Assembly (NCBI RefSeq): GCF_009914755.1 | Contig: NC_060926.1 | Source: the human T2T-CHM13v2.0 reference genome, Homo sapiens | Length of the DNA: 64,000 nucleotides | Direction: 5' to 3' (one strand) | Shown: in pieces, positions 1-64,000 of the stretch | Numbering within the stretch: position 1 is the first letter of the stretch | Layout of the letters: every line of letters begins with the position of its first letter | Translations under genes and position numbers: made by a program | Notes under the pieces: model-generated | What the model saw: the letters and a program-made list of their open reading frames with translations, nothing else | Told to the model about the DNA's origin: nothing | The model's database searches: none

Positions 1-113
1 TTAATAACAGTAATATATTGGCATTTTTAGAACATAAAAAATTTGTTATGTTGGTGCACGCTTGAGTATATTTATTAAAGCAGAAAGATGACAGTGGTAA
101 GTATATTTTAGGA

Positions 114-297
114 CAGTAGTTCTCACAAAGTAGTGTTCAGACTAGCAGGCTCAGCATCACCTGTAAATTGTCAGAAATGCAAATTCCCAGACCCCACTCA
201 GATCTACTAAAACAGAATGTAACAGCAGATTTAGCAATCTATGGTTTAACAAACCCTCCAGGTGATTCAGATGCATACTCAAGTTGGGGAAGCCCTG
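114..297. mobile_element. MER5A-like hAT-Charlie DNA transposon
   Basis: cagtagttctca start, agaaatgcaaattc, tttaacaaaccctccaggtgattc, ends gaagccctg; resembles recalled MER5A consensus. Confidence 0.75.
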
Positions 298-1429
298 CTT
301 TAAAATAATGTACACACACTCTCCACACCACACACCCCTTGTATATGGTATGCTTATTTTGAGAAACAATCTATTAACAAATGAGAGGACCGTGGTAGCC
401 AACAACTAGATAATTCCTGCTGAGGGATAAGTCAATAGGGTCCAGGTCATTTGAATTTGGGAAACAGACTCAATTCCTGGTTTCTGTATAAACTCATTCA
501 GTGGACTAGCTTTCTGACAGGTCTTTGAAAAATGAGACCCCTGGTAACAGCCCTCTCTCTCAAATATTTCCCTGGCCTGCAGCAATTAAACAGCTGAGCA
601 GGAAACTGGACCTGAAGTTCTGTTAACCCTTTGTCAGCTAAAGCACATGAGCAATCTGTCTTGCTGGAGAGATTTTATTTTCAACCTCTTTCCCTCTCAC
701 CACACTACAAAGGAAAACTGCCTCCTGAAACATCTCCTGGTGGAGCTGCGAGCTTCCGTGTCTGTGTGATTGAAAACAGCAAGGTCAGAGATCAACAGAA
801 ATGAATGGTCATTACAAACTAAATGCAGCTGCTGAATCTCCTTGTACTTCTCCTTGGTGTCATGAAGACAAATAGCATTAAAAAAAGTTTTCCCAGTGAA
901 GCAGCTCTCATTTTCTCCTCTCTCATCCCCTTCCAAACATTTCTTAATGAACTACAAGTCCATCATCTATGAGCCTGATGGTTTTAAAGCTGAGCATTAC
1001 CCAGCTAGAAACGATCAGAACTGAGTGGGTTAAGCCACTTTCTGAGTGCTTTCGTCCTTGTGTTGGTAAGTTGGGGCTTTTGTCTGTCCAAGTCCTTATT
1101 GTTACTATGTATGAAAACATCAAATCCATGGTAAAGTCAAGCCAGTTCTTCAGTGCCAGGCAAGACTTGAGTTGCTGAACAACGCTCCCTGTTTATTGAT
1201 AATTGTGGTGTCTTTTCCTTTGTCTTTTCCATGCATTCATTTTTTTCCTTATTGTCCACATGTGCATTGTAGATTTTCGGCGCAAATGTTGAATTCTAGA
1301 CCAGTATCTCCCATCATCTACTCAGAGGTTTATCAGGGAACTCAAGCTAATTTGAATGTGAGTTTACACAAAAAGCAATTGGGTTTATAATCTTATTTAA
1401 TCCACATCTGTTAGAACCCAGTAATTCTT

Positions 1430-1717
1430 AGCTAGGCACAGTGGCTCACGACTGTAATCCCAGCACTTTGGAAGGCCCAGGTGGGCCGATCACTTAAGGT
1501 CAGGAGTTCGAGAGCAGCCAGACCAAAATGGTGAAACCCTGTCTCTACTAAAAATACAAAAATTAGCCGGGTGTGGTGGCATGTGCCTGTAATCCCAGCT
1601 ACTCGGAGGCTGAGACAGGAGAATCGCTTGAACCCAGGTAGAAGTTGCAGTGAGCCGAGGTTGTGCCACTGTACTCGAGCCTGGGCAACAGAGTAAAACT
1701 GTGTCTTGAAAAAACAA
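1430..1717 (+). mobile_element. Alu (AluS-type)
   Basis: Full dimer with A-rich linker and short A tail; TSD agaacccagtaa(t/c)tctt at 1413-1429 and 1718-1734. Confidence 0.97.
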
Positions 1718-2077
1718 AGAACCCAGTAACTCTTTATTGAGGAAGAACAGTTTCTGTTTCTAAAGTTGAGAAGTTTTGAATTTAGAAAATAGAATAGGCA
1801 CCAACCAAAAGTGTCCAAGCAAATACCTCTTTAATAAGAATCTCCTGCATTGAAACCCAAACCAATTTTGATGAGGTCTTTGTGGTATTTAGCAAAATGC
1901 TTTGCTCACAGTAGATACTGAACACGTTTTTTTTAATTCAGTGTTACTTACAAATGTGAGTTTTAGCCACCAAAAGCATAAAAACCGGAATGACAATATA
2001 AGACATCTCATTTATAGTAAAATGAGAATTAATCAAATTTGAATTTGTACTCTGTTGGTACAGATGATGGAAGAAAG

Positions 2078-2563
2078 TGATGCAGGGCAGGTGAGCCCCA
2101 AAATGGGTTTAGCCCATGAGGGTTCTTGGCTTTGCCCAGGAAACAAATTCAAGGGCAAGCCAGAGATAGAAGAAAATAGCTTTATTGAAGCAGCAGTGTT
2201 ACAGCTCTAGAAGTGTGATAGCTCCATGACTACTCCTGTAGAGCAGGCCTACCTAGTTGGCAGAGGGTAGCAGCTCAGGGCCGTTCTACAGTCATATTTA
2301 TACCTACTTTTAATTACATGCAGATTTAGGGGCAGTTTATGCACAAATTTCTAGGGAAGGGGTTGTAACTTCTGGGTCTCAGGTCATTGCCATGGAAAGG
2401 GGCAGGAATTCCCAGTTGGCATGGCAATGGTAACCTGACATGGCACACTGGTGGGCCTATCTTACAGAAAGCTGCTTCTGCCCCATCTGTGTTTTAGCTA
2501 GTCCTCAATTTGGTCTGATGTCTGAGCCCCACCTCTGGAGTGGAATTTCCACCTCCTAGCTCA
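2078..2563 (-). mobile_element. Solo ERV1 LTR (MER66-like, MER4 group)
   Basis: TG...CA termini, 4-bp TSD aaag (2074-2077 and 2564-2567), tttatt (AATAAA on -); family from memory. Confidence 0.8.
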
Positions 2564-2682
2564 AAAGCATTGCATTCCTGGTTTTAAGTGAATAATCCTA
2601 TGTAGAGCAGTCAATATGAATCCACTGCTCCCACATAGGAAGTGTTTGATGGATATGACTTACCTTTTCCTCTACCCCTCAG

Positions 2683-2837
2683 GTGAATGATGGTGTGGAG
2701 GAAAAGTTTCAGAATTATCTGAAAAAGATTTCGAATCCATTTGTGCACTGAGTTTTATATATAGACAGATTAAACACTGTCTCTTACAGGGAGTTTCTAC
2801 TATGGGTTTCCCAAATAAAAGTATACACACTATTGTG
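2683..2837 (+). other. Candidate non-coding exon
   Basis: Pyrimidine tract ccttttcctctacccctcag|G acceptor and GTG|gtaagt donor; internal alternative acceptor ctgtctcttacag ending 2789; no long ORF. Confidence 0.3.
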
Positions 2838-2925
2838 GTAAGTAAAATACACATTTATCTATAACCATTACAACATTCATTGCAGTTTTTTGCCATCCTA
2901 TGTTTTCTCAACCACTGTCTGAGAA

Positions 2926-3468
2926 ATTTATTTTTTATCTTTTATTTTAGGTTCAGGGTTACATGTGCAGGTTTGTTACATAGGTAAACTCATGTCGCAG
3001 GGGTTTGTTGTACAGATTATTTCATCACCCAGTTACCAAGCCTAGTACTCAATACTTATTTTTTTATCCTCTCCCCACTTTTATCTTCCACCCTCAAGTA
3101 GGCCGCCATGTCTGTTGTTCTCTTTGTGTCCATGAGTTCTCATCACTTAGCTCCCACTTATAAGTGAGAACATGTGATATTTAATTTTCTGTTCCTTTGT
3201 TAGTTTGCTAAGGATAACGGTCTCCAGCTCCATTCACATTCCCACAAAAAACATGATTTTGTTCTTTTTTTACGGCTGCATAGTATTCCGTGATGTATAT
3301 GTACCACATTTTCTTTATCCAATCTGTCACTGATGGGCATTTAGATTGATTCCATGTCTTTGCTATTGTGAATACTGCTGCAATGAACATCATGGGCTTG
3401 TGTCTTTATGGCAGAATGATTTATATTCCTTTGGGTATATACCCAATAATGGGATTGTTGGGCCAAAT
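2926..3468 (-). mobile_element. L1 3' end (about L1PA13-16)
   Basis: T-rich tail, 3'UTR gtacagattatttcatcaccc, ORF2 C-terminal remnant [14 protein letters not shown] (ORF 3208-3393). Confidence 0.9.
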
Positions 3469-3538
3469 TTTTTGAGTAGAAGAGGTTTCCTCCTACTGGA
3501 AAGCAGGAGGAATGGCTATTCTGTAACTTTGCCTAAGG

Positions 3539-3714
3539 CAGGGCTTCCCAGGTATAGTCTGAAACCCTGGTGTTTTCTTTTTAAAATGCAGATTACCCCA
3601 CTCCATCTCTGACTCTTTGGATTAGAATCTCTCAGGTGGGGACCTAGTAATCTGCTTTTTAAAACACATTTCCTCATGTCAATTTTCTTGTGCATTGAAG
3701 TTTGAGAACTATTG
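3539..3714. mobile_element. MER5-like DNA transposon
   Basis: aaaatgcagatt...agaatctctcaggtggggacc...aagtttgagaactattg. Confidence 0.6.
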
Positions 3715-4694
3715 GCTTAAGGGAATTAGAAAATACCTTCACACAATCAGGAGTCCTCTCCAGATGGATGAAGCTTTGTTTTTCAGGTTTTACTTGAAGA
3801 TGGAATATCTCTTACCTTTTTAAATCTATACTGTCCAGAAGCTTGCTAGAATATCTATCAATCATGCCAGATATCTAGTGACAGTTTTAAAGCATTGTAG
3901 TCCTGCTGGAACTCTAAAACCAAAGAGAAATGGTTTTGGATCACCTACAGATGTGGCTTAGTCATATAACTATTTGTCTTCACTTGTGTACACTGAAATA
4001 CCACGCAAAATTAGATTACAGTGGGGGAGGGAAGCCGGACCGCAGATCTGAAATCATTAGCAACTCCTGGGAGCATTCACCTGATTTGTGTATATTTACA
4101 TATAATCTTCAGTAAAATTAGGAAACCCTTACCACCATCTGTGTTGCTATAGCAAAGTGCAGGGGCAGCAAATATCTGTTTTCTGTTTTGACACTCTTGT
4201 CTCTAGCAGCTAAACATTTCTAATCAATTCCAACAATCCTTCCCTTTGAGCCAGAATATTTATGTGTCAGAAGCTTGTGCTCTAGACAGCTGTTACTGGA
4301 TGGGATGATTGGAAGATGAAATATATTTGCTATGTTTGGGGTGGTAAAGAGGATGGGTTTTGCCGTCAAATGGCTTAGAAGGTTCAAATCCCAGTCTTGC
4401 TCCTTATGAGTTATGGGATATAGAGCGAGAGTACCTTTTTGAGCTCATTACCACATCCTTCCAAGCTGTACTAAGAAAAACAACTAGAATTTTTTTTGGA
4501 GCCTTTTATTGCCAGGAATCCTAAACAATTTACATGCATTGTTTCTGTGTTTCTCAACAATCTTACGAGGGGCCATACGAGTTCCATAAGCAAGCATGGA
4601 GGAATTTACCGCAAAGTGCATCCTTGTTGCAGCCCCTTCTCTGGGATTATGGCTTTTATAGGCCACATTTATCGAGGGATTCATGAATGCAAGA

Positions 4695-4835
4695 GATCAT
4701 TTTAATCACTTTATGAGGAGTAACCCATTTAATCCTCACAAGAATTCTAAGAGGTAGGCGTTCTTATCTCCAGTTTATATATGAGGTGCCTGAAGCTCAA
4801 AAAAAGGTTAAGTAACTCATAAGGGGTGGAGTTAG
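4695..4835 (-). mobile_element. MIR fragment
   Basis: catttaatcctcacaagaattctaagaggtagg...atgaggtgcctgaagctcaa...ggttaagtaact. Confidence 0.65.
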
Positions 4836-4837
4836 AC

Positions 4838-5022
4838 CAGCGCTGCTCAAAATGAAGTCCTGGGCCAGCAGCAGCAGCACCAGGAATTTAGTAGGAAAAA
4901 TGCAAATTTTCAAGCTCCTCTCCTGACCTCCTGAGTCAGAACTGTGGGTGGGGCCCAGAAATCCTGTGTTTTAACAGGCCCTCCAGGTGATTTTGAGGTA
5001 CATTAAACTTTCAGAACCTGAA
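4838..5022. mobile_element. MER5A
   Basis: cagcagcagcacc...aatgcaaatt...ggggcccagaaatcctgtgttttaacaggccctccaggtgatt. Confidence 0.8.
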
Positions 5023-5489
5023 GCTTTCTGACAAAGGAGATTGGCAGGACAAAGAGAAGTATAAGGAGTGAGATTGTGACCTGAGGATGTTCGAAAACGG
5101 CTCATCCCTCCCTGGGAAGGAAGTACAAGTGAGTGCCTTTTTCTGCTTCCTTTCTGTATTTCCTTCTAGTATCTATCCTGGAATTCTGTATGTACTTTTT
5201 CCTGTTAATGAGGAAAATTGGTTGATTTTTTTCTTTTTCTTTTACTTTGTGTTACACGTTCCAGTAGAATAAACAAGAAGCAACAACCTAATCTCCTTTC
5301 AAATCCACACTGTCCTTAATTTATACGGCAATGTGAGTTCCTGCATTTCACTTCATGCAGGTTCTTTGCCTTCTCCTAGTCCTTCAATTCAGTTCAGCAA
5401 ATTCTGACCATCTAGGAGGGTTTTGCACTCTATCTGTTATATGAATTTGGAAGTGCCTTGTTAGAGGACTGTGGCATGTAATAAAAATT

Positions 5490-5740
5490 ACAATAAAAAG
5501 ATGAATGTGGACAAAGCCCAGGTCTAAGGACTGCTTAGTCACTGCTTCACTGAATCCTCGTAACGATCTTATGTGGTAACTTATTATTGGCCCCATGCAA
5601 ATGAGGATGCTTATCAAGCCCCACTAATGCTTACCAACCCTCCATTTTGAAAGTGACCTCATCTGCTGAGTGAGCTGCAGGGCCGGGATCCAACACCAGG
5701 TATGTCTGATGCCACTGCCAGCTGTCTTAGTAACGTGCTT
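5490..5740 (-). mobile_element. MIR (diverged)
   Basis: tgaatcctcgtaac...ttattattggccccatgcaaatgagg...gggatccaacaccaggtatgtctga. Confidence 0.5.
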
Positions 5741-6554
5741 TATGTGACAGAGGAAGGAGTGACAGAAATCTGAGGCCACTGACATCACTAAGGAGGTGAA
5801 GACAGAATCTGCTGCTTAGGGTTTTTGGAGAGAAATCGGAGGCTAGGATTTAGAGACTCTCCTTGGTTATTTCATCTTGATTTTCCTTCAGCTCAGGCAC
5901 AAGATCAAGAACCCAGAAAGGCTCTTAAACTGTTCTTTGTTAACTGGATTCCATCGGACTGCTGTTGTTTAGCTTTCAGAAGGACAGAGAAAAGATTTCC
6001 TCTTAAGATGCTACACTGTTTAAGTGTTAAGCAGGAGACTTTTTAGTATTCAGAGACAGGGGAGGAATTAGCAGCCCTGTGCTGACTTGAAAATCAGATT
6101 GCAAGTCCCAGTGTCCCTGTGGGGTGTTCTTAGGGCTGCCCACCTCAAAACTCTATGGTGAGGCTTGGGGATGACAGAGGAATCATCCCAAAAAACCGCT
6201 TGTATTTTCCAAGGTGAAATTTGCTTTTGTGGGGGGAGGCGTAAAGAAGGAAAACAATTATTTATTTCTAATTCTAGAAAGTGCGGGTTACCTACATCTG
6301 CCGCCTTCCTGACATCTAACAGATTTGTTCTGCCTCTGCAAACATAAGCTAGTAACACATAAATACCCAGCCAGAGCAAGTTACAAAAAAAGCAAGACAA
6401 CACCCAGCCCAGCATTGACCTGTGTCTTTGGAATGCGCACAGACTTTCTCTAGTTTTGGCCATTGGGGCTCTCCATAGTTTGCGTTTCATTCTCCAGCTC
6501 CAGCTCCCTTTGCTGTAGCACCTTAGCTTCCTATGTTCACTGCAGACTTCCCCA

Positions 6555-6836
6555 TTTTTTTGTTTGAGACGGAGTCTTGCTCTGTCGCCCAGGCTGGAGT
6601 GATCTTGGCTTACTGCAAGCTCCGCCTCCTGGGTTCACGCCATTCTCATGCCTCAGCTTCCCGAGTAGCTGGGACTACAGGCGCCCGCCACCATGCCCGG
6701 CTAATTTTTTGTATTTTTAGTAGAGACGGGGTTTCACCGTGTTAGCCAGGATGGTCTCGGTCTCCTGACCTCGTGATCCACCCGCCTCGGTCTCCCAAAG
6801 TGCTGGGATTACAGGCGTGAGCCACCGCGCCCAGCC
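6555..6836 (-). mobile_element. AluY with 10-nt internal deletion
   Basis: AluY diagnostics gcaagctccgcctcc, ttcacgccattc, ttagccaggatgg; TSD cagacttccc at 6543-6552 and 6837-6846. Confidence 0.95.
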
Positions 6837-7050
6837 CAGACTTCCCTTTTCTAACAATCAGTTTTGGACCCTTGTCTCCAGGTCTTAGTTTTCCTGGGCA
6901 TGCTTGTGAGATTTGCTTTGCGCCCACGCACCATCTGTAGTAGGGGATGTCCCTGCACTCTACCACTCTGACAGAGGAGTAACCCTTTCCAGAGGAGGAG
7001 GGAGTCAGTTGCCTAGTGTGATGGAAATTTCCCAGCTCCTAAAATCTGGG

Positions 7051-7219
7051 CAGTGGATCTCAAATTTCAGAGTACCTAAGAATCACCTGGGGCCTTTGTT
7101 AAACTTTAGATTGTCAGCTCCTGCTGACCCTTAATTCTGATTCAGTAGGTCTAAGAGCCCAGGATTGAATTCTAATAAGCAGCTGGGGAGTCCACATGTT
7201 TCACTTTGAGAATTAGTGA
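7051..7219. mobile_element. MER5A-like
   Basis: cagtggatctcaaa...agaatcacctgggg...ttctgattcagtaggtct...cactttgagaa. Confidence 0.7.
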
Positions 7220-7884
7220 TTTGGTTGTGGTATTAGAATGTTAGTGTCGCATCCAGCCTTTGGACGTCAGGAGTCGTGGGCAGGGGTGTGTGGGTGGTTA
7301 CGTTGATGTCCAAACGGGGAGTGTCAGGCAGGGGTGCGGTAACAGTCTCAGGGGAACACATTACTCTTCCTTTCTTCCATCCCTTTCCCTCCTCCTTCCC
7401 TTCCAAAAGAAATTTTTTAAAGGACCTCTTACAAGGAACTTTGCTATGCTGGTTGGAGGTGAGGGGTCTGGAAAGCTTCAAGCTGATCCTCTTCTCCCCT
7501 TTATCCCTTGAGGAAGTTTCTAAGGCAGATTCATGGACACCGTTGGGTTCCTTCAGGAGTAGCTTGAAAATTAACTTGATCTAACTCCCATTTTACAGAT
7601 GAAGAAACTGAGGTTTGGAGAAGGGACTGAAGAGAAGCTGGCCAGAGGCGTACCTGGACGATCACCCTGGCCTCCTCATTTTCAGGCCTTCGAGATTTTC
7701 CCAACTAGATTCTGTCAACAGCATGTCCAACATGAGGTCCACAGATGTTCTCGGGGAGAAAGGGGTGAGCTGTATAACCAAGGAAGTTTGGGTGTCACTA
7801 GATGAAGCCCGGGTAAGCAGGTTTCTTTACTGCAGGACTTCATAGACCTAGGAGATTGTAATGTGAACTGTGACTCTTCAATAA

Positions 7885-8239
<355 letters not shown>

Positions 8240-9384
8240 AACTTTTCCCCACTTTTTAACATACTAGCATCCCAACAGACACTACTGTTGTAAGGAAAAC
8301 TGTTTGGGGATTGTACACTCTGCTTCCCCGAAACAAGCCAGAGAGAGTTCATAGTCACCGAAGACGAGAATTCATAGGTTTTAAATTTACGTAGGCTTCT
8401 CCGGACTGGCCAACTCTGACACCCAGACACCCAGATGGCCACACCTAGGATCTAGATGGACTGACAAGTTCCCATGAGAAGGAAGCTGCAGGCCGGAAAC
8501 AACTGGGCCCACTGAGCAGGCTGGCAGAGTGGGTGTCAGCCCCACTCCACTTTGGATGCAGAGGTTCTATTCTCAGGGTTGCTTAGCTTAAGGGACTCCA
8601 CTGAGTGTGTCAGGGAGGCACAGTTAGCTTGGTGTTCAGTTGAAGACACTGAGGATTGCTGTTGTCAAGGATGGAACAAGGGAGGAGGCAGTTACTGTGG
8701 ATCACTTACCCGCCACCTGCTATTGGAGAAGACACATTACAGGGAACTTGACAGAGCCAGGAGGTGCTGGGGCATTTGTCAGGGTATAGTCTTGAGTTCA
8801 GAAGGCAGGGAGGATCTGAGCTGCCGGTCAACTTTGCCTTGTTTTCTGCTCATTTTTTAAGCTGTGGCTGTGATTTGTGCACCTTCACAGCCCATCCTTA
8901 GAAGGCTACTTAAAAGTGAGCATTGTAGGTTCTGCCTCTAGGTAAACCAGAGACTTGGTAGCAAGATGGGGATGGAAAAAAGTCAGAGTCTTGGAAAATA
9001 GGAAGATTAGGTCAAACCAACAGTGGTTGGGTCCCTTTCTTACAGACCTGGTTCTGAGGCAGAACACCCAGCAAGTGTACCCAGGGTGGGCATGAGCTGA
9101 ACTACCATGAAATGAAAGAGGGTGCCTCTTCTGGTTAGGGACAATGACTGCAGGGCAGTGTGTCCTTGAAGGCACTGGCTAGCGGGAGGATGAACAGCCT
9201 CACAGTCCAGATTAACCTTTTATGGTGGACAAAGGGCCAGCCCAAGAGGCTCCCATGTCCTGCTGAATAACCATACATGGAAGAAAATTTGGTTTTGGGT
9301 TTGATTTTATTTTAATCATTAATTTGTTGTCTGATTAAAAAATAAGTGCATGTCCATTTATTTGTGAAAAGTACTAGAGTGTAT

Positions 9385-9600
9385 TGTTATGAGCAAGGTA
9401 TTTGGAGATTGAGTTTGAACCCAGAACTCATAAGCTGTGTGACTTTGCACAAGTCATTTACTATTTTCTCTTCTGTAAAATGGAGAAAAATAATCATAGC
9501 TACCCTCAAGTGATTGTTCTGAGGATTTAATGAGAGAACTTACTTAATGTCCTTAGTGCCTGAATGCAGTAAGCACTTAGATTTTAGCTATTATTATCAT
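9385..9600 (+). mobile_element. MIR
   Basis: agctgtgtgactttgcacaagtcattta...tctgtaaaatgg core and tattattatc tail. Confidence 0.75.
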
Positions 9601-9609
9601 AACTGTTAT

Positions 9610-9750
9610 AGTCTCACCAACCTAGATGATCTATTAATGCTTTCATATATTCTCTTTTTTAATTATGCATTTATGTTTTAAAATAGGCAGTATCATATTA
9701 GGCATATGCAATTTTGTGTCCTACTTCTTTTCAATTAATACTATATCCTG
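9610..9750 (-). mobile_element. Ancient L1ME-type 3' fragment
   Basis: aaaatagg...tcata...ttttgtgtcctacttcttttcaattaatactatatc; appears to continue at about 11469. Confidence 0.45.
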
Positions 9751-9774
9751 TGTGTGGAGCCTCTAATGGAACAC

Positions 9775-10010
9775 AGGTAAGAGCATTGGCTTAGGAATAA
9801 GCAGACCTCAGTTAGAATTTAACTTTACAACTTACATACCCAGGTGTGTGGCTTTGGGAAAGGCTACTTAACCCTTCGGAGACTCAGTTTCTCAACTGAG
9901 TTGGTGTGATAATTGCTACTTACAAGGCTGTGAGGAGAATTAATAAGAAGGAAGGTTAAAGATCTAGGTCGAGTCCTGGCAAGTTGTAAGTACTGAACAC
10001 TTGTTGGTTC
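9775..10010 (+). mobile_element. MIR
   Basis: ggtaagagcattggc...gtgtgtggctttgggaaaggctacttaacc...ctcagtttctca. Confidence 0.7.
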
Positions 10011-10208
10011 CCTTATCAAAGGAAAAGTATAGTAATGTTTCTGAGCTTCCAGAGTTAGAGTCTGTTGTATGTCTCTGCTGACTGAAAAATCTTAACATTT
10101 CCATCGATAGATCAATGCCATGCTGGAGTGTCCATTTTATGTGTGACAGACAAGTATGTTAAATGTTCTCTTGTGCCTTGCCCCAGCTCTTGGCCAAGTT
10201 GCCGCTGA

Positions 10209-10534
<326 letters not shown>

Positions 10535-10740
10535 TGATTCCTGAGAGTAAGATGAAAGTACGTCAGTCAGAGACATGGTATGAACACAGCTCCCCAGGGA
10601 TTGGTGCTGGAACAATGCCCTACCCACCACCCAGTGGTGCTTCTACCTAAGGATTTATCAGGACTCTTCCTGCAAGGAGTTGGTAGTTATCTCCTGAACC
10701 ACAAAGCAGAGATGTCTAAATATTATTGTTAGTTCACAGT

Positions 10741-11468
10741 TGCCTTAGTCAGTTAAGGCTGTTAAGTAACCAGAGACTGGTGGCTTATAAGCAACAAAAA
10801 TTTATTTCTCACAGTTCTGGAGGCTGGGAATCCAGGATCAGGGTGCCAACATGATCAGGTTGTAGTGAGGACCCTCTTCCAGGTTGCAGACAGCCATCTT
10901 CTCACTGTGTCCTCACAAGGCACAGGGGTTTCAGGGAGTTCTCTGGAGTCTCTAAACTCATTCATGAGAGCGTCATCCTCATGACATAAGTACTTTCCAA
11001 AGGCCCTGTTGTGGGTGAGCAGTGACTATCTTAAGCTGGTATCATGAGGGCGGTAAGAAGAATTTACCAAGCCGTTGTAGACAAAGGCAAATTTATTAGA
11101 GAAAGTATGAAAATACATTGCAAGGAAGCAACGGGCAAGTTAGCAAGAGAGGAGCTAACTGCAAAGAGACAAAGGCTTGCTGGGGATTTTATAGAATGGT
11201 GCTTGTGCTATGTGCTAAAGAGGGCTTTGTGAAGTCCTGATAATGTCAAGATTGCGGTGAGCTAACTTGCATTTTTCTATCAGTGAAGGCTCTGGTGATA
11301 GCTGGGCGCAGGAAGATTGTGTTATTTGCGCAGGAGGGCTATGTGTTCTGGACCATGAAGAAAGGCAGACTCACAGCTTACCTGCTTTTTCTTTTCACTT
11401 TCTCCTGCTCCCACCAGCCTGATTTCCTTTCCCTAATTAGGACTCCACCCCTCTGCTGAACTACCATA
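10741..11468 (-). mobile_element. MLT1A-type MaLR LTR interrupted by a younger LTR
   Basis: tgccttagtc...aatttatttctcacagttctggaggctggga...ccaaaggccc, resumes after 11448 to taccat; terminal ~60 nt missing here. Confidence 0.85.
11007..11448 (-). mobile_element. Solo LTR (LTR47-like) nested in MLT1A
   Basis: Starts tgttgtggg, tttatt signal, ends ccctaattaggactccac; family from memory. Confidence 0.7.
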
Positions 11469-12400
<932 letters not shown>

Positions 12401-12532
12401 TTCTGTAGAGGTTCATTTGATTCAAAAACTTATGTAAACATTAAAAAGGATAGTTGAGAACAAACACAGTATATAGTGAACTATTTGGACTTTATACTGC
12501 TTATTAAATCTCTAATATAAGTACATGATAAA

Positions 12533-12588
12533 TGTTATGGACTAAATGTCTTTGTCCCCCGAAAATTCATATGTGGAAACTTAACTTT
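12533..12588 (+). mobile_element. MLT1A-type LTR 5' terminal fragment
   Basis: tgttatggactaaatgtctttgtcccccgaaaattcatatgtggaaacttaa matches MLT1A/B start. Confidence 0.75.
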
Positions 12589-12589
12589 C

Positions 12590-12805
12590 AGAAGCCCCAG
12601 GGGTTCCAGGGATGTTACCCGAGGGGCCAGCAAATGAGACAGGGCTGAGTTCCCATGTCTGTGTCTGCCCCTCTACTCTTCATAACCTCCAGCTCTCAGC
12701 TGTCAATAGAACCACTCACTTTTATCCATTTTATGTATTGGAATTTTACATACAATTTATTTGAGGAAAGTCCTGGTGCTTAAAATCAAATTTGAACACC
12801 ATTGT
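12590..12805. mobile_element. hAT-Charlie DNA transposon (MER112-like)
   Basis: cttttatccattttatgtattgg...atttgaggaaag...aaatttgaacaccattg terminus. Confidence 0.55.
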
Positions 12806-12986
12806 TTTAAGGAATGTTGCCTTAGCAGGGATAATTCTGATATGAATATTCCACACATTATATTTTGAGGGAGTTCAATAGCCACGTGTAAGAAACATGA
12901 TAAGAATAATCCCTGATTCCTACTTTCTTGTTACTAATGCTGGAAATTTCTCAGACCTACTAATCTGGGCAGAGGCATTTTAATCT

Positions 12987-13505
12987 GTGTAGTGGACTGT
13001 TATTATAACCATAGTTATGTTTGTCCAGCATGTCCCTTAATCTTCCTTCTCCTAGTCATACAACCCCTGTTTCAGCAGGGAGCCCATCCCATGTGTTTTA
13101 GGGTAGATATATGACCCAAGGCTAACTAATTAGAATACACAGTCCACCTGGGTATAGCAAATGTTTCAGAGAGGATACATGATTAAGTTAGGCCAACCGG
13201 AGCCTGCCCTGAGATTTTTATTGGAATTATTGGGAAAATGGATCTGCTTGTTTCACTAGAACCACAAGCTGTAAGGATTAGGTAAACCTAGAGCTGCTGG
13301 TGGTTCTCTTTGCCATCACATAGGAAGAGTGTACCTTAAAATGAAGCCGAGACCAGAAAGGCAGAGCTGAGAAATTGAGGGATTTCTGAAGACACCGTTA
13401 AGCCCCTGGATCCAGCTATTCCTGGAGTTAGTTTGCCTCTTCAACTTCTCATTTATGCAAATTCCTTTTGCATTTGAGTTGAGTTTCTATCTCTTATAGC
13501 TCAGA
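12987..13505 (+). mobile_element. Old MaLR LTR (MLT1K/L-like)
   Basis: atgacccaaggct, gagctgctgg, aatgaagcc, cctggatccagct, tttgagttgagtttct. Confidence 0.65.
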
Positions 13506-15688
13506 GCCACAGCCTGCTCTCTGCATGATTCTTGCTGGTGGATGTCCTGAGCCAGGTTGTTGGGGAAAGAGAAAAGAATGAGCCCCTTCATGGGGAAGCA
13601 AACAATATTGAGAGGGGCTGCAGAATTGTGTAGAAAGTTGGAAGATATTGAACCCCCAGTGAGGGACAGGCAGGGTAGAACATGAAAGAGAGGGGAGGTG
13701 AGATCAAAATTGCTGTGTTGCCCATGGTTCCCCTGAGATGTGAATACCTGTACTTTGAATTCCTCACTCCTGGGGATCTAAACCCTTGGGGGCATTTTGC
13801 CTCCATTTCCATGCATATCACTGAAGGCCTTTCTAATAGCGTGTTACCAGAAGACCTTGCACGAGTCAGTGTTCTGGACTGTGAGCAACAACTCAGGCAG
13901 GGAGTGGAGAAGGGCAGGACCATGAGATGGACTGGAGGAGCAGGAGGGTAAGCTGACAAGAGGGTGCTCTGTCAATGTTACCTGAGGCAGGACTGATTGT
14001 AGGAGAGCAATGGAGCTTAGAGGAAACTGCAGATGCAAGCACTGTGATGATATTCTTGGATCCATCAGAGACAATTTCCAGGGGAAGCAAAAGATCCAAG
14101 GAAGCAATGTCACAAAAAGGCAGATGTCTCTGCATTGTGATCCATGCCAGGGTCTCAGACCTTGCTGGTTGATTACATCATCCCTGTGATAAAGCAGTCA
14201 AGCAAATGTGTAGTCACCAGAATTCAGCATTTAAATGTTATTGCTATTTTTAAGGCTTACAGGTTGACATAGATTCAGTTCTGACTTGTGCACCCTGCGT
14301 TTATTAAAACAATTAAGTCTGTCTTACCTCCCCCAACTCTGTCCTTCTATCCTTCTGTGTTTGTTTTATTTTTTCAAGAGGGCAATATTACGCACCCAGT
14401 TCACACACATCAGCCAGAAATTTTCATTCACCTACTGCCATTTTGCAGTCTCAAGTGAAAGCAATGGTAATCAAGTTATGGGCTGGAAATGTGATTCCTC
14501 TGTGGGTAACCAGGATGTTCCTGAGTAGCTGCTTCAGAGAGGGGCCAGGATGGGGCATACATCATCTGAACAGTGGGCCAGGTCTGGCAGCTGGTTCTTC
14601 ACTGAAGCTATCACTTATTGCCATGGTTCCCAGTGGCAGCGTCAATAAGATCTCAGGGAAGGATAAACGGGAATGTAATAAATGGTGCAGCTGAAATAAA
14701 TGCAAATGGAAAATCTGCAGGATCATCTGCCCAGGAGCAGCAGGTGAAAGCAAAGATAGAAACTCGATGCTTTCAATTAATAGACTGGCTAGTTGTAGGC
14801 GGGTAATTCCATTGTTAGAAACTGCCTGTTGTCACAATCCTGATACAGTAATGACTTCTTTTATTCCCTATAAAGCTGAAGATGTCAGAAACTAAAAATT
14901 TCCATAGCATAAATCATGCCTTTTTCAGCTTGTGACAGCCACTGTCTCAAACTCAATTAGTCATTGTGCACAAGGAAAGCCGAGATCATCACAGATTCAC
15001 ACATGCTTAATGGATAAAGCATGACTGGGGAGAGATTTCCTCTGTTTAATTTCTGCTGTTCGTGTTCATTGGTAGATCACATGGCTATTAAAATAAATAG
15101 GGCAGTGGAAGTTTCTTTTGGGCAGGGTTAAGCAGATGTTCTTCATTTAAAAAGATTGAATGCATTTTATCCTAGAGAGAAAATTTGGGAGGCAGAGGAA
15201 ATGAAAGGCATCAGAGGGTATAAAGAGTGTTTATTTAGAAAGCTTGTCTCATTGCTTGAATGCAGACCCTTCCCATTGGGATACCTATCTCTGAACCTCA
15301 GAATGTGAGCACCAGAACAAAGCCAGACCTCTGGAGGACCAAAGGGCTGACTCAGATGCTTCTGGGGAAAATGCTGAGCAAGAGACGAGGATTGTTTTTA
15401 CTGATACTAGAAAACTGGAATTGCCTGGACTTCTTTCGCAATTTCTTACACAGTGATGTCTCCGCTACCTGTGTCTCTTGGAGTACCAATCATCATCATT
15501 TAAAAAAATACCAAATGATGGGTTTTTTTTTGTGTGTGTGTGTGTGTGGTTTCTTAATGCTGTAGCACTGGTTGGGTCTAGACTAGAGTTGTGAATACAA
15601 CTGAAGTCTGGGAAGCAGTTTTAAAAAGTACTTCTTCTTCTTCTTTTTTTTTTTAAATAGCTCAAACTATTTATCTAAATCTTTCTAA

Positions 15689-16332
<644 letters not shown>

Positions 16333-16335
16333 TTG

Positions 16336-16407
16336 TTTTTAAATTTTAAATTTTAAAATTAAATTTAAAACATTTTAAATTAAATATTTAAAATTTAAAA
16401 TTTGAAA
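16336..16407. repeat. AT-rich quasi-palindromic low-complexity tract
   Basis: Alternating TTTT/AAAA blocks. Confidence 0.85.
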
Positions 16408-16724
16408 CCATGGGGCCTATTTTTAAACACAGTCAAGGGCAATGTTGTATAGAAAGAGGTTCTTAGGATCACAGCAGTCTTCCTCATGGGTTTATGAAAA
16501 TGTTTTGAGGAGTCCAAATATCTAGGAGGTGGTTAAGGGCAGGGATTACTCCTATTTTAATCTGCAAAAACTGAGGCTCATGGGGCTGAACAGTTAGTAC
16601 CAAGTTCTAGATCTCCTAAATCTCAGGCCTGACTCCTTATAGGAGAGGCCAATGTTGCCCAGATAAATAACTGGGGAGTGGATTAGGTGTGGGGTCAAGG
16701 CTAAGGCTGAATACCTTCCTATCA

Positions 16725-16794
16725 TTAGCACTGAAAGTCCTATGGCCTGGGAAACCCCTCAATCATAGGCAAACTGGGACAGTGGGTCACCCTA
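16725..16794 (-). mobile_element. MER81-like hAT-Blackjack MITE fragment
   Basis: ttagcactgaaagtcc...ggaaacccctca...ggcaaactgggacagtgggtcacccta. Confidence 0.75.
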
Positions 16795-17149
16795 CTGCAA
16801 GATCGCAGTTGGCCTATCTCAGATGTCACGTACATCTCTAGATCCTTTCTCTTCTGTAATCTTAAGTGTGTTTGGAAGCTGGCTCTTAACCATGTGTTAC
16901 CAATTAAACTCCTAAAAGTTCAGATTTGAGATTTCTGTGTGATTCTGGGTTATATTTTTCTGACAGGTCTAACAATCCTCTTGGGTGCTTTATCTCCTGA
17001 AAAAAAAAACAAACATGTCTGGGCCGCTGAAGTCACCCTGATTCCTCTCTATGGGCCCAACAGGCTCATTTGATTCACAAACTTGTGTAGATGAATCTGA
17101 GAGATGAATATCTGTTGTTCTCTCTGGCTTGGAGCATATGAGATGCCAT

Positions 17150-17282
17150 ATGACAATCTTTTCTTCTAAAGAATGGGGATAATAATTATCAACCTCATAG
17201 AGTTGTTTTAAGTATTAAGGTAATATAAGAAAGGTGCTTAGAATAGGGACAAGCACATAGTAAATATTCAATAAGTATTAGG
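17150..17282 (+). mobile_element. MIR 3' part
   Basis: aatggggataataa...acctcatagagttgtt...gtgcttagaatag...gcacatagtaa. Confidence 0.7.
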
Positions 17283-19006
17283 AAAAAGAAAAACTTAAAT
17301 AGTACTATAGAAATATAGGCTATTGACTGAATTGTCATTGTCATTGTATTCGGCAAATTCTCATGATAGAGGATTTTCAGTCTGTGGAGAAAACATATTA
17401 GAGGTTAAAATTAAAGTCTTTCAGAGTAAGTGAGGACTTCCCCAGGGAAACCCAACCTGGGAGTCAGATGGCATAGGTCCCCCACAATTAAAACATGCAT
17501 TCTTATATATTCTTACGTGCTTGGGAAGCCACTAAGCTGTGCCTGTAAACTAGCCAAACTTCAGAGCTCTAGCTTTGTGTGGTGGCCTGTGGGTGAGGAT
17601 TCTACCACCAGAGGGAGTTGAAGACCCAATTCAAACTGGATTAAGCAACTAGGAAATTAAATTGCTCATGTAACTGGAAGTCTAGAAGATCATGCAACTG
17701 ATCTTCAGGGTTAATAGTGGCTTTAGAGTATAATGCCAAACTCATTGAAGTTCTCTACCATTCAAGATGTCAGCTGTGAGAAATGAGGGGATCAGAACCA
17801 AGTGTTAATCCTTTCTCCCAGCAGAGATCAGAGAGCTAGGAAAGGTGGGGATAGGGGCTGCGGAGGCCCGTCTCTTATCTGGAGAAGCCAGGGTACCCAA
17901 ACTCAGAAGCGTATGGAATCTAGCGTCAGTGGGGAAGGAAGGTCACCATAGTAAGCAGGGCTTGAGGTAGATTTCAAGAGTGGGGGTATAAAGGTCATGG
18001 AACTCAACATGTGAGGAGATGAGAGCAGTCATGGACAGGTTAATTAGATTTGAGATGGGGACTACTGTTTGGGCTGGGTGCTGCATGTTTGTTCATTCCC
18101 TCAGTGCACTGTAGATGGAGGGTGTGCCGGTAATATTTAAAGAACAAGGGTGGATTCACCTGAGAAACAGTTCAGGGCAGGGCTTTCCTTCCAGTAGGGG
18201 AATAAGAATGCATTCACGTAGAGATTGGAGGGTGATTCTTTCTTGCTCCAAGGATCTCAGGTGGGTACTTCTTTCCCAGGAATGCTGCACCTGGGCTAAG
18301 GGCAGCAAGCCCAATCCTGGACCCTGTATAAGTAGGACTGGAGTTCCTAACTCACTGCCAGGCTTGAAGCAGGGGCTAGTTCTTCATGAGAGACTGGCAA
18401 GATATTTGCTCACCTTCTTACTTTTCTCAGAAGGTAAATTAAAATTTGTTAGGGCTCATAATTCCCAATGCTAGGGTCCTTTCCCATCTCAGTTACTGGT
18501 TTCTTTGCTTACCAGTGTACCAGAATTAATTTACCTGTAACACGGGGCATGTTCTACTCATCGTGGCAAAGGAAGCCAGCAGAGACAGAACACGTGGGCT
18601 GAAACTATGGTTATAAGTCACTGAGTTGTATTCTGTCCAAAATACTTAAAAGTAGATGGCCAAACTTCATTAAGTATAGAATGTTTGAAAATAGCCTTTC
18701 CAAGAAGGGAAAAATTTTCTTGAATGTAAGGATTATCAAGGAATTGGATGCTACAGAGGAGGAATTGTCAGAAAGGAGGCATCGAGACAGGTTTTGTCAT
18801 ATAAGCCAGAAATTGATCCTGGGAGTTTTTTCCAGAAAATGGTTTTCTAAATGTTTTTAAAAATAGCAATGTAAATGAATCAACTTGATCATCCATAATC
18901 TCAAACATTTGTCATTTTGAGGGGTAGCACTCAGGCTAACACACGGTAGTCTGACATGTTTGTATAAAAACATTCTAATTACTTTCTTATACCTTATTTT
19001 AGAACC

Positions 19007-19180
19007 TAATTTAAATTTAAATTTTCTAAACTTTATATTAGGCATGCATCAAAAATATGCATCAATTTTTCTAAAATTTAAACTAGAAAAATGTTTAAAT
19101 TTAATTTAGATTTTTCTAAATTTTAATTTAAATTTTAAATTAGAGGTTTAAATTTTAAAAAAATAGATGCATATGTTAGG
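19007..19180. repeat. AT-rich patchwork of direct and inverted micro-repeats
   Basis: Repeated aatttaaa, ttttctaaa, atgcatc and their reverse complements. Confidence 0.8.
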
Positions 19181-19951
19181 TGCCCAATGTAAATTTTTGC
19201 TTATTTATCTGTTTTTGATGAACAAATACTCCCACATTCTCTTCAGTCTGCATTGATTTTCTGGGCTGGTTGCACTGAATTTGTAGTCAGAAAGTAATTG
19301 AAAGTTGTAATGGGGTGCCATCTACTGGGGAAATAGAACATAGATTAAAAAACAGAATTGATAGGCGTTCCCACTGCAAAAAAGAATGTGATGAATATGA
19401 TGTAAAAGAAAACATGAAAAAAGATGGGAAGTTTACATTTTGCATAAGACTAGAAAAATTTTATTTGAACTCAAATATGCTTCTTTGATATACTACTTTG
19501 TTTTAACACTAGCACAGACACTAGATATCAAAAGAAACCCTCTGTTTATACTTAAAATCCGAAAACTTTCAAATGGCTGAGATCTTTGAGACCAACCAGT
19601 TCAACACCCTCATGTTACAGATGAGAAACGGGCTCAGAGAGGAGAAGGGATTCATCAACTCTCTCCAGTTAGGTAATGCGGACATTTATATCCTCTCCTC
19701 ACCAAGATGGTCCTCACTTAGATGAAGTAGCCATTTGGCAAAACATAATGATATAAAGGTCACCAAGAAGTTATCCAGGGCCAAACAGAACACCTCTCTG
19801 GCTGACTTGACAGATTGTTAGAAAGCCTCATAATTAGCGTTGCTCCTTTGCATGGGAAGTGATGTTTATTCATTTGTACTGTAAGTTCCCACAGACGCCT
19901 TCAGGACAATAGGATTTTCTCTGATTATTTGCTGTTTACCTGCTTATTTAG

Positions 19952-20284
<333 letters not shown>

Positions 20285-20519
20285 TAGATCTAATTCTAAC
20301 CAAGAGAGGGTGATGAGTGGGAAGAACATTATGAGAATTGATCATGGCTTCCCAAGGCAGTAATATCAGGGAAGAAAGATGGGACTGGTGAGGCATAGAC
20401 CTGGGTTCTAGCATTCAGAGCAAAGTGGGCACTTAGAGGGAAGAGTGTGCGTGAAGGATGGGGAGCTCTCAAAACCACAGTGCTCTGACTCCACAACTGC
20501 AAATACACCCAATAAGGAG

Positions 20520-20985
20520 TGATACGGTTTGGATCTGTGTCCCTGCCAAACCTCAGGTTGAAATGTAATCCCAGTGTTGGAGGTGGGACCTGGTGGGAGG
20601 AGTTTGAATCATGGGGGTGTATCCCTCATGAATTGCTTAGTGCCATCCCCTTGGTGATGAGTGAGTTCGTATGAGATCCAGTTGTTTAAAAGTGTGAGCC
20701 TGGGTGACAGAGGGATACTGTCTCAATAAATAAATAATAAAATAAATAAAAAGTGTGTGGCACCTTCCACTCTCTCTCTCTTGCCCCTGCTCTCACCATG
20801 TGATATGTCGGCTCCTCCTTTGCCTTCTACCATAAGTGTAAGGTCCCTGAGGCCTCCTCAGAAGCCAAGCATCTGCCATGCTTCCTGTACAGTCTGCAGA
20901 ATTGTGAGCCAATGAAACCTCTTTTCTTTATAAATTACCCAGTCTCCTGTGTTCCTTTATAGCAAAGCAAGAACGGCCTAACACA
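20520..20985 (+). mobile_element. MST-type MaLR solo LTR
   Basis: tgatacggtttggatctgtgtcc...ttataaattacccagtctc...ctaacaca; near-TSD aggag/agcag. Confidence 0.9.
20697..20748 (+). mobile_element. Severely 5'-truncated Alu inside the MST LTR
   Basis: agcctgggtgacagag...tctc plus AATA-rich tail; TSD aaaagtgtg at 20688-20696 and 20749-20757. Confidence 0.85.
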
Positions 20986-22281
20986 AGCAGTAATTAAATG
21001 GGTGCTTAGGGAAGCCAGGGCGGCTACACATGTTTTTCTCTGTTGAACTCTGATTTCCAGCGAATACTTAGAAAAGAAACAGGAAGGAGTGCTTGGCCAG
21101 TGATAAGAGGAAGGCTTATGAGAACAGTATTATATAGCCTCTCATTTCCATGAGCTTGTAAGAAATGCTCGGGGCAACAAAACTCAGAAAATTATTTTTA
21201 GAGTAATCCCCACAAGAGGGGGTAGGGAACGGGCCTGCTTCTTTGGAGAGATTCTTGCATGCTGACCAATAATATAAATGCGCTCCTTTACTTCTGTTCA
21301 TCTTCATTTTTTGCAACAAAGAATGATTTTCGAATTGAAAGCATAGAACAAATGTTAATAAAAGGGAATGGAAGTTCAGACTGAAAAAAAGCCATGTCAG
21401 CTAGTAACAGCTACACATTAGAATGCTTCCTACATTCAATATTTTACATATATTATCTCATTTAATCTATACAGTAACTATGGTTTTAGGCACTATCTTA
21501 TTTAGGTATTAGGAACCTCAGAGAGAGAGAGATGAAAGTATTTGTTTACGTTCCCTGTAATAAGGGGAAAGGAAGGCGGCACACAATTTATCCTCAGGCC
21601 ATCTGATCTGGAGCTTGAGAGCAGAGCTGCTCAATTACTGGGCCTCCAGAGTTCCTTTGGGAGGTCAGTCCTCCTGGTGCAGATACAGAACACCCCAGCC
21701 TATGAGAGAACTTGCACTGTGAGCCATGGCAAGGGGCTGCAAATCCAGGAATGGGAAAATGTGTTTCTCTTTTGAAACTTTTCCTAAAAGAGAGAGCGAG
21801 AGCGAGACAGAATAAGGCATATTCTGCACATTGCAAGTTAGTGAGCTTGGTGTAGATGCTGGGTGAAATCCTAAGATAATAGGGTAATAGCCCTAAGTCT
21901 TAAAAGGTTATTGTATAATAAACACCTGGGAAAGGAAGCAACCAATCCAAGCACCCAGTGAGGGTTCGTAACTGTGCCATCATTTACTCATTCAGAAAAT
22001 CCTGACGGCCTACTATGTGCCTGCTGCTGTGGTGGGCACCCTGGCATAATAAACAGGGCCTCCCCTCAACATAATCTCAACTAGTGGAGGGAAGACACGA
22101 TCACTAATGATTGCAATGCTATGGAAACATCAGATAGGTATGGGTTCGTTAGTAGAGATAATGTGCCTCAGGGAGGCACACAAACTAGACTAAAGAGAAA
22201 GGAAGCAGAGAAGGTATCCCAAGGGCTGGGCTCCTTTTCCTTTCATTAAAAACATTTTTTTAAAGTCACTTTGTAAAAATT

Positions 22282-22369
22282 TTAGGCTGAACTATATGAA
22301 CCATATGAAATTGCCATTTTTTAGGCCACAAATAAGCAAATATTGGCAATTTTATATGATCCAATCTAA
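22282..22369. mobile_element. MADE2 mariner-derived MITE
   Basis: Inverted termini ttaggctgaac..catatgaaattgcc / ggcaattttatatgatccaatctaa, with a 9-nt internal duplication. Confidence 0.8.
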
Positions 22370-23084
22370 TCCAAAGTTTTCAAAGTCCAACAACACAACA
22401 GCACTACAAATAGGTTTTAATATGAAATGGGCAGGAGGTCCCTGCTTCGCATCTTCCCACCTCAGACTCCTTTTCCCCAAAGGCTGCCATTCTCAAGTCT
22501 TATAGATAGCTGTTTTTAGCTATTTCCTTCGCTACATATTGCCAAATAATATATGTTACTGTCATTTCTGGATTTTCCATTTTAACTATCTATTGAATTT
22601 CTGCTCTGAGGATGAGGATTTAACACTTATGCCACCCCTATCGTACATGCCTGCATTCTCTGCCCTATCTTACATTACTATATTATAATTTCTAGTGAGA
22701 TCACGCTTCATATTTGCATCATTAATGTCAGGAGGGAACTCATGATATTTTCTTCCATGAGGTGGGATTTCTGCTAAACATTTCTGTGATCTCTCTGCGC
22801 CTTTACTCATTAATTCATTTGCTTCTCTTTAGGGAAGGAAGAGTGGCTTAATCTGGTTAGTGAATTTGGATCACCCCTTTTTCCTTCTGCTCTCTGGAAG
22901 CTATTTAATAGCAAGGGGAGAGTGTTCCTTGCTGCTCCATCTAGGCAGGGAAAGTCCAGCCTTGTCTTGGCTTGGGCAGGGAGTTTGGGGAGCAGTGGGA
23001 ATCTGCCTAATTCTGAGATTCAAGGCTCATTTGGTTCTCATACCTAAACTACATTAGCCAAATAGGCCTTTTTCTTTTTAATAG

Positions 23085-23230
23085 ACAACAGAAATTTATT
23101 TCTCACAGGTCTAGAGGTTGGGAAGTCCAAGATCAAGGCACTGGCAGATTTGGAGTTCTGGTGAGGGTCCACTTCCTAACAGACAGCCATCTTCTCACTC
23201 TAATCTCACATAGTGGAAGCTAGTGAAGCC
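23085..23230 (-). mobile_element. MLT1 MaLR fragment
   Basis: acaacagaaatttatttctcacagg...gaagtccaagatcaagg...ctggtgaggg. Confidence 0.75.
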
Positions 23231-23739
23231 TTTATCACTAGAGGGAAATAAGGGTGAGGTTTTGTCCTTCATCTAAATTTTCTGATTTATTTGCCAATTT
23301 GTTTAAAACTTGGGTGAGAAATAAGAAAATGATTTACCAGTTTCCTTGGAAGGACCCGACAATTATAATTACATACTTTTAAATTTACTCTCCTTTTCCT
23401 ATAGTGTTCTTTGTTTTTTCCTAGAGCTATGAACTGTTTCTGTTTATTTGAATAGCCCATCTGTAAACTCCTGAAGGCTGAAAACACCCCTCTATAAGTT
23501 CAAGTAATCTCTTGCACTCCCCAACGCCAATGCCCCCGCCCGCCACCTTTGAGATGAACCTTTTGGAATCCTCCTACCTTGCTTCCAATCATTTCTGACC
23601 CTTCTCTGGCCCTGAAGCCTGGCTGTTACCCAGAGGCTCCCCTCACCGTCATCCTGGGAATTTGGTTCACTTCTGTGTTTTATCCCTGGCTTCTTGGATT
23701 ACATGACTTCCTGTTTCTTGTCTATATTCTACCCTCACA

Positions 23740-24113
23740 CTTGACTAATGATTTTGCTAAGTATAGAATTCTGTGTTCAACAGAATTTCCCTCAGAACCT
23801 TGAAGGAACTGTTTTCCAGAAGCCCAGTGAGTGTTATGAAATTTCACAATGATGGGCATTTTGCAGGACATCTGGTAGGTCCTTTCTATTTTAGAAACAC
23901 ATTCTTCTTTCTAAGTTCTGAGAAATTTTTTGCATAATTTCTTTTATAATAGTTTCCCTGCATGTTCTCTGATCTCATTTTCCACACCACCCCCTCCTTC
24001 CCTGGAACCCTTGCTGTCCTGATGTTTGACCATCAATCCTCCAATTTTCTTGATTTTTTGCTGTCTTATTTCCCACCTTTTTGTCATTTTGTTTTACTTT
24101 CTATGAGATTTCT
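23740..24113 (-). mobile_element. Ancient L1M fragment hosting the L1PA insertion
   Basis: agtatagaattct...tttccctcagaaccttgaagg, ttctgagaaatttt. Confidence 0.5.
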
Positions 24114-24320
24114 TTTTCTTTTATTATTATAAGTTTTAGGGTACATGTGCACAACGTGCAGGTTTGTTACATATGTATACATGTGCCATGTTGGTGTGCT
24201 GCACCCATTAATTCGTCATTTAACATTAGGTATATCTCCTAATGCTATCCCTCCCCCACCCCCCTACAACAGGCCCTGGTGTGTGATGTTCCCCTTCCTG
24301 TGTCCATGTGTTCTCATTGT

Positions 24321-28137
<3,817 letters not shown>

Positions 28138-28200
28138 TATGATGTTAGCTGCTTATTTTGCTCATTAGTTGATGCAGTTTCTTCCTAGCCTCGATGGTCT

Positions 28201-29219
28201 TTACAATTTGGCATGTTTTTGCAGTGGCCAGTACTGGTTTTTCCTTTCCGTGTTTAGTGCTTCCTTTAGGAGCTCTTTTAGGGCAGGCCTGGTGGTGACA
28301 AAATCTCTCAGCATTTGCTTGTCTGTAAAGTATTTTATTTCTCCTTCACTTATGAAGCTTAGTTTGGCTGGATATGAAATTCTGGCTTGAAAATTCTTTT
28401 CTTTAAGAATGTTGAATATTGGCCCCTACTCTCTTCTGGCTTGTAGAGTTTCCACTGAGAGATGAGCTGTTAGTCTGATGGGCTTGCCTTTGTGAGTAAC
28501 CCAACCTTTCTCTCTGGCTGCCCTTAACATTTTTTCCTTCATTTCAACTTTGGTGAATCTGACAATTATGTGTCTTGGAGTTGCTCTTCTCGAGGAGTAT
28601 CTTTGTGGCTTTCTCTGTATTTCCTGAATTTGAATGTTGGCCTGCCTTGCTAGATTGGGGAAGTTCTCCTGGATAATATCCTGCAGAGTGTTTTCCAACT
28701 TGGTTCCATTCTCCCCGTCACTTTCAGATACACCAATCAGACATAGATATGGTCTTTTCACATAGTCCCATATTTCTTGGTGGCTTTGTTCATTTCTTTT
28801 TACTCTTTTTTCTCTAAACTTCTCTTCTCACTTCATTTCATTCCTTTGGTCTTCCATCACTGATACCCTTTCTTCTGGTTGATTGAATTGGCTACTGAGG
28901 CTTATGCATTCGTCACGTAGTTCTCGTGCCGTGGTTTTCAGCTCCGTCAGGTCCTTTAAGGACTCCTCTGCATTGGTTATTCTAGTTAGCCATTCGTCTA
29001 ATCTTTTTTCCAGGTTTTTAACTTCTTTGCCATGGGTTCGAATTTACTCCTTTAGCTCAGAGAGAAGTTTGATTGTCTGAAGTCTTCTTCTCTCAACTCA
29101 TCAAAGTCATTCTCTGTCCAGCTTTGTTCTGTTGCTGGTGAGGAGCTGCATTCCTTTGGAGGAGGAGAGGCACTCTGATTTTTAGAATTTCCAGTTTTTC
29201 TGCTCTGTTTTTCCCCCAT
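28201..29219 (-). pseudogene. L1 ORF1p, disrupted
   Basis: ATG GGG GAA AAA CAG AGC at 29219; fragment 28426-28761 ENFPNLARQ...PRHIIVRF with premature stop. Confidence 0.92.
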
Positions 29220-30249
29220 ATTTGTGGTTTTATGTACCTTTGTTCTTTGATGATGGTGACGTACAGGTGGGGTTTTGGTGTGGATGTCCTTTCTGTTTGT
29301 TAGTTTTCCTTCTAACAGTCAGGACCCTCAGCTGCAGGTCTGTTGTAATTTGCTGGAGGTCCACTGCAGACCCTGTTTGCCTGGGTATCAGCAGCGGTGG
29401 CTGCAGAACAGCGAATATTGGTGAACAGCAAATGTTGCTGCCTGATCGTTCCTCTGGAAGTTTTGTCTCAGAGGAGTACCCAGCCGTGTGAGGTATCAGT
29501 CTGCCCCTACTGGGGGGTGCCTCTCACTTAGGCTACTCTGGGTTCAGGGACCCACTTGAGGAGGCAGTCTGTCCGTTCTCAGATCTCAAGCTGGGTGCTG
29601 GGAGAACCACTACTCTCTTCAAAGCTGTCAGACAGGGACTTTTAAGTCTGCAGAGGTTTCTGCTGCCTTTTGTTCAGCTATGCCCTGCCCCCAGAGGTGG
29701 AGTCTACAGAGGCAGGCAGGCCTCCTTGAGCTGTGGTGGGCTCCACCCAGTTCGAGCTTCCTGGCTGCTTTGTTTACCTACCCAAGGCTCAGCAGTGGCG
29801 GACGCCCCTCCCCCAGCCTTGCTGCCGCCTTGCAGTTTTATCTCAGGCTGCTGTGCTAGCAGTGAGCGGGGCTCCGTGGGCGTAGGACCCTCTGAGCCAT
29901 GCGCGAGATATAATCTCCTGGTGTGCCGTTTGCTAAGACCATCGGAAAAGCGCAGTATTAGGGTGGGAGTGACCCGATTTTCCAGGTGCCGTCTGTCACC
30001 CCTTTCCTTGGCAGGAAAGGGAATTCCCTGACTGCTTGCACTTCCCAGGTGAGGCGATGCCTTGCCCTTCTTCGGCTCACACTCAGTGCACTGCACCCAC
30101 TGTCCTGCACCCACTGTCTGACAATCCCCAGTGAGATGAACCTGGTACCTCAGTTGGAAATGCAGAAATCACTCATCGTCTCCATTGCTCACCCTGGGAG
30201 CTGTAGACTGGAGCTGTTCCTATTCGGCCATCTTGGCTTGGGCCCACCA
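29220..30249 (-). promoter_or_regulatory. L1 5'UTR with sense promoter, YY1 site and antisense promoter region
   Basis: About 1030 nt, residual CpGs, caagatggcc YY1 motif near 30226-30235. Confidence 0.85.
29795..30031 (+). pseudogene. L1 ORF0 homologue with ATG>GTG start
   Basis: Translation VADAPPPALLPPCSFISGCCAS...GVGPSEP...SEKRSIRVGVTRFSRC matches primate L1 ORF0; frame is open. Confidence 0.8.
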
Positions 30250-30409
30250 TCTATGAGATTTCTAATACTTTACCTTTCAATACATAGCATTTGATTCGAT
30301 TTCCTTGTTTTCAGTTGAACATCTCACCTCTCCCTCATCTGTGCCTTTGGTGCCTGAATCCAGAGCCCAAGTCCTGAGCCCAGTCTGAGGCCTGGCTTCT
30401 GCAGAAAAG

Positions 30410-30448
30410 CACAAAAACAAAAAACAAAAAACAAACAAACAAAAAAAC
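30410..30448. repeat. (CAAAA)n-type A-rich microsatellite
   Basis: cacaaaaacaaaaaacaaaaaacaaacaaacaaaaaaac. Confidence 0.85.
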
Positions 30449-30920
30449 TACCTGTCTCTGGCTGAGGCAGTGGGGTGAGGGTGGAATGCATAATCCAGCT
30501 CCATGGGTTTAGAAGGGGTATTTAACTCCATCTCATGTAAACTTTGAACCAACACTTCTATTTTTAGCCTCATCCCATACCCTGGCCTTCAGAAGTAACT
30601 AATGCTTCTAATTTTGGAAACTTTCTGGAGCTTTTTGCAGTGCCATTAGGCCTCCCTCTTGTCATCCCCCACAGGCTTTAGCTTTCCCAGGTCAGTTAGG
30701 TCACTATGTTACTTACATATCTTCTTTCCAGCTTCCAAAATGGTGTTGACGTCTTCCCTTTGCCGTATTTGTAGTCTGTTCCTCTCTATTATTTGTACAT
30801 GTTGGATTATGCCTTTTAAAAAATTTTTATCACCATTTTATTGAGATTTTCAAGAGATATAAATGAGTGGTTTAATTAATATTCCATATTTAAAGAGAAT
30901 GATCTCTCTCCCTCTCTCTG

Positions 30921-32460
30921 TCATTTTTAGTAAGAACTTTATTAAGATGTAATTCATATATCATACAATTCACCCATTTACAATGTACAATTGTTTTTAG
31001 TTTATTCACATAGGTGTGCAATCATCATCACAATTTTAGAACATTTTTGTCAACTCCAAAAGAAACCTGATTCATTTGCCATCATTGCCCATTTCCCCCA
31101 ACTTTCTCCAGCCCTAGGCAACCACCAATCTACTTTCTGTCTCTGTGGACTTGCCTAGTCTGGGCATCTTATATAAATGGAATCATACAGTATGTATAAT
31201 ACGTGGTCCTTTATGGCTGGCTTTTCTCACTTAGCATAAACTTTTTAAGGTTCATCAATGTTGTATCATGTATCACTATTCCATTTCTTTCCTTTTTTTT
31301 TTTTTTTTTTTAAGAGACAAGGCTTAGCTGTCACCTGGGCTGGAATGCAGTGGCACAATCATAGCTCACTGTAACTTTGAACTCCTGGGCTCAAGCAGTC
31401 CTCCCACATCATCCTCCCGAATATCTGGGATAGGATTCCTGCTGTTTTTGTTTTTTTTTTTTTGGATAGAGATGGGGTTTTGCAATATTGCCCAGGCTGG
31501 TCTCAAACTTCTGGCCTCAAGCAAGCCTCCTGCCTTGGCCTTCAAAAGTGCTGGGATTACATGTGTGAGCCACTGCACCGACTCCCGCATTTCTTTGATT
31601 AATAAATAATATTCCTCTATCTGGACATATTAGTATTTATTCATCCATTGATAGGTATTTGGGTTGCTTTTGCTTTTAGGTTACTATGAACAATGTTGCT
31701 ATAAACATTTATGTACATGTTTGAGTGTGGACATATGCTTTCATTTCTTATGAGTATATACCTAGGACTGGAACTGCTGGGTAATTTTATATTTAATCTT
31801 TTCAGGAACTGCCAGACTGTTTTCCAAAGTGATATTTGATATTCTCAACAGCAGTGTATGAGGATTCCAGATACTCCACATCTTCACCAATGCTTGTTAT
31901 TGTCTGTCTTTTTGATATAGCCATCCTAGTGGGTATGAAGAAATATCTTATTTGTGGTTTTCATTTGCATTTTCCTGGTTGATAATGATATTGAGCATTT
32001 TTTTACAAGCCTGTTGTGCATTTGTATGTCTTCTTTGGGAAAATAGCTATTCAAATTCTGTGCTCATTTTTGAATTGGCTTACTTATCTTTTTATTACAA
32101 TTTGTAAATATTTTCTCCCATTCTGTGTGTTGTCTTTTCACTTTCTTAATGGTATCCTCTGCAACACAAAAGATTTCCAGTTTATTTTTTTATTGCTTCT
32201 GCTTTTGGTCTCGTAGAATAATTTGGAAAGTGTTCTCTTCTATTCTTTGGAAGAGTTAGTATTAATGCTTCAAATGTTTCATAGAATTCACCAGTGAAGA
32301 CATCTGGTCTTGAACTTTTCTTTGTGGGTAGTTTTAAAATAACTAAGTCCATCTATTTATTTATTTATTATAATAGTCTATTCAGATTTTTTATTTCTTT
32401 TTGAGTCAATTTTAGTAGTTTGTGTTTTTCTGGGAATTTTTCCATTTCATCTTCCTCCAT
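30921..32460 (-). mobile_element. L1MB-type 3' region split by AluJ
   Basis: caattcacccattta, ccagccctaggcaaccaccaatctactttctgtctct, ggaactgccagactgttttccaaagt, tagaattcaccagtgaag. Confidence 0.88.
31293..31585 (-). mobile_element. AluJ with internal deletion
   Basis: caatcatagctcactgtaactttgaactcctgggctcaagc diagnostics; TSD catttcttt. Confidence 0.92.
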
Positions 32461-32619
32461 CTTCGTGTTTGATTTTTACTTGAACAAGAGTCGAAAAATC
32501 ACATGTGAAGAAAATATGGTGGTGTGTCTGGGTTTCAGACTGCTATATGAGATTGTGCAAGTTGGAGTTTATTTGAACTGTGTTCCTCTGAGTTAAGAGG
32601 TACACAACCTATGCAGATA

Positions 32620-32870
32620 AGCATGGTGGTCTTAAATAGAAGTATTAAGTGTATTGATTTTGGAGCCAGACCGTCTGGGTTTGACTCCTACCTCCCCACT
32701 ATCTAGAGGTGTGTCCTTGGTCAAGTTACTTAATCTCCTTAAACTTCATTTTCCATCTGTATAAGCCATAGTACCTTCTTCAGGGTTTTTCTTTTTCTTT
32801 CCGTTTTTGAGGATTAAATAGCATAATACACATACAGTACCTAATTCAATAAATGTTACCTCTTATTAGG
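32620..32870 (+). mobile_element. MIR
   Basis: tggagccagaccgtctgggtttga...ccttggtcaagttacttaatctc. Confidence 0.75.
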
Positions 32871-33881
32871 TATCCTTGTGGCCTTACTATAAACTTCATG
32901 AGGTTAGAAATGGGCTTTTTTCCCCTTTTAAATTGTTGAATCCTTAGTACCTAACAAGTGTCCTGGTACTTAATAGGAGCCCAGAATTGTTTGTTTAATG
33001 TTTTCATGTGAAAAAACTAGATATGAGGACAAACAGCTTGTTCAGGATACTGGGTCATAATGAATGTTAAATGGAACAGTTAGAGGTGTACTGAAGCTAC
33101 TTTGGCCCTTGTTGGGTTTAACAGAGTCATAAATGGATTGAATAAGTCCATGGAGCCTACACCTATAAAATTCACTCTTGACATAAAGCTAAGGAGGGAG
33201 AACAAAATGTGGGTTTGTGTGTATACTAAAGTGTCTTCATATTCCTTCCTATACTTGGGTCCTAATATAACAACTGCATAAGTAAGTAACAGAAAGATGT
33301 GGATTAGCAGCAATATAAAAAAATCCTAGGAGTTCTAACCAACAATAAACTCATTCTGAGTAAGCAGTTTAGAAGCAATTAAAATCTGAAGCTACATTCA
33401 TTATGTATAAAACAAAAGAGGGGGCAGGCACACACAACAGACGTGTTGTGGCTTCACTGCTTTTTAGCTTTTTTTTGGAATATGTTGCTTTCACTTTTTA
33501 TAAACTGGATCTAGACCCTCAAGCAACAGGCAATAGACAGTGAAACCTTCTCTTTTGTGTGAATAATGTTTTATTATTATGAACTAAACATGCTCTCAGT
33601 AGATAGGTTGGTTTATCCTAGGTACAGTGCCTCATGATGACTGACATAAAGATATACTCTCTTACCACTGAAAGGGAGTGAGTGGCCTTCCTTATAAGCA
33701 TGAGTATCAGTCAGGCTCCTCAGATTTCACACCTGGTTATCAATCCTGTTCCTTGCTCAATTTAACTGAAACATAGAATATGAGTACCTTTCAGTACTCA
33801 TTTGTACCCAGTTACTTTCAAAACTGGAGTTGAGAAAAACAATATTAGCAAAAAACAACCAGAAGACTATGTAATCCAAAC

Positions 33882-34092
33882 TTTTCTAACCCATGGTCCA
33901 CGGACCACATGTGGCCTAGGATGGCTTTAAATGTAGCCCAACACAAATTCATAAACTTTCTTAAAACATTATGAGTTTTTTTGTGATTTTTTGGAAGCTC
34001 ATCAGCTATTGTTAGTGTTAGTGTATTTTATGTGTGGCCCAAGACAATTCTTCCAGTGTGGCCCAGGGAAGCCAAAAGATTGGACACCCATG
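33882..34092. mobile_element. MER30 DNA transposon
   Basis: gcccaacacaaattcataaactttcttaaaacattatgag...gtggcccagggaagccaaaagattggacaccc. Confidence 0.88.
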
Positions 34093-34549
34093 ATACTCTA
34101 TCCATCCACACTCTAAAATGCGTCCCTAAATTCATCCCATTGTAGAATCAGACTTGGAATGCATCATAGCCTGGCCCACATAGAAATGCTTTTATTGGAA
34201 TAGTTGGACATGAGGGCATGGAATTATATTGAAGACTGTTCTAGAAAGCATCCTTATAAAATATGTCCTTGGTTTTACACTATTCAAACTATTTTCATTA
34301 AAACAGTTTCCTAGAATAATTGTTTGAATTAAGCTTCGAAGGGAAAGATCTTCCTAAGCAAAAATGGTAGAGGATGTGGGATTGGGGTGGGACAAGAAAG
34401 TTCAGAAGTAAAAAAGTACAGTGTATATTTGCAAAATGATGATTATCTCAGTTTACCTGGAATGAGGCATACAATTAGGACTGGATAATAGGATAGAGCC
34501 TGATTGTTGGGCCAAAGAAGAAATATTATTTGGGAATGAATGGAAGATC

Positions 34550-35205
34550 ACTCATTCATAAAAATATGTTTTGAATGCTTACATTTGACAGGTGCTGAAT
34601 GTGGAGAGGCAAATAAAATGGACACACAAGCCTTGACCTCTTGGAGTGATTATGATCAAGATTATGATCATTGTGACACACATTAATCCAGGAAGCAAAC
34701 AAGTAAGTGTTTAATTTCTTCCTATGCATAAAAAGAACAGCGTGCTAGAAAAAGAATAGAGTGACAGCAGTCTTCTTGAGAAAGGGTAGACTTATCTCCA
34801 AGGAGGTGACATTGAAATGGAGATCTGAAGGATGAGAGGTGGTGACCAGATGAAGGTGGGTAGGGAAGAGCATTGCATGAAAAAAAGGACAGTAGTTGTA
34901 AGGCCCTGGAGGAAAAGGGTCTGATGCCTGAAGGAAATGAGAAAGACCAGTGAGGCTGGAGTATAGTGAGTTAGGAGGGACGCAATGCGAGAAGTTGAAG
35001 CCATCCAACCACCTACAGCCAGAGTACTGGGAATTTATTCTAAGTGCAGTGAGGAGCTTTTTACACTTTTTAAACAGGGTGTGCCTGTGTATGACTGATA
35101 AGCTTCACTGATAATTCAGAATAGAGTTTTGAGTAGGGAATATTTTAAAAAGTAGGGAGAACTGGAAAGAAGTTAAGGCTGGGTAGACTTATTGCAACAG
35201 TTTCA
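34550..35205 (-). mobile_element. L2 LINE fragment
   Basis: cattcattca 3' end, aggaggtgacattgaaatggagatctgaaggatgag, gaccagtgaggctggag. Confidence 0.7.
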
Positions 35206-35207
35206 GA

Positions 35208-35430
35208 CAGGTATTGGCAAACATTTTCCATAAAGGGCTGGATAGCCCATATTTTAGGCTTTGAGTGCCAAACAGTCTGGCTCAACCACTCAACTTTGCT
35301 GTTGTAGTGTGAAAGCAGCCATAAACAATACAGAAATGAATGAGTATGGTTGTGTTCCAGCAAAATTTTATTTCCCCAAAACAGGTGGTGGGTCATATTT
35401 GGCTCTCAGGTTGTAGTTTGCTAGTCCCCA
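35208..35430. mobile_element. MER58A DNA transposon
   Basis: ttggcaaac...atattttaggcttt...gaaagcagccata...tgtgttccagcaaaatttta...tagtttgct. Confidence 0.88.
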
Positions 35431-36699
35431 TTCTGGGTATTAAAGACATGCCAGTGCACGTGCATGTGAAAAAAGGTGAGGCCAAGAAGGACCTAGGGGG
35501 AAGAATTGCCAAGCTTTGGGACTACATGCAGGGCCTGAGAAAGAAGACATTAGGACAAGATTTGAAGTCTGGGTAACAGGGAGAACAGTGTATTTTTGAG
35601 AACTTTATAGAAGTTAGGAAGATAAGCTGGTTTGGGGGACAAATAATGCATTTGCTTTTAGTGTCTACATAGTTTATATCAAATTTTCAATTGGATTTGG
35701 CCAGTGTGGAAACATCCATAAGGCTGGCAGCTGGCAATGACATTCAAAGCTCATATAGGCTGTGAGAAATCTGGTCATGGGATCCCTCATCTCTATTTGA
35801 AGGCCAGGAGTGATTGATTTGATCTGCCCCAAAAGAGGACTCCAAGATGCCTGCTCCTTTCTCGTTTAATGAGCACCCTTCTAAGCTGCAGATTCAGCTG
35901 AGAAAGGCTCTTTTCTCCAAAAGACTTTGAAAGTTTCATTTTCTGTGCAGAGATGCATTTGTGTTTGAGAAAATGTGGTAAACCCTTGTGGATGCCACAG
36001 AAAGGTCAGTAACGCCTCCAGCTCTCTGCTGTGAACAACCATCACAAGATACCACACGTGATTTGAATGCCTGACTCCAGTGATGAAGACTGTCTCCTGG
36101 AGTGGATTTCTCATTTTTGGGTCACCTTTAGTTTCAGCACATGTATGTTTTAAAATATATTGCCATCCATCACACTGGATACATTTTGCATTTTTTATTA
36201 TTCATATTCTAAAAAACTTACTAGTTTAATGAAAGATGAAAAGAATGCCTGAAAAATATCCTGAAACAAATACAGGAGAAGATGAGAATTGGAGCTTAGC
36301 TTTGCTTTGGATGGCAGCATGGTTCTTGCAGAATAGTTCTGTGCTTTGGATTTTATGGGTAGGTTTGGTAAATTAGGTGCAATTGTCCTTCAGTCTTCAC
36401 TGCAGCCTTGGGGTTATGTGTCTGGAGTTGAGTAGGAGAAGGATGTGGTTTGGCTAACATCAGGCTTCCTGTGCCTCTTGGAATGGTAGTCTGGCACAGT
36501 GAGATCTAGTGTGGGAATCCTTTTGGAAATCTCTTGCCCCTCTTTTCCTCAAAAGTCCGTTCATGGTGCTCACTGTACCCTGTATTCCAATTCAGGCGGC
36601 CGACCACAGTGATTTCCCCTACTGGTCATATCTGAGCCAAGTTCTGTCTTTTCCTTCTTGCCCCTTCTATTGGGGGAAACTGCTATTCTCCCTCAATCC

Positions 36700-37075
36700 T
36701 ATTCATAGGGTCTAAATGAGGACTATCGTCCTTTTACACTTTCCTAGTTTCCCGGACACAGTGATGGGGTCCAGAGATGGCCCATGAGCTCTTCCCTGTG
36801 AGTTTTTAAGCTAAGTTTGTGGTCATGGTACCATGTCCACATAGAATGAGGAACACCCCAGGAAGAACAGAATGAAGGTGGGGCAGAGAGCACCCAGAGG
36901 ATGCACAAGTTCGCATTTCCCCTAAAATCTTCAGTGCTGCCCTCCCTGTCCTGCTCAAGGGTTGGGTGACAAACTCTTTCTTTGATTTTATGGAGCTACC
37001 CCAGAATCTCACCAACCAATCTTCCTTTTGCTTAAGTCAGTTTAGAGTTGGGGTTCTTTTATTTGTCATTTTATA
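36700..37075 (+). mobile_element. Old MaLR LTR fragment (MLT1K-like)
   Basis: gcttaagtcagtttagagttggggttctt 3' end; cagtgatggg...agagatggcccatga. Confidence 0.4.
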
Positions 37076-38002
37076 AGGTGTGGAGTAAGAATGGCAACAG
37101 AGCATCATAACAGAGCATTCTCCTGAAATCACACCACAGAAACAGTGGCTTGTTCTGCTTGCTCTGTATGAGCAGAGGAGCAGAAGCACCACCTTCATGC
37201 AGTTCCTCAGAGTTAGTATCAAGACTTGCAGAATTTTAGACAGGGGCTGCCCCTGAGGGCATAGATAATCAGAACGCTCAAGGAGTTGGGTGTCATGATG
37301 AGAAATCACTTTTCGTACCCTACCAATAGACAGCCAAGGGGGGACAAATGGGAAAAATTATCTGATCTCCCCATAAAGTGTCTTAGGTCTGGCTTTGTTC
37401 TGGGAAGGAGACTCCATTTAACTATCTTGGTTCTCCTTCAAATGGCCCCAGCCCGTTGGCCCATCTTTACTGTTCTCTACAGAGACAGGACTAATAAACC
37501 TTCCTTGGACATGACTTCTGTTTTTTTTTTGCCTCTGTCTTCAACCTCAGTGTCCCTCCTCCCCACACTTTAACAACTTTTGAAATACTACATCTACCTC
37601 AAGGCTTATTGAAGATGCTACTTCCTCACTGAGGCCTACCTTTATTGGCTCCAGCTAAAATTAAACTTTGTACCTGTCATTAAAATAGAGTTTTTATAAT
37701 TCCCTTAGAATTTATGCACTACTTCTCCCAATGCTCACAGGTATATTCATTTTATTTTCATGCTAGCTTGTAAAACATCAGGTCAGGAGATTGGCCTATA
37801 TAATTTCTAAACTCCCTTGTACTAATTCTGTAATTCTAACCCTAATATGAACTGTTTACAAATTTATAGCATAAATAAAGGCATATATTTTTATTTTTAA
37901 AATGACTGTCTTAGGACCTCTTACCCTTTTTTGACAGGAGTTTAGTATGTCCTTCTTTCTTGAGATCCTCTCTCTTCCTGAACTGCCCCACAACTCCAGG
38001 GA

Positions 38003-38168
38003 GGCACTGTCCAAAAGGACTTTGTGCCGTGATCATAGGCCCATGTGGCTGGTGAGCACTTAAAGTGTGGTTAGTGGCTAGGAACTGGGCTTTTAATTTT
38101 TTTTAATTTAGATTTAAATAGTCACGTGTGTATGTTTGGCTATGGCTACTGTATTGGATAGCACAGCC
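38003..38168. mobile_element. MER3 DNA transposon
   Basis: gcactgtccaa...ccatgtggct...gagcactt...tttaaatagtcac...ggctactgtattggatagcacag. Confidence 0.75.
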
Positions 38169-38609
38169 CTAGGAGCTTCCACAGTCCAAAAAAGAATTTG
38201 CTCCAACCTTTGCACCTTCTTGAAGCATCAGTGGGGTAAGTGACAACAATAGCTGATGCTTCCCATCACCAAAGGATATTGCTCATGGAAGTGCAGTGCT
38301 GGTCCCTTGCTGTGAAGGGAAGGTGATAGAATCCTGCTCTTCCTACTGCAACTCTTGGGGAGTATGATTTTACTCTCTTAGGTTAATCTTGGCCTTGCTG
38401 CTTACGCCTGGGCTCTGAGGCTGGAAGTCTTATTATTCATCTTTTTCCACACACAGTTACCACCCCAGACTTCTGCAGCAACTAAGAGTGGGGGTCAGAA
38501 CTGATTCTACTCTCCACCATCTCATGGACCCAAAATCACTGCCTCCATTCTGTCTAGGTATCCATCAATAGGAGTCAGATGGGTTTTCCATCTGAACCCC
38601 CCAAAACAC

Positions 38610-39080
38610 AAAAGATCTGCCTTTGTTTGAATTCCTCCAGAAATAGACCTCTAGGCAAGAATTAAACTGTAAGTAGTTTATTTGGGAGGTGATCCCAGGA
38701 AACATCAGCATGGGAGTTGAGAAGTAAAACAGAAAAGTGAAGGAAGCCAATAAAGGATAATGAGTCAAATGGGTTACTACTGTGCAGCTGAAGCTCAGGC
38801 CTCCTGGGGAGCTCTAGGAGGGAGTATAGAACATGCTTTAGTATTACCCTATCTTAGAGGCAAATAAGATATGATCTATTCACCAAATCCCCATCTCTCA
38901 TCATCTGAGGGCTTCTCCTGAAAGCGTTAAGACTCTAGCACTTTCAGCTTGCACTGGGGCAGTCAAGTATGCCCTCACTGGCAGAGGAAAGCCAGTAGGC
39001 AGAGTTACAGGTATTTGCAGCAAGAAGTCACTGGAGTAGAGAGGTGTGCCAGGGAGTGACAGTGCCTGCACAAGGGCCTG
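38610..39080 (-). mobile_element. LTR16-like ERVL LTR
   Basis: aagtagtttatttgggaggtgatcccaggaaaca, gaaggaagccaataaagg. Confidence 0.75.
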
Positions 39081-40625
39081 GACACTCATATATCCTTTTA
39101 TAAAATCGGCTGCCTTAATTGGTTCTGGGGTTCTCACACCTCCCCATTCTAGGGACAGCATCCTTGGAAGTTTCTTATGAGTAGAATCTCCTACAGTTAT
39201 TAAATCTGGGATGGGCATCCTTTTTGGTTAGCGTATTCAACTTGGTTTGTCTGTTTAGTCATATATTGGCCATCCAGTGTACCAAAGACATTAAATACAA
39301 CTTCTATGTGATCTGAAAATCACAAAAAAATCAAATGGAAATCACCTCCTCCACAGGTCCTAACAGTAGCACCTTCTCTGTATAAAAAAGGTGGCTTGGG
39401 ATATAAAGACATCTTAAAATTTTAGATTTTAAATACATACATTTTCATAAACTCTTGCTTCCCCCAGTATCAACAGAAATAAGCTGTATTATGTTGTTAC
39501 AGATGAATAGAATATATGTGCACAGAGTGAGAAAACACATTTTTAAAGTAAAGGAAGTGAACAATGGACTCTGTTCTTAAATACAGTCAGGTGGATTTTA
39601 GCGATGTGGAAGTCTCTCTGTAGGTGAACTTGGTGTTCTTTCATGGTAAAAGCATTTGGCTTAGTTTGTATTTTAGAAAGATCTTTGGTGACAGTATCTC
39701 CTCTTCTTCTTGAGGCTTGAAATAGAAGGGATTTTTAACCTTACATTTAATCACAGACTTAATTTGGTCTATACGCAAAGATTTACAATCATTCCAGGTA
39801 TGCAGAGTATCAATAATAGAGGAGCTACCCAGAAATGTGTTGTTTCTCATTGAATATTCAGTGCGTGATATGAAGATTTATCTTGTAAATATCACTGGGT
39901 ATAGCCTTGTAAATTCAAAGATACCTTATCTATAGTTAAGCTTTGAATATGGAACAAATGACGGAAGAATGAGTTTTTAAATGAAAAGATCAAAAAGGAT
40001 AATTAATATTTCATAATCTTAATTAACTTTTCCACTGCACACTGATTTTGTATGTTATTTGGGGTGTAAGATGTGATTCGTGCTTTCATAACCAAATCAG
40101 ATAATCTGGTCACAGAGTTGAATGTTAAAGGTAATGTGAACATCTTGTTTGGCTTGAGAAAAGAGTCATCAAGTTCCTCAATTAGCTCTGTGCTTATTCT
40201 AGGGAAGTTGCTACACAAGTGAATAAGATTGTAAGCATTTAGAGTAAGAGGCAAGTTATTAAGCATGCTGGGTTGGTTTCTACTGGTGAGAGATGGGTGA
40301 GTTGCTGGATTTTTGAGAAAGGAGGAACCCCACACTAGGGAACATGGGTTAAATCAAGTTGTCCAGTATATTTACAAACATGATAGGATTTAACAGATCT
40401 CTTAGAGCAGTAGAGTTGGCTGGTGCTTTCATGTTGGTAGACACCTGGCTCTTGAAACCAGCCAGAGTTATGTCTGCATACCTACCTACTGGCCCCGGAG
40501 AGGTGAATGGTGCATATCAACCAGGGATAGATGAAATTGGCCAGGACCTTTGATCATGATTTACTTTCCCTTTGGCCTCATCTTTCCATCTTGAAGCCCT
40601 TGGCTCCAAGACTTTGACTAGGACC

Positions 40626-40673
40626 CTACTTCTGACTCTGGTTCTACTTCTGACCCTGGTTCTACTTCTGACC
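40626..40673. repeat. 18-bp tandem repeat, about 2.7 copies
   Basis: ctacttctgac(t/c)ctggtt units at 40626, 40644 and 40662. Confidence 0.9.
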
Positions 40674-41047
40674 AGCCCCTTCAGAACTAGCACACTTACT
40701 CCTGATATCTAGGATGTCAACTCTTTCCCTTCTTTCACCTCCCTTGCTCCAGTGATTCTTCCTGCTCAGGATGAGAATTCCCAACTTTATTCTGTTGACT
40801 TGGTTAATCTCCAGCTGGCTCAATCTCTGACTTCCTTGAGGTTGAGGTAGCATTTGGGGGAGAAAAGGGAAGGAGAGATTCAGATAATTAACCCCTGGGA
40901 GGTGACTAGAACTTCAAGTTCTGTGCTTGCTCCAGAGCATGCTGGTCCCATAAAGGCAAAATGAGAGCCAATATAGGACCTTGGAGAGGTGGTCAAGAGC
41001 AAGAGACCCAGTCCTAATTTATAGGCAGAGATTGAATTTTGTATAAA

Positions 41048-41420
41048 TTAGGATATGCTAGATTTTGCTATATTAACACACAGCCCCCAAATCAGTGTTA
41101 TAACAAAATGAAAGTTTACTTCTTATACATACAAAGTATCCAATGTGGTATGGGGTGACAACCTGCTCCAGTGTCCCTCAGGGACCCATGCTAACCAAGG
41201 CTACCATTTTAGTATTTGTATCATGTAGGTCATGTGCACTTAACACTCCACAACAGGAGAAATAAGATTGGAGAATCCAGCATGGGTTTTTCATTGCCTT
41301 GGTGCAAAGGTGATACACTTCTGGCCACATTTTACTGCCTAGAACTAGTCAGATGATCCTGTAACTTTAAGGGGTTTAAATGTAGGAGAGGAAGTACAAT
41401 ATTTGGGGGTAATTACTGCC
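41048..41420 (-). mobile_element. Old ERVL/MaLR LTR (LTR33/MLT1L-like)
   Basis: ccccaaatcagtg...aaagtttacttctt, cagggacccatgct, agaactagtca. Confidence 0.45.
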
Positions 41421-41899
41421 CCTACAACAAAATCTGTGGGTAAGGATTCCACCTGAAAGAGAGGAACAGGGATGCTGACATACAGGTCAAGAGTTTGGGG
41501 AAGCAAGTCCAGGGGAACCCATCCAAAAGAGAGGTGGAGGAAGGAATCAGGAGAGCCCGGGTCTCGCGCAAAGGAGCTCCAGGGAGCCCACAGCTAGCTG
41601 AGTTCTCATTCCCAACCACTAGAATGGCCTGGAGCAGGGACTGACATGCAGAATCTGAAAGCCACCTTCAAGGATCATTGTTTCACATTATTATGAAGGG
41701 AGTTTAATGATAACAAATGCTTAAATATATAGAGAATGCATTTAAAAACCATATGATTCATGCGTAATGTTTTGAATTAGTCAGTCACCATCCCAGGAGG
41801 AAATGTGCCATGTTCTGTTTTCATCACCTTATTGGGAGAGTTACCTACACTTCTGAATCATATACTTTGTGTATAAAATGGAGCTAATCTTTGATAAAT

Positions 41900-42110
41900 T
41901 GTGGCTGTTTATTACATTAAGTAGTTATATTCATGACATCATGTAATCTTCTCTATAAACCTAGAAGATTATTATTATTACTAGCAACCCCACTTTGCAA
42001 ATGAGACCGCTGACTTCCAGAGAGGACAAGGTTGCATAGCTAGTAAGAGGCTGAGCTGGGATTTAAGACATAGGTCTCAGATGAATCCAATATCTCATAT
42101 TTGATTGCTA
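41900..42110 (-). mobile_element. MIR
   Basis: ccccactttgcaaatgag...aaggttgcatagctagtaag...gagctgggatttaa. Confidence 0.7.
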
Positions 42111-43577
42111 GAACTAAATAGAATATATAACATATCTGGTATTTCCTAGGAGCTCAATAATGTTGATTCTTCTTCCTCTTCTTTTCTCTTTTTCTTTCTT
42201 TCTCTCATCTCTGGAACTCCAGCCAAATAACTCATCACCTGTTGGGGATTCCTTCAGGGATTTGAGAAGTGCTAGTAAACCACTCACACAATGATTTCTC
42301 CAGGTGAGCATGGGAGTGAGAGTTGGTGATGGAGAGACTGGACACGTGCTCTTACCAGTCTTGCTTCTGGCTCTGTGCCCACGTGGAGGCTGGCAGAGGC
42401 AGGGGAAAGAGGGGACCAAAAGGAGTCACATGCCTACTTACCTCCCCCAAAATAAGAAGAGGGCTAGCTTTCACCCACCTTTTTCCCCTTTTGCAATATT
42501 TCTGTCCTTAGTGCTGTTGCAGGTGTTTGTTAATATTTGGATAAAGTGAGTAACTTGGTCATACAAATGTTACTTTTTCTTCAGCAGGGAAAGCTCTACC
42601 AATTTCCAGCTCTTCTAAAAAACGAAGTCATTTTAATCCCCATTCTTAAAAATATGTGGGTTTTCACACAAAATAAACTCCTTCATCGGCCAGATTCTGT
42701 GTTTCTCCTATTCTGGAAACAAGGTGTCGTAGGGCAGTGGGGTTGAAGGTAAAGGGTATGGGAGGGAGGGTGTGATTGTTCATCTTGAAAACAAGACTTT
42801 GTGTGTATGTGTATGTGTGTACATGTGTTTTAATTTAGAGGAAAATAAGTGATCTCTCTTGATGACACCCAGCATGGTTTGAGAATGTTTATTTTATGTT
42901 ATTCTATAAATAAACTGAATGACTGCCAAGGAAAAAATAATCTGAGACATGATTCCTAGTGTCTACTCTAGTGAACTACTCTGAAAACTCCGGTCTGCCA
43001 CTTGGTGTGAGCTCCAGGTTCTTAAAGGATAGTTTGTCTTCATGCATGGGAAGCTTATGACTTTGGCTTCTTCATCTAGTTTCCACTTACAAAAAAACTT
43101 TTGACAGAATCTCAGAATGATTTAGAATCTGTCTGTAATCAAATGCTGATAAATATTTCCATTAATGAGATGTGCTGCTGATTTGCTTATTGCTTACCCT
43201 GTGATAGGTTATAGGCTATTTTATTGGTAATTTTAATGATAATGATGATTTACTACCACTAGTCCATCAAGGTCAAATTATTTCTTAGCTAAAAGTTTAA
43301 GTTCTACTCTCCTGACTTAACTGAGCAAGGCAGATGTAGCCCTAAGAGGTGCATATCTTGGGGTAGGAAACCCACCAATTTATTTCTTTTTAGACTTTTT
43401 GCCTCAAAGGTGGTTTTGAAGCCTCATGTTTTTTCTGTTGTAAAGTGTCGCCATTGGGGACAAAAACATTATAAATCAGAATGGTAAGACTTTGACTGCA
43501 AGATACTGAGTCACCAAAGGGAAGACAGTATGTCGCATCCCTGGCTTCTCAAGGATTTAGAAAATCATTCTCCTCTA

Positions 43578-44094
<517 letters not shown>

Positions 44095-44984
44095 CTACTG
44101 AATTTCCTTTTAGCTTTAAGGAAAAATCTTCCTTTCCTTCCTCCAAACACTTATGCCTTTATTGTCAAAACCATTCACTTGGCAGTGGCACTTGTCACAC
44201 TCTGCTTGTATTGTGAGTAAAAGTTTTGTGTGTGAAAGTCTAATATCTCAACTAGATAAGAGAGTTCCTCAAGGCGAGAGGCCGGGCTTTCCACTTCTTT
44301 GTGTCCTTGAATCATCTAGCTTTGAAGTTAATACATAATGGTGCATAATCCACCATTTATTATTATAAATTATGAATTATTGTTATGAATTATTATTCAA
44401 ACCATTGCTACAGCTCATTATTCATACTTGATGAAAATTCAGTCAAAGTTAAAAGTATGTTGCATTGTTTCTTATGTATTTGTATAGAATCAAAACAACT
44501 TTATGTTGACTCATGACCCAAAGTTCTTGTGTAGGGAACTTTCTTTGAACAAGATTTATACTCGAAATTCAGTTTGTTAAATTCAGTGAGTATTTACTGA
44601 GTTTCTATCATGTGAAGTGTTATAGAGTATAAAAAAAGAAAGATAGTATATAAGCACTCAATAAGCTTTTAGTCTAATACAGGAATTGGGAATGGATTTC
44701 AACTTAAATATCTCTATGAATTGTTAGTAGCTGCTTAGAATGCTGATAAGAATTATTAGATTCAGTATGAAAGAGCAGAATGATCAATTAGTAAAGTCTA
44801 CCATTTGCTTAGGAGTGGAGAATGATAGCATGAGTGCCACAGATTTGAAGAATAAATTCAAAGTCTAGATAGTAGAAGATTATTTTTAGTAGAATCCAGT
44901 CAATTAATAACTTAATCAGATTTGTTTGGTACAAAGTAAGTACCAAATATATAAATTACATGAAATTATATATATACATATTAC

Positions 44985-45358
44985 TATGCCCAGTCCACCA
45001 TAACAAAATACCATTGACTGGATGGCTTAAACAACAGAAATTTATTTTCTCATAATTCTGGAGGCTAGAAGTCCAAGATCAAGGTTCCAGCTGATTTGGT
45101 TTTTGGTGAGGGCTCTTTTTCTGGCTTGTTGGCAGCTGCCTTCTTGCTGTGTGTTTACATGACCTCTTTTATTTGTGCATGTGGAAGTAGTCAGTTCTGT
45201 GGTATCTTTTCTTATAATGTCACTAATCCTATTGGATCCCACCCCTATGACCTCATTTAACCTTAATTTCTTAGAGGTCCTATCTCCAAATACAACCACG
45301 TTGGGGGTTAGGGCTTCAACATATGGATTTGGGAGGACATAAACATTCATTTCATAGA
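44985..45358 (-). mobile_element. MLT1B-type MaLR LTR
   Basis: ccataacaaaatacca...ggcttaaacaacagaaatttatt...gggttagggcttcaacatatg. Confidence 0.88.
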
Positions 45359-46086
45359 AATGTGTGATACAAAGGATAGCTTCATGTAGTCTCCTATTTG
45401 AATAAGGGGATATCATAGAAGTTATAGATCCAGATAGGGTTATCATTTTTTAAAAAGCAAGACATCAGAATTGATCATTAATTTTTAAAATAACAGCTGC
45501 ATTTAAAGACATCTGGTCTTACACGTTGTTCATTGTAGATCAAGTAATCTACATAATGTGTTTTTAAAAATTAGATCTTATGGGCTTTAAAAGTGATCTG
45601 AAATTCCTTGTGGAACAGAGTTTCATCAAAGCCACTCCAAAAGGCCTATGTAAAAATAACCATTCTTGCTGCACTCCATGCAAATAATCAGGCCAAGTAT
45701 AAGACTAAAGTTTATTCATAATTAGCTTTTAGAAAAATGAGGACTGGAGAAAAAAATTTTGCTCCAAAGCTTATCATACATTTATCATTAAATCCTAGTC
45801 TCATTAATCATTTTTAAGCTTTTTGCCTACATTTTAGACTAACCCTGCTTATTCCTGTGAATCAAGTGGTAATCTTCTGCAGCTTGGGGAAAAAAAAAAA
45901 GGGATGGGTAACGTAAAAATGTGAATCAATATGCTAGTTCTGGGCAATTATCTTGCAAATTCTGCCTGGTAATGAAAGTGAGTAAGGTGCCCATAACCCG
46001 GAGGTTTCTTTGTTTGGGAAAATAAAACCAAGGAACTTCATAGACCCTCAGAGGGGAATTCTGTATCTTGGCAAGTAAAATTTCAG

Positions 46087-46272
46087 ATGGAAATTACCTA
46101 CCACACCACACTTGTGGGAACTGCTGTCCTCACTCTTCTATTTGCAATAGGGTTATCCATGGTATCACCTTCTAACTTAAATATTGGACAGAGAGTTTCC
46201 ATTGCTGTCATGTTTTGCTTAATTAGTATCTTTATGGTAGGGATAATATTTACTGACAAAAAGGAAGCATGA
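46087..46272 (+). CDS. Intact 61-aa ERV-derived ORF with two hydrophobic segments (hypothetical)
   Basis: True ATG (cagATGG); LVGTAVLTLLFAIGLSMV and VSIAVMFCLISIFMVGIIF, charged tail DKKEA; stop overlaps the next ATG. Confidence 0.4.
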   Translation: MEITYHTTLVGTAVLTLLFAIGLSMVSPSNLNIGQRVSIAVMFCLISIFMVGIIFTDKKEA

Positions 46273-46625
46273 AAGTTTTACTGTCACTGAGTCTGCTAGG
46301 ACTTTTTATTGGGTTTAGTGATGAAGTTTTAAATGAAACATGCTGCTTTTGGATTAACACCTCTAATAAAGTAGAGGAAAATCTACAGGTACTTAAAAAT
46401 CAAATAAAAATTATTAACAGGCTCAGAGAAAATGCTGGCTTCAGCCCCGGGTGGCTACAATCCCTCTTTAATGAATTCTGGTCTTTATGGAATTGGTTAA
46501 CCCCTTTATTAAGCCCTCTCTTACTTATATGTCTTGTATTGATATTTGGACCCTTTATACTCAATACTGTAACTCGAATTGTTTCTTCTTGCCTAGAAGC
46601 AATCAAATGCCAAATGGTGCTGTAA
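46269..46625 (+). CDS. Intact 118-aa truncated retroviral Env TM-like ORF with signal-peptide-like N-terminus
   Basis: MKVLLSLSLLGLFIGFS, then LNETCCFWINTS (gamma-type CX6CC end), helical heptad, W-rich segment, membrane anchor PLLSPLLLICLVLIFGPFIL, tail LEAIK. Confidence 0.6.
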   Translation: MKVLLSLSLLGLFIGFSDEVLNETCCFWINTSNKVEENLQVLKNQIKIINRLRENAGFSPGWLQSLFNEFWSLWNWLTPLLSPLLLICLVLIFGPFILNTVTRIVSSCLEAIKCQMVL

Positions 46626-46796
46626 ACTGAACCACACATGGACATGCCATTCTTCCAAGGACCCTTAGATCAACCCCAGGAGGAGCCCTAGCTGCTGTTC
46701 CCCATTCAACGCCCCTTTTTTGCAGGAAGTAGCCAGAAAGAGTCGTCGTCCCAAACCCCCTGACAGCAGTTACTGTGGCATCTTCACAGTGGGGGC

Positions 46797-47368
46797 TGTT
46801 GTAAGAGTTATTAAGAAATTATTTTAGGCAGATAGAGAGGACAAGGGGTCCTTGGGAAGTTTTCATTTTTTAAAGCATCTCCAGAAATGTTTTCTTGTGA
46901 AGTTCCGGCTCTTAGAGCCAGGCTGGCAACCTTTGATATGCAAATGCCAACCATTAGAAACTGGGTCTACCCAAACATGGAGATTCCCTCAGCCTTCTTG
47001 CCCTTTTCCCACATGTTCCCGGCAGCATGGCCCCCACCTATCCCCACGTGTGTAGAACATCATGGTGCATTGTATTTGCATATTAAAAGGCTAGGGTGGG
47101 AGGGCCAGCTTTTTTGCAAGCTACATGAATGACATGCCTAGTCAAACCAATCCCCTGAGCCCTATGCAAATCAGACATCGCCTCCTCCAGCCTCTGCATA
47201 TATACCTGGCTGGTGTCCACCGTACTTGGGGACCTCCTCTTTTGGCTTTGGAGCACCCCCTCCCCATCTCTGTATGGGGGAGCCTCTTCCTTCTGTCTTC
47301 TCTCTTTAATTTTTAAAACAAAATTTAAAATTTTTCTTTCTTGCCTATTAAACTCTCTGCTCCTTAAA
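46797..47368 (+). mobile_element. ERV1 3' LTR (LTR9-family-like), U3-R only
   Basis: Starts tgttgtaagagttattaagaaattattttaggcagatag after the PPT; TATA-like catatatac near 47197; ATTAAA at 47347-47352; ends in (AAAAC)n with no U5 or terminal CA. Confidence 0.85.
46931..47171. promoter_or_regulatory. Octamer / SOX-OCT motif cluster in LTR U3
   Basis: ctttgatATGCAAAT 46931-46945; cattgt plus ATTTGCAT 47068-47081; ATGCAAAT 47164-47171. Confidence 0.55.
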
Positions 47369-47397
47369 ACAAAACAAAACAAAACAAAATTAGATGA

Positions 47398-47685
47398 GGC
47401 TAGGTGCTGTGGCTCATGCTTATAATCCCAGCACTTTGGGAGGCTGAGACAGGTGGATTGCTTGAGCTCAGGAGTTTCAGACCAGCCTAAGGCAATATGG
47501 TGAAACCCCATCTCTACAAAAGATACAAAAATTAGCTGGGCATGGTGGTGTGTGCCTGTGGTCCCAGCTACTTGGGAGGTTGAGTCGGGAGGATGGCTTG
47601 ACTCTGGGGGCAGAGGTTACAGTAACTCTAGATCACACCACTGCACTCCCGCCTGGGCAACAGAGCCAGACTCTGTTTCAAAAAA
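47398..47685 (+). mobile_element. AluJ
   Basis: ggattgcttgagctcaggag, gtggtcccagctac, gggaggatggcttga; TSD aaaatta(g/c)at(g/c)a at 47386-47397 and 47686-47697. Confidence 0.95.
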
Positions 47686-48640
47686 AAAATTACATCAAGC
47701 CAGTGGTTCAAAATAATGAGTGTCAGATGCATACTCAACCAAAAAAGTATACTTTCCTAAATCTTAGTGACACCTTAAAATAATAATGATACATTAAAAA
47801 ATACTATCCTCCAAGTGATATTAACTGCAAACTTTTGGCCTTGGAATTCTTGTCTTACATGTACTGATTAAAGAATATACCATCTTTACTTACCAACATG
47901 CCTCATTATTATATTGATGTGTGTTTAATAGACTGAAAATTTCACATTTGTTCTCATGGCTACATCTATTACAGTGGAATTTAAAAATATGATTTCTTAA
48001 GATAACATTTGCTCTTGGTGAAATTTAAATCTGGAGCCAGGCTAGATTTTGTTTTTTTGTGTTAGATTTTTTAATTTTTCCCTAAGAAAATCTATTTATT
48101 AAAGTGATAAGATACTAGAGCTATTACCCCTAGAAAAATACAAAATATATCAGTGCTTGCATTTCAAACTTATCCAGCTCTTGTTTATCTCGCCAGACCT
48201 CCAGGGTTTTATATTTCAGAGTGAAAAAATTAAATAATATTTATTTTTTATTATTAAAGTAAAAGCCAACCTGGGCTTTAACATAACTCTTAGCTTTAAA
48301 TGGCTCATAATATCTTGTCATTTCTCTTTTATTCTGACATGACTGAACTATAGAACACCCATGTTGATGATAAAATAGAATCCCTTGATTTTAATAACAA
48401 ACAATCTTTATAAGATGTTCAGTGAACTCTTGGTTAAGGTCTAGAAAATTATAGAGAATATTTGTTAATCCTATTTCTACCTCAAAATGACTTTCTCTTT
48501 ACTTTTTTACCATGGGGATGATGCAGTGGCTAAAAGTGACACAGTAAAGTGTGACTGGGTAATGACTGAAATGTACACATGAAAAAGATTTGAGAATTCT
48601 GTAAACAGGGAAGCATATCATTTCAAGAATTTAGCATGGA

Positions 48641-51588
<2,948 letters not shown>

Positions 51589-51689
51589 AAATTAGCATGA
51601 AAATAATTTTTTTCATGCCTTGGAGACATAATATAATAGATAGAATTATAATCTGTAATATTTACTAATGTTTTTGTTATAATATTTTT

Positions 51690-52260
51690 CTAATTAAGTA
51701 CATATCAACAATAGATCACTTATATTTATAGCATATATTAACTTAGAGATAACTATTATTAACATTTTAGTTATATCTTTCCTGTCATCAAAATTAGGAT
51801 TATATGGCATATTTTAAAATGCTATATTTGTGTAGTAATATATCATAAACATTTAATTTTACTATTATGTATTAATGAAATAAATTCTATCCTGTAGATA
51901 TACCATACTTTAACAAATCCTTATTAGATTTATGTTACTTGCAATTATGTTGCAAATGTTATGAACATTTATGTTACTTGCAATTTTCTGTTATGTCAAA
52001 TAGTATTGCCTCAAACCATTTGATATATGTGATTGTAAATAAATTATTTTTCTTATGATAAATTCCTAAGACTGGAAGTCCTGGGTTAAAGGCTATAATA
52101 TTTTTGTGAATCTTAATAAACATTGCTTTTCAGAAAGTTGTGCTATTTTATATTCCTATCCATTTGAATGTGCTTCTTTCTTCATACCTTTGCTAACACA
52201 AGAGTGTTACAATTTTTTATGCTTGTCAATTTGATAGAAAAAATATTATATTTTATTGTT
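51690..52260 (-). mobile_element. Ancient L1ME-type fragment
   Basis: gataactattattaacatttt, gataaattcctaagactggaagtcctgggttaaagg, ttgcttttcagaaag. Confidence 0.6.
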
Positions 52261-52345
52261 GACTATTTATAGACTTAGCTTTGGGCTTAGATATCAGAAC
52301 ATAGTATATAGAAGGAATTCTTCCCAAACTGTCTTATTGTTCTAA

Positions 52346-52664
<319 letters not shown>

Positions 52665-52986
52665 TAAAGGCTAATTTTAAATTGATGTCTTTTCATTAAT
52701 CCATTCCAAATGTTTTTGGAGTGCTTCCTCAAAAAACAAAAAGAATTTAGAATGTAAAATTGTGTATTTGCTAAGTTAGTAATATTCCTCAGTAGATACC
52801 ACATTAGCACTATATTCTGTGTGAGGATTCTCTTGTACGTTATTATTTCCCCTTCTTTCTTTCTGATTGTCACTCCTTTTCCCTTCTCTTCCCATAAGCA
52901 GCTATTCTAGTGTGTTTAACATATACATTTGAATATGCATGCTTCCTTCAACAATAGTGTTTTGTGTTTTTATCTTACATACGTTG

Positions 52987-53262
52987 TATCACAAGGGCAG
53001 AAAACCAAACACCGCATGTTCTTACTCATAGGTGGGAATTGAACAATGAGATCACTTGGACACAGGGCAGGGAACATGACACACCGGGACCTGTCAGTGG
53101 GTAGGGAGCTAGGGGAGGGATAGCATTAGGAGAAATGCCTAATGTAAATGATGAGTTGACGGGTGCAGCAAACCAGCATGGCAACATGTATACCTATGCA
53201 TCAAACCTGCATGTTTTGCACATATACCCTAGAACTTTAATAAAATAAATACATAAATAAAT
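52987..53262 (+). mobile_element. Short L1PA 3' end (about L1PA6-7)
   Basis: aaaaccaaacaccgcatgttc...gtgggaattgaacaatgag...ccctagaact plus A-rich tail. Confidence 0.93.
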
Positions 53263-53276
53263 GTAATCACAAATTG

Positions 53277-53343
53277 TTTTGGGCCACATTCAAAGCCATC
53301 CTCAGCTGCATGTGGCCCATGGGCCATGGGTTGGACAAGCATG
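53277..53343. mobile_element. MER30B-like terminal fragment
   Basis: tgggccacattcaaagccatcct...gggttggacaagc. Confidence 0.7.
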
Positions 53344-53789
53344 TTTTAGAGCAGTAAGATGGGATGATAGAGATTCCAGTTACCCAAGAAGTGAAGTATT
53401 TCAGAAGAAACAGCTGTTCATGGTACAGAATTCATTCATGTTTGCTTCTCCTTTCCTTCCTGAACATTTGGAATACTACACTTGCTAGCTCTTTTGCAAT
53501 TACATGAAACTGACTAGTTGAAGCCAATGAAATAGGCATGGAGCTGATATGTGTCATTTTCATGTCCAGGCATTTAAGAGCTAGTATGCCACCTCCAAGC
53601 TCTGTTTCCCTTTTTTCTGGCTGGGAAGTCACATGTTCCAGATTGTGCAGCTATAGGATGGCAGAACCTTAGATAGACTTCCACCCTGGGACTATTGGGA
53701 GGAACCACCCCTCTCCCTCTCTCTGCCAATCTGTATTGGGGCAAGGTTTGGAAGTACTGGCGAGGGTATTACATTTCAAGAAACATGAC

Positions 53790-54510
53790 CAGGGAAGCCT
53801 TTAGGGAAATGTTTAAGTTGAGACCTTAAAAGCTGAAGGAAGTGACGAGGTAAGATACCTGGGGCAGGAGTATTCTAAGCAGAGGAAGCAGTAAGTACTG
53901 TCCCAGCAGTGAGACCTGAGGAAGGACTAAGCTTGTTATGTCAAAAGGGACAAAGTCAATGTGTTTGAGGCAGAGTGAACAAGGGAGAAGGTAACAGAGA
54001 TAAGGACAGGCAGGTACTGGAGGTATGGGAGAAGAGATAGTGCAAAGCCTTTTAGGTCATTATGTGAACTTTAGCTTTCATTTTGAGTGAGATGGAGGAC
54101 ACTATCGAGTTTTGCATATTGGAATGATATAATCTGATTTATATTTTACCTATGCTGAGAATAGGCTGGTGGGTGGCAAAGATGCAGGGTGTGTAGCTAG
54201 GAGGCTACAGTAATCATCCAGGAAAAAGACTGTGGTGGCTTGCATCAGGGTGATACCAGTAGAAGGGGTATGAAGCAATCAAAACCTGGATGTATTTTGA
54301 AGGTAGAGACAATAGAATTACAGATGACATGATGAGGGGTATAAGAGAAAGAGTCAAGGGTGACTTCATGGTGTTTGGTCTGTGCAACTGGGAAAATGTA
54401 GTTGCTATTTGCTGAGATGGACAAGACAGTAGGGAGAACAAGTTTGGGAGACTATTTAGGAGCCCAGGTTTGGGTGGGTTAGGTTTGAGATGCACACTGG
54501 ACATGCAAGT
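53790..54510 (-). mobile_element. L2 LINE fragment
   Basis: aggaggctacagtaatcatccagg, gatgtattttgaaggtagag, gagtcaagggtgacttc. Confidence 0.75.
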
Positions 54511-55542
54511 ATGTTGATGAAGGGGGATTATGCTTAGGTTACTTTGGCAAGGAAACTGGACTGGTGAGAATAACAGGGGTAACGGCATGCCTTATTTGGA
54601 TACTGAGGTCCAGGTTCTCTAAGTGGAGACTGAAATACTAAGGTGTTTGGGAGCTTTGTCCACAATTTCTGTTGGACAAGCTGGCCTGAAATTGGGTTTC
54701 CCAATCACTATGGTTAAGCTGAGTTTCTACAAGGCTAGCTGTTGATTTGGCAGGAAAAACATCTGCCTATGACAGCTATCCTATCCATCTGGCAGTCAAA
54801 AGGCCAGAATTCCAAACTCTTTGTGTGAAAAATCACCTAACACCACCAATCTCAAAGCTTCTGCCTCCTTGGGTCTGTGATTCATTTCCAGGTTTTCAGA
54901 TCTCAGGGATGAGCACTGAAAGTATGTATTTTAAGGCAAAGCAATTTATGCTTATTTTTCTAGCATAAAAATTGCATTTCCACATTAGAGTCATGTTTGG
55001 TTTCTAAACATGTTACCATGGCAAGAGCTCTATTCCCCCAGATTTCCCTGGCTGCATTGTTTGTATTTCTTAGCCAACAACATCTGAGCCTTTTTTTTTT
55101 ACCCACTTGGAACTGCCATTTATTCCAACCCTTCATTTCGTGAAACATTTGTACATTGTACATGTGAAACTTATATGGGAAATTTTATATGCCTCCCTTC
55201 CACCTCTCCTTTTTTTGGAGTAATAATAAAAGTAGGTCTTGTTTGCTCTCTGATGCCAGACCTATACCACTCATCTCCAGGCACTGCGCATTCCACTCCT
55301 AATTGCTGAACTTGAGAGCACCCTGTCTGTGGCTGGTAAACAGTGATTCATTCTGTGTGCTACACTTCTGCACAAGTGTCATTTCTGGGAAGCAGTGCTC
55401 ACTAAATGCTTTCTCAGTTGTTATTTCTGTTTATCTCCCTGTTCATTTACATCATTCCTTGCACTGTGGACTCATTTTATTTTGTCTTTTCCCTGATGTT
55501 TTTTCCTTTTTGATTTTCTTCGTTCTCTTATTCTTCACTCAG

Positions 55543-55676
55543 AGGAAACTGAATGTGTTGCACAGACCCACTGGTCCAGGGAAATATGTGCTGCTTCCAC
55601 TGAAAGGAAGGGTTCAGTATTATACCCCTTACCTATGTAAGTCCCTTAAATCAGATGCTTGTCTGGGGAGCCACAG
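55543..55676 (+). other. Candidate exon (likely non-coding)
   Basis: About 70-nt polypyrimidine tract ending cttcactcag; donors AT|gtaagt after 55636 or CAG|gtaaaa after 55676. Confidence 0.3.
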
Positions 55677-55996
55677 GTAAAAAATTAAAAGGTAGCTGCA
55701 TTCTAACAATTTGTAAAGTGAAATAACATTTGTTGGGAGTAGCTCTAGGTAGTATATGGAGCCCAAAACCATGATCAGTCCAGAATCTCCGATGGGATTT
55801 AGGGAGGATATAATGAATTGAATGAGCCACAAAGGCTGGGAGAGAGGAGAGGAGGCCATTTTTTAGAGCAGTTTCCAATGTAGATAGTAGGCAGGGCCAC
55901 TGTGTGTGCTTGTGTAGATTGAGCTCTACACTAGGGTATCTAGCCAAGGGACAGGTTGGGGCTGGAGTACAGCTGTGGCTCTCCAAGCATCCTACT

Positions 55997-56401
55997 TATG
56001 ATGGTTAATTTTTTATGTTAACTTGACTGGGCTACAGTAAATGCCCAGATACTTGGTTAAATAAAAAAGGGTGTTTCTGAATAAGATTAACATTTCAAGG
56101 TTGAGTAAAGCAGGTTGTCCTCCTTAAAGTGGGTATGCCTCATCCTATCCATTGAAGACCTGACTAGAACAAAAAAAGGCAGTGGAAGGGAGAATTTGTG
56201 GTCTGAGTGTCCCCAAATTGGGATACTGGTCTTCTGCTTTTGTATTTGGGCTGGAACTTACACCGTTGACTCTTCTGGTTCTCAGGTCTTAAGATTCAGA
56301 CTAGAATTATACCTTTGACTTTCTCGATCTTCAGCTTGCTGACTGCAAATTTTGGGTCTTCTCAGCCTCTGTAACTGCATGAGTCAATTCTTCATAATAA
56401 A

Positions 56402-56437
<36 letters not shown>

Positions 56438-56498
56438 CCTGTCTCTCTGTGTGTGTATCCCATTGCTTGTGTTTCTCAGGAGAACTCAGACTAATACA
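55997..56498 (+). mobile_element. MLT2 (ERVL) solo LTR
   Basis: tgatggttaatttt...aacttgactgggc...ttcataataaatctctc, (TC)n, ctaataca; near-TSD ctact/gtact. Confidence 0.9.
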
Positions 56499-58264
56499 GT
56501 ACTTGAGACACCACCTGAGGAAGAGGTGCTTTTTGCCAATTCACACAAAGGTTCCCTATGGACTACCTAAGCCTGAAGCAGTAATTGGTGTGCAGAGATG
56601 GGGAAGGGGGCCAGTGACTACACCTTAAAATATTATGTCCCTCTTTACTCCCATGTAGTCTAGGGTTCGGCTGTGGTTTAAAGTTCTAGGTCTTAGCATG
56701 AGTCATGTAAGATGGGTGATTCTTGGAATTTCAGAGCGACAGAAGCAATCAAAGGCTTTAGTCCCTCTGTTAGATTAGTGGTGAATCCTTGGAATACCTT
56801 TGCTGGTTGGAGAAAGACATAGCAAAATAGGGATGAGTGACATCTGTAAAGAAATACTCACATGTTGCATTTCGGTGTGGCAATTTGTACTTTTCAAAAC
56901 ATGTTCCTTTTACTGTTTTGACACAAAGAGTTATGACTGACACTTGTTATCCTTCTCATTTTAAAGGTGTGAAAACAGAGCTGCAGAGGTGACACTTGGA
57001 TGCCCCCTGGCCAGGTGGTGACTAGAGGTCAGATCTCTTCTCTAGTTGAGTGGTAGTCCAGGTTCCTGGGCTCTTTCCGCCCTGACCTACAGGCCTGACA
57101 GAGCCGTCAAAACATGAGAGCCCTCTTTCTAATCATCTCACTTCTTGGAAAAAATAGAATGGTAAGCTCTGGAGCATACTTCCTTACAGAAGAATCACTG
57201 GAGGTCCTGGCTGGTATAGATTTTATTTTTTTTCCTGAGAAAATGGGCATGTAATTACATATTTTGAGCGGGTGTTTTACTCTACCTGTCCAAGACCTTT
57301 TCTCTTCTAATTGCTATAATGGCAAGAATCCACACATTAAAAATGTACACACACACATCTCTGGATAAACACAGGCACACTAATAACTATGAACACATAT
57401 GGACCATTTTGTTCATCAATTTTCTTAAAAACCACTCAAACTGCACAAACTCAGGGCATTGTGATATCACACAGATTCCTGTAATAGAGGCTAAATGTGA
57501 GGTAACGTTTTCAGTACATGACATATGGCCCCTCACTAAGAATTATCATTGGTATTCATCCACAACGGGTGGTGAAGGAGCAGCACTGATGTTATGAGGC
57601 GCTTGAGAATTCTTTTTGCCCTAGGGAGAAGATGAAAGTCAATGAACCAGAGAAGCAATGTTTTGTTTTTGTTGTGCTTTCAGCTGCTATCCAAATTGGT
57701 TTCACAATTTCTTGCACTTTTACGTAACCTTCCCTGTGGGGCACTTAACGCAGATTAAAGTAACATAGCCACACTTCCAACTCTGGAAATACCACCACTG
57801 AGGAATGGTACATTATACTTAGGAGCATTAATAACAGGATCCTAAACCATTTTCTAAAGTTTTGTGATCTTCATATTCACACACCATCTTAGGAGGGTTG
57901 GCTGAAGTTCTAGGCAAAGAATGTTTAAGAAAAAATGGCAGAAGCAAATTTCAGTCAACTCTTCAGGTTTATCTTTACTTGACCTGTCACTGCTTACCAA
58001 CTTTCCAGTTCTAATTCACAGGGCTGCAGTCTGTGAGAACAAGAAGTTTAAGGAAAACTCACTCACTCCGGTGAGCTTATACTCTCCTTGAGGAGCTGAG
58101 ATGCTCAGGAATGAGAGAGTGGTTTGTTTCCCCAGTCAAATTACCCTTGCATGTGACTGAGGTTTGGATAAGTTCCTAGCAGAATTTTCCCCAAGCTAAG
58201 AAATTTCTTAAATTTTAAGGGATTTTTCTCTAGTTCCCCATGTCTCTATGGCACTGGCTTAGGT

Positions 58265-58425
58265 CAGTGCTTGCTAAACTCTGATGTGCTTACAAATCAT
58301 CTGGAGATCTTGTCAAAAGGCAGATTCCATTCAGTAGCTCCAGCGTGGGGACAGAGACTCTGAATTTATAACATGTCTTTAGTGAAGCTGATGCTGCTCG
58401 TCCACGGAACACAGGCTGCATAGTT
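58265..58425. mobile_element. MER5A-like
   Basis: aatcatctggagatcttgtcaaaaggcagattc...gctgatgctgct. Confidence 0.7.
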
Positions 58426-59174
58426 AGGACCCAGAGTAAAGATCGCTTCTCAGGTACTCCATTTCTTTCCTGCTCTTTTATTTGATGCTACCTCCATGTG
58501 GCTAGAGTCCCTGCTCCCTACTGCTGCCATTTCTAGCTTCATTCTCCAACTATTGATAAAATGGGTTTTAAAGTTGGTTTCCTCTCACTCAAGCCTGTGT
58601 CTAGTTCATTTAGCCAACCATAGGTGGTCTAGCTTCTGAGAGAATGAGTTCTTTTGTAAACTTCTAGAGGATGTGTGTTGCTTTTAGGTTCTAAGGAACT
58701 TAGAATGAGTCTTCTAGAAAGCTAAAGTCCTTGGATACCCTGACTATTCCCCTCAAAGATTGTGGTGGCCTTTGTCTCTCCTTCTTCCTCAGGAGTGTTT
58801 ACTCACAGTGTATAGGAGGTAACAGTAGCCCTAAAATCTCATTCATGGATTCTGATGGGTAGACAAATGGCATAAATGCAAACAGGATTCAAAGGATACT
58901 CCCAGGGACCCCAAAGACCCAGAAATGAATGTGTGAATTATTGTTGCTGCCATGACTCCCACTGCAAAGAGAACAAATAAAGATTGTGTGAGGGAGGCAG
59001 GTACAGGGGTCCCACATGTTCTACTGACTGCATCAGAAGCAGCCTTCAGTTACACTTTTCCAGGGTCTCACTCCTGACCAATGGAATCAGAGTTCCCGAG
59101 GGGAATTCATACTGGGATAAAGCACAGCATGGCCAGGGGCTCACTATGTGCTGATCAGCAAATACTCAAAACCT

Positions 59175-59540
59175 GCAATCCATCTATTCAATAAAAGAGT
59201 TACTGAGGACCTAGTACAGGTCAGGCATAACACAAACAAAGCTCTTCCCCTCATGCCTTCCACAGCTGAAAGTAGAATATGAACAAACAAAATAGAAAAT
59301 AACTGCAAATGATAAGCGGTATGAAGGAAATAGACAAGGTGATGAACTCAAGATAAAGTAGGTACTTTAGATAAGTCAGTCAGTGATAGTATATCTGGGG
59401 CAATGCCCTTAAGGCTGAGACGTGAAGATGTAGGAATTATCCAGCAGCACAGTGGTGCTTAGGCACAGAGCATTGTATGTGAACATCCCCGAGTGGGAAA
59501 GAGCATGTTTTGGGAACTTCCGTAGATGTGACCAGAGAAA
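59175..59540 (-). mobile_element. L2 fragment
   Basis: tattcaataaaagagttactgaggacctagt, ggctgagacgtgaagatg. Confidence 0.55.
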
Positions 59541-59630
59541 CCGGAATCGAGTTATGACTCCCTTCTATGAAAATTATCCTACAATTAGGACTCCTTTCCC
59601 AGGTGACAAAAACACAGTGACTCCTTTTCT

Positions 59631-62195
<2,565 letters not shown>

Positions 62196-63361
62196 CTCCT
62201 TTTCTGTCACTTTCAGAACCTGTTCTCATTCGTGGCTTGCTCTACTCCGAATGCCTAAAACTTGGATCTCACTGCATATGCCACTGTGGACCCCCTTTGC
62301 CACTCCTTGATGGCTGCCGTGGAGGTCAGGGTTCTGAGAGCCACCTACAGTCCTCAGAGCACTCCTTCCTTTTGTGATGAAGGTGATCATCAGGATGCCA
62401 CTCAACGTTAGCTGCATCTGTCTGGCCTGAGCCTCAGATTCCTCTTCCGCAAAATGGAATAATAATATCTGTTCCATAGATGGTTCCAAAAGATGATGTG
62501 CCTCATCCATGATAGTTCTTGTCCAGTCACAATATGATCATGGCCCCTTGGAAGGTTTCATTCTGAAAGGCAATGAGTGTACCTCAACTTTTGGTTTATC
62601 ATTTATAAGTTTTGATTATATGGGGGGCATTTGAAGCAAATACCTTAGGGGTGACACTGATTCTGTCAGGGCCTGAACCGTTTGAGAAATAGGCAAGAGC
62701 AGACTCCCTAATCAAACTTGCACATCCTCAAGGCAGCTGATTTCTGTGTTAGGAGAAAAGCAATCTTCTTGAGCAAATGTGTGAAGAGGAATTTTCACTT
62801 CTGAGGCTCTTCATTAAGTCTATTTCAGGAATCTTAGCAAAGGGACTGAAAAATTCCAGATCCTATGGGGGTGGGATTGCACTGGGACAAGCAGAAGCTG
62901 GCCAGGCCTGCCAGGAGTTTGCCTTGCAAGTCAGACCTGTTAGGCAGCCCCTGCTTTTTGGCATTTTCTTCCCTTCGCTATTCTTGGAGTTATGGCTTCT
63001 CAGAAACACAAGTGACCAGGCAAGCAGGCGTTACAATGGCTGTGTGGGTTGTTTGTGATCTGCAGCTCTTCCATATGGAGATCTCTTCAGGAAGCAGCCT
63101 TCCCTTTGTCCTTTCCCTGTATGCACACAAGAATATGGGCACCACAGAGACTGAGCTTCAGATCCATTTGAACAAACTTTACTGCACTCCTATGGCAAAC
63201 ACTTTAGTTCCCAGGTGCAGCAGAGTATTCACTCATGAATAAGACAGATCCCTGCCCTCTAAAAAGAAAATCAATAGGTATCCACCAGGTATAAAGTAAG
63301 AAAGACGGTGATAACTATACTAATACAGATAAAAACATAGTGCTTTGTTATAAATGGTGCT

Positions 63362-63854
63362 ATATTATTATTGTGGTCACAAACTTTGTGGCTTAAAACA
63401 ACAGAAATTTATTCTCTCATACGCAGCCTAAAGTCTGAAATGAGTCTTATAAGGCAACAATCAAGGAGTCAGAAGGGCTAGGTTTTCTCTGGAGTCTCCA
63501 GGGAGAGTCCATTCCTTGACTCTTCCAGTATCTAGTGGCAGCTAGATACTGCCTGACTTGCAGCCACATCTCTCCAATCTTTGCCTCTGTGGTTCTTGCC
63601 TTCTCCTTTTCTTTGTGAAATCTCCTGCTTATAAAGAAATATGCAATTGCATTTTGGTCCCACCTGGATAAGAAAACATGCAATTGAATTTTGAGCCTAT
63701 CTGGATAAGCTAAGGGAATCTTACCATTTTAAGATACCTAAAGCAATCACACCTACTAAGTCCTTTTTTGCTATACATGAGAACAATCACAGGTTCTAAG
63801 GATGAGGTGGTGGTGGATACCTTTTGGATGGAGGGCATTATTCAGTCCACTACA
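63362..63854 (-). mobile_element. MLT1D-type MaLR LTR
   Basis: gtggcttaaaacaacagaaatttattctctc...aagtctgaaatgagtct...attcagtccactaca; internal ~37-nt tandem duplication at about 63641-63709. Confidence 0.85.
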
Positions 63855-63896
63855 GGTGCCACCCTCATTTTGCTGCTCACCCCCCACATAGTCTGT

Positions 63897-64000
63897 AGCT
63901 ATGCTGTCCAATATGGCAGCCACTAGTCACATGTAGCTACTGAGCACTTGAAATGTGGCTGGTCTGAATTGAAAAGTGTTGTAAGTATAAACTACACAAT
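63897..64000. mobile_element. MER33 DNA transposon (runs off the window)
   Basis: gctgtccaatatggcagccactagtcacatgtagctactgagcacttgaaatgtggct...tgtaagtataaa. Confidence 0.85.

What the first reader, a model, noticed from the sequence alone, without database searches (positions are those of the whole stretch)
45566..47397. ERV fragment with hallmarks of an L1-retrotransposed (processed) retroviral RNA
Seen: the internal sequence starts abruptly after tttt/aaaaattagat (45566-45576), a canonical L1 endonuclease site. It runs through the PPT and U3-R and stops about 15 nt after ATTAAA (47347). It is followed by (AAAAC)4 and a second aaaattagat (47386-47395). There is no U5, terminal CA or 5' LTR. 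Known: this is the structure of HERV-W processed pseudogenes made by L1 ORF2p. Inference: an LTR9/HUERS-P3-like transcript was mobilised in trans by L1, which is less well documented for this family.
Basis: partly seen in the sequence, partly recalled or inferred. Interest (0 to 1): 0.7.

Follow-up and report, generated by a model that had tools for sequence, protein, structure and literature searches.

The report
Retrovirus RNA copies pasted by LINE-1
This 1.8-kb piece of an old retrovirus-like element has the shape of a messenger RNA, likely pasted in by LINE-1, and about seventy more copies of its family end the same way, a habit that reviews credit to the HERV-W group alone.

Summary
Window 45583-47370 is an ERV1 env remnant plus a 3' LTR that stops at the polyadenylation site, followed by an (AAAAC)n tail. 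A 10-nt duplication at a TTTT/AAAAA site flanks it. No U5, primer site or second LTR lies in the window. Alone it is an ordinary 5'-truncated L1 retrocopy.

The family is the finding. An R-end motif is followed by an A-rich tail at 69 places and by U5 at 132. That is 34%, against 38 of 100 for a HERV-W control and 3 of 100 for an LTR12-type control. Full-length copies begin at one point about 29 nt after the TATA box. Nine carry precise splice junctions, and 9 of 15 have duplications above a mismatched-pair null.

A review calls HERV-W the sole HERV group mobilised this way (PMC5537654), so this LTR9/HUERS-P3-like group looks like a second. Eight completed paper searches found no report, but the key 2002 paper and Repbase/Dfam notes could not be read. 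Subfamily name, primate empty site and L1 as the enzyme were not tested directly.

The parts
45562..45570 (+). TTTT/AAAAA, L1 endonuclease-type target motif
   Evidence: sequence; motif as given for HERV-W processed pseudogenes in PMC5537654
45567..45576 (+). 5' copy of the target-site duplication AAAATTAGAT (probably 11 nt from 45566 originally; inferred)
45577..45582 (+). six bases at the 5' junction that match no paralogue at this position
   Evidence: alignments to 5 unspliced paralogue stretches start at 45583-45584
45583..46796 (+). 3' end of the ERV internal region; keeps the family's last intron, so it came from an RNA not spliced there
   Evidence: 79-93% identical to 39 other scored loci; donor about 40 nt upstream of 45583 and acceptors at 46596/46599 defined in paralogues
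46257..46622 (+). env transmembrane-subunit remnant (open stretch of 122 aa)
   Evidence: Pfam PF00429, E 1.1e-13, residues 25-109 on profile 478-559 of 560
46785..46796 (+). polypurine-tract position, just before the LTR
   Evidence: sequence; same place in tailed paralogues
46797..47227 (+). U3 of the 3' LTR, with a TATA-like box at 47197-47207
   Evidence: 84% to solo LTR L020; start TGT shared with solo LTRs
47228..47370 (+). R region, from the G-run where full-length retrocopies begin to the polyadenylation site; ATTAAA at 47347-47352
   Evidence: R start mapped from paralogues; R end from tailed versus U5-bearing copies
47306..47334 (+). 29-nt AT-rich insertion private to this copy (ends approximate)
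   Evidence: gap in pairwise alignments to 3 of 3 paralogues tested
47371..47385 (+). A-rich tail, now an (AAAAC)n microsatellite
47386..47395 (+). 3' copy of the target-site duplication; also serves as the 5' duplication of the Alu
47398..47689 (+). old Alu at the same target site, closed by a degenerate third copy of the target word at 47686-47697
   Evidence: at most 80.7% identical to 39 full Alu hits in hand, against 90.9% for a young control Alu

Best explanation
This is the 3' 1.8 kb of a polyadenylated RNA of an LTR9/HUERS-P3-like endogenous retrovirus, likely reverse-transcribed and inserted by LINE-1 proteins at a TTTT/AAAAA site, and one of at least 69 family copies that end at the same site in an A-rich tail. 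Shown: the RNA-like anatomy of this copy; the shared 3' end; cap-site 5' ends, spliced junctions and duplications in paralogues; no gag or pol match in one full-length copy. Inferred: proviruses of this coding-poor group were transcribed in the germ line roughly 30-45 million years ago; their capped, often spliced RNAs were captured in trans by L1 ORF2p and primed on the poly(A) tail; synthesis for this copy stopped 1.8 kb in. The site was probably the 5' duplication of an older Alu. The copy has no promoter at its 5' end and is most likely inert. Copies with one leader type (AAGGAAATTC after the primer site) were copied almost only this way.
For: This copy. Among loci found with the internal sequence alone (40 scored), 26 of the 39 others had their 3' end examined: 19 tailed, 3 with U5, 4 unresolved. 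Genome-wide motif counts: 70 tail matches, one of which is really U5, against 132 U5 matches; reversed-pattern controls 0. 20 of 20 further tail matches fetched lack U5 (score 12-19 against 54-125 for controls). Primer-site set (32 hits): 10 of 11 copies with the AAGGAAATTC leader start at R and none keeps U3; 18 of 18 with other leaders and the same LTR keep U3; 3 with another LTR were not scored. Seven copies start at exactly +29 from the TATA-like box. Nine copies have junctions that join GT donors to AG acceptors seen in unspliced copies, with both AGs of a NAGNAG acceptor used. Duplications of 9-17 nt score above the 95th percentile of 210 mismatched pairs in 9 of 15 copies with both ends. 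Controls: 38 of 100 and 3 of 100 listed places tailed; Fisher p 0.61 and 5e-11.
Against: No primate empty site could be examined. L1 is inferred from hallmarks only. This copy has no splice junction and no R-U5 start, so its case rests on the 3' end and a 10-nt AT-rich duplication that the Alu shares. Six of 15 paired copies show no duplication above the null. The U3-R tree is star-like and the retrocopies are not one clade (9 label changes against 10.3 shuffled), which argues against a single master element. The leader association is inflated by relatedness. One provirus with that leader keeps both full LTRs (L102/L110). Control fractions are hand counts of the first 100 listed places, with patterns of different stringency, and all denominators include solo LTRs.
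Confidence: 0.92

Rival explanations
1. A normal provirus lost U5 and all upstream sequence by later deletions, and the A-rich tract and 10-mer come from the neighbouring Alu insertion.
For: The R end itself reads CTT/AAAA, and Alus did insert next to it in two paralogues (L025, L099). The 3' 10-mer doubles as the Alu's 5' duplication.
Against: In both of those paralogues U5 resumes after the Alu; here it does not. The same 10-mer marks the 5' junction 1.8 kb away. 69 other-flanked places end at the same bases.
Confidence: 0.03
2. The copy is a DNA-level duplication, or an L1 3' transduction, of an existing tailed copy elsewhere and not an independent retrocopy of ERV RNA.
For: Duplicated family members exist (two identical tail hits on contig 17; two identical loci on contig 24).
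Against: The closest paralogues differ by 7.6-9.7% at non-CpG sites. No flank is shared with a paralogue. The duplication hugs both junctions and there is one tail only.
Confidence: 0.03
3. The RNA was inserted by a route other than L1 target-primed reverse transcription, such as retroviral reverse transcriptase with repair-mediated capture.
For: The enzyme was not tested. The 6 unmatched bases and the 29-nt insertion in R are unexplained.
Against: A-rich duplications of 9-17 nt that begin with the tail, TT/AAAA sites, poly(A) ends and 5' truncation are the L1 signature listed in PMC5537654. Retroviral reverse transcription would restore U3 and U5 (established knowledge).
Confidence: 0.02

Closest known systems
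HERV-W (LTR17/HERV17) processed pseudogenes
   Same: U3-R 3' end, R-U5 5' start, poly(A), TT/AAAA site, 5-15-nt duplication, bias to one subgroup (PMC5537654; PMC5016936); some spliced copies (PMC6995185); similar tailed fraction here (34% against 38%); both use ATTAAA.
   Different: Different LTR and internal sequence; tRNA-Gly primer site; no gag or pol match in the one full-length copy scanned; up to three introns removed, with copies as short as about 0.9 kb.
HERV-K(HML-2) rec retrocopies ERVK-30 and ERVK-31
   Same: L1-type retrocopies of spliced ERV RNA outside HERV-W (PMC4351823).
   Different: Two isolated loci of a class II group, against at least 69 here.
HUERS-P3 / HUERS-P3b with LTR9-series LTRs (HUERSP supergroup)
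   Same: The element taken as the LTR9/HUERS-P3 copy in HLA-DPB2 (PMC8193847) shares the LTR start motif, 78-86% patches of U3 and 69-83% patches of internal sequence. HUERS-P3b is described as replication-defective (PMC3597737).
   Different: That element has a different R end and only patchy similarity, so it is another subfamily. HUERSP3 is listed with a Pro primer site (PMC4724089 supplement 2). No retrocopies are mentioned in the passages read.

Membership tests
L1-processed ERV pseudogene (HERV-W-type structure) | 3' LTR reduced to U3-R, no U5 | tested here: met
L1-processed ERV pseudogene (HERV-W-type structure) | poly(A) tail after the cleavage site | tested here: met
   decayed to (AAAAC)n; pure A tails at the same site in paralogues
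L1-processed ERV pseudogene (HERV-W-type structure) | TT/AAAA insertion motif and 5-15-nt target-site duplication | tested here: met
L1-processed ERV pseudogene (HERV-W-type structure) | 5' LTR reduced to R-U5 in full-length copies | tested here: inconclusive
   this copy is 5'-truncated; met in 13 of 17 copies with the same leader
L1-processed ERV pseudogene (HERV-W-type structure) | empty site with one target copy in an outgroup | not testable with these tools
   no other primate genome is held (header: no relatives)
HERV-W group | LTR17 and a Trp/Arg primer site | tested here: not met
   R end differs from the control motif; the family's primer site is complementary to tRNA-Gly. The LTR17 label and the Trp primer are recalled; Arg is from PMC6995185
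HUERS-P3 / LTR9 series | LTR and internal similarity to an element annotated LTR9/HUERS-P3 | tested here: met
   patches at 69-86% to L114. L114 was placed by recalled coordinates and recognised by two LTRs of about 660 nt and a 1-kb interruption, as in PMC8193847. By-eye motif matches to HUERSP3 supplement text
HUERS-P3 / LTR9 series | tRNA-Pro primer site (HUERSP3 in PMC4724089 supplement 2) | tested here: not met
   tRNA-Gly found; so filed as HUERS-P3-like, not as canonical HUERSP3
HUERS-P3 / LTR9 series | best match to a named Dfam/Repbase subfamily (LTR9, 9A1, 9B-D, MER61) | not testable with these tools
   no repeat library is offered

The most novel reading that the evidence does not exclude
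An LTR9/HUERS-P3-like group is an unreported second human ERV group that spread on the scale of HERV-W as L1-made copies of its own RNA (about 120 copies). One coding-poor leader lineage survives almost only as such copies, a retroviral RNA that behaved like a SINE, and its copies record the cap site and a four-exon splice pattern of an extinct transcript.
Probability: 0.55. Interest if true: 0.65.

Novelty: new member of a known kind. Interest (0 to 1): 0.5.

Why it matters
PMC5537654 states that HERV-W is the sole HERV group mobilised by L1 and that the determinants limiting this to W are unknown. A second group with the same tailed fraction, a sister LTR type at 16 of 100 and a low background of 3 of 100 turn a single case into a gradient. 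One can then ask which features (leader, splicing, ATTAAA signal, loss of coding capacity, germ-line timing) predict capture. In practice, many 'truncated LTR9' annotations would be promoterless RNA copies and not decayed proviruses, which affects LTR counts, LTR-LTR dating and read assignment. The copy in this window has no sign of function.

Tried and rejected
Single master element: rejected; the U3-R tree of 13 retrocopies, 18 solo LTRs and 1 proviral LTR is star-like and the label is not clustered (133 of 500 shuffles as low). Strict HERV-W exclusivity in absolute terms: the LTR12-type control also has tails (3 of 100 listed, 1318 matches in all), so the distinction is one of proportion. 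Naming the family from the RetroTector table: no row at guessed coordinates. gag or pol in a full-length copy: 44 plus-strand open stretches of 35 aa or more from 5.6 kb gave only the env TM match; short broken stretches can hide remnants. Weak Pfam matches below cut-off were taken as chance. Four 3' ends (L032, L035, L040, L045) were missed by the fetched stretches and left unresolved; 13 loci were not fetched. The order of Alu and ERV insertion could not be fixed from the three target copies (two changes either way); only the Alu's age favours Alu first. Pavlicek 2002 was not held.

Full report
1. The observation. The 10-mer AAAATTAGAT lies at 45567-45576 and 47386-47395. The 5' flank reads TTTT/AAAAA. 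Similarity to paralogues starts at 45583, after six unmatched bases. An open stretch at 46257-46622 matches the C-terminal 82 positions of the retroviral Env profile PF00429 (E 1.1e-13). The LTR starts at 46797, has ATTAAA at 47347-47352 and stops matching solo LTRs at 47370, where they run on for about 85 nt of U5 ending in ATCA. (AAAAC)4.8 follows. U5 from two solo LTRs, a whole LTR, a leader and upstream internal sequence found nothing else in the 64 kb apart from one 24-nt match at E 0.037.

2. The shared target site. The Alu at 47398-47689 is closed by AAAATTACATCA, a third and degenerate copy of the target word. The Alu is at most 80.7% identical to 39 full Alu hits in hand, against 90.9% for a young control. 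I infer that the Alu came first and the ERV RNA was inserted into its 5' duplication. The three copies alone do not fix the order.

3. The family's 3' ends. Of 30 loci fetched from the LTR search (40 scored), the 12 with internal sequence next to the LTR, this one included, all end in an A-rich tail at the same site; the 18 without it all have U5. That query held the tail and is biased, so I searched with internal sequence alone (40 loci). Of the 39 others, 26 were examined: 19 tailed, 3 with U5, 4 unresolved; 13 were not fetched. One tailed and one U5 locus carry a sister LTR type. Genome-wide, a 33-place R-end pattern followed by a tail matched 70 places, one of which is really U5 and two of which look like a duplicated pair; followed by U5 it matched 132. 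Twenty of 20 further tail matches, including the ten most doubtful CA-type ones, lack U5. The tail pattern catches 14 of 24 tailed copies in hand and the U5 pattern 13 of 20, which suggests roughly 120 tailed copies (inference).

4. Controls. The same kind of pattern gave 38 tailed of the first 100 listed places for a HERV-W-type LTR (180 matches), 3 of 100 for an LTR12-type LTR (1318 matches) and 16 of 100 for the sister LTR type (187 matches). These are my hand counts, and the family labels are recalled. The 69:132 ratio does not differ from the W control (Fisher p 0.61) and differs from the LTR12-type control (p 5e-11). Pattern stringency differs and solo LTRs are in every denominator.

5. 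The 5' ends. A primer-site pattern gave 32 hits; 30 were fetched and 2 were in hand. The site is complementary to the 3' end of tRNA-Gly genes. Eleven hits have the leader AAGGAAATTC: 10 begin at the start of R and one is joined to another LTR inside R. Eighteen have other leaders and the same LTR, and all keep U3; two of them are identical duplicates. Three carry another LTR and were not scored. Fisher p is 1.2e-7 for 10 of 10 against 0 of 17, inflated by kinship. A pattern for that leader gave 17 hits: 13 start at R, 1 is a provirus with both LTRs, 2 lack U3 for other reasons, and 1 has another LTR. Seven copies start at exactly +29 from the TATA-like box.

6. Splicing. Unspliced copies show donors (AGACTG/GTGAG, CTATCT/GTAAG, CACAG/GTATT) and acceptors (TTTTCAG/, TTTAAG/, CTAACAG/, CTAG/AAG/). 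Nine copies join them precisely: L030 lacks three introns, L053 two, and L017, L069, L073, L074, L098, L100 and L103 at least one. Five use the first AG of the NAGNAG acceptor and two the second. DNA deletion would not produce this. The window copy keeps the last intron, so it came from an RNA unspliced there.

7. Duplications in paralogues. Of 15 copies with both ends in hand, 9 score above the 95th percentile of 210 mismatched pairs, with matches of 17, 16, 15 and 13 nt among them; 6 do not, and two of the nine are A-rich or doubtful.

8. Origin and age. The U3-R tree is star-like and retrocopies are interleaved with solo LTRs, so several sources contributed. Non-CpG distances are about 11% among LTRs and 7.6-9.7% for internal sequence. 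With a recalled primate neutral rate this points to roughly 30-45 million years (inference). One full-length copy has about 6 kb between its R regions; 5.6 kb of it gave no gag or pol match in 44 open stretches, in line with a coding-poor element.

9. Mechanism. Shown: RNA-shaped copies with a fixed start, introns removed, a fixed 3' end, tails and A-rich duplications. Inferred: germ-line transcription of proviruses, capture by L1 ORF2p, target-primed reverse transcription from the tail, early termination for this copy. Speculative: an RNA with little coding capacity or poor packaging stayed free for L1.

10. What is known. PMC5537654 (passages) calls HERV-W the sole group so mobilised, lists the hallmarks and says the determinants are unknown. 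PMC5016936 (passages), PMC6995185 (passages), PMC5861771 (passages) and PMC11359688 (passages) discuss L1 copying only for W in what I read. PMC4351823 (passages) reports two HML-2 rec retrocopies. PMC4724089 (passages; supplement passages) did not separate processed pseudogenes from proviruses. PMC5753468, PMC3597737 and PMC8193847 (passages) gave the family names. PMC9148063 (passages) added nothing. Ten searches ran; two were mainly for names (54, 71), and none listed a report of LTR9/HUERS-P3 retrocopies. Pavlicek 2002 and Costas 2002 were seen only as reference entries. Subscription papers, Repbase/Dfam notes and preprint supplements were out of reach and may hold the observation. I recall an older report of spliced HERV-H genomic copies; no call supports that.

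11. Verdict. The single copy is ordinary. The family pattern is a new member of a known kind, probably unreported, that contradicts a published uniqueness claim and makes its open question testable by comparison. Interest 0.5.

Noticed in passing
window 47306-47334: The private 29-nt insertion in R resembles the reverse complement of the 5' target flank (45555-45573, 84% over 19 nt, pair I7) and also the tail junction. It may be a templated insertion made during integration, or chance in AT-rich DNA.
   Followed up: partly
G000:C1:206987250-206988800 (L102): A provirus with the retrocopied leader type carries an antisense solo LTR of HERV-W type (label recalled) inside U5 of its 5' LTR; its two LTRs differ by 14% over 424 nt of U3.
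   Followed up: partly
G000:C3:193494479-193494889 (L080): An LTR12-like stretch (label recalled) joins the family's R region right after an AG and upstream of U5 and the primer site; possibly a chimeric or spliced transcript copy.
   Followed up: no
listing, e.g. G000:C2:24589204-24589887 and C5:127260944-127261777: A sister LTR type has 16 of 100 listed R ends tailed, with two R-end pairs only 650-800 nt apart that look like short spliced retrocopies.
   Followed up: partly
listing: G000:C1:152758922, C1:154939883, C1:194420792: Three LTR12-type R ends run straight into A tails; with 1318 matches this suggests some tens of such copies.
   Followed up: no
L115-L124, L005, L016, L048: Many tails that start after CCAC have turned into (CA)n microsatellites, others into (AAAAC)n, (AAC)n or (AAAT)n: one cleavage site seeding different repeats.
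   Followed up: no
window 45000-45360: An unmasked old LTR fragment of MaLR type (label recalled) lies just upstream; it matches stretches in four fetched loci at 75-86%.
   Followed up: no
window 45583-47370: The copy sits in sense in an intron of predicted lncRNA LOC105374690 (annotation in the finding), so its ATTAAA could act as an alternative end; no transcript data were examined.
   Followed up: no
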